A stretch of 56,541 nucleotides of DNA, counting the filler, from Squatina squatina (lineage: Eukaryota): NCBI GenBank assembly GCA_031763465.1. It is 3 parts of 3 records of this genome, joined end to end, with 100 filler letters (N's around TTAATTAATTAA, not from the genome) between each part and the next. Parts side by side here need not be neighbours in the genome. Positions count along the whole stretch, not along the records: positions 14,043 to 40,432 come from JARFOE010000046.1; 2 more parts are not named here. One strand, given 5' to 3'. Shown here in pieces: positions 1 to 56,541 of this stretch (the stretch's first letter is position 1; the number at the start of each line of letters is the position of its first letter). Position numbers and translations under genes: made by a program. The notes under the pieces are model-generated. The model worked only from the letters and a program-made list of their open reading frames with translations, was not told the origin of the DNA and ran no database searches.

Positions 1-300
1 AGCACAAGGGTAATGGGTGAACGGGACTTGGTGCGAGTTAGAATATGGGCAGCAGAGTTTTGGATGAGTTCCAGTTTATGAAGGATAGGACATGGGAGGT
101 TGGTCAGGAGAGCATTGTAAGAGTCAAGTCTAGAGGCATGGATGAAGGTTTCAGCAGCAGATGAACTGAGACATGGGCAGAGACGGGCAGTGTTACAGAG
201 ATAAAAGTAGACAGTCTTGGGGAGGGAGCGGATGTGTGGTCGCAAGCTTATCTCGGGATCAAATCGGACACCAAAGTTGCAAATGATCTGGTTCAGCCTC
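1..300 (-). mobile_element. L2-type LINE fragment (degraded)
   Basis: Similar to the other L2-like pieces in the window (e.g. 9815-10135 shares cagcagatga..ctgag..gggc, gttac.gag, tcaaat). No intact ORF. Confidence 0.6.
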
Positions 301-524
301 ATGCTCTTGTCCTTGTCCTTGTCCAGCCTGCCAAAGTATTCCTGCTACTAGTTGGGTACGCGACACAGCTTTTCCCCTTTAAATCTTTCATGTTTATTCT
401 GTAAAGAAGTTATACATTTGAATGACGTTTAATGTTAAAACAATTTTTGTTTTGTTTTTTGAAAAATATTTGCAGGTAATAGAATGAAGAGCCAACTGAA
501 ATCTTTTTGTTGTATCTGATGCAG

Positions 525-796
525 GGACAAATGCTAATGGTCCAGCTGAAACATCAGATCAGTGGCATGATTATGGTGAAATCAAGGGATTGAACTACAA
601 TGGACCTGTCAATAATTCTGCAGTTTCTGGACAGGCAAAAATGAGCACAAATGGCTGTGAGAAAGATGATGGTTTGTGTGACGTCAAATTGATAAATGTA
701 CAGAATGAAAAGGACGAGAGTGAATCAAGTTGTGAAAGACCAGCGAAGAGATTAAAAACAGATAGTGACTTACCTACTATTTTCAAATGCACGTGA
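525..796 (+). CDS. MIER1: MIER1 (mesoderm induction early response 1), last coding exon
   Basis: Acceptor ...tctgatgcag|525 reads TNANGPAE..KGLNYNGP..AKMSTNGCEKD..SCERPAKRLK..*. This aligns with the recalled human MIER1 C-terminus (SSNGPGE..EGLHINGP..ADMDTNGYETD..SERPAKRRR). It is convergent with SLC35D1 as in human and followed by an AT-rich 3'UTR with AATAAA. Confidence 0.8.
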
Positions 797-3545
797 AGTT
801 TTGAATTGCATGCAAAGCTATTTGAAGTTAAAACAAAATCAAATGAAAAGCACTGTGTTTAATTGTCTAATCTAATTGCAATTACAAGAAAATAAATTCT
901 TAACGAAGAAATATTTTACAACAAAAATACAATTCTGCTACTACAAGCACAAAACAGTATCTTTAAAATTTGGTTTGAGTAATAACATTTCTGCAGAACC
1001 CAAAAAGATGGCAGCTGATTTGTCTGCGCATCTTATTAACTACATTTAATTGTCTTGATAGTTAATGAAAAGGACACTTATTACACATAGATTTTAATTC
1101 ACAATTTAACCTCCACTCCTCAGTGATAACAAAAAGTTAACTACAGCCTTGTTCAGAATGGTCCAGTGTGTAGGTTTTCCATATGTGCCCTGCATTTCTA
1201 TTTAACCTACTTGAAATAGTGAATTTAAAAATCTGATTTCAAAAAGATAAAGTAGCCAAGTGTACATTCTTAAAAACAAAACATGCATATGCAAATTTAT
1301 GGCATTTCATTATTTGATATGTTGTGATTTGATTTATATTATCCAATATCAATTATTAAAGTGTACACATAAAATGTCTTAACTACCTAACCATATTCCA
1401 ATTTTGATAATTTCCATGTGCAATTGAAAAAGCAACAAAAAAGTTATCAGCTGGTAACTTTTTGGGAATAGGACTTAAAGTAGGAAAGCAGTCAAATGGA
1501 ATCTTTAGTTATGCATAATTTCAGAGATAATTCATTCTGCACAGGTAGTATCTGAAATGTGCAGACTTGATTTGAATAAAGTTACTTGAAAATGCAATTG
1601 TTTCAATGGTTGCAGTGCAAAATAATCAATTATTAGAAATCTAGTCACTGTTTTCCATGCTTTTTGTATGTCTAATTTTATCAATTTCTCAAGGTCAAGA
1701 CTGACCAACAATTAAACAAAACATAGTGACTGATGGTGTACACCGAGTATAGCTTAGGTCAAGAGATCTCATCCATAGCAGGAGGTGGGGTGGGGGGCNN
1801 NNNNNNNNNNNNNNNNNNNNNNNNNNNNNNNNNNNNNNNNNNNNNNNNNNNNNNNNNNNNNNNNNNNNNNNNNNNNNNNNNNNNNNNNNNNNNNNNNNGT
1901 AGACAGGGGTCGGGGAGGGCGGGGCGGGGGGGTAAGCAAATCAGGCCCGGGTGTTTAAATGTCTGGGCCTCACACTTCCAAGGTCAGGGATGGTTTGGCA
2001 TTCACCTCACCACCAACAGCACCCCCCTCCAAGCCACCCCTCCACCCCAATTCCCACTCCTGGTTGAAATTAGAGTTTTGGTGCCTCTGGGGTAGGTTTG
2101 ACCAAACCCGGCCAGCGGGAAACTGACTGAATCGGATCGGCCGCTTGAAGTCAACGGAAAGTAAAATCAGGCAGAGTGTAAAACGGGCGGCCGACCCAAT
2201 CCCGTCAGTTCCCCGCTGGGCAGGACAGGTTAAAATTACTGTGCTGGGAGAAAATCCACATCCCCATGTGTGACTGGAAATACCACAGTGTGTCAATTTA
2301 CCTTTTGTTCAGGCAGGCGTCTGAAAGCTCACTTTAACTGTTTTTGATTGTTTATACAAATCTCCTCAAGCTTTTAATAACATGTTTTAGGTTGGGATGC
2401 TCCTGACACATACCATAATTCCTAATAACTGGAATATATATTTGTTCAGCAAAAAATTTGACCCTTGTATTTTTAATCAAGTGCCTGCAAAACATGAACT
2501 CAAGTAGCCTGGTTCTCACGTCAGGTGATGTCCCACAGGGTCTCAATGGGAGAGAAGGGACTGATTGTCAGTTCCATGCCCAAGCAGAGAAGGTATGTTG
2601 TCCTTTACCCAGCTCATCAGTTCTTGTTCTATTGATGTAGAAGTGAACAGATGAAGGCTCTGTGAGGACAAACTTTACCTCATGTTTAAGTTGTCTAAGG
2701 CATTGGTCTGTCACTAACACTGTCCAGGTTCAGGATAAATAGAAGAGTTAATGATGATCCATGTCTTTCATTATTTTGTAAACTGAGGATCAGTAAGTTA
2801 AATGTTGTAACCTAGTGAAATATGTTTGTTGATAATTTGTTACTGCTTCACTTTTACTTTTAATAAACTTGATTTGTAGATTTATAGCCTAACCCAAACT
2901 CTATCTAGTCTTTGGATAAGTGAATAGGAGAACAAGGAGGCTCGTGTCATTTTCATTTCAAGTAATTTACAGTAACAAGGGGCTTTGTTCAACCTGGGCA
3001 ACACTATATTGCCAGATATTATGCATATAGGTCACACTTCAGATGAAAGGAACAATGGCTTACTTGTATGAATGATCCCTTGTGCTCAGCACTAGTGAAA
3101 TATCTACTGAGAGCCCGAAAATTATAACACACAGGTAATACTCAAAGCCATCATTTACTCTGGGAGCAGACTCACTGCCACACTGTAGATAGGAATTCCT
3201 GATGTGGCAAACAATTATTGCAAGATTAGGAATTTCTGCCCACAGCAAAAGAGATTCTGCACCCAGAGCAACTTAATTTTAAGCAAGAGCCCTGACTGTC
3301 AAGGGAGTAGGATTGGCAAGTTGGCTGGCAATGGATGCATCAAGGAAAGGACCGGGGCACAGAAGGATGGCGCGGGGCGGGAAGAGAGAAAGAGAGAAAG
3401 AGAGGAGGAGAGAAAAAGAGGAAGAATTCTTCAGGTGAGAAATTGAAGGGGATCCCAGGGTAGTAACAGAGAAGGGGTGGAACCCACACTTTGAGAACTG
3501 ATTTTTTTTTTTTTAATTATTAAACTCAAAGTTAAAACACTATCA

Positions 3546-3674
<129 letters not shown>

Positions 3675-4379
3675 CTACAAAGAAATCACAGTAATCAGTA
3701 TAATTATATAATAGATTTGAGGTCTGGATAGTGCAGTGGAATAATAGAGGCCTTTCATTTCTGGGATGCAATCTTGAATTGTACGGGATGAGGGTTTCTT
3801 GTCAACCGCCTGGGTCCGGAGTTCAAACTCTGTCTTATGATAATTCAGTTTTAACAGTCTCATTCTTNNNNNNNNNNNNNNNNNNNNNNNNNNNNNNNNN
3901 NNNNNNNNNNNNNNNNNNNNNNNNNNNNNNNNNNNNNNNNNNNNNNNNNNNNNNNNNNNNNNNNNNNAATGAAGTAGGAGATTGCCGTGGGGCCCAGTAC
4001 TAAAGTCAGGGGTGAAGTGGGAGATACATTCTTTTGATTTTTTTTTTTGCGATTAAGTTAACCTGGCTGCTTGCTCTCATCAATTGACTAAGCTAGTTTG
4101 CAAAGCATGACCAGCTGTAATGGAGGAGGCACACAGCCCTAGACTTTAAGAAAACATGACTTTAGCTGCAGCTGCTCAGTGATTTCAAAGTTTCCCAGGA
4201 CAAATCATTTGCCTTAATTATAATTCACTTTATGGATGTCACAGCAACCTTTAAAATCACTTTTTCCCCATCTAAAATGAGGCAGCTAAATGCAGGAAGT
4301 GGGTCCTAACCATTTTGTTTTGAAACAAATAAAAATAAATATTAAGTCAACAAGCAATTAAGAGTTTGATGTTACTTAC

Positions 4380-4451
4380 TTGAGCAATAAACCTTCTGCT
4401 ATCACTGTAAACAGAATGGAAAACCTCCTTAGAACTGTAAACATTGGGAGA
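4380..4451 (-). CDS. SLC35D1: SLC35D1 internal exon (72 nt)
   Basis: tttttccag|...|gtaagt; encodes LPMFTVLRRFSILFTVIAEGLLLK. Not in the ORF track. Confidence 0.93.
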
Positions 4452-4582
4452 CTGGAAAAAGGAAGTTAAACCAAGTTAGGAANNNNNNNNNNNNNNNNNN
4501 NNNNNNNNNNNNNNNNNNNNNNNNNNNNNNNNNNNNNNNNNNNNNNNNNNNNNNNNNNNNNNNNNNNNNNNNNNNNNNNNNN

Positions 4583-4745
4583 CGTAAAAAACCGCCGCGC
4601 ACAACTTCAAGAAAACAGTCAGCGTCTCGGCCGACATCTCCCCGTCCCCAGCTCGAGCGCCAACTCGGGCAGCATCTCCAGCCGCCTGGCTTCTTTCCCG
4701 GCTCGCTTTAACCACAGCATCGTGACGTTGACGAGCTTCCAACAT
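4583..4745 (-). CDS. SLC35D1: SLC35D1 first coding exon (UDP-GlcA/UDP-GalNAc transporter), cut by a gap
   Basis: MLEARQRHDAVVK...MSAETLTVFLKLCAAVFY matches recalled MAEVHRRQHARVK...SAETLTVFLKLLAAGFY. CpG-rich context extends to about 4835. Confidence 0.92.
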
Positions 4746-5644
4746 GTCTTCATCACCGACTCCACCGCAGCGTCCCTCGACGTGCTGACGTCACGCCCCG
4801 TCGAGTGCGACGCCGTACGTGCCCAGCCATCGAATTCCTGTTGAAGGGGTTTGTGTGGGGGTGGATTGTTTTCTTGTTGCCAAAGGCAAATTAAAAATAA
4901 TTGCATAAATTAGATTTGTGTTGTTGACTAATGTAGGTGAAGAGTCAGTAAGGTTCGAAACTAGTAGCAGGGCAGACAAAATAACTCAAGAAGTATGGTG
5001 AGACCAAGCTTTGGTTTTTAAAGGCTGGAGATAGATAAGGGGAATTCATGGGAGGTGGAGAACTGTACTATCCTTCTGAGACTTAATAGTGTTATCAGAG
5101 GTATGCTGTTACCACATAAGACACTGCAAGAAGACCATTGGAATGTTACAGCACAGAACCAGGTCATTTGACCCATCAGGTATACACCTGTATTTGGGGC
5201 AGAAATTGGTCTTAAGCGGTAGCACAGAATGGGTAATGGCGAATCAGCAGTCCATTTTACACCCCACCCAATTTCCTTTTCTCTTGAAAGGTGTAAAGCG
5301 AGCTTCTGATTCGCTATTGTCTACCGCCCAAGACCTTTTGGCTCCACCTCATCCAATCAACCTCTTCTGCTCAATCCCCATACCCAGCATTACTCTTTTT
5401 CAAGCAATTACCAAAATTCCCTCCAAAATAATTTATGGACTCTGTCTCTGTTTGTGACAGAAAACTACATATTCTAACCCAAACGTCTGAAATGTCCTTT
5501 CATAACTGTACCACTTATTACGTCCAAAAAACACTCCCTTTGGTNNNNNNNNNNNNNNNNNNNNNNNNNNNNNNNNNNNNNNNNNNNNNNNNNNNNNNNN
5601 NNNNNNNNNNNNNNNNNNNNNNNNNNNNNNNNNNNNNNNNNNNN

Positions 5645-5747
5645 TGGATGACCAACGTTACAACCCAAGACTCCTTAATATTCTGCTATGTTGAGTGCGT
5701 AGATGGGGACAAAGAGTTAGTGTGTGTAGCAAGTCTTCAACCTGGCT
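5645..5747 (+). CDS. IL23R: IL23R-type receptor, 3' part of the Ig-like (D1) exon
   Basis: WMTNVTTQDSLIFCYVECVDGDKELVCVASLQPG ends at a phase-1 donor (ggct|gtaagt) that joins in frame to 7383, giving G-Y-PPD, the typical gp130-family D1/D2 junction. Confidence 0.72.
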
Positions 5748-6033
5748 GTAAGTATCTGTCTCAAAGAATACCATTGCCTAATGTGCTCTCGTAGTGGTGC
5801 TCTCATAGTGGTACACAAGATGATTCTCCCTGTAAATTTTCTTTCTGTCTGGAATGAAGTGCCCAGTAACACAACAGATATTGGTAATTTTAAGTCATAG
5901 GACCCCAATAGGAATGAAATAATGACACCTGTACTTGATTCAGACGGGCACTTGGGCCGCCCATTCAAAGGCCCCAGGCAGTATGGCAGCAGGAGGGATC
6001 CGAGCAGGATCAGACAGTAAATGCAGGACAAAT

Positions 6034-6440
6034 GGTAGATTTTAACTCCAGGAATGGAACACGCCGGCAGAGGGTAGAACCCAGCCCATTCCTGCCAACG
6101 AGGTGGGGGAGGGGGGTGGTGGTCAGTTCATTTCAAGGGTTGGGCCCCAACCATGCTGCCGGCAAGTTGCATGCTTCGAATGGACATCTCGCTGCAGCTC
6201 ACTTGCTCCAGGCCAGTGCAATATCTGGTAGCCCAGAGCCCAACAAGTAGGTCAAGAGAGAGGGCAATCGTGGAGAGGAGGGCAGCAGCAGCCCATATTA
6301 TTCTTGTGAAGCCTGCAGGGAGCCCTCCTGCGTCTGGCTGCCCAGCAGAAGGTCCTTTTGAGATTGGTGGCAGCGAAGCGCGGGTGTGAAGCCATTTTCC
6401 GGCCACTGTTTATGTAGGATGGCTCACGTTAAAATCTACC
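6034..6440. mobile_element. MITE-like non-autonomous DNA transposon
   Basis: Perfect 13-bp terminal inverted repeat GGTAGATTTTAAC (6034-6046) / GTTAAAATCTACC (6428-6440) around a GC-rich non-coding interior. Confidence 0.6.
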
Positions 6441-7382
6441 TCATGGAATCGGTGAGGAAAGAAAATTCTAAAGTTTAGCTTAGGTTTTCAATGGCACAGG
6501 TTTATTAAGAAATTGTAATTCGTGGGTAATAAGTCACCAATGACAACCGATTCTTACACATTTTCTGACCTTCAGCTAAAATACAACTTTTGATCTCNNN
6601 NNNNNNNNNNNNNNNNNNNNNNNNNNNNNNNNNNNNNNNNNNNNNNNNNNNNNNNNNNNNNNNNNNNNNNNNNNNNNNNNNNNNNNNNNNNNNNNNNNNN
6701 NNNNNNNNNNNNNNNNNNNNNNNNNNNNNNNNNNNNNNNNNNNNNNNNNNNNNNNNNNNNNNNNNNNNNNNNNNNNNNNNNNNNNNNNNNNNNNNNNNNN
6801 NNNNNNNNNNNNNNNNNNNNNNNNNNNNNNNNNNNNNNNNNNNNNNNNNNNNNNNNNNNNNNNNNNNNNNNNNNNNNNNNNNNNNNNNNNNNNNNNNNNN
6901 NNNNNNNNNNNNNNNNNNNNNNNNNNNNNNNNNNNNNNNNNNNNNNNNNNNNNNNNNNNNNNNNNNNNNNNNNNNNNNNNNNNNNNNNNNNNNNNNNNNN
7001 NNNNNNNNNNNNNNNNNNNNNNNNNNNNNNNNNNNNNNNNNNNNNNNNNNNNNNNNNNNNNNNNNNNNNNNNNNNNNNNNNNNNNNNNNNNNNNNNNNNN
7101 NNNNNNNNNNNNNNNNNNNNGTTGCACACTCACGTAAAGTAGAAATAGTTGTGCAATGCGCAGGGGCTTCTGATTATATTTTTGATTTCTGGCTATCGAT
7201 CTTCCCAATGCTGAGGCACGTTCATAAAGATTAACAATACCAAATCTATACTTCTGGCCCAGAGGAGCCTCAGAAGAGTACCTGCACTTCATTTATAGTA
7301 CAGCACTGCAACTGAAATGGGTGCTCAAGGCACATCTCAAATTATGCAAGGGTTTTAATGCTGCTGTGATGTTCATTGTTAG

Positions 7383-7500
7383 ATCCACCAGACCAGCCAA
7401 AAGAGCTGACCTGTATATGGAGTCATAACAACATGATATGCACATGGATAGCGGGAAAACAGACATTGCTGGAAACAAATTACACCCTCCATGTCCAAAG
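7383..7500 (+). CDS. IL23R: IL23R cytokine-binding (D2) exon
   Basis: ttgttag|...|gtgagt; encodes (Y)PPDQPKELTCIWSHNNMICTWIAGKQTLLETNYTLHVQ with the class I cytokine receptor C..CxW motif. Resembles recalled IL23R YPPDIPDEVTC..NMTCTWNAGK.T..T.Y..HVKS. Confidence 0.8.
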
Positions 7501-7814
7501 GTGAGTGAGAATTTAGACATTCTAGACCTGAAAATGTNNNNNNNNNNCCTGCCCTGGGAGGGTGCAAAATATGGTGTTGGTGGTTGGGCTAAGATGGGGG
7601 TGTCCCCATCCACCCCATCCCCCAGAAAATTCCTTACTGTGCCTTCAGTAGCCACTTGCTAAGGGGCTGCTCTAAACATTTTTTACAATCCTCCTCTTTG
7701 GGAGTCCAGGCCACAACCAAGGCAAACTAGCTGCCAGTCCCCTGACCGATATTTCCCAGGCAGCATCAGCAGAAACTTCTAAACCTGGGAGTCCCCACAA
7801 CTTCCATGTCAATG

Positions 7815-8285
7815 AATATGTCCTAACTTGCACCAAGTCCCGTTCACCCGTCGCCTGTGTGCTCGTTGACCTACATTGACTCCCAGTTAAGCAACACTTA
7901 GATTTTAAAATTCTCATCCTTGTTTTTAAATACCTCCACAACCTCGTACCTCCCAATCTCTGTAATTTCCTCCAGCCCCACAACCCCCCAAGATATCTGC
8001 GCTCCTCTAATTCTGGCCTCTTGAGCGTCCCTGATTTTAATTGCTCCACCATTGGTGGCCATGTCTTCAGCTGCCTAGGCCTTAAGCTCTGGAAGTCCCT
8101 CCCAAGCCTCTCGTCTCTTTAACTCTCTTTCCTCCTTTAAGACGCTCCTTAAAACTGACCTCTTTGTCATCTGCCCTAATATCTCCTTATGTGGCTCGGT
8201 GTCCAGTTTTGTTTGATAATGTTTTTGTGCAACGCCTTGGCACGTTTTACTATGTTACAGGCGCTATATAAATACAAGTTGCTGT
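7815..8285 (+). mobile_element. L2 LINE 3' end
   Basis: Remnant of the L2 ORF2 end (TPVA..LH.LPV..FKI..GG..FS..LW) and the ggcgctatataaat 3' tail shared with 30770-31110 and 39210-39505. Confidence 0.7.
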
Positions 8286-8996
8286 TGGTTTTTACGGGGT
8301 TGATAGAGGCTGTGCCCTGAACATGGCCCAACGAAAACTCCCAGACCAGTCAGACCCCAGCCTAGTTTGAAAGAGAACAAAGAAAGACTAGAATTTATAT
8401 AGCGCATTTAAGGTAGTAAAATGTCCCAAAGCGCTTTACAGCCAATGAAGTACTTTTTGAAGTGTAATCACTTGTGCACAAAATGTGCACAGCCAATTTG
8501 CACATAGCANNNNNNNNNNNNNNNNNNNNNNNNNNNNNNNNNNNNNNNNNNNNNNNNNNNNNNNNNNNNNNNNNNNNNNNNNNNNNNNNNNNNNNNNNNN
8601 NNNNNNNNNTGGTCATGCAAAAATCAACCCCATTGAGTGCTGACATTTTTAAAAAAGTTGTGTATATTCTTGAAGTGTCTCCCCTTGCACATGCACTCAA
8701 AGTAATATTTCGGCAATCAGAATACTACGTTTAAGCCTCAACGTTTAGTGACTTTATTAACAGCAGTAATTGGATTTTCCTTCTCGCGTTAAGGCCAGAA
8801 GTTGGGATTTAGAGAAGGAGTGCATTGGATCCTTCACTGATCTAATCTATCAGTCTGTATGGCACTTCTATTAGTGGTGGGAGGAAAATTCACGGAGAAT
8901 CATAGTTGTTCTAGAAATGTAACCCTTGGTTAATGAAGCTAAAAGATTTCTTTGCTAAGATTTTTCTGCTGAATAATTAATTTTTTCCATTCCTAG

Positions 8997-9204
8997 CCTC
9001 TCCATCCTCAGGAAACCAGGGGCATTATTCTTGGATATCATATATTTTATCAACAAAATGGACTTGAAAAGACCATCCGAGTGTGTAATGTATCAGAAAC
9101 TCAGTACAGCTGGCGAACACCCTGGGCACCAGACACCATCTTTGTTACTGCATTTAACTCCAAAGGAAACTCCACACCCGCAGTGCTCCACGTAGGAGAA
9201 GCAA
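8997..9204 (+). CDS. IL23R: Membrane-proximal FN3 (D4-type) exon of a tall gp130-family receptor, assigned to IL23R by position
   Basis: ttcctag|...a|gtaatt; encodes PLHPQETRGIILGYHIFYQ...TIFVTAFNSKGNSTPAVLHVGEA, carrying the D4 signature (EaRG.IL.Y ... V.A.NSKG.S.P) of IL12RB2/gp130/CSF3R. Not in the ORF track. Confidence 0.7.
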
Positions 9205-9814
9205 GTAATTCATATTAGTTACAGGAGACCTTTCTTTTTTGAGTCTTCACAANNNNNNNNNNGAAAATAAAACAGTTTTATCTGTATAAAAAAAAAAATT
9301 ATAAGGACTGATATTTCCTGTCTACACCCACTCAATTCTCAGAATGACCCACATTGAACAGGAAGGTGTTGACCGGAGACTGTGCCATCTCATAGCAGGG
9401 AGAGTGAAAACAAGAGGCAAGAGCCACATTTGGGAAATCTATAACTTCTACGAGCAGGCAGTTGCATGAGGCATTGGCAGAGATCAGGGCCTGCACCCAC
9501 TCCAAGTGTCAGGCCAGGCAGACTAAGAACTGGGGATGAAAATACATAAAACAAATGGCCAACTTACCTAATGCCCCACAGAAATGGTAAATAATCAGTC
9601 TGATTGCACAATTGGTATGGCACAGTAGTTGGCAGGTTTGCTTTACACCTCAGCTATTGGACTTTTCAGCCCCAGCATTGACTATGACTCAGCTCTGTTG
9701 ATCACTTGTGTGACNNNNNNNNNNNNNNNNNNNNNNNNNNNNNNNNNNNNNNNNNNNNNNNNNNNNNNNNNNNNNNNNNNNNNNNNNNNNNNNNNNNNNN
9801 NNNNNNNNNNNNNN

Positions 9815-10135
9815 CAGCAGATGAGCTGAGGCAGGGGCGGAGTCGGGCCATGTTACGGAGGTGGAAATAAGCAGTCTTGGTAATGGCACGGATATGTGGA
9901 CAGAAGTTTATCTTGGGGTCAAATAAGACTTCAAGGTTGCGAACAGTCTGGCTCTGTCATAGACAGTTGCCAGAGAGAGGGATGAAGTCGGTGGCTAGGT
10001 GGGGACTGAAGACAATGGCTTCAGTCTTCCCAATATTTAGTTTGAGGAAATTTTTGCTCATCCAGTACTGGACGTGAGACAAGCAGGCTATCAATTTAGA
10101 GACAGTGGAAGGGTCGAGAGAGGTGGAGCTGGGTG
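9815..10135 (-). mobile_element. L2 LINE reverse transcriptase fragment
   Basis: Minus-strand translation LIACLSHVQYWMSKNFLKLNIGKTEAIVFSP is characteristic of L2 RT. Confidence 0.75.
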
Positions 10136-10202
10136 AGAGATTTGAACCCTCAACCTTCTGACTCAGAGTCAAGAGTGCTACCTACTGAGCCACAGCTGAC
10201 TA

Positions 10203-11601
10203 GACACCACATCAAACCCGAGGGTGGCTGCTCAGCGACAAGGACTATCCGCTCCACACCTGACTGATGACTCCCCACCACAATCCTACCACTCGTGGCT
10301 AGCAATCTTACACTGACAGCCATGCTGACACAAGGAAAATCATTGAGCAGGCCATCAAATGGCTCCGCTACCTTAACATCTTGGGAGGAGCTCTCCAGTA
10401 CTTGCTAGTGTCCCGTTTCGTCGCTGTCTGCTGCATCCTTGACACCATGACGGCGCAGCCCTCGCTACCACAGATTCTGCCACCACCTCAGCAGGAGGAG
10501 GAAGTGATGGACGAGGAAGATGACGAGGAAGAGGAAGAACGGAGGAGGCAGCCTGCCAATCCACGTTCAGAGCGGGCTGTCTGTGAGCACAGCATCAGAC
10601 TCNNNNNNNNNNTCAATCACATGTTACATATCAAAGTCAATTCATCAGCCTTATTCATTCCCTTAGCGCCTGCTTGTGTGTTCTCTTGCTTATCCCAGTG
10701 CTCCTACGAAGTGCGATCCCAGTGGCTGCATTAAGGCTGGTGGAAGGCTGCTGACTTTCAGTGGGGGAGACTGCAGATGGCCTTGGAGGACGACCTCGAG
10801 TAGCTCTGGATCTAGACGGCCCAGCTTCAGACTGCATCATCTCATCATGGGTGGCAGCAGTCTGGACTGACTGGGCTGACAGGGAACAGCAAGGGCACTG
10901 ACGGAGTGGCTGTTGCAGTAGGATGAATGCTGCTATTCTGAGAGAGGGTAGCAGGTTCGTCCTCCACAGAGCAAGTTCCACTCCCCCTGGGGTGGGGGGG
11001 TGGTGCGGAGAGGGGTGTGGATGAAGTGGGCACTACAGCAATCCTAGTAATCTGTTGGGCCACAGATTGCTGGACTGCTGTGATAACCTGCAAACCCTTT
11101 TTAACACTGTTATACCCAGCCATGAAGGCAGCAGTCTGTGTTTGCATGGCAGAAATCTGAGTTTCCACTGCAACACTAAGACGTTGGATCGCTTCTGTTT
11201 GTGCTGCAGTGGAAGCTGAGACATCGGCCGTCACATGCTGCAATATGGTTGGGTCCACATGAGCGTAAATGGTGTTCTCCACCACTTCCACCCTGGAAAT
11301 CATGGTCTCCAAGCTCTGTGCAAAGGCCTGTGCAAAGTTGTTGTCGGGTTCCTCCAGCTCCTCGACTGTGACAACAGGCTTTATGGCAGGCCTGCCAATG
11401 CACCATGCACTTGGACGTGTATGACCATCAACGATCTTCTGTCGGCTGGCTCCTCAAAGTCCTCATTGAGTCCCGTGCAGCAGAATTCCTGTGCGAGCTC
11501 ACCTTCCGGGGAGCTGGCACCTGCACTACCCTTTCCCCCAGTCCAGGCTGCAGCACCCTCCTGCCCGGTGAGCCACTACATGCAGATCCCGCCTCTAGAC
11601 T
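10203..11601. mobile_element. Degraded PIF/Harbinger DNA transposon (transposase C-terminus on +, convergent second ORF on -)
   Basis: Plus strand reads GWLLSDKDYPL..LMTP..NP...Y..SH..TRKIIEQAI...GGALQY..VSRFVAVCCIL plus an acidic tail (DDE_Tnp_4/HARBI1-like), with stops. The minus strand 10730-11600 carries broken ORFs with coiled-coil character. Confidence 0.75.
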
Positions 11602-11812
11602 NNNNNNNNNNNNNNNNNNNNNNNNNNNNNNNNNNNNNNNNNNNNNNNNNNNNNNNNNNNNNNNNNNNNNNNNNNNNNNNNNNNNNNNNNNNNNNNNNNN
11701 NGTGCTTATGTACTCAGAAACTATACCAAAGGGTTTTTTTGAAAATCTTATTCAGCAAATCTTTTGAAAGACCTATGATGTTCATCCAGTTTTGTATTTA
11801 TTTCCATTGTAG

Positions 11813-12448
11813 AAGAAGGATGAAGCTCCCTTTCTACATTCTGCAGTGCTCTTGATGTACAATGATCCGCCAATATCAGAAGTGAAGGAAGATTTGCTGC
11901 CAAAAAATGACAAAAGCTCAATCCAGAATGTGCATGGAATATTTAAACAACATATAGACCAAACAGTTTTTGAGAACTCAATTCTGGATACTCCAGAAAC
12001 TCATAATTCTGATCTGCCTCAACAAAATGAAGACCCAGAAACCATCGGCTATAAGCCTCAAATCTCCAGCAGGTGCCAGATGGTGGATTTATCACATCAT
12101 GGTGACCAATCAATTCAAAAGGATGTAAATAATCAAGCTAAAGAACACAAAGGGTTCAGCACTCCAGTTTTTGACAGGATAGTCGATTTTTCCACTACTG
12201 GCGTAATCCCAGATATGAATGCAGATTTGATGTCAAGCCATAGTGGGGCACAAGACAATGTGAAGTGTATCCTTAAGAAGGAAAACGCTCAGTTCCCAGT
12301 CGATGAGCATCACAGAATATATGTGACAGGAGATCTATTTCAAGAACAAACTCTACTACCGGATGAACTTGTTGATCGTTTACTGCACTCAGAAGAAGAC
12401 TCCATTGATATAAACTCTTTCTTCACCCAGATTGTGGCTATTCAGTGA
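11813..12448 (+). CDS. IL23R: IL23R last exon (cytoplasmic tail)
   Basis: ccattgtag| then an open frame to TGA. Contains IL23R-diagnostic motifs DPPISEVKE, GYKPQIS, EQTLLPDE and INSFFTQI (recalled human DPMITEIKE, GYKPQIS, EQTLLPDE, INTYFPQN). Confidence 0.88.
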   Translation, partial: KKDEAPFLHSAVLLMYNDPPISEVKEDLLPKNDKSSIQNVHGIFKQHIDQTVFENSILDTPETHNSDLPQQNEDPETIGYKPQISSRCQMVDLSHHGDQSIQKDVNNQAKEHKGFSTPVFDRIVDFSTTGVIPDMNADLMSSHSGAQDNVKCILKKENAQFPVDEHHRIYVTGDLFQEQTLLPDELVDRLLHSEEDSIDINSFFTQIVAIQ

Positions 12449-12879
12449 CACTGCTTTAGCAGTCGCCAAAATCTGTTTCTTNNNNNNNNNNNNNNNNNNN
12501 NNNNNNNNNNNNNNNNNNNNNNNNNNNNNNNNNNNNNNNNNNNNNNNNNNNNNNNNNNNNNNNNNNNNNNNNNNNNNNNNNAGACTCTTGTGGTGCAGTA
12601 AACACGAGCACAGCCCACCATGGCCTGATCAGCAGAGAAAGATAGACCAGTCGGGCCGAATGGCCTGTCTCTGTGCTGCCAAGTTGACGTATTTCTATGA
12701 AACACATAACACTGAAACATCTAACGCCCCCCATTACTAATCGAATCCAAAACACTTTTCTTCCAACCCCAGGAACTGCTCGGAAAGCAGGTTTCCATTT
12801 CAAGCACGCTGCACCAAAAAGTCCAGACGAGACAGAATGCAGTCAAAGGTTTTTTTTTGATGACTCTGTGTGAGAAGGA

Positions 12880-13137
12880 TCACACGTTTGAAAGGTGCGA
12901 AAGCGTGTGGTTAGAGCTCGGCTTTTAAATAGAAACACAGGAGCATAGCTCGGTGGAGCAAAACTCAAGTGTGGTTTTTTTTTGTTCCCCAGACTTTAAG
13001 GAGATGACTAAGAAAGTCAGCCTCTTAACGCCGCTTGTGTGCAGTGCCTCGGGTAGTTTATTTCAACTAGTGAATTCCGGGAAAGTGTTGACACGTGGAG
13101 AATGAACTGCAATCCCGGATTGATATGAACGGTGAGT
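12880..13137 (+). promoter_or_regulatory. Candidate lymphocyte promoter / non-coding first exon, possibly of IL12RB2
   Basis: GAS site TTCCGGGAA 13075-13083, RUNX sites TGTGGTT 12906-12912 and 12970-12976, T-box-like half sites 12880-12887 and 12893-12900, donor G|GTGAGT at 13132. Lies just downstream of IL23R. Confidence 0.35.
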
Positions 13138-13942
13138 GATCTCGTTTACCTCTGCAGTGTGATTCGGTTGTTTTAATGTAATGTTTCATTTCGAGCGGAG
13201 ACACTGTCGGAGCGGCGGGGTGAACATGTATCTGTGGGGAACATCAATGAAGTGTCGCCGTGGGCTGGAGGTCTGTCGCGAAAGATCGCCTGTGTTTATA
13301 GCGGAGTATAAATCCTTGCAACTGATGTGAAATCNNNNNNNNNNNNNNNNNNNNNNNNNNNNNNNNNNNNNNNNNNNNNNNNNNNNNNNNNNNNNNNNNN
13401 NNNNNNNNNNNNNNNNNNNNNNNNNNNNNNNNNNATCTCTGTACAGATCTCGACCAATGCAGTAACTGCACACATTCCAAAGTTTGAAAACCTCAAGTCC
13501 AGTTTTGCTTGTAAGCTGCATTGCAACACTGAATATTTGATTTGTGGAATTGATATTAAAGCTGGCAGTAAGTGGTGTTTTTAATTTTATTGATTGAATT
13601 GAATGTACAATGTTATGACTACTAAATTTTGAAACCTTCTCAGTTTTTGGATAATTGTTATAATTATGGCAACTATCCATCTTGCAAGACAATGGTGTAA
13701 ATGGCAAAATGTTCAGTTAATTTGCCATCTGCAATATCGAGCGGCTGAAGATTTCAATTCTCGAGCGACAGTCCTTGCCTCAGATGGTGCCGGTGTAAAT
13801 CACAGGGCCAGGTGATGAATCTTGATGGACTTTCCTCTTTGCTTTTTTCTCTTTCCCCCCCCTCTCTCTCTCAGGCTTCTCTCTGCACTCCTTGGCTCCC
13901 TGATGCAGCACCAAAGGACCTTTTGCACAATTGTTGTGACTG

Positions 13943-14042
13943 NNNNNNNNNNNNNNNNNNNNNNNNNNNNNNNNNNNNNNNNNNNNTTAATTAATTAANN
14001 NNNNNNNNNNNNNNNNNNNNNNNNNNNNNNNNNNNNNNNNNN
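13943..14042. other. Artificial scaffold linker N44-TTAATTAATTAA-N44
   Basis: Six-frame stop oligo centred in a 100-nt spacer; the syntenic block changes across it. Confidence 0.95.
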
Positions 14043-15785
14043 AGATGCAGATAAGGACGGCAGTTTTCCTTCCCTAAAGGACATTAGTGAACCAGATGGG
14101 TTTTTATGACAATCCAGTAGTTTTATGGTAATCATTACTGATTATTCCAGATTTATTTAATTTAAATTACCCCAGCTGCTGTGGTGGGATTAGAACTAAT
14201 ATTAGTAGAAGAATATCTCTGTAAAATTGAAGAGTGCATCACTGACAGAGAGATAGAGGGCGAAAGGTTAAAGAAAATAAGATTGTATGGCTATTCTAGC
14301 CAAATACAGGCAAAGTATAAGTGTATGACTTGGATTTTCCATGAGATCAAGCAAGGTGAGATTTAAGCCAGCTTTACCAGCACGGAAGGTGAAGTTACCC
14401 AGGATAGGAGGATGCAGGAGGAATGGATAGCATGTCTACAGATTGAAGTTCAACACTCTGATGTTTCAGAAGGTTAACACCATCTTCCCAGCGGAAGATA
14501 AGGCAACCCATTTCAGCCCTGCCAGCTCAGAAGCACAAGGTTATATAAATTGCGGAAATATTACGATGGACAAGCATATCGGAGTAGAGTTTCCGCTTTA
14601 GGCGCAATTGGGGAATTGCACCCAAAATGCGCTTGCAATTGCACTGGTTAGTTTCCAGTTCAAATTGCTGCTAAAATTCATTTGCATAATCACAAACATA
14701 AAGGGCGCCCAATTGGCATTTTTATAGCTGGTGGCTATATGGGGCCAATAGGTGTAATAGAGCTGTCCCTTTAAGTCAGGGCATTGGCATCTTAGAAAAT
14801 GTCTTGCCATCACAAAACAAAACTTATGTTCAAANNNNNNNNNNNNNNNNNNNNNNNNNNNNNNNNNNNNNNNNNNNNNNNNNNNNNNNNNNNNNNNNNN
14901 NNNNNNNNNNNNNNNNNNNNNNNNNNNNNNNNNNCAGGGGAGTTATCTTTTACTAGCACATGACAGTAACATTTCAGTAAGTCAACAAAAATATGCAGAA
15001 AAATTATGTAGAATGCAGAGTTCTTGAGACACTGGACTCACAAGATACCCAGCCCCAGAGAGATTGAAATCAGATGGTCTTTCAGCATCCACCCACTTTC
15101 ACTGGGTCCGTAGACCCCAATCCAAATGCATGGCTAAAGATTTTGGTAGTGCAGTGCTGAATTTAAAATATGTTAATTTTCAATTATGCTCATGAGTAGG
15201 TTTTGGTAATTATGTCCCACCTGCAAACAGCTTGCCAACGCCTTGATCACACCTTGCACCAGGAGCTGACTCCGAACGGCTTCATTCTCCGCTGCCAGGT
15301 TCCCCAGTACATATAGACACAGCTCCTGCAACAAACCATTTCCCAAAAATTAAAGGGCTTCATATTATCAAAGCCCAACAATGCGAACACACTTGGCAAA
15401 CGGCAGCTCAGAGACCGATGAATAATTTTGTTATTCGAGGGTTCACTTGGTAAGTTCAATCCCTGGTGTGGTACTGAGCCACTCATCAGGGTGCCGCGCT
15501 CAAGCAGTGGTCACATACCACACCATGAAATATCAGGGAGTAGATGAACCCGGGTTGAGGATGTTTATGAGGCAGTGTGGGGTTCAACTGGCCATGCGGG
15601 GAACAGTAATTGAGGCAATTGGTACTTAGGAATATTAGTAGTAGGCCATTCAGCCTGGATTATGTGCTCTGGAGCGGGGGCTTGAACCCACGACCTCTGA
15701 CTCGAAGACAAGAGCGCTACCCACTGAGTAGCTGACGCCTAAAAACAGCGTTTTACAGAATTCTGTGCAACAATCGCACGCTTAC

Positions 15786-15957
15786 CGTGAACTTTGCACT
15801 CTGGCCCGAGAGGTACGTCAGGAGGTAGGGTGTTGCTGGCAAACACACAAGCGAGATGCTGGGGTCGTCTGCGTGGGAGAGTTGGAGCAAACACTGCGTG
15901 GCCTCAAGCTGGACCGATGTCAGGTTGCTGGTGAAGAGGCCGATGAGGACGTGTATA
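15786..15957 (-). CDS. TMCO6: TMCO6 internal exon (ARM-repeat-like region)
   Basis: aaacag|...|gtaagc; encodes IHVLIGLFTSNLTSVQLEATQCLLQLSHADDPSISLVCLPATPYLLTYLSGQSAKFT versus recalled human LVGLLTSN...QLEAARCLHELSH...CLPATSYLLTYLS. Downstream of and co-oriented with SLC35A4 as in human. Not in the ORF track. Confidence 0.88.
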
Positions 15958-16119
15958 CTGTTTTCAAACCTACACCGATGAAAAATGCAAAACAGAGCTG
16001 GTCACTTTCACAGAACCTTTGGTTTTATCTGGCTAACAGACTATGCGGTCTTTCTCTGATTATCCGTGTGGATTTTGTGCCTGTTATGTGAGGGATGTGA
16101 AAAGAAAAACAAAAAAACC

Positions 16120-16500
16120 CTTGCATTTCTATAGCGCCTTTCACGACCTCAGGACATCCCAAAGCACTTTACAGCCAATGAAGTATTTTGCAGTGTAGTC
16201 ACTCTTATAATGTGGGAAATGCAGCAGCCAATTTGCGTACAGCAAGCTCCCACATACAGCAATGTGATAATGACCAGATAAACTGTTTTTGTTATGTTGA
16301 TTGCGGGGATAAATATTGGCCAGGACCTCTTCGAAGTAGTGCCACAGAATGTTTTACATCTACCTGAAAGAGAAGACCGGGTCTTGGTTGACTGTCTCAT
16401 CTGAAAGACGGCACCTCCAACAGTGCAGCACTCCCTCAGCACTGCACTGGGGTGTCAGCCTGGATTTTTGTGCTCAAGTCGCTGAAGTGGGACTTGGACT
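16120..16500 (-). mobile_element. Deu-domain SINE (SacSINE1-like)
   Basis: Reverse complement contains ctgacac.ccagtgcagtgctgagggagtgctgcactgttggaggtgccgtctttc and an L2-like tail; near-identical to 31213-31585 and 41490-41940. Confidence 0.75.
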
Positions 16501-17292
16501 TGAAATGTAGGGGAAAATAATCTAGTCCTGGGATAATTTCAGGTTTCAGTTGCGCAGACAGTAGAACTCACCAGGTAACACAGTGGTTAGATAACTTCCA
16601 CATAGATGTACTTTACAGCAGGAGTCACCGAACAGCAATCAGGAGTGGGAACGCCATGCGCATACATGTCAGGGGCAGGATTTCCTGAGCTGCTACTCTT
16701 AAAGGACAGGGAGGTGGAACAGTTCCATTGAATGAGGCTGCTTTAAAGATGATATTACAGGAGGACCAACAAAGAAGGTTGGTGCGTCGAGTGAAGAGCA
16801 CAGCCAGAGCGGGGTTGACGACATTGGTGGAGAGGGTCAGTTGTCCACAGAACCTGGGAGGAGGCCAGAAAGAAATTTGTTGTTCTCAGGAATGCTGCCA
16901 AAATAAAGGCTGCTCCAAATTCTTACACTGCTTCTTGCCACACTTCACTGTTGACTCGTTGCTGTATTGCCAGGGGACAATGTACAGCACTCTGCCAAAT
17001 GCTTGTGCACTTTTCAAATGCTCTAGCACTGTTTGTTATGGGTGTTCAACACCTGAAGCTTATTACAAGAACTCTGGATGCATTATAAAGTCATGCCNNN
17101 NNNNNNNNNNNNNNNNNNNNNNNNNNNNNNNNNNNNNNNNNNNNNNNNNNNNNNNNNNNNNNNNNNNNNNNNNNNNNNNNNNNNNNNNNNNNNNNNNTGG
17201 TAACAGGCTCATGTTGGGGTCTATGGGCCTTCTCCTGTTCCGATATTCTGTGACCTCAACTCAAACAAAATGTACAAACTCATTAGTCAGTA

Positions 17293-18291
17293 TTACCTAA
17301 CTCGATAGTACAGGTGAATGGCGATGCAGATCAACCCCACTGCTAGAAGGAATAAGGGGGTGAGCTGGAGGTCGAACAGAAGGATGGAGAGGGCCGCATT
17401 AACCAACATAGAGCAGGAAATCACAAAAAGCCTGGTGATGTTGTTGTCATACTTCATGACAACAGACATCAATAGCCCGTTCAGGGCTTGGGTGGCAATG
17501 ATCACGGCCACCCAAGGCGAGTAGCCCTCGAAGAAGCTGGCGGCAACGGCAGGGGTGATGGCCGTGTGCGCAGCAAGATTGACGACGACCCCAAATGCGT
17601 ACAGGAACAGGTTCTGCAGGCTAAGGGGCAGCGGCCCGGACTTGAGCGCGCGCTCGGTGTACACGGCGGAGAGGCCGGAGATCGAGCAGTAGGCAGCGAT
17701 GGCGGCCACGCCCAGCGGCGTGATGTACAGGTGGGCGTGCGCCGCTGGCTCCTCCTCCTGGCGCATGGCCCCGGCGTGGCAGGCCCCAGCCGCCATCAGT
17801 AGGAAAAGGGCCAGCCACTTGCGCGCAGGCAGCCGCCGGCGCAAGAGGAGGCTGTAGAAGGCAGCGGTGGTGGCGATCTTGAGGTTGCTCAGCACCTGGA
17901 ACGTCACCGGGTCCATGAGCTGCTGCATGTGGACCACCAGGTTGTTGTTGGTGGCGTAAAGGACAGCAGGGACGGCGAACGGGAGGGCCGCGCGGAAGGA
18001 GACGGCGTTGCCGCAACGGACGAGCGAGCTGCAGCCTCGAGCGAGGAGCAGGGCGGAAGACGCGGAGAGTTTTGCCAGCTCGATCAGCACTACGACGGAG
18101 GAGGAGCTGAAGGGGACCCGGCCGCCCACCTTGCACAGGGTGATCAAGGGGGCGTGCGAGCCGTACGCGAGCACCGAAAGCAGCAGCAGGAACCCCCAGC
18201 CCAACCGGCCCCTCATCCGGCCCTTCGCAAGCGGCAAGCCGAGAGTACCAGAATCTTCGACAGCGTCCATTCCTTTTTCAAAGAGGCTCAT
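17293..18291 (-). CDS. SLC35A4: SLC35A4 nucleotide-sugar transporter family protein, complete single-exon ORF (332 aa)
   Basis: YGSHAPLITLCKVGGRVPF, YATNNNLVV.MQ..MDP.TFQVLSNLKI, LPLSLQNLFLYAFG, TRLFVISCS; about 10 hydrophobic segments; intronless. The second ATG (18270, MDAVEDSG) has better Kozak context and aligns with the human start. Confidence 0.96.
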   Translation of the reverse strand: MSLFEKGMDAVEDSGTLGLPLAKGRMRGRLGWGFLLLLSVLAYGSHAPLITLCKVGGRVPFSSSSVVVLIELAKLSASSALLLARGCSSLVRCGNAVSFRAALPFAVPAVLYATNNNLVVHMQQLMDPVTFQVLSNLKIATTAAFYSLLLRRRLPARKWLALFLLMAAGACHAGAMRQEEEPAAHAHLYITPLGVAAIAAYCSISGLSAVYTERALKSGPLPLSLQNLFLYAFGVVVNLAAHTAITPAVAASFFEGYSPWVAVIIATQALNGLLMSVVMKYDNNITRLFVISCSMLVNAALSILLFDLQLTPLFLLAVGLICIAIHLYYRVR

Positions 18292-18647
18292 GGAAACTTA
18301 ATTCAGAAGAAGTAAGCAACGACGGATTTCAAAAATTAGGTGCAAGGCCAGGAAACGTGTGTGTGGGGGGGGAGGGGGGGGGGTGTGGGTGTGGGTGAAG
18401 ACAGGACAAAAGTTTCTATGTAAAAGCAAGCAGGCAATTGTGCGTTCGGAAGCACCTGTCTTTCAGTCAGATTCATTGAAAGCTTCAAGCTACAGCCAGT
18501 CAAGTTTCAGCAGTCATATACACCAATAATATCGAAGGTCGGTAGCGCACCAAGCTCGCGTCAGATTGCCTTGCAGTTCCCCCTCCCGTGCACTCGGGGG
18601 TGGGGCGTGGAAGAGACAACTGGCTCTTAGTGGTGGGGAGGTGCTCC

Positions 18648-18845
18648 TTATTTTGGTCCGTTCTTCATGGAGCTCAGGTAGTCCTTGACCATGTTTTCTA
18701 TGTTGGGGACAGTGAAGTTCTGGGCCGCGTAGATCCCGGTGGCGGTGCCCACCAGCACGCCCAGGACGGCAGAGGCTCGCAGCTTGGCCACCACGTATCC
18801 CGCAAGGAACCCCTTCAGGAACGGAGAACCCAACAGGGAGCCACC
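18648..18845 (-). CDS. SLC35A4 upstream-ORF microprotein (SLC35A4-MP / AltSLC35A4), C-terminal 65 aa
   Basis: Acceptor ctcctgttccag|; encodes GGSLLGSPFLKGFLAGYVVAKLRASAVLGVLVGTATGIYAAQNFTVPNIENMVKDYLSSMKNGPK*, near-identical to recalled human DGSLLSSPFLKGFLAGYVVAKLRASAVLG..VGT.TGIYAAQ...VPN.E....DYL....KGP. The N-terminal exon(s) are not present in the window. Confidence 0.93.
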   Translation of the reverse strand, partial: GGSLLGSPFLKGFLAGYVVAKLRASAVLGVLVGTATGIYAAQNFTVPNIENMVKDYLSSMKNGPK

Positions 18846-18974
18846 CTGGAACAGGAGCAAATTCAAATCAGGTTTAGCACTTTGCTGATGCCTAGTCTTA
18901 CATTTGACCCCGAGTCGAGCTTCTGACCACATAGCCACTCCATCACCAAGACCACTTACTTCCACCTCCGTAAC

Positions 18975-19710
18975 ATAACCCAACTCTGCCTCTGCATCAG
19001 CTGATCTGCTGCTGAAACCTCGTCCGTGCCTTTGCTAATTCTAGACTTGACTATTCCAATATACTCCAAGACAGGCTCCTATCTTCCTCTCTCAATAAAT
19101 TTGAGCTCATCCAAACGTCTACTGCCCATATCCTAACTCGCACCATATCCCATTCACCCATCACCCGTGTTCTCACTCACCTACATTGGCTACCAATCCG
19201 GCAACAACTCAATTTTCAATAATAAAAACAGAAAATGGTGGAAATACTTAGCTGGTCAGGAAGCATCTGTGAAGCGAGAAACAGATTTAACGTTTCAGGT
19301 CATAGAAATCATAGTGTCAGAAATTTAGAGCACAGAAGGAGGCCATTTGGTCCATCATGTCCATGGTGGCCGGGAAAAAGCTATCCAGCCTATTCCGATT
19401 TCCCTGCTCCTGGTCTGTAGCCTTGTAGGTTATGGCATTTCAAGTGCATATCCAATTACTTTTTAAATGCTCTGAGGATTTCTGCCTCTACCACCCTTTC
19501 AGACAGTGACTTTTAGATAGCCACCAATATGTGGCTGAAAGAAATTCCCTTCTGATCCCCTCTAAACCTCCAGCCTCTTAATTTAAATCTGTACCATCTG
19601 GTTATTGAATATTCTGCTGCGTTGAATAGGCCCTTCCTAACCACACTCTCTCAGCCCCTCAAAGTTATGCCTCAATTAGGTCTGCCCTCAGCCTCCTGTG
19701 TTCCAAACAA
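18975..19710. mobile_element. Nested repeat cluster (L2 fragment, Penelope-type end, CR1-type 3' end)
   Basis: L2 motif VRAFANSRLDYSN at about 19020; aacgtttcaggtc end matching 24446-24458; agaaggaggccatttgg CR1-type tail at about 19335. Confidence 0.6.
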
Positions 19711-19794
19711 AAAAGGATAGGATTTAAATGGGAAAATCATCAATAGCTGCCATGTGAAAGTGAAAATAAATACAGAAGAAAATACGGTCTGAAA

Positions 19795-20140
19795 TTGTTG
19801 AACTGGATGTTGAGTCAAGAAGGTTGTAAAGTGCATAAACAAAATATGAGGTGCTGTTCCTCGAGCTTACTTGGAACAGTGTCTGAGGATGGAGAGATCA
19901 GAGTGGGACTGGAGCGGAGAATTAAATTTACTGCCGACCTGAAGTTCGGGGTCACGCTTACGGACCGAACGGAGGTGTTCTGGAAAGCGGTCACCCAATC
20001 TGCATTTGATCTCCCAAATGTAAAGGAGACCACATCGTGAGCAGCGAATACAGTGCACTGAATTGAAAGAAGTACAGGTATCGCTGTTTCACCTGGAAGG
20101 CGTGTTTGGAGCTCGGCACAGTGGGAAGGGAGGAGGTAGA
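19795..20140 (-). mobile_element. Penelope-like element, GIY-YIG endonuclease remnant
   Basis: CIRCSRCGLLYI.E.K.RLGDRF.EHLRSV...FNS..HS.SDLSIL...KLEEQHLIF.L.TLQP, with frameshifts. Confidence 0.85.
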
Positions 20141-20596
20141 AATAAATGATCTCTTGTTCAAAATAAATTAAAAGACACTTTAATTCAGCATTAGNNNNNN
20201 NNNNNNNNNNNNNNNNNNNNNNNNNNNNNNNNNNNNNNNNNNNNNNNNNNNNNNNNNNNNNNNNNNNNNNNNNNNNNNNNNNNNNNNNNNNNNNGTAGTG
20301 GTGTGGGTGTCTGCCAATCCTGTGTGAATGAGCTGCCAACCCGTCATACCCCACATACTCCAATAGGGTCAGCAATGGAGGGTCGCAGTGGGCACAATCC
20401 CAGCATAAGAGTCTGGATGGGATTTTGGGTCCCTAAACGATAGATAGACAGAATATAGGTAGACAGGCAGAATATAGACTGACAGACTATTGATTGACAG
20501 ACAGACATCAGATGGAACGACACAAGGTTTTCTGTGGCTAGGGGATGTTTGCTAGGTGTGTTCACTGTTGAATCTGTTTCTTTCCACCGCGGATAG

Positions 20597-20711
20597 AGAT
20601 TTTGCCTATGTAGCGAGTGACAAGGACACGTGCATGCTGAAGTGCCACGTCTTCCACTGCAACACGCCTGCAAAAGCCATCGCCACTGCCCTTCATCAGA
20701 TGTGCTCCCAG
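20597..20711 (+). CDS. APBB3: APBB3 (FE65L2) PTB1-domain exon
   Basis: Encodes (R)[47 protein letters not shown] matches APBB3 better than APBB1/2, and the divergent orientation to SLC35A4 matches human. Donor is CAG|GCAAGT. Confidence 0.85.
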
Positions 20712-20950
20712 GCAAGTCCTCTTCATTACTTGGCAAGCTAATCTATGGCCAGGCTCTGTTCTATTTCACCTCACAACGACTGCACCTTTCTTTTGTTCCC
20801 GCACAGGGTGTGGCACGCACAAGGCATTTATTGTCCATCCTGAAAGAAAANNNNNNNNNNNNNNNNNNNNNNNNNNNNNNNNNNNNNNNNNNNNNNNNNN
20901 NNNNNNNNNNNNNNNNNNNNNNNNNNNNNNNNNNNNNNNNNNNNNNNNNN

Positions 20951-22017
20951 CAATCTCCTTCTCGGGCTCGAGGATGACTTGCTTCCACTCCAGAGTTGTG
21001 GGTTCTGAGGTGACTAAATAGTCCGATATGGGATCCGCAAATTCTCCCACAGGTGGGGCAGGTGGTATTTGATGGGGCAAAAGGATGGGATGCTCGGGTT
21101 TCCACACACTCCTTCCACTGCCTGCGCTTGGCCTCCACGTGCTCCCACCAGAGAAGCTCCCAGCGGTTGGCTCCTTCATGGAAGCTTCTCCTCCAGTTCA
21201 GGCGGTCTTGGGTCAGAGATTCCCATGAGTCCATGGGGATATTACATATTTTTGTAGAGGTTTTGAGGATGTTCTTGAAGCACTTCCTCTGCCCTCCTGG
21301 AGGTTGCTTGCCTTGACGAAGCTCGGAGTAGAGTGCTTGTTTCGGGAGTCTTGAGTCAGGCATGCGGACGATGTGGCCCGGCCAATGCAGCTGGTTGAGT
21401 GTGCCCTGTGCCTCGATGCTGGAGAATTTGGCCTGAGAGAGGACGCTGATATTGTTATGCCTATCCTGCCAGTGGATTTGCAGGAGTTTGCGGAGGCAGT
21501 GTTGGTGGTATTTCTCCAGTGCTTTGAGGTACCTACTGTACATTGACCATGTCTGCGATGCTTACAGGAGGGCGGGTATCACTGCTGCCCTGTAGACTAC
21601 GAGCTTGGTGCCGGGTTTGAGGTCTTTATCTTCAAACACTCTCTTCCTCAAGCGGCAAAAGGCTGTGCTGGCACAAGTGTTGGATTTCGTCATCTATGCT
21701 TGCCCTCACTGAAAGGAGGCTCCCAAGGAATGGGAAATGATCCACGTTGCCCAGGAGCTCGCTGTGGATCTTGATAGTCAGGGGCCAGTGTTGTGCGGCT
21801 GGTCCAGGCTGGTGTAGGACCTTTGTCTTGTGGATGTTTAGTGAGAGGCCCATTCTCTCATATGCCTCAGTGAATAAATCGATGATGGATTGGAGCTCAG
21901 CCTCCAAGTGTGCGCACAGCCAAGCATCAGCTGCGTACTGCAGCTCGATGATGGAGGTTGGGATGATCTTGGTTCTGGACTGGAAGTAGGCGGAGGTTGA
22001 AGAGTTTCCCACTCATC
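20951..22017 (-). mobile_element. RTE-clade LINE, 3' portion
   Basis: ELQYAAD.. (RT YADD region), GLSLNIHKTKV, QLHW.GHIVRMPDSRLPKQ.LY.EL..G....GGQ.K.FK..LK and a terminal C2H2 finger CPTCGR...IGLFSHLRTH; frameshifted. Confidence 0.9.
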
Positions 22018-22117
22018 NNNNNNNNNNNNNNNNNNNNNNNNNNNNNNNNNNNNNNNNNNNNNNNNNNNNNNNNNNNNNNNNNNNNNNNNNNNNNNNNNNN
22101 NNNNNNNNNNNNNNNNN

Positions 22118-23510
22118 ACACTCTCTCTCCACACTCTCTCTCCACACTCTCTCCCCACACTCTCTCCCTCCACACACTCTCTCTCCACACTCTCACTCCA
22201 CACTCTCTCTCTCCACACTCTCTCTCCACACTCTCTCACTCCACACTCTCTCACTCCACACTCTCTCTCTCTCCACACTCTCTCTCTCTCTCCACACTCT
22301 CTCTCTCTCTCCACACTCTCTCTCTCTCCACACTCTCTCTCTCTCCCCACACTCTCCCTCCCCACTCTCTCTCCACTCCCTCTCTCTCTCCACTCCCTCT
22401 CTCCACATTATCTCCAATCTCTCTCCACACTCTCTCTCTCTCTCCATGCTCTCTTTCTCTCCACACGCTCTCCACTCTCCTCTCTCCATACAGTCTCTCC
22501 ACACTCTCTCTCTCCCTCCATTCTCTCCCTTCACACTCTCTCCCTCTGCACTTTCTCTCTCCACACTCTCTCTTCCTCCACACTCTCTCTCTCCATACAC
22601 TCTATCTCTCCACACTCTCTCTCCACTCTCTCTGTCCACTCTCTCTGTCCACTCTCTCTGCGCACTTTCTCACTCCACATTCTCTCTGCACTCTCTCTCT
22701 CTGTGCACTCTCTCTCTCCACTCTCTTCTCTCTCCCCACACTCTCTCCCTGCACACTCTCTCTCTCTCCACACACTCTCTCTCCCCACTCTCCAATCTCT
22801 CTCCAGACTCTCTCTCTCTCCGCACTCTCTCTGCACTCTCTCTCGCCGCACTCTCTCTCTCCCTCCGCACTCTCTCTCCGCACTCTTTCTCCCCACTTTC
22901 TCTCTGAACTCTCTCTCCGCACTCTCTCTCTGAACTCTCTCTCCACACACTCTCTCCCTCCACTCTCTCTCTCTCCACACTCTCGCTCTCCACTCTCTCT
23001 CTCCACACTCTCTCTCTCCACACTCTCTCCCTCTCCACACTCAATCCGCACTCTCTCTGCACTCTTTCTCTCTGCACTCTCTCTCTCCACTCTCTTCTCT
23101 CTCCACACACTCTCTCTCCACTCTCTCTCTCCACACTCTCTCACTCCACACTCTCTCACTCCATGCACTCTCTCTCTCCCCACACTCTCTCCCTCCACAC
23201 ACTCTCTCTCTCTCTCCACACTCTCTCCCTCCACACACTCTCTCTCCACACTATCTCCCTCCACACACTCTCTCTACACACTCTCTCTCTGTCTCCACAC
23301 TCTCTTTCTCTCTACACTCTCTCCAATCTCCTCTCTCCGTATTCTCTCCACACTCTCTCCCTCCATTCTCTCCCTTCACACTCTCTCCCTCTGCACTTAC
23401 TCTCTCCACACACTCCCTTCCTCCACACTTTCTCTCTTTCTGTCCATACACTCTCTCTCTCCACACTCTCTCTCTCCACACTCTTTCTCTCCACTCACTC
23501 CTTCTCCAAA
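22118..23510 (+). repeat. CT-rich compound microsatellite, (CT)nCCACA
   Basis: About 1.4 kb of degenerate ctctctccaca units; source of many spurious S/L/H/T and E/R ORFs. Confidence 0.95.
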
Positions 23511-24339
23511 CTACAACTCTATTCAGTGATGAATCCTTTATAAGGGTGTGCTGTAGCTAAAAAGATTATTTGGTAAATCCTTATTCATTCTTCAAATGGA
23601 AGCATCCATACAGTGCTTCTGAATGACTCTTGGGTGATAAAAAAAACAAAGGTCAAAGTGCACCATTACTGCTTTGGCTTTTGATCAAGTCTGTATATCT
23701 GATCATTTTGAGCTAGGCTGCAGCAACTAACTAGTTGCTATTTCCCTAATTCTAGAATATTTAACAAAAGCAAGGTATGTCAGAGTGGACGGATGGGTTT
23801 CTGGTATGTGGAGAGCGCCTCTTCAAAGAATGAATAAGACCGTGTGACGATTCAAGCTTGCTACAGATACTCTTTCCTCATACCCAATACAGAAGTGCAC
23901 TTTTATAGGCCAGCTCTCACTCCCTATGAACTGAGGCATGATCTTACATGTGAAGTATTCTGGGTTAGCAGGCCACAATGAACTCTTTTTACCATTAAGA
24001 CATGTACCAAAAATAGGAGGGGACCCCACGGTACTCCAGCATATCAACACACCAGGGAACTGAAGCTAAAAACTTACAAAGCAAGTTTATTACCACAGAG
24101 TTACAATTTGGGAGGAAGGAGTCTGGTTTATTAAGAAGTAGGTTGAACAGAATCAGGATAAAAACAAACTAGACTGATATAGGCAAAAAACATTTGGTTT
24201 CTCAACTGCAATTTAAAACTCCTTCAAAGCAGTAATCTTTGTAACTTGGATCACACATCTGTGAGGAAAAACATTACAATCAAACTGAACATCACAGAGT
24301 GCCCAACATATAGTGGCACAACAAGGCAGGAAAACAATT

Positions 24340-24518
24340 AATACAAAAGCAAAACACTGCAGATGCTGGAAATCTGAAATAGAAACAGAAAATGCTGGAA
24401 ACACTCAGCAGGCGAGGCAACATCTGTGGAGAAAGAAACAGAGTCAACGTTTCAGGTCTGTGACCCTTCGTCAGAACTGGAAACAGTTAGAGATGTAACA
24501 GGTTTTTAAGCAAGTGTA
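24340..24518 (-). mobile_element. Penelope-type terminal repeat fragment
   Basis: actgcagatgctggaaatctgaaa..acagaaaatgctggaaa.actcagc block, also at about 19225-19300 (next to the GIY-YIG remnant) and 47315-47370. Confidence 0.6.
24442..24478 (-). ncRNA. Minimal type I hammerhead ribozyme motif
   Basis: Minus strand AGUU-CUGACGA-AGGGUCACAGACCU-GAA-ACGU-U-GACU: both core boxes, stem II, palindromic stem III, GUU triplet and a 4-bp stem I. Confidence 0.65.
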
Positions 24519-24618
24519 NNNNNNNNNNNNNNNNNNNNNNNNNNNNNNNNNNNNNNNNNNNNNNNNNNNNNNNNNNNNNNNNNNNNNNNNNNNNNNNNNN
24601 NNNNNNNNNNNNNNNNNN

Positions 24619-24850
24619 GAGGAGATTAAATGGATGGGTAGAGTCAGTGATAGGGGAGAATGTACATGGGCTGTGGGAGGAGATTAAATGGGTGGGTAGA
24701 GTCCATGATAGGGGACAGTGTACATGGGCTGTGGGAGGAGATTAAATGGTGGGTAGAGTCAGTGATAGGGGAGAGTATATATGGGCTGTAGGAGGAGATT
24801 AAATGCGTGGGTAGAGTCCATGATAGGGGAGAGTGTACATGGGCTGTGAA
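24619..24850 (+). repeat. Minisatellite, about 60-bp unit, about 4 copies
   Basis: Repeats of gaggagattaaatgg.tgggtagagtc..tgataggggagagtgtacatgggctgtg; starts at a gap edge. Confidence 0.9.
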
Positions 24851-25776
24851 AGAGGGGATTTGATGGGCTGAATGGCAGTTATTTTATCTATTCTTGATTA
24901 TGGAGCATATACTCCATGATTCTGCTTCTCTCGGATTGCTGTTTGCCGTTTGAGAGAATGGATTACAGACAGCGCACAGTTAAAGCCGAATTGATGTAAT
25001 TCTGCCTTGTGAATGTTCATGGGGTATAAGGGTTGAACTAATTGAGCAGCACTTTGAAAGTAGCCATCCAAACTGTGCTTTAACCTGGAGGCTTAAAGAA
25101 TGGTCATTTGTAATGCAATTAAACCGCAGATTAACTGCTCGGCAACAGTAAAGGAACATCTGGGCACACTTTGTGGAAAGTACATAATGAAACCCATAAA
25201 TTTAAAACCAGAACCAAATGGCGGGACTGGAATGTTATTTTTAAGAAGTCATTTCCTTCCCCTGATAAACTTCATGTCCTTAACTTGGTCTTAACCAGCA
25301 CTGATTGCTGTCTAGCCTGCAGGTATCGACCGATTACATTCCCTCAAATCAACTGCGAGCCTATAAACGTTACGGGTAATCTCGCTCTTAAAAAAAAAGA
25401 TCGCCCTNNNNNNNNNNNNNNNNNNNNNNNNNNNNNNNNNNNNNNNNNNNNNNNNNNNNNNNNNNNNNNNNNNNNNNNNNNNNNNNNNNNNNNNNNNNNN
25501 NNNNNNNCTATCTACCCTATCCACTCCTTTAATCATGTTAAACACCTAAACTAGAGCACCCTTTAATCTTCTATAGTCAAGGGAACATAAGCCTAGTCTA
25601 TGCAACCTGTATTCATAATTTAACTCTTTTAACCCTGTTACCATTCAGGTGAATCTGCACTGCACCCTCTCCAAGGCCAATATATCGTTCCAGAGGTGCA
25701 GTGTCCAGAACTCCAGATGGGGTCAAACCAGAGCTTTATACTACTGTAATATAACTTCCAAATCAAGGAGACTCAT

Positions 25777-26032
25777 TGTAATGAGCATGCTCAAAGGGCT
25801 GGGGGAGCTGTTGCATTGTGAATGGCTTAGCCAGTCCCATGATATTCACAGGACTCAGTAAAACCCCAGTCCATTGAGTTCAGGTTCTCTACAAGGAGGC
25901 ATGCTGTTGTGTGCATGAACTGGGAGTGTTTAGTTTGTTCATTAAACCTTTGCTAGTAAACCAGCTATTTCTTTACAACAATGTGTAGCTATGAATTTTT
26001 AAGCTGCAAACCCATGAAACAAATACCTTACA
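25777..26032 (+). mobile_element. Possible solo LTR
   Basis: 256 bp bounded by TGTAA...TTACA with an internal ATTAAA at about 25941. Target-site duplication only partial (ctcat/gtcac). Confidence 0.4.
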
Positions 26033-26510
26033 GTCACCTATTCCTGACATTCGTGTGTTTCCACCTTAGATTCTTAGAGACTAAAGCTCATTCTTCAACT
26101 GCGACGCCTCGCACAGGATCGTCTCTAAATGAAGTGTGTGTGTGTGTGTGGTTTTGACAGTGTAGAGGGGATGGGAAGGCGCTGCCTGTGTGGTAGGCCA
26201 GTGAGGTTAGTCTATTCCGCTTTCAGTAAAACCATGATGACATGCAGCTGCATTAAGAGCTGGCAGCAACATGCTTAAAGGAAGTAATTTTTAAAATATT
26301 TTGACACAGGGGTAATTTGTAGTGTTTTCTTCTGGTAACTGATGTGTTTAAAAAATGCTGCGGTCTGATCCTAGCGCTACATGTGGAACAGCTGCCTCAC
26401 TGCGCAGGGATGTCTCCATATTGTAGGTGAGTAATGAAAGGGTGAAACTTCTTTAATCCTCTTGCTTTTCTTTTCTAACCAAAGATTGAAATGGTAAACA
26501 AGCAAGGCTA

Positions 26511-26777
26511 AGGGACTGCGTCCAAACAAGACCCAGGGACCGAGTCCAAACAAGACCCAGGGACCGAGTCCAAACAAGACCCAGGGACCGTGTCCTAACA
26601 AGACCCAGGGACCGTGTCCGAACAAGACCCAGGGACCGTGTTCGAACAAGACCCAGGGACCGTGTCCAAACAAGACCCAGAGACCGTGTCCAAACAGCAC
26701 CCAGGGACCGTGTCCGAACAAGACCCAGGGACCGTGTCCGAGCAAGACCCAGGGACCGTGTCCGAAGAAGACCCAGG
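26511..26777 (+). repeat. Minisatellite, 24-bp unit, about 11 copies
   Basis: GTCC(A/G)AACAAGACCCAGGGACCGT in tandem, running into a gap; no unique spacers. Confidence 0.95.
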
Positions 26778-28664
26778 NNNNNNNNNNNNNNNNNNNNNNN
26801 NNNNNNNNNNNNNNNNNNNNNNNNNNNNNNNNNNNNNNNNNNNNNNNNNNNNNNNNNNNNNNNNNNNNNNNNNNNNNTGCTCCTATTTCTTATGTTTTTA
26901 TGTTCACCTCGTTGGGCGTACATTCTTTCGAGACTAAATCAGCTCACGTGCCGTGTTGTCTGAGCGTTTTCGTAATGCAGGTTCAGGGCGTCGTTACACT
27001 GTTACCTGTTCCAAGCTCTCCCTTTATTTGCTATCGCTCGGATCTGCCGAATGAGCAACAGCTCAGTGCTTTCAGAGAAAAGAGTTTATCTCGGAGAACG
27101 AATGCTGTGCGCTGACGTGATGAAGCATTCATGGAATAAGATAAGGATTAAGCAGGACAAACAAAACAGTGTGGCATACGCAAGTACAGTAAAGCCTCTG
27201 TTTGTTATGAAAAATAGATTATAGATTAAAATGTTTGCAATCTGCAACCTAAAGCAGCTTACTAAATAAACCATGCGGGTTATATACAAATGCTGTATCC
27301 TTTAAAAAAAAAACACAGCATTTATACTGAGATGATCGATGATGAGATAGGGGAGTGTTCAGTACCCCTATAATAAGCCTCCTGCTTCAATCACTGGTCT
27401 GTGCTAAATTAGATGATAGTAGCTGGGTCTGCAGTTGGTGCAAAAAGATCCCACGGTCACTGCAATCAGGAATCAGAAATATATGGCACAGAAGGAGGCC
27501 GTTTGGCCAATCGTGTCTGTGTTGGCCAAAAATAGAGCTATCCAGCCTAATCCCACTTCCCAGCTCTTGGTCCATAGCCCTGTCGGTTACCGCACTTCAA
27601 GTGCATATCGAAATATTTTCAAAATGTGATGAGGGTTTCTGCCTCTACCACTCTTTCAGGCAGTGAGTTCCAGACCCCCCACCACCCTCTGGGTGAAAAT
27701 GTNNNNNNNNNNNNNNNNNNNNNNNNNNNNNNNNNNNNNNNNNNNNNNNNNNNNNNNNNNNNNNNNNNNNNNNNNNNNNNNNNNNNNNNNNNNNNNNNNN
27801 NNTTGAGGTAAAGATCAACCATGATCTTGTTGAATGCGGAGCAGACTCGAGGGGCCGAATGGCCTACTCCTGCTCCCATTTCTTATGTTCTTACTGTGAC
27901 TATGAAGGGATGGCTTTGATACATTTCCAGAAAATGCATAAACTTTTAATTAATGTAACTTTATGCTAGAGTTGCATGATTAGTGTGTTACATTCTTATC
28001 TGTTAATGGGAACCTTATCTTCGACTGCAAATTAAACAGATTTATTTGAAATGTACTTAATTATTCTTCTACCAAGGTACGAATTCTGGTGGATTAGCTT
28101 TAAATGACAAACGGAATTTTTAAAAATGAAATTCCTTATTTTATTTACTCTATTTCTAATAAAATAGAAGAGGTACTTGAAAATTATAGAGATATTATCT
28201 GTCCAGTGAGCTTTTCAATAATGCATTCCTTTGAATCTTCCCTTGTGTTCTTGCTGTAATGAGATAGCAGACATTGATGATTTTGTTAAATGGTCTATAG
28301 TTAATGAGGTTTGGTCCAATTTTAATGACTTTTGGGTGAATAATCCCAATGAAAATAAGCTTTTCAATTTTGCCAATGACCACCATTGCAATTACACTCT
28401 AAATCTTCCCGTCTTGCACTAAGTGAAGTCAAAATTTGTTAAGTGCAAACCATGACTTCAAGCCGTTAGATTGCTTTTAGAAATTAAACTGCATTTGCTC
28501 TGTCAAAAATCCATTACAAGCAGCAAACTGAAATGCTCTTTAACATGTTGACCTTGTTTTTCCTNNNNNNNNNNNNNNNNNNNNNNNNNNNNNNNNNNNN
28601 NNNNNNNNNNNNNNNNNNNNNNNNNNNNNNNNNNNNNNNNNNNNNNNNNNNNNNNNNNNNNNNN

Positions 28665-28885
28665 CAGCGAGTGGTTGGGATCTGGAATGCGCTGCCTGAG
28701 AGGGTGGTGGAGGCAGATTCAATCACTGCTTTCAAAAGGGAGTTGGATAAGTACCTGAAGGAAAACAGTTTTCAGGGCTACAGGGAAAGGGCGGGGGAGT
28801 GGGAATAGCTGAGGTGCTCTTGCAGAGAGCCGGCACGAGCTCGATGGGCCGAATGGCCTCCTTCTGTGCTGTAACCATTCTATGA
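28665..28885 (+). mobile_element. CR1-type LINE 3' end
   Basis: QRVVGIWNALPERVVEADSITAFKRELDKYL plus gggccgaatggcctccttctgtgctgtaa tail. Similar copies at 27480-27890, 29630-29850 and 34590-34840. Confidence 0.85.
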
Positions 28886-31212
28886 TCTCCCAGTCGTCTT
28901 GCTTGAGGTGGTGCGGTACAGCAATAAGCGAGGTGAGCAGATGCATGCACCTCCCTTGCTGGCTTTCTGTTATGAAGCAAAGAACCAGATTTGCTTGTCC
29001 AACTGCCTGGCTGTGAATACTATTTGTGTCTTTTCCCTCAAAGGTTGCTTGAGATGCTGCTGCCTGTCTGCTAAGAAGTGGCTGCTTTCATGTATTAGGC
29101 GAGAGGATTGTGCAGCTGCAGCTAAAATGTGCTGTGCGATTTGGGATTTCTTCCAAACCAAGCTCTTTAAACTTTTGTTAATCATTCAGTGCCTGTTCCA
29201 TGCGATAAAATGCAGAACGGTCTCGGGGTGAATTAATTTCTTTGCGCTGCGTTGCATTGAAGGCACTGGTTGGCTGTCCTGTGCTTTCCTCTTTCAGCGC
29301 AAACTCACAACAGTTGTGATCAAGGCAGCTCTGGGAATCACTTGCTGCTGAATTATTCAGGCGGTAATGGCATGGCTGTGATGTGCAGATAAATCATATG
29401 TGAACCATTATCAAAACCACAGGAGAATATGAACTCCTCCTAGCATGTGAAAATGCTGGTGTGACAGTCACAGCATGGCAGGCTCCGATAGCAGACATCC
29501 TGCTGGTAGGTATTAATCATTTTCTCATTTACAGTTTCTCTCCCTTCATCTTTCTGCTCTTCGCCCGCTCCCCCACCCCATCTTGCTTGATCAAAAAAAA
29601 ATAAAGTTCTTTCAGAGCTCCCTTTTTAAATAAACAGTGGTGGACCTGTGGAATTCTCTAACACAGAAGGCAGCTGAGGCCAAATCATTAAATATATTCA
29701 AGAAGGAGTTAGATAGATAGGGCTAAAGGGATCAAGAGATATGGGGAGAAAGCGGGAACAGGGTACTGAATTTGGATGATCAGCCATGATCATATTGAAC
29801 GGCGGAGCAGGCTCGAAGGGCCAAATGGCCTACTCCTGCTCCTATTCCATCCTGGATAGTTATTTTCTGACACCTATTTTGAAGCACCTTGGGGTGTATC
29901 ATTACATTAATGGTGCTATATAAATACAAATTGTTCTACTAGTAGTAGTAGTGGTAGAAGGAGGAGGAAGAGGCACTGACTCATGTGATATGGTTCCATG
30001 TAAACCAGCTTTCTTTCGAGCAGCGTTACTCTGTAGAGCTCTGAACCATTTCAGAGTAGAAATAACCAACTTACTGCAGTTTTTTTCCTGTCTTTTATAA
30101 AATCACATTCCTTATTTCTATTTTATCCTCCTCTTATGCATTCCAATGCATTCTGCCACTCTCCCAGTGAGACTTCTAATAAAGACATGGTGTGATTGCT
30201 AAGACCATCCTTATGTAGGGAGGCACCTTAAACATTGTCAGTGGTATTGCTACTTAAGAAGCTAATGAGCCAAATATTTCAATGAAATCTTTATCTCTTC
30301 TGGAATACATAAGAATGTGTGTATTTGGCATTACTGATAGTATTTTATCTGGGGTTAGTGTGGGAAGAACAAACGTTTACATGAAACATTTTTTCACTGT
30401 CCCAATGGAAATGCCACATCTGGTGAAGGAAGATATTGAGATCGGAAGTGAGTCTATTATTGAAATAATCACTTGGTACAACAATAAAAAGTGAGTTACA
30501 TTTAAGCATTCTTTCATCATATCTCAAATATGTTGAAGTGCTTCATGCAATGTTATTTTGAAATGCTACGGCTGTCATTTAAGTAAGCACAGCAGTAAGA
30601 TCTCACAAGTAGCAATGAGATAAATGACTAGTTAATCTATTTTCTGTCGGGCTGGTTGAGGGAGGAAGAGTCATATATAAAACACAATTTACACCCATCA
30701 ACAACATGCAATAAGAGGTCATAGTACAACCTGTTCAAATTGACAACAACTTGCATTTATATAGCGCCTTTAGCATAGCAAAACATCCCAAGGTGCTTCA
30801 CAAGAGGGTTATCAATCAAAATTTGACAGCCACAGAAGGAGATATTAGGACAGATGAAAAAAGCTTGGTCAAAGAGGTAGGTTTTAAACAGCATCTTAAA
30901 AAGGAGGGTAAAGAAGCGGAGAGGTTTAGGGAGGGAATTCAGGGAGTTAGGGCAAGGGCAGCTGAAAGCACTGCCAATGGTGGAGCAATTAAAGAAAAAA
31001 AAAAAAAAATCGGGGATGCGTAAAATATCAGGATTGGAGGAGTGCAGAGATCTAAGGCTTGCAGGGCTGGAAATGTTTACAGCGAGAGGGAGGAGTGAGT
31101 CCATGGAGGGATNNNNNNNNNNNNNNNNNNNNNNNNNNNNNNNNNNNNNNNNNNNNNNNNNNNNNNNNNNNNNNNNNNNNNNNNNNNNNNNNNNNNNNNN
31201 NNNNNNNNNNNN

Positions 31213-31585
31213 CTGACACTCCAGTGCAGTGCTGAGGAAATGCTGCACTGTTGGAGGTGCCGTCTTTCGGATGGGACATTAAACCGAGGCCCCATCTGCC
31301 CTCTCATGTGGCTGTAAATGATCCTATGGGACTATTTTTAAGTACATATGGCGAGTTTTCCCTGGTATCCTGGCCAACATTTATCCCTTTGCCAACGCCA
31401 CTAAAAAAACAGATTATATATGGTCGTTATCACCTTGCTGTTTGCAGGATCTTGCTGTGTGCAAACTGGCTGTCGCGTTTCCTAAATATATAACAGTGAC
31501 TACATTTGAAAAAAAGTATTTAATTGACTGTAAAGCGCTTTGGGACGTCCTGAGATCATGAAAGATGCTGTATAAATGCAAGTCA
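31213..31585 (+). mobile_element. Deu-domain SINE (SacSINE1-like)
   Basis: Same family as 16120-16500, forward orientation, 5' end cut by a gap. Confidence 0.75.
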
Positions 31586-34500
31586 TGCTTTTTTTCTATG
31601 CATAGACTTTGGGATTATTCTGGATGGATGAATTAAGGTGAATTGGCTGGCCTCTATGATCCGTAATTGTTTTGTGACATTGAGACCTTCACCAGTTTAA
31701 CTAAGAGGTTAACTTACAGGAGGTGAAATATTACAGAAACATACATACTGGAGTGGAGCTATACCAGCACTCAGCTGTCCTTATGAACCAAGCACCAGTC
31801 AAAATGAGGGCCCTGATTTACAAAAAGGTTGTGTTGCCACATGACACCAGCGAGGTGACATTTCCATTTTCTATGATATTAACTTCAAATATTGCTCTCA
31901 CTTTTATCCTTGGATTTTCCCTGTAAGTTTCTCTTTTTCCTCTGTGGACGCCAAATCATGCTGAGCTACGTTTCAGAGGTGGTGACTGCCCTCTGGTTCC
32001 TCAGTCAAATTACTTTTTTTTTCATGTCTGAACCCAAGTATTGTCAGGCTATTCCTTCACGAGGGGCATCGTAGCTGTGCCTGCTCCTGTCGTCAGCTGA
32101 CGTTTACACATACATGCTTTCTAGCAAATGTCATTGTATTGGGAGTAGAAACCCTTGCCATTCGGTTCCTTTCCCTAGCCCAGGGTCATTGAGTAGACTT
32201 GTTTTGCCCCTTTTTACTGCACTGACCGAGATTCGGGATAAAACTTGACAGCTTCTCTGGTCTCAGTACAGCCTAAGCCAAGGGAGCTGTTGACATTTTT
32301 TCAGAGAGAACTGAGCAGAAAGAATGATAAAATGACTGGAAGAATAATTCCTGCAAGACTATGTTTTTCCTTTGTCGCTGTTATCAGCACATAGATTAGC
32401 TCACTGTGCGTGATAAGGGCCAAAGTAAATCGCAAATGCATTGACAGATAAACGTTTGAGCTCCAGTGGTTGCAAATATAAAAGCTTCTATTATGGTATA
32501 GCAAGCAGCAATTATTGAAGCACAACTCATACCAACATGCATTGATCAAGACTGGTTATCAGCTTGAAGTGGGTTTACGCCTTATAATTTTGTTTTTTGC
32601 CCAAATACATAATGAAAAGGTTAAGTTGTAATTCTCCACTCATAGTGCATTGGAATGCTTTAAATCAACATTGTGCACGGACAGACTTGCAGCGACCTTG
32701 AAATAGTCACTTGCCGTGGGCTGGTCAATTGCTAATCCATCGGATTGATTTGTCATGAGCATTTCACACTTAATTGCGTCGGCTGATCACCACACACAGC
32801 CTGTAAAAGTATTAGAAACTCTTCTCTTCCAGTGAGCAAGCACCTGGCCACTCATTTAACATCTATCCACATTGAGGATCGTGAGTGTAAATGCCTATAT
32901 CCCTTTGTCCTTACCTCACTGAGAAAGTCTCTCTATTTTGTTCCTGTTCCCTGCTGTGTGCCTCCTGGCGAGATGAGATTGGGACCGCAGAGTGAGAGAT
33001 GATTTCGATAATGCACAATAATGATATTGGAGACCCCAGGCACAAAAGTGATCTCGACGAGGCAGCGCATTAGTGCACCAGCAAACTGTGCCGTCCTTTT
33101 CAGATCATATGACTTTTAAAGATGAGGAATGTGGATCACCACATCCTGTTCACCCATCCAGAAGGATCCTACAATCCTCCCATCCTGACATCCAGCTACT
33201 TCTCAAATGTTTCCAGGAATGTTTTGACTACCCGAGCCAAAATTCCTTTTCATGTGTTGACCATTAATCGTGTGAAGAAGAACGTCTTGACACCTGTCCT
33301 CAATTTACCTTTCACTAGTTTTAAACTGTGGCCATTATCTTATTGTCCAAATTTAGTTTGAAGTAATGTTTCAAATCAATCTTTTCTATGTTGTTATTTA
33401 ATACTATNNNNNNNNNNNNNNNNNNNNNNNNNNNNNNNNNNNNNNNNNNNNNNNNNNNNNNNNNNNNNNNNNNNNNNNNNNNNNNNNNNNNNNNNNNNNN
33501 NNNNNNNTGATCATTATCAATCGGCTGCCGCATTGGCGCTAAATAAATGCAAGTCTTTCTTTCTTCTAAACTTCAGAGAAAATAGACACAATTTATTCAA
33601 CCATTGTCACTGTCACCCCATCCCTCCCGATCGAGTCGGACTGAGAGATGCCACAGTGCCAAGGAACTGCGCAAGGATCACTCAACACGGCCTGCAACTC
33701 CCGGAGGATCTGGACCCAATCCCTGATTACATTCCACTGAGTAAGTGAGAATAGGCCTCTTCTTTACACTTGCTATATATAGTACCTCTATTATGTTGCC
33801 CGCATCAAATGACATCTGGTTCAAAAGAAGTCTCTCTCAAATGGTATTTGTGTAGCTCTGAAAAATCTCGTTTGCAGAATTCCTCCGTAATTACCTGCTG
33901 TCTCGATCCAAAATGCCGAAAGCAGATTTTCAGGGAATTTGAAGAAAGGTTTCATTGATTCTTCAGCCTATGCAGCAAGTCCAAGGAAAATAACACTTGG
34001 AAAGGTTGTTAAAGTCAACGCTAGGTTTGGATCACAATCTGTTCATCAGGGTCGAGACCAGGAATTCAACAATTTGTGAGGTTTGACAGCGATGTGAAAT
34101 TGAGGTCATGTAGTTGAGGTCAACTAAGCTGTTTTTTTTTCCATTTTTCTTTTACCCATTGCCCAATTCTTCCCTCAACCGACACCACCAACCAAAAGTA
34201 AAAACAGCCTATCTGCTCATTCATCTCATTTGCTGTGTGTGAGATCTTGCCATGTACAAATTGGCTGCTGAGCTTCCCTACCTAAACAACGTTGGCTTCC
34301 CTTCAAAGAGTACTTTGTGGGTTGGAATTTCTGCTGACGTAAGAAACAAATTCAACTTCTTCCTTTCCTCCAGAGTGTCAACAACAGTTAGAAAGACTTG
34401 TGTTTAGTCAACATCTCATCGCATCTCAGAACAAGCTCCAAGTGCCTCCTGTACAACCGATCACCTGACTGTGCTGTTATGTAGGCAGANNNNNNNNNNN

Positions 34501-34947
34501 NNNNNNNNNNNNNNNNNNNNNNNNNNNNNNNNNNNNNNNNNNNNNNNNNNNNNNNNNNNNNNNNNNNNNNNNNNNNNNNNNNNNNNNNNGAAGGTGGAAT
34601 TGAGGTAGATGATTAGTCATAAACTTACTGAATGGCCTAGCATGCTCGAAGGGCCGAATGGCCTACTCCTCCTATTTCTTGTGTTCTTATAACTTTCGAA
34701 AGAGAATTAGATAAATAATTGAAGGGAAAACTTTTACAGGGCTATGGGGAAAGAGCAGGGGGAATGGGACTAATTAGACAGCTCTGCCAAAGAGCCGACA
34801 CAGTTATAATGGGCCGAATGGCCTCCTCCTGCACGGTACCATGATTTGTTGCATGTTCTATGTTGTGACAAGGTACAGTACGAAACCAACCTTTTCTTCT
34901 TCACTATCTCTCCGTTCAGTAATGCATTGTTTTTGACTTTTCTCCAG

Positions 34948-36343
34948 ATACCAGATACACACAGGCCTCCAACACTCCATCATTCGCCCGAGGCAGCCCA
35001 ACTGCCTGCCGCTCGATCAAGTGACCCTGCCCCAGAAGTTGCAGGAAGCCGGGTACTCCACGCACATGATTGGAAAATGGCACTTGGGGTTCTACAAGAA
35101 GGAGTGCCTGCCCACCAGGCGAGGCTTCGACACATTCTTTGGCACGCTGACTGGCAGCACGGACTACTACACGTACGACAACTGCGATGGCCCGGGGGTC
35201 TGCGGCTTTGACCTCCACGACGGCGAGAACGTAGCCTGGGAGTACAGCGGGAAATATTCCACCTCGCTCTACGCCCAGAAAGTGACCAAGATCTTGGCCT
35301 CGCACAGCCCCAAGGAGCCCGTGTTCATCTATGTGGCCTTCCAGGCGGTGCACACTCCGCTGCAGTCGCCGAAGGAGTACATTTATCAGTACAGGTCCTT
35401 CGGAAATGTGGCTCGGAGGAAGTACGCAGCCATGGTGACCTGCATGGATGAAGCCATCGGGAACATCACGCTCGCCCTCAAGAAATATGGCTATTACAAC
35501 AACAGCATCCTAATCTTCTCCACCGANNNNNNNNNNNNNNNNNNNNNNNNNNNNNNNNNNNNNNNNNNNNNNNNNNNNNNNNNNNNNNNNNNNNNNNNNN
35601 NNNNNNNNNNNNNNNNNNNNNNNNNNNNNNNNNNNNNNNNNNNNNNNNNNNNNNNNNNNNNNNNNNNNNNNNNNNNNNNNNNNNNNNNNNNNNNNNNNNN
35701 NNNNNNNNNNNNNNNNNNNNNNNNNNNNNNNNNNNNNNNNNNNNNNNNNNNNNNNNNNNNNNNNNNNNNNNNNNNNNNNNNNNNNNNNNNNNNNNNNNNN
35801 NNNNNNNNNNNNNNNNNNNNNNNNNNNNNNNNNNNNNNNNNNNNNNNNNNNNNNNNNNNNNNNNNNNNNNNNNNNNNNNNNNNNNNNNNNNNNNNNNNNN
35901 NNNNNNNNNNNNNNNNNNNNNNNNNNNNNNNNNNNNNNGACTGGATCCCGCCACAGAAGCTGCCCAACTTCCCGGGCAGCTGGTGGAACCTCGAGAGGCA
36001 GCGGGCGGGCCACCGGAAGTCGGTGTGGCTGTTCAACATCACGGCGGACCCTTACGAACGCCACGAGGTCTCCGGCAAACATCCCGGCGTGGTCAAAAGG
36101 CTGCTGGCCAGGTTGGCCTATTACGATGAAACCTCCATCCCAGTGCGGTACCCAGCCGAGGACCCCAGGGCTAACCCGGAACTCAACGGAGGGGCCTGGG
36201 GGCCCTGGGCGAGTGAGGACGATGAGGACCAGGGGGTGAAGGGGGTGGTGAAAAACAAGAGCAGGAAAAAATCTTGCAAGATCTGCAAGCTGAAATCGTT
36301 CTTTAAGAAACTAAACACAAGGATAATGTCCAACAGGATCTAG
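34948..36343 (+). CDS. ARSI: Arylsulfatase I, large last coding exon (412-N internal gap)
   Basis: ttttctccag| then [47 protein letters not shown]...; ARSI-specific end [20 protein letters not shown]. Confidence 0.95.
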
Positions 36344-36589
36344 CGAATGAGGACTGTGGAGAGATCACAGCAAGCTGGTTACTCATTGATTGACTCCACT
36401 GCATGAGTTACCTACTGTGTATAGCGGTGTGTAAGATAGATATTTAACTCTGTTTTGGGGGGCTGTAAGTGGAGGGTTGGTCTTATGTGATTCACTGGCG
36501 TTGTTGAAGGTGTGACTCTCTCTGGGGTATTTACCTCCCTGCTCCTGTCCATTCTGTGCTGCTTCTCCCTCACTCCCCTCTCAGGCCCT

Positions 36590-37887
36590 AATATTGGGAC
36601 TAAAAGGGTTAAATTATCAGGACAGGTTGCACAGACTACGCTGGTATTCCCTTGAGTGCAGAAGATTAAGGCAAAGTCTAATTGATGCATTTAGGCTGAT
36701 TAAAGGATATGATAGGGTAGATAGTGAGAAACTATTTCCTCGGGTTGGGGGAGTCCAGAACAAGGGTCAGAACCTTAAGATTAGAGCCAGGCTGTTCAGG
36801 GGTGATGTCAGGAAGCACTTCTTCACACAAAGNNNNNNNNNNNNNNNNNNNNNNNNNNNNNNNNNNNNNNNNNNNNNNNNNNNNNNNNNNNNNNNNNNNN
36901 NNNNNNNNNNNNNNNNNNNNNNNNNNNNNNNNGTATCATCCTTGTAAATCTTCTCTGCACCCTCTCCAGTGCCTCTATATCCTTTTTATAATATGGCGAC
37001 CAGAACTGTTTGTGGTACTCTAAGTGTGGTCTAACCAAGGTTCGATACAGGTTTAGCATAACTCCCCTACTCTTCAATCCTATAACTCTGGAAATAAACC
37101 TCAGTGCACAGTTTCCTTTTTTTTTAATGAACTTGCTAAACCTGTGTCGCAACTTTTAGTAATTTGTGTATTTGTACTCCGAGATCATTTGTTCCTCTAC
37201 CCCAGCTAGTCTCGCATCCTCCAAGTAATGTGACCTCCCTATTCTTCCTACCAAAATGTAATACCTCACATTTATCGGTGTTGAACTTCATTTGCCAATT
37301 CTATGCCCATTCTGCAAGTTTCTAAATGCCCCCCTGTAATTTGTTGGCAGTCCTCTTCAGTATTGACCATCGCCCCCAATTTGGTGTCATCACTGGAATC
37401 AAAGATTGGTAGGCAAAACTGTAATCAAAAAGGCCTTTAAAGAGATGGTTCGGGTACAGTCGAGGTACATTCCCACGAGGGGGAAAAATAGGGCAACCAA
37501 AGCCAGAGCTCCCTGGATGATGAAAGAGATAGAGATGAAGCAGAAAAAGGGGGCGTATGACAGACGTCAGGTTGAGAATACAAGTGAGAATCAGGCTGAA
37601 TATAAAAAATTCAGAGGAGAATTGAAAAAGGAAATAAGAGGGGTAAAGAGAGAGTATGAAAATAGACTGGCAGCCAACATAGGGAATTCAAAAGTCTTCT
37701 GTAGATATATAAATAATAAATGGGTAGTAAGAGAAGAGTTAAGGCCGATCAGGGACCAAAATGGAGACCTATGCATGGAGGCAGAGGGCATGGTTGAGGT
37801 ACCTTGGCTTGCCAGCAAAATTGAAGCACATGGAATAAAAGGAACAGTGGCAGCGTAGATATGAAATTGGCTAAGTGACAGGAAACA
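36590..37887. mobile_element. Mosaic of CR1 LINE fragments in both orientations
   Basis: [36 protein letters not shown] (-), GLKGLNYQDRL..YSLE.RRLR (+), YENRLA.NI..NSK.F.RYI (+). Confidence 0.88.
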
Positions 37888-38432
37888 NNNNNNNNNNNNN
37901 NNNNNNNNNNNNNNNNNNNNNNNNNNNNNNNNNNNNNNNNNNNNNNNNNNNNNNNNNNNNNNNNNNNNNNNNNNNNNNNNNNNNNNNATTACATTGATAT
38001 TTTCAAGTTGCACCTAATTTTCTTTTGTATATAGTATGCATGGGGTACAGGTCAAAGTAGTGCTGTCTGTGGTAACTCCATCTCCGGCCCACTATAGTTC
38101 AAGGCCCAAAATAATACTTGTTAAATAGGAAGGACCAAGACCTACCCAGGACCAAGGCCCAAGGCCGACAGTATAGGACATCACTAAGCTTGAAAAGAAG
38201 GCACGGCAGATCGGGAAGCTGTGATTCTTCAGTGCCTCTCTATTTTTGTAATACGGAGACCAAAGCCATGCTCAGCACTCCCAGTGAGGTTAATTTATGT
38301 TCCAGTAATTAATCTGCTGCTGCCTGAGCAGGTATTATTGCTGTGATATTGACATTGGTGTCAGAGCTGAAAATGGAGAAGCAATTAGCCCGGGGTGACT
38401 GGAATTTTCCTTGAATCAGTTCGAGAGTAAGT

Positions 38433-38695
38433 GACCGCGTGACGGAGACCGCGTGATGGAGACTGGGTGCTCGGTGAGAGACTGACTTTGTGACGCGTGA
38501 CGGGGACTGTGTGACGGAGACTGGGTGCTCGGTGAGAGACCGCGTGACGGAGACTGGGTGCTCGGTGAGAGACTGACTTTGTGGCGCGTGGCGGGGATCG
38601 TGTGATGGAGACTGTTTGACGGAGACTGGGTGCTCGGTGAGAGACCGCGTGACGGAGACCACGTGACGGAGACTGAATGCTCGGTGAGAGACTGT
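38433..38695 (+). repeat. Modular minisatellite (GTGACGGAGAC and TGGGTGCTCGGTGAGAGAC units)
   Basis: Five TG..TGCTCGGTGAGAGAC modules interleaved with GTGACGGAGAC variants. Confidence 0.85.
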
Positions 38696-38712
38696 CACTT
38701 TGTTTTGGGCAG

Positions 38713-38866
38713 GTCCCATCTACATCATCACCGAATACTGTCGCCATGGCGACCTAGTGGATTACCTGTACAGGAACAAGCACACCTTCCTACAGCACTA
38801 CGCCGACAAAGCACGGACAGAGTCAAATACAGTCATCACAAACTCCTACAACGAGAGGCTGAAAAG
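38713..38866 (+). CDS. PDGFRB: PDGFRB kinase exon leading into the kinase insert
   Basis: gggcag|...|gtaacg; encodes (G)[40 protein letters not shown] is PDGFRB-type. Co-oriented downstream of ARSI as in human. This frame is not in the ORF track. Confidence 0.92.
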
Positions 38867-40432
38867 GTAACGTTAGTGGCTCCTATACCCTTACAACAAC
38901 AACTTGTGTTTATATAGCGCTTTAAAATAGTAAATCGCCCCAAGGCACTTCACAGGAGTGTTACCAAACAAAATTTGACACCGAGCCACATAAGCTGGTT
39001 GGGGATTCGAGGACTAGGGGAAAGAGTCCAAAAATTAGAGCCAGACCTTTCAGGAGTGAAATTAGGAAACACTTCTACACACAAAGGGTGGGAGAAGTTT
39101 GGAACTNNNNNNNNNNNNNNNNNNNNNNNNNNNNNNNNNNNNNNNNNNNNNNNNNNNNNNNNNNNNNNNNNNNNNNNNNNNNNNNNNNNNNNNNNNNNNN
39201 NNNNNNACATCATCTTGTGGCAGCGTGTCGAGGCCTTAGTTGTCTAATTCTGGCCTCAGGAGCATCCCCGATTTTATTCGCTCCACAATTGGTGGCCGTG
39301 CCTTCAGCTGCCTGGGTCCTAAGCTCTCGAATTCCCCCTCTAAACCTCTCCGCCTCTTCTTTAAGACACTTCTCATAACCTACCTCTTTGACCACTGCCC
39401 TAATTTTTCCTTATGTGGCTCAGTGTCAAAAATTTGTTTTATAATGCTCCTGTGAACCGCCTTGGGACATTTACAATATGAAAGGCACTATAGAAATACA
39501 TGTGTTGTTCGTGAAGGGCACCAGCCAGCCTGGGCTGGTGCATGCCACGTGGTGGGGCAGGAGAGGCTTGAGAGAGATTCGGTCTCGGCTTAAAATTCTG
39601 GATGGGAAACTGAATAACATCTGAGGAAAATGCAGCAAAAATGGCAGAAACGCATGGGGGGAAAAAAAGGCACCGTATACAGCCTGCTTGACACAAAGAA
39701 TTTATATATCTGTGTTTAAACTACACATACAGATTTTACCCGAATTACATTTACAAAAGGTAAAGATTATCTAAGTTAAAAGGAGCAATATATTCCTTTG
39801 CTTAAAAAATGCGATACTTGTATCTGAAACCTTTCAACAGGTTGGAGTAGAAATTACTCGTCAAAACTTTGTAACCACTAGTTTGTACTACCTGGCAGAA
39901 CAGGGTTAAACTGCAGAACTGAAACATTACATGGGGTGGGAGGTCATTGAACCTGATTGAAGAGTTAATTGATCAGCTTCTGGAGAGTGAAGGGAAGCAG
40001 GCAGATGAGGTGGGGACAATTAAAACCTGTTTCTTGGGAATATGCAGCATATTCTGGACAATCTTAAATTAATTTTAAGATTAGACTTTTTAAATCTCAG
40101 TGACTTCAAAATCAGGTTTGGCCATAGGTATTTTCCCCCACCAGAATTACAGCTTTAAAAGTTCTCGTGGTGTGGGATAAAGTCTGACATTACAGCCGAA
40201 TACAAAATGGTTAGGCAGAGCGAGTAAAGTCAATACAATCATCAAGTGCAGAGTTAAGACTTTCAAAAAATCATAGCAAGAAATGCAGTTTTTTAAAACT
40301 ATAAAATGTAAAATATTACAGACAAAGACCTAAATAATTTTACCAATTTTTCTTTTATAAAAATGTAAACATTTATATACACACACAATTTGACTGACTT
40401 AAACATTGCTTGTGTCTCCAGAATGAACCCCT

Positions 40433-40532
40433 NNNNNNNNNNNNNNNNNNNNNNNNNNNNNNNNNNNNNNNNNNNNTTAATTAATTAANNNNNNNNNNNN
40501 NNNNNNNNNNNNNNNNNNNNNNNNNNNNNNNN
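40433..40532. other. Artificial scaffold linker N44-TTAATTAATTAA-N44
   Basis: Same structure as 13943-14042. Confidence 0.95.
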
Positions 40533-41489
40533 TGGGGCTATGTCTGTAGCTTATCTGTGATTTTTGGGGCAAATAGATCAAAGAGGCCACTATATCAGGC
40601 AGGTTGCAGCTCACAATGTTGCAATGACCCTTTCAGTGATACCTTTGTGGTGCCCTGCTCTCCATGCTTCGCACTCTTGGGCCATCATTTTCAATTCAAG
40701 TTTGCAGTATATCTAAAAGCCTTCATTTCATATGATCAATAAGTTTGTGGTACAGCATAATAAATGATGCACTTGCTGATCAAATGGAAAGTAAATTATT
40801 AAGTTTACCTGTCATCCTATTTGTGCTTTATTGTTATATAGTTCATACATAAAAGTGTAGTTCTAATTATTTCAGCGACAAAGGGCATCGTTGTATTAGC
40901 CTTTAGGTAATTTAACTTAAACCACAAAGAAAATTGTATTTCCCAGTCCAGAATAGATGAAAACTAAAAGTTTTCTCTGCAGGATTTTCCATTAACACAG
41001 GATGCATGACTTAAAAATATATATTTTTTTTAAAAACGAGGTTAATGGCATTTCCATGGCATTGTTCTGCTTCTTGCAATTATGCATCTGGCTCATTAGA
41101 AGACTTACATTTACAGGGTTTTTTTGGTTGAATAAGTAAATATAGAGGGAGGCTTTATGCATCAAACTCAACAGGCAGCTTAATGCAGGTAGACTGTATT
41201 TCATGAAGATAGCAAAATCAGGACTATGTCTACTTACGGCTTGGGTGAGTGGAAGGCAACTTGGCAAGATCAATCTTTCCTCCTAATTTTAATGAGCTTT
41301 TTGTGGATACAAAAATGGGAGCAGGGTGTCTAGCTAGCAGCCTGATTGCCTGGAGGGTGGGAAATCCGGAAGGCAGCCAATCTTGGCTTGCCATTAAAGG
41401 GAAGGGGAAGTTTTGTTTTGGCTAATCTCTTGCTTCCAATAGACGAACACTGAGCAGTAATGAAAAGTCAACAGAGTTGCATAAAGAAA

Positions 41490-41940
41490 GATGTGCACTA
41501 TACAGCGCCTTTCATGACCTTAGGACATCCCACAAAGTGCATTACAGCCAATGATGTACTTTTGAAGTGTTGTCTCTGTAGGTACCACGGCAGCCAATTG
41601 CACACAGCAAACTCCCACAAACGGCAATATGATAATGACCAGATGATCTAATTTAGTGATGTTGATTGAAGCATAAATATTGGCCAGGACACTGGGAATA
41701 ACTCCCCTGCTCTTCTTCAGAGTAGTGCCATGGGATCTTTTACGTCCACCTAACGTTTCATCCGAAAGACAGCATACTCCTATAGTGTAGCACCCTCAGT
41801 ACTGCACTGGAGTGCCAGCCTAGATTTTTGTGCTCAAGTCTCTGGAGACGTTTCAAAACTCTCAAGTTTCTGAGACTTGAATCCACAACCTTCTGGCTTG
41901 GAGGCGAGAGTGCTGCCCACTGAGCCACGGCTGACACTCC
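41490..41940 (-). mobile_element. Deu-domain SINE, near full length
   Basis: Minus strand begins gtgtcagccgtggctcagtgggcagcactctcgcctc...gtggattcaagtc (tRNA-like A/B boxes), followed by the Deu core and an L2-like tail. Confidence 0.8.
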
Positions 41941-44900
41941 ACCAGAGAAACAAAGGCACTTTATTTACATGGGACAAGCAGGCAGAAGTTCCACTTTGGA
42001 CACATCTATGGCATTTCCCTGCCCATGTCACCTGGAAACCTACCCAGGTGTGGGGCGAATGTGATTGAGAGTTCTCCCAGGTCCCACTCAACCTTGACCA
42101 TGGCGCTCTCGGCCCCNNNNNNNNNNNNNNNNNNNNNNNNNNNNNNNNNNNNNNNNNNNNNNNNNNNNNNNNNNNNNNNNNNNNNNNNNNNNNNNNNNNN
42201 NNNNNNNNNNNNNNNNTGTCAATACATTACCCCCAAGTATGCATTCCTGATTTTGTAGACAGTGCATCTACATGTTGAACAAATTACTCAGTATGGACTC
42301 ACAGGCAGAAGTCAGGACTTTCTGCATCAGCTTTTTCTCTCGCTTTTATTCATAGATCCATTTTTGAGGTATAGAAATTCTCATAGAAGTACTATACATT
42401 AATGGACAGTTTTTATAGCACACTCTATTGACTTTGCATTCCATTTTATGTCTGCATTTTCACTAAAATGATCAAATATAAGAAAATGTGGTCCTTTATA
42501 CTAAACAGTGGAACCACAAAAAAAGTACCTCATGCTTTTCTGAGAATGTACAAACTGCCCAAGTTCAACCTAGCAGATATATTACAGCACCACAGAGAAG
42601 AAAGTGGAAACAACCTTGAGGAAATACTTAAGTGCAGCTTCTATGTCTCAGTACACTTGAAGTACTACATACTTTACGTATGCCACCTGGTCATTTTATA
42701 AGCTACTGGATACACTTTCTATGAAGCTTAAGGCTGACAGAATTAGGCCTAGGGTATCATTTCAGGAGATTAAATATTTAACTACTGTGTGATACAGGCC
42801 TTTGATAGTCTCAAGGTTGCAATTGGAGATATGGCAGCAGGTGTGGTAAACGGAAGCACTAATGGATTTAAAGTCCAATTAACTACATTGCTTTTTCATA
42901 GAGCGAACCTCTCTGGGTTCATCTTAAGCCTTTTAACATGCTTAGGTCATGTAAGAATCCTGTACTGCAAAACAAAAGCCAGAATCCAAAGTACTGCTGC
43001 TTTTGGCATCAGACATCTCCAGAGACTCCTCAAACTAAGCTACAGCATTGCTTTTATGGAGGATAAACACTAATATGGACTGGTTGTGCTAACAGACTGC
43101 TTTCATGTTGTAATTTCTATGTAATCCTATGTAAAATATGCAAGACATTCAGATGGACTGCTGGCAGGCTTTATTGCAATGCTGTGCACTAATACATTTA
43201 GGCCATTGTCTGTACGTTAGACAATTTAGTCACTCAATGTGTCAATACATTGTTACTGCACACACAAAATACGCAATAGCTTTGCTCTTTATGTAACTAT
43301 GAAGAGTATGCAGTTATTGCATTTCATTCATTACAGGAGACAGATTTTCAGCCCTTCCAACAACAGAAANNNNNNNNNNNNNNNNNNNNNNNNNNNNNNN
43401 NNNNNNNNNNNNNNNNNNNNNNNNNNNNNNNNNNNNNNNNNNNNNNNNNNNNNNNNNNNNNNNNNNNNNTGACTACTCTGTGTTTGGCTACGAGCTAACC
43501 AGTGGTAAGTCAACAGTAAAAATATATATATATATATATTTAATACTGATCTCTAATCCAGGTGTAAAGACAATTTTAAGTAGAAGAACGCGACATTATT
43601 GGTTCTGATAACTAAATGGAAACAGAAACCAGATTTTAAAAAAATGGAACAAACTGGTTAATATGATTAATTGTACAAAAGCAAAAAAAATTCTAATTAT
43701 CGTTTACATATCCCATATCATTGTTGTAATATAGAACACAGCAGCTGTTGAGTACTTCTATTAGTTTTAAACCAAAACTCTTGTCATAATTGTATTTAAC
43801 TATACTCTTCGGGTAGTGTATTAACTTGACTGCCTCATGAAACCGCAATAAGTAATTCTGTTTAGCGAACAGCTGCAATGGGCTGTTGCGGAGGTCATTA
43901 TGTAGCTTGATCAGAATGTCCCCATGTGGTTTCTGTTAACTTTCTCAACAAGCTTTTTAACCCTGATCAAGTGTCCGTAGTGTGATGCTAAACGTTTCAG
44001 AACATGAAAACAAAATTTTGTAAGGAAGCTGAAGGAAACAGTTCAAGGGAGTTTTTAATGTAAATAAACGGGTACTTTTCATACAGAAACGGATTTTTTT
44101 CAGCCAGATTGCAATATAGGAAAACAGCATGTACAGTTTTAAAAACCTACAGGGTATTGATGGCACTTGTATTTTATAAATTCACGCTATCCTTTTTGCA
44201 CAGCGAACGTTTTTCTTTCTGTAGGGTGCAATTGCCGAATTTCTTATTTAGTATAAACTGCCTTGATTTTAATAGAGCAATCAATATATCTAATATTTAA
44301 AATAAAGGTATAACGACACAATTATTACTTATAATCTACATAAAGTGTGATTAATTTAGCTTTTAATACAATAGAGAAATGTAAGGCAATCGAGGCATTT
44401 TCGGACAGATAACAAGCGGCGAAGTTCGTTAACTATTTTGTAAGCTTGCTAGGTTACACCCAAAAAAGCTGCCTTTCCTATCGTTCATAATCTCACTAAA
44501 GGTTGCATTTATGTGCGCGGTTCAGTGCGCAGCCCGCAGCTGGGGAAAGGGAATAATGAACATGCACGTTAAGTTTGATCCGTATCATTGTACAGCATTG
44601 TGTGCGCAGTTTGCACAGGAAGTAACCCGACCATATTTCAGGAAAAATGGAAATGAGGATTTGCAGGCAAGCCGACGTCCTTAGTACCTGCCGCCCACTT
44701 GGTCGCAACAATGTAAACCAGAACCATAAAAGTGAGCCGATAAGGATTTATCATTTGTTAAATATTCATACAGGAAAGCACGGCAACCTACTCACCCAAC
44801 ACGTGTATTGTACTGGGAGTCTTCGGCTGACTGACTGCGGTTCGCGCCTACGCGATGCTTGTTTAAGTGTTGGCAACTCGGCTCCAGACTGGCGCCGCAG

Positions 44901-45268
44901 AGCGCGGGAATGGGGTCCCGGGTCCCGGCTCGTGCCGCAGTCAGACTTCTGCAGCAAGTTACTCTTTTGAGCAAAAACTATACCAGCTTCTTTATTAGTG
45001 GTGCGTCGAAAAATTATAGCTTTTTTTTTCAAAGCTTAAAAAGTGTTTTTTTAGCAAAAAAAACTAAATGTTACATTTAATTTTCAGTGTGGAGGGGGTT
45101 ATATTTGTACATCTACACAGTCTCGTGCAGTGTGCAAATGTTACAAGAGGCGCGCACGGGCCTGAAAATTCCAATGATGATTGTGTGATGGTTATTATTA
45201 GAGAAGCTGCTCCTTCCCTGCAGTAACGGCGTGCACTGTCTCTCTCTCTACCCCACCTCGGTGTGCAG

Positions 45269-45564
45269 GTACGAAAGAGAGCGCCTTCATCCAGGCGCTG
45301 ATGGCGGCGGGGCTCGTGCACTCGGTGACGCGGGCGTGCAGCGCGGGAAACCTCAGCGAGTGCTCGTGCGACACCAGCCTGCGGAGCGGCGGCTCGGCCG
45401 GCGAGGGCTGGCACTGGGGCGGCTGCTCGGACGACATCCAGTACGGCGTGGCGCTCAGCAGGAAGTTCATCGACGGGGCGGACAAGCCGTCGGCCGGCGA
45501 GATCGGCGGGGAAAAAGAAGCGCGGGCCACCATGATCCTGCACAACCACGAGGCCGGCCGGCAG
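45269..45564 (+). CDS. WNT16: WNT16 exon 3
   Basis: gtgcag|...cag|gtacag; encodes (G)[49 protein letters not shown]...HNHEAGRQ. Confidence 0.94.
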
Positions 45565-46659
45565 GTACAGTAAGGGGGACCCAGGCACTCAGCTGCAGCC
45601 ACATGGCACCAGGGACATCGTGCAGTAGGCTATGCATCTGGCTTATAATAAAAGTACACGAGGAATCAGGAACGCAATTGTTATCTGATGAAAGGGCGCC
45701 ATTTCCCAAAGTCTGCACATTTTAGCTCCTACCAGCAATTCACATCGGTCGTGTTCTGCCCCGAGGCAGGTCCTAACTCAAGTCTCAGACATGAGACTGT
45801 TGAGCCACTTACTAGGGAAGAGTGGGTCAATCCTGTTGGCTTCCTCAAGGTTTTTTTTTCCCATCTTGTGAGTATCTTCTCCGGGGTGGCCTGCAATCAA
45901 TGCTAAAGAGCCCCACCTCCCTTTTTATAAGGTTGGGCACCCATAAGATGTAAGTTAACCCATTATTCAGAGCATGTGTGCCTGCTATCTGAAATAGGAC
46001 CCCAGCCCCTCAGCCGCGAATATACCACTGATTCAGCGGTCACTCCTTCCAGCCTCGAGTCGCCCACTCTGGCTGTCAACCCAATAGTTAGAGACGATAT
46101 TCTGGTCTCCACAGGCATGTATGACTGGGGCTGGAATCCTTTCGCCGTCTGACTCAGAGGCGGGAATGCTACCACTAAGCCAAAGGCTCGCTGATTAGAT
46201 CTGTGTTGAGTCATTTCACCCAGCAGTATGGAGGGAAAATCAGAGTCGACATGCCTGGGCATCTCCTGCTGGCCATAAAAGGCATTGGCAGAGGGTTGAG
46301 AGCAGGCTGTGTGTGAGCCCCTTTTGGCTGCAGACCAGGTCGATGCAACAGAAATAAAGAAACGATGGAACGATGAACTGTGGCAGAGGACGACTTCACT
46401 CAACACAATCCAGGCTTTCCAACTTCTGAACCCAGAGTGAAGGCACCGGAACTCCATATAAACACAATTATAATGTCCTTGACATGCCTTATTTGTGCCA
46501 GTCAAATCACACTTGCGAGAGCGATTTAGATATATAGACAAACAGAACTAGACAGAGACATGTAGACAGACATATAGATATGCATATAGACAGCCAGTTA
46601 GATATAGATACGGATAGTGATAGAATTTGATAGATAGGAGACAGAACTACATTGAGTCT

Positions 46660-47300
46660 ACAGCACAGAAACAAGCCATTCTGAATCAGAACGTCCAACT
46701 GGTTTAAGCTCCACATGAGCCTCCTCCCACCGTATTTCATCTAAACCTGTCAGCATATCTTTCCATTCCTTACTTCTTCAACTTATCCATCTTCCCCTTA
46801 AAGGCATCTGTGCTATTCACTTCAAACCCTCTGTGGTAGCGAATTCCACATCTCACCACTCTCTGGATAAAGAAGTTTCTCCTGAATTCCTTATTGGATT
46901 ATTGGTGACTAGCTTCTGTGTACAGCCTCTAGTTTTGGACTCCCCAACAAATGGAAGCATTTTCCCCATGTCTACCCTGTCAAACACTTTCACAATCTTA
47001 AAGATCTCTCATCCTTCGCTTTTCTAGAGTATAACGCCTCAGCCCGTTTAATCTTTCCTGATAGGTATAATCTCTCAGTTCTGGTATCATCCTTGTAAAT
47101 CTTTTTTTAACACTTTTGCCAATACTTCCATATCCTTTTTACAACGTGGAGACCAGAACTGTGCACAATACTCCAAGTGCGGTCTCACCAAAGTTCCATA
47201 CAAATTTAACATAACTTCTCTACTATTCAATCCTAACCCTGTAGAAATCAACCTCAGCGCTTTTTTATGGGTTTATTAACCTGGGACGCTACTTTCAATT
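46660..47300 (-). mobile_element. CR1 LINE 3' fragment
   Basis: Reverse complement encodes [19 protein letters not shown]; similar to 36933-37150. Confidence 0.85.
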
Positions 47301-48400
47301 ATATAGAGACAACAAAAGCGAAATACTGCGGATGCTGGAATCTAGAATACAAACAAAAATTGCTGGAATTATATACAGCAGATAGCTAGACAGTTAAATA
47401 GATAGAGACGAATAGTCAGATAGATATGGCTAAGACAGGAAGACACACACGAGTTGACACAGCGACCCTTCGCAGCTAACAGGACATCGGTTCTTGAACT
47501 ATTGTTGTCTGACCGCAATTAGGAACAGGACCCTAAAAACACACAAACAGGTTCAATTTCCATCCATAAACTATATCGAGAGTCTTGTTCTGAAGCCGGC
47601 TCATATACTGCCGAGTCCAAATATCAAATGTAAGGCAGAGAGCGGCGGGCTTTAAGAGACAAGTGCAAGGGCTGAACAATGGGGCGTTTGTTGGGGGCGG
47701 TGGTGCTTTAAAGGAGGCTTCACAAGAGTGTCAGGGCTAAGAATAGCGGGCCAATGGGCTAGCCGCTGTGGAGAGCCCGATCACCGAGCTGCGAGGACAC
47801 GGCACAGGCAAGTGGAGCTGAGCTCCAGTTACAACTGGCCAATACGCCTCCAGTCCTTTCCCCAAGCCCGGAGCAGCAAGATTTAAAACCGAATCACAGC
47901 CCAGCAGATCCCAGGACGGTCCCTAGGCGGTGATCCAGTACCAGAGTCAGAGTCAATCAAGAGAGATGTTACAACTGGCCTCTGCATTCCTGGGCTCAGG
48001 AGGGGGGCAGCGGGGTTATCAACCAGGTCCCTGCCCGGATCCATATCCGGTGACACCTCTGAAAGTGAGGATGTGTGGATCTACTACAACAAAAGGTTCC
48101 AGCCCCAACTGTGATGCCCTCCTTGGCCAAGCAACCCGCTGACCCTCACAAAGAATGGGCAAGCGCACGAGGCACCATAGGGCAGCTGGCCCTCGAGGAA
48201 GCCTGTACCCCAACACGGGTCAAGAGGAGAGAGAAAAAAAAAATAAAACCAGCTACCCAGCACCCTGCCCAGCCACTCGACCCATCCCAGCACAGGCACA
48301 ATGGGCCGAATGGCCTCTTGCTGTAATGTATGATTCTACGATTTAAATTAAACACCCAACTTTTCCCCAGAAACAGGCTGCAAAGACCCAAGACACTCAC

Positions 48401-48587
48401 CATGAAGAACTGGCAGAGGGTGATGTGGGGGAAGATGTTGTGAGCCTTGTTTTTGCCACACACTTGTCGCGACTGATGCCAGTACTCAAACAGCTTGCTT
48501 GCTAGTGGTCCAGTGGGCCGCAGGTACAGGACATATTCTCGAGGAAGAGGGTCATCCAGGAAGGGGTCGTCCACATGTGAAAACAGC
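48401..48587 (-). CDS. UBASH3B: UBASH3B (STS-1) internal exon (187 nt)
   Basis: tgtcag|...|gtgagt; encodes LFSHVDDPFLDDPLPREYVLYLRPTGPLASKLFEYWHQSRQVCGKNKAHNIFPHITLCQFFM. Confidence 0.92.
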
Positions 48588-48693
48588 CTGACANNNNNNN
48601 NNNNNNNNNNNNNNNNNNNNNNNNNNNNNNNNNNNNNNNNNNNNNNNNNNNNNNNNNNNNNNNNNNNNNNNNNNNNNNNNNNNNNNNNNNNNN

Positions 48694-49151
48694 CCAAATT
48701 GATGTCTGTGAACTGCCGTTGTCACGGAGTGTCCGGCTCGTGTGCCGTGAAGACTTGTTGGAAAACCATGTCTTCCTTCGACAAAATCGGCCAGTTCCTA
48801 AAGGAGAAATACGAGCACAGCGTCCAGATCCTGGACAGGTCGAAGAAAAAGGTTCGCCGCAAAGACAAGGAGCAGCGGAAAGTGCCAGTAAACAGGGAGG
48901 ACCTGGTGCACATTAAAAAGTCGCCCAATTACTGCGTGGAGGATCAGAAGGTGGGGATCCACGGGACCCGGGGGCGGCAATGCAACCGCACATCGCCGGC
49001 CGCCGACGGCTGCAACTTGCTGTGCTGCGGGCGGGGATACAACACGCACGTGGTCCGCCACGTGGAGCGCTGCGACTGCAAGTTCGTGTGGTGCTGTTAC
49101 GTGCGCTGCCGGAGATGCGAGACCATGACCGACGTGCACACCTGCAAGTAG
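48694..49151 (+). CDS. WNT16: WNT16 last exon (5' edge in gap)
   Basis: [28 protein letters not shown]...[40 protein letters not shown]. Confidence 0.96.
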
Positions 49152-51665
49152 CTGCGAGACATCGGCAAAGAGCGCAGAGCCGAATGGACAACAGAGCAAG
49201 CCTAGCTCGAAGAAGCTTTGGGACAAACGAGCGTATAATTACAGAGTCAAGCGATCGCAGCAGTCCTAATGAGCAGTCGACGACTTGCAAAGCAGAGCAA
49301 GTATAATTGCAAAGGAAACAAATACGGATGGACAGGACATTCGGTTCAAACGAATATGTTCAATATACTGCGATTTGTATCAATGAACTGAACCGAGCAA
49401 ATATCCGTGACTAGAAGGACACGATCATTTTGTTCAAAAAGACCATAAGACCACCGTTATTAAAATAATTCTAGGTGGTCCCTCAAACTACAGAATGTTA
49501 TAAGCACCTCAACAAATATAAAAAGAGCAACAAGAAAAACTCAGAGAAACTGCAAGAATACTGAAATCTTGTAGTAACAGCATTATAAGAGAGTTTAAAT
49601 AGTATAAAGTACTGTACTAACATTCCAAAATCAAAGTTTGAAAACTTTGTATTTTATAGGGGTCAATAGCATAACTAATGTACTTTAAATTTGTTCTAGG
49701 ATTTGACAAAAAAAATTAAAACTGCGAAAAGCTTGCATTGTCTGCAAGCCGTGGCATAATATTTACCTCTGGAGGGTAAAATCTTCCAAATTACTGCCCA
49801 TTCACAATTAGAAATGAAAACATGACTTTTATTCAGTGACGACACTGTATTTCAGTTGCATGGCAACTGTGTATCAAAAAATTATATTACTTACAAAGTT
49901 ACCCTCGTCATATCGTTCATTCTCCAGCTATGAGATAAGGCAGTTGGCCTACAAAAATGTCTCCAACAAAGCATTAAGGAGGTACTCAGAAGTGGCCTGG
50001 GATGATACACCCACAGAGTTGCCAACAAACAATTGCTGATTTTCAGACTGTTTCTCAGCACAATGCATGTTTTACTGAATCATGACATCAAACCACTGCC
50101 TCTGAGTCTTCAGTGGCTATTAATCTCAATGAAGTCATCTGGAGGAGGTGCGGAGCAGAATTTCCAAGTTTAAAGGTGTGTTTTTGACTCTACCTAGCTG
50201 GCAAAAACCAGGCGGGTGGGCAGTTAATACACCGATTGATGTTCGCAGTGATTCTGATTTGATCCTATTTCTCTGAAGATGGCGGGGTTCCTCTTTAGTA
50301 TGCAGCTTGGGGTCCAGTCACGTCTTTCGGACCCTGATTGATTTGAATCGTGCTGCATCCTCTATTCTGTACAGAAACTCATAGGTCTTGAGATGAAGAA
50401 ACTGAGATGTAATAACTGTCCCAGCACTACTGGAGAAATTAACAGTAACTGCTGCAGAGTAACAGCTTTAACAAAATGTGAAAGGAAACTGTAACGAGAG
50501 GAAAGAATTATGTACGGTCAGAAAGCTGAACTTTTCCCTTCCTCTTCTGCAGATGATGACTCATTCACTGGGCACAGTTCCATGAGCTTCCAGTATCTTG
50601 CTCAGTGACCATTATTCATATATGAACCTTAAAACAGAGAGGACATTACAGTTAACACCAGTGCTGTCCTCAACCAACTTTCACGCACACATGCTTACAG
50701 TAAAGGTCGGTACAGCAATTAGGAACGGGACAATGGCTGGTTTTCCCTTTCTTGGCTGTGGCTGACTATGACTGATCCAATTAAGGTGAGCTAATTCAAC
50801 AGAGATCAGGATGCTAACCTGGGACCTTCCTGGGGTGTATGGTTCTGAGCCATCAAGATAGTTTCAAACGTCTGAACACTGAAGATAAAATTGTGCAGAT
50901 GCCAATATTTTACNNNNNNNNNNNNNNNNNNNNNNNNNNNNNNNNNNNNNNNNNNNNNNNNNNNNNNNNNNNNNNNNNNNNNNNNNNNNNNNNNNNNNNN
51001 NNNNNNNNNNNNNTTGCCTTTTTCTTGTGTTGTTTTTCTGCAGATTACTGATACATTTCAGTATTATAGTTTCAATGATTCAGATACATAGATATATTGC
51101 AGGAAATATCTTTTGAGAACTGGAAAACAATAAATAATATTTTGTTTTTGTTGAAATAACTACGTTTGCTTTTAAAAGTTACTGTAAAAGAAACTAGGCT
51201 TGTGTGTAACATTTTACCTAACTTCTCTTAAAACTCTAGTTTGAGTGGGGTAGTGATTTGTGAAAAGTAGCAAGCTAGCGAAAAATACCACAAGTCCATT
51301 TTTTAAAAGAAGGAATTTTAGTTAAATCATGACCTTGGGGTTAAATGTCTTGGCCTGTTTTATACAGCTTGATGTAAAGATGAAAAATAACAAGCAAAAT
51401 AATCCACTCGGAATCAAACAAAGTTTGGCATTTGTCTTGTTAGTGAATTAATTCTCAAACTGAAAACTTCAGTAATGTTAGTATAACAGTCACTGGACTT
51501 TCAGTTTGCATAATTGGTTCACTGATTACGATGCACTCCGAGAATAACATTTCTAGGTCGGTACAATGTCAGTGCACTGGAGTATAATAAATCTATAATA
51601 CATATTGTGCAGTAAATAAGCTAGAAAGTAATGGAAAAAGTTTTTTTTTAAGTTGCATCTGCTTC

Positions 51666-51717
51666 TGTGCATTGTAGGTTGTAATTCATAGTGTGCATTG
51701 TAGGTTGTAATTCATAG
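51666..51717 (+). repeat. Perfect 26-bp tandem duplication
   Basis: tgtgcattgtaggttgtaattcatag x2. Confidence 0.95.
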
Positions 51718-53311
51718 TTATGGATAGTAATTTTTGTCCTTAATCATGCCGCTTCAGTCTTGTAGCTATCCATTCAGTATCCTTAGGAAATGCCACAAAA
51801 AGGAAAATTTTAAACACTACATGATAAAAAATAAGCACTTGTGGTAGTGTTATAGATAATTTAATACCGCTGTNNNNNNNNNNNNNNNNNNNNNNNNNNN
51901 NNNNNNNNNNNNNNNNNNNNNNNNNNNNNNNNNNNNNNNNNNNNNNNNNNNNNNNNNNNNNNNNNNNNNNNNNTGTTTGTTCAAGCTTGTTATGCACAAA
52001 TTTGTTGCAGCATTTCCTACATTATAGCAGTGACTATACTTCAAATGTAGTTCATTGGCTTTAACGTTCTTTGGGACATGCTGAGGTCAGAAAGGTGCTC
52101 TATAAATGCTTTCTAATAATATAAAAACTATGTGCAACACTGGTCAGACATTGTCTAATGCAAATTTCTGTATAATACTTGAAATGAAAAAAGTTGACAG
52201 GAATTGCACACATTTTTAATATAGATATTATAAAAACAATTATGTTTTCCCAACAAAAAGTCACATGTTACAAAGATATGTCAATCAAAGCTAAATTTTG
52301 TAATTAACAGTTTGCCCTGTAGGATACTGTACTACTCTTATGGTCTCTCTTTTCTTGGTTTATTTTATGATGGATTAATGTATGTTTTTTCAATGCAAGT
52401 GAATTTTTAGTCTGATAAGATGCATGTATATGGTCATGTGCAGGGTGCTTTCAGTGTTAACTTCATCCCGTGCAGCAATGGAGGTAAAAAGGAGATCCAA
52501 CACTTAAGCGTTGATTTTCACTTCCCCTGCCTGACAGAAACCAGGTTCGGGGCCAGGGGGTGAGGGGCAGGCAGTTAAAATGGAGCGGGGGACTTACTCG
52601 TTTTCTGCCCGATCCTGACTGCAATATTAAATTGCAGTCAGCAAGGACTGCCGCCCAAAGCCAGGTTAAATATGCTGATCATGCTCCAATTATGCCATTC
52701 CGGCCTGATCTGCTATTTTAACCAGAAGCCTGAGTGGGGTAGCAGTGATGACTTACCTGCCAGGCCAATGCTGCCAGAAACAGGAGCTAGGGCGAGAGGA
52801 GGCCCAGCAATATTTCTTTATTGTAAAAAAATTGTTTCTATGTGGGTCAGGAGCAAGAATGCTCTTCCGGCTCTACAAGGAAATCTTGGACCTCCCTGGA
52901 CTCTTTCCTCCTCCATCTAGTCTTCCCCCACCCGATTGGGATTCCTCTTCTGCAATACTTAGATTGTGTCAAGGTGGCCTCCTGGCACCTGATTTTAACT
53001 ATCAGGCAGTCGGTTCAACTTCCTGGCCCTTTTGATTGGCAAGCGGCATGTTAATGAGGCCCGGCCATTAAAATCAACTAAACCTGCCTGCTGCTGTTCT
53101 CGGACGGGCATGGGGCAAGCTTTACCTCTTCCCGCCCTGGAGTTAAAATTGAGCCTTTAGTTTTCTTCGCAAACATTCGATCTATCTCTCAAAATGAATC
53201 CCAATTACTTTCGACCCTCTGCCCCCCAATTCTGGTACTATTTGTATGTTTCTGTGTTTTATCTAGTGAAACGAAATCATACCATATTTATTTTCCAATG
53301 AATGAAGAAAG

Positions 53312-53472
53312 ATGAGTAAAACATTATCTCCAAAATCCTACATCCGCTCCTTGAACCATGGGATCATCCGTGAACTATCAGACATGCTGGATCCACAAGA
53401 CGGGTGGAAGAAACTAGCAGCAAATATAAAAAAGCCTACAGGAGAACCAAGATACAGCCAGTTACACATAAG
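53312..53472 (+). CDS. IRAK4: IRAK4 first coding exon (death domain)
   Basis: MSKTLSPKSYIRSLNHGIIRELSDMLDPQDGWKKLAANIKKPTGEPRYSQLHIR; phase-2 donor ag|gtatgc. Confidence 0.95.
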
Positions 53473-54200
53473 GTATGCAACATTGTTCAAGGCAGACAAT
53501 TATCCATGTCAGAACCTTACCCCCAATCCTATGTATTTCAATCTTGGTATTTCAGTCTCAGCTGTTCTTTAACTCATGTCATAACTAGCCCACCAGTTAT
53601 AGCTCTTACAGTATGTAGGTACATTATACTCTTAAACACCAATGAAAAACTCAGTGTTATTGCAAATTTCTCTTGACAAAGTGACATTTAACTTTATTAA
53701 TTGAATATTGTATTATTTTAGCTTAAATACAGTAGCAGCTTTCAAGCTACTTAAATTGATGTTTTACAAGCCCAATTGAAAATTACTTTGTGATCCACAA
53801 CTGGGTTTTCAATGATGTTTTTCCTGTACAGGTTACTCTTAATTAAAAGTATATGACAATTCAGTTTTTAGTACTAAATTCCCTCTGCTGTAATATTTAC
53901 GTTGCTTAATTCAAATTATTGGATAGTTCAATGCTTAGCACACAAAATAACTGAGTTATCAGGAGTAGACTGCATTTTGTTTGCCATGTAGATTACTAAC
54001 CAAACATAATGCAGCATTTTTTTTTGTTTAAGGTTTGAAGTAATCATTTTATTTTTTAAAAATGTACATTATCAGAATCCCAACAAGCCAGTTATGGTTT
54101 CAGCTATTCCTGAGGAAGAATTATGTCAATTGTCTATTGACTTATAACAAAGTGGTGAATCTTATATTGAACAGATTAATTTCATGTAACTTGTCTTAAG

Positions 54201-54346
54201 GAGAATTGAAGGAGTGATTCGTATGGGAAAGAGCCCTACCGCAGAACTCCTGTTTGACTGGGGAACAACCAATACCACAGTCCATGAGCTTGTGGAAATC
54301 CTGATTCAAAATAATTTCATAGCTGCAGCTAGCTTGTTGCTTCCAG
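54201..54346 (+). CDS. IRAK4: IRAK4 second coding exon (death domain)
   Basis: cttaag|...cag|gtaagg; encodes RIEGVIRMGKSPTAELLFDWGTTNTTVHELVEILIQNNFIAAASLLLP, in phase with the previous exon. Confidence 0.95.
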
Positions 54347-56541
54347 GTAAGGAAATCTGTTTGTTCATTTACTGTACACTGGTGGAGTCAAAATTCTATG
54401 GTAAATGTATTTATGCTAAATATTATAGTCTGTCACTGCTTTGGAATATTCACATGTCCTTATCTGCAGCAACACGTGCATCCTGGTCTTCTGAGTTATA
54501 TTGATCACAATTATATTTTTAATCACTAAAAAATAAAATGACTGGCTCTATGGGATGGACACCCTTGTNNNNNNNNNNNNNNNNNNNNNNNNNNNNNNNN
54601 NNNNNNNNNNNNNNNNNNNNNNNNNNNNNNNNNNNNNNNNNNNNNNNNNNNNNNNNNNNNNNNNNNNNNNNNNNNNNNNNNNNNNNNNNNNNNNNNNNNN
54701 NNNNNNNNNNNNNNNNNNNNNNNNNNNNNNNNNNNNNNNNNNNNNNNNNNNNNNNNNNNNNNNNNNNNNNNNNNNNNNNNNNNNNNNNNNNNNNNNNNNN
54801 NNNNNNNNNNNNNNNNNNNNNNNNNNNNNNNNNNNNNNNNNNNNNNNNNNNNNNNNNNNNNNNNNNNNNNNNNNNNNNNNNNNNNNNNNNNNNNNNNNNN
54901 NNNNNNNNNNNNNNNNNNNNNNNNNNNNNNNNNNNNNNNNNNNNNNNNNNNNNNNNNNNNNNNNNNNNNNNNNNNNNNNNNNNNNNNNNNNNNNNNNNNN
55001 NNNNNNNNNNNNNNNNNNNNNNNNNNNNNNNNNNNNNNNNNNNNNNNNNNNNNNNNNNNNNNNNNNNNNNNNNNNNNNNNNNNNNNNNNNNNNNNNNNNN
55101 NNNNNNNNNNNNNNNNNNNNNNNNNNNNNNNNNNNNNNNNNNNNNNNNNNNNNNNNNNNNNNNNNNNNNNNNNNNNNNNNNNNNNNNNNNNNNNNNNNNN
55201 NNNNNNNNNNNNNNNNNNNNNNNNNNNNNNNNNNNNNNNNNNNNNNNNNNNNNNNNNNNNNNNNNNNNNNNNNNNNNNNNNNNNNNNNNNNNNNNNNNNN
55301 NNNNNNNNNNNNNNNNNNNNNNNNNNNNNNNNNNNNNNTTCACCTCCATCAGTTTTCCCCCTTCTAGTTCCTAAAATTATTTTACCCCTCACAAGTATGC
55401 AAAGTATTTCCCCAGGACTGACCCTTGGAACCTGTATTATTTAAAACAGATTCTGCTGAGTTCGGAACATTAGGAGCCCCACGGGCCAATTAGATCATGG
55501 CTGATCTGTACTTCAACTCCATAGCCCTTGATGCCCTTATCCAACAAAAATCTTTCTATCTCTTGAAAGCTCCAATTGTCTCAGCATTTACAGCCTTTTT
55601 ATCTTAAAATAAAAAGTTTCTCTGATCACGGCTGGACAAACCTTTAAGAAATTCTCACCATCACTCACCTCCCATGCAAATGGACCCTCAGCCACCTCAC
55701 CTCCGCTCCCCACTATCAATGAGCAGGGAATGGCAACCAAGAGCTCAGACAGCATCAGGCCACAGGCCCAACTTTAACAACTCCAAAGCAGGTGGCACTA
55801 TGGAAACAGAGCTTGGAGGTCTAAGAGGCAACAGTGCTATCTACTTTGGAGGACTCAGGTAAGTTTAATTGTGACAGGAGGAAATGAGAGACATTATGGC
55901 AGAAATGGAATGATGGAAGAAAGTAATTAAGTGCTACTTGACAGAAAGCCATGCAAGATTGTTAAATATTAAAGGTTTTGAAGGGAACTGGTTGGGAGAG
56001 AAAATCATGATTAACTGTGGTTTCAATAATAGCGTCACTTCTACTATGTACACTACTTTGCCTTCCACACACTGAGTTCAGAAACTCATTCACACCAAGT
56101 AAATCTCTGGTACTTCAATTATTTAAACAAATATTTTTTTTAAAACTGAAATATGATTAAAAAGTTGTTGAAGTTATTACATTTTTGTTAATCTTTGATC
56201 TTTAAAAGATAGTGATGGTGAAAATTTCTTATTAACTATTAAGGAACAGCATAATTAGCATCCCTCATCTCTCAAGTTATCTTTCTGACCTTTACTTTCA
56301 TTAGATTTTTTGCCTACTTTACTTGGCTTCTCAACTTTCCTTAGTCTCCCACTATACCTCCTGGCTCAGCTGATTCCTGCTTCTACTCCATGACATGCAA
56401 AGTCGTTCATGCTCTCAGACTGAAAATTCAGTATTCCACACATTACTGACCTGTCACCTTGTCCTGAGGTGGAACCAGATTACATCTGCAGCCGTAAGTA
56501 TGCTCAGAGAGGGACATTTTGTCCATTCAGTTAGTGGACGG

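Follow-up and report, generated by a model that had tools for sequence, protein, structure and literature searches.

Does the shark Squatina squatina encode the STREMI microprotein (SLC35A4-MP, AltSLC35A4) and the transporter SLC35A4 on one messenger RNA, or are these two genes that happen to be adjacent? In the stretch of DNA analyzed (the window; 56,541 nucleotides, filler included, from assembly GCA_031763465.1), the relevant sequence lies on the minus strand inside a single N-free contig (17198-20194, equivalent to C46:402320-405316), which holds a microprotein exon, a 356-nt spacer and an intact SLC35A4 ORF in this order and on the same strand. A putative 3' splice site (18846-18875, with the AG at 18847-18846, a pyrimidine tract and a branch-like CTGAT) precedes the last coding part of the microprotein (18648-18845; 65 codons plus TAA, with a phase-0 start at 18845), which is defined by homology and by a DUF4535 domain. 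Beyond the spacer (18292-18647), the intronless SLC35A4 ORF (17293-18291) directly follows the STREMI exon and encodes 332 aa from the ATG at 18291, or 325 aa from the better-supported ATG at 18270, and the first 95 nt of the 3' UTR (17198-17292) are then ended by an assembly gap. The GC content at third codon positions is 0.80 for the microprotein exon and 0.83 for the SLC35A4 ORF, compared with an overall GC of 0.52 for the spacer, a contrast that speaks against frames open by chance. The preliminary description had reported a 65-codon frame opening at an acceptor, the length of the spacer and an intact 332-aa ORF on a gap-free contig; every number was reproduced exactly, and its identification of both ORFs agrees with the Pfam domains and named shark homologues described below. 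We conclude that this is very probably the shark orthologue of the vertebrate STREMI-SLC35A4 locus, with the two ORFs likely carried by one spliced mRNA.

The 65-codon frame contains a DUF4535 domain (Pfam E=2.4e-9, 37.1 bits against a cut-off of 28.3), and the 65-aa piece aligns with residues 39-103 of 103-aa proteins. A sawshark protein (P0001) is 95% identical over 65/65 residues (62/65 identical), six further shark and ray proteins are 84-86% identical among the matches listed, and all 357/357 candidates proved to be homologues of the piece at E<=0.001, with the best 120 of the 357 matches listed. The exon is matched once in the genome assembly. In the alignment, homology to the 103-aa orthologues begins exactly at the first base after the acceptor AG and closes at the column where the orthologues, themselves approximately 103 aa long, also stop. 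On a crude pyrimidine score the acceptor is no better than 16th among the 171 AGs in the contig, and it is therefore identified by the homology boundary and not by its strength. According to the available excerpts of the papers cited here and below, the 103 human codons are distributed over three exons, the third of which contains the entire SLC35A4 coding sequence (PMC12183330), and the STREMI coding sequence of lamprey and hagfish comes in three pieces (15 nt, 78-93 nt and the remainder), one phase-0 junction of which falls within one or two residues of the Squatina acceptor position (PMC13303939). A single-exon reading of the microprotein was rejected: the frame stays open for 63 codons into the intron and includes an ATG, but this extension matches no orthologue and runs into a repeat. 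That interspersed repeat (18901-19712 and 19715-20192) fills nearly the whole assembled intron, has copies on other contigs at 88-91% identity and ends approximately 55 nt before the acceptor, with some copies matching up to 18878.

Features linked to the function of the microprotein are retained in the exon. Glycines G50, G54, G67, G71 and G75 are invariant in 20/20 aligned sequences and constitute the GxxxG glycines (G50-G54 and G67-G71-G75), all intact in Squatina squatina; mutation of G54, G71 and G75 destabilizes human STREMI (PMC13303939, excerpted text). Hydropathy computed from the sequence is highest around residues 52-56 and 65-73, and the basic residues K59 and R61 separate these two hydrophobic segments. 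The C-terminal residues 87-103 display an amphipathic pattern, with a helical hydrophobic moment of 0.55 that was reached by 5/10000 shuffles; for residues 87-100 the moment was reached by 57/10000.

The long ORF harbors a Nuc_sug_transp domain (Pfam E=1.7e-46), and its named best BLASTP matches are shark SLC35A4 proteins at 75-79% identity among the matches listed (120 of 457 matches, from 7998 scored candidates), with one bird record lower among them labelled A1. Judged by these named matches, the ORF is closest to SLC35A4 and not to SLC35A1, SLC35A2, SLC35A3 or SLC35A5. Translation of the transporter more likely starts at the second ATG (18270) than at 18291, because the former has G at both -3 and +4 and falls in a column occupied by Met in 14/16 aligned homologues. 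The ATG at 18291 has T at -3 and no Met in its column in any of the homologues (0/16); a longer N-terminus is present in 2/16, one of which also starts MSL. A genome search with this query for a second SLC35A4-like copy or a multi-exon parent returned only weak matches besides the locus itself (35% and 28%), which fits, without proving, the published model of retroposition and loss.

The two proteins differ in how strongly they are conserved. In the seven species for which both proteins could be picked by name among the matches listed, the microprotein exon is more identical to Squatina than the transporter in 7/7 pairs (microprotein/transporter 95/81, 86/76, 83/75, 77/61, 80/59, 75/56 and 78/61 percent, the first pair of values being those of the sawshark), with mean identities of 0.82 and 0.66, respectively. 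Not one of the 261 transporter windows of 65 aa reaches 0.82. At a finer scale, the 23-residue microprotein core scores 0.94, a value reached by 0/303 transporter windows of 23 aa, for which the maximum is 0.86 and the first window scores 0.44. The earlier claim that the microprotein core is more conserved than the transporter N-terminus is thereby borne out, and the same asymmetry is already in print for zebrafish and human (66% for the microprotein against 46% for the transporter; PMC12183330, available excerpt). A metagenome scan yielded one relative among the 598 stretches listed; it aligns at 59% with the DUF4535 part alone, and its locus contains nothing that matches the transporter.

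The exon preserves only the C-terminal part of the microprotein, and the three-part STREMI coding sequence of human, lamprey and hagfish indicates that two coding exons are absent upstream. The preliminary description had proposed one missing N-terminal exon; upstream coding sequence is indeed missing, but the three-part structure calls for two exons and not one. Residues 1-38 were not found when seven shark and ray N-termini were compared by TBLASTN with the window and 50,000 scaffold bases (31,432 of them non-N), where the matches listed cover two of the queries. A 91-sequence profile of residues 6-38 gave a best E of 0.15, on the wrong strand, in the window plus 50 kb of scaffold; its control scored 70 bits but was itself among the profiled sequences. 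The 15-nt first exon, sought with a regular expression, had no match in the same sequence. Genome-wide, one 33-aa protein query for residues 1-38 returned no candidate, and four patterns (two exact and two with 2 mismatches) gave 0 matches, while a control pattern found exon 3 once. The assembly comprises 1,152,659 contigs, and from it we recovered only 304/500 residues of TMCO6, mostly on loose contigs of 1-2 kb, so that approximately 40% of this protein is missing as well; the absence of exons 1 and 2 accordingly carries little weight. These exons likely reside in the 100-N assembly gap at 20195-20294, where the promoter and the opening exons of a divergent APBB-family gene are probably hidden as well. 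That the gap likely hides exons is indicated by the first coding piece past it, which starts no earlier than the 3' third of a plus-strand PTB domain, and by the failure of the searches above to place exon 2 elsewhere.

Whether the two ORFs share a transcript depends in part on the spacer between them. A sequence scan found no AATAAA, ATTAAA or TATA box in these 356 nt; among 20 poly(A) hexamer variants tested, only AATGAA (18477) lies inside the spacer, and an AATAAG overlaps the microprotein stop. No poly(A) hexamer occurs in the assembled 95 nt of 3' UTR either, which places the 3' end of the transcript farther downstream. Two upstream ATGs occur within the spacer, one opening a 5-codon ORF (18517-18500, minus) and the other a 46-codon ORF (18476-18336, minus) that crosses a C-rich simple tract. 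By consensus matching, position 18455 is a weak candidate donor, and AGs resembling acceptors precede 18415 and 18296. The AG before 18296 lies 5 nt ahead of the ATG at 18291, is accompanied by a branch-like motif and ranks 19th of 171, against 16th for the microprotein acceptor; an intron running from the candidate donor to this AG would measure 159 nt. We infer that both ORFs occupy one exon in Squatina squatina, but with this weak donor and these acceptor-like AGs the one-exon layout may fail for some transcripts. It is conceivable, if unlikely, that SLC35A4 keeps its own acceptor 5 nt before the ATG at 18291 along with the weak donor, such that forms skipping the last microprotein exon or dropping the 159-nt spacer piece would exist besides the bicistronic mRNA. 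If true, transporter expression escaping uORF repression would represent an intermediate stage in the fusion of two genes. Speculatively, joining exon 2 to the AG before 18296 would end the frame after two codons, at a TGA overlapping the ATG at 18291 (18297-18288, minus).

A stronger version of this separation, in which the two adjacent genes are expressed mainly as separate transcripts, the microprotein mRNA ending in the spacer and SLC35A4 using a promoter or acceptor of its own, would account for the weak poly(A)-like hexamers AATGAA and AATAAG and for the acceptor-like AG next to the transporter ATG. It would also be in keeping with the excerpted reports that annotations of the sawfish and thorny skate divide the locus into two transcripts (PMC13303939) and that single-ORF isoforms are annotated in other vertebrates (PMC12183330). 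Yet the ORFs are separated by merely the 356 nt in which the canonical poly(A) signals and a TATA box are lacking, and the split sawfish annotation is contradicted by long reads, as Iso-Seq reads of Pristis pectinata span both ORFs according to the text and legend of Fig. EV8D,E (PMC13303939). We therefore regard mainly separate transcripts as quite improbable, and favor a shared mRNA.

Two other explanations abandon either the microprotein or the independence of the two products. The microprotein exon could be an orphaned, decaying remnant that lost its 5' exons, leaving only SLC35A4 expressed, as might be suspected from the failure to find residues 1-38 in the assembly and from the repeat copy that occupies the intron to within approximately 55 nt of the acceptor. 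A decaying exon is difficult to reconcile with 62/65 residues identical to sawshark, a frame free of stops and frameshifts, an intact acceptor and a third-position GC of 0.80, while the loss of the N-terminus is matched by the approximately 40% of TMCO6 also absent from the assembly, and this explanation is very improbable. Finally, a bird record of 427 aa (P0199) carries both Pfam domains, as would be expected if splicing, read-through or frameshifting produced one fused membrane protein from both ORFs, but the record is labelled LOW QUALITY PROTEIN and is likely an annotation that joins two ORFs. A fused protein was rejected as exceedingly implausible, since in Squatina the two ORFs do not share a frame and stops intervene in the spacer, the orthologues share their stop column at approximately 103 aa, and the human products sit in different organelles (PMC13303939, available text). 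Two separate proteins from one spliced mRNA remain the preferred interpretation.

The surroundings of the locus are broadly consistent with the assignment. Two TMCO6 exons lie on the minus strand 1.3 kb beyond the SLC35A4 stop, across a gap (15971-15786, residues 105-166, 94%; 15331-15212, residues 165-204, 83%, both relative to shark TMCO6), with later exons on loose contigs and no exons for residues 1-104 found in the assembly. On the opposite side, a plus-strand exon at approximately 20597-20711 encodes the 3' third of the first PTB domain of an APBB/FE65-family protein (Pfam PID E=2.6e-12; one PDB match, APBB1) and appears to end with a GC-type donor. We presume this exon to be likely APBB3, and the flanks then agree with what we take to be the human gene order, APBB3-SLC35A4-TMCO6. 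In three species the records matching the microprotein, SLC35A4 and TMCO6 give an identical length for the longest contig, suggesting that the three genes lie on one chromosome there. Provided that the scaffold order is correct, the heads of both divergent genes must fall in the gap at 20195-20294; however, the scaffold contains many 100-N joins, so the order of the flanking genes may be a product of scaffolding and not independent evidence. Three further contigs bear TMCO6 matches around residues 230-270 at 55-79% identity, one with a stop (L013, L014 and L016; C81612, C650205 and C655065), and are possibly a TMCO6 duplicate or pseudo-exons. Elsewhere in the window, a plus-strand sulfatase-domain exon encodes 196 aa (34937-35524; Pfam E=1e-34), a weak protein-kinase-like piece falls below cut-off (38688-38867, plus; E=0.0004), and broken minus-strand frames at 20761-22012, which have no Pfam match, resemble a LINE reverse transcriptase near its 3' end.

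Extrapolating from the orthologues, we propose that two upstream exons would supply residues 1-38 and that scanning ribosomes would mostly translate the 103-aa microprotein. The product would be a two-helix protein of the inner mitochondrial membrane that oligomerizes with MIC10 and helps to maintain MICOS and the shape of cristae, while the microprotein uORF and the two spacer uATGs would repress the Golgi transporter until phosphorylation of eIF2-alpha allowed ribosomes to reach the strong ATG at 18270. The models for this scheme are human and mouse STREMI, described in the excerpted text as a two-pass inner-membrane protein that oligomerizes with MIC10 and favors large MICOS assemblies (PMC13303939), and the human uORF, which represses SLC35A4 until the integrated stress response relieves the repression in a manner dependent on the uORF ATG (PMC13303939, PMC4383229). 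Lampreys and hagfish possess STREMI but have no SLC35A4 close to it, while the pair is adjacent in jawed vertebrates (PMC13303939, same excerpts); in the model published there, the arrangement arose when a copy of SLC35A4 was retroposed behind STREMI in the jawed-vertebrate stem.

Comparison with published systems places the Squatina locus among known arrangements. As far as the available portions of the reports describe it (PMC13303939, PMC12183330, PMC4383229), the human and mouse STREMI-SLC35A4 locus has the same order and strand, the GxxxG glycines and extra upstream ATGs, keeps the C-terminal part of the microprotein together with the whole intronless transporter coding sequence, and likewise shows the microprotein to be the more conserved product. 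It differs in being known with expression, localization and stress data, whereas the Squatina locus is described from sequence alone, and a total of 11 AUGs is reported for the human leader (PMC4383229, excerpt) against two out-of-ORF ATGs in the Squatina spacer; the Squatina 5' exons are missing from the assembly. The locus of other cartilaginous fishes (PMC13303939, partial text) belongs to the same clade and shares the tight linkage and intronless transporter, with the sawfish microprotein 86% identical to the Squatina exon. Judged by its closest named matches, the Squatina locus likely comes from a shark nearer to the sawsharks. STMP1, of the DUF4535 family, has a C-terminal DUF4535 in common with the exon but is a gene of its own with a link to complex III (PMC13303939, excerpt), whereas the similarity of the exon to STREMI extends along its full 65 residues and takes in those upstream of the domain. 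Other bicistronic mRNAs with a uORF microprotein, such as that of MIEF1 as excerpted (PMC4383229), are similar in layout, with a conserved coding uORF before the main ORF and a ratio that shifts under eIF2 inhibition, but the proteins are unrelated (LYR family in MIEF1).

The locus is therefore already known, and our analysis adds one more shark to a published bicistronic structure, jawed-vertebrate origin and cartilaginous-fish synteny. Guo et al. 2026 dated the bicistronic locus to jawed vertebrates and reported its synteny in cartilaginous fishes (PMC13303939, available portions), so that the jawed-vertebrate age suggested in the preliminary description is in accord with the literature but not new. 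The accompanying statement that standard annotation would miss the microprotein does not hold for the protein, as 6/7 of the top shark and ray matches bear the name "SLC35A4 upstream open reading frame protein" and the seventh is called "hypothetical"; it holds in part for the shared transcript, which the sawfish and thorny skate annotations split, as excerpted from the same paper. The value for annotation lies in a headless microprotein exon within a fragmented assembly, which a gene caller could miss or could start at the repeat-derived ATG in the intron. The Squatina sequence can also be used to compare jawed vertebrates in the length of the spacer and the uATGs it contains.
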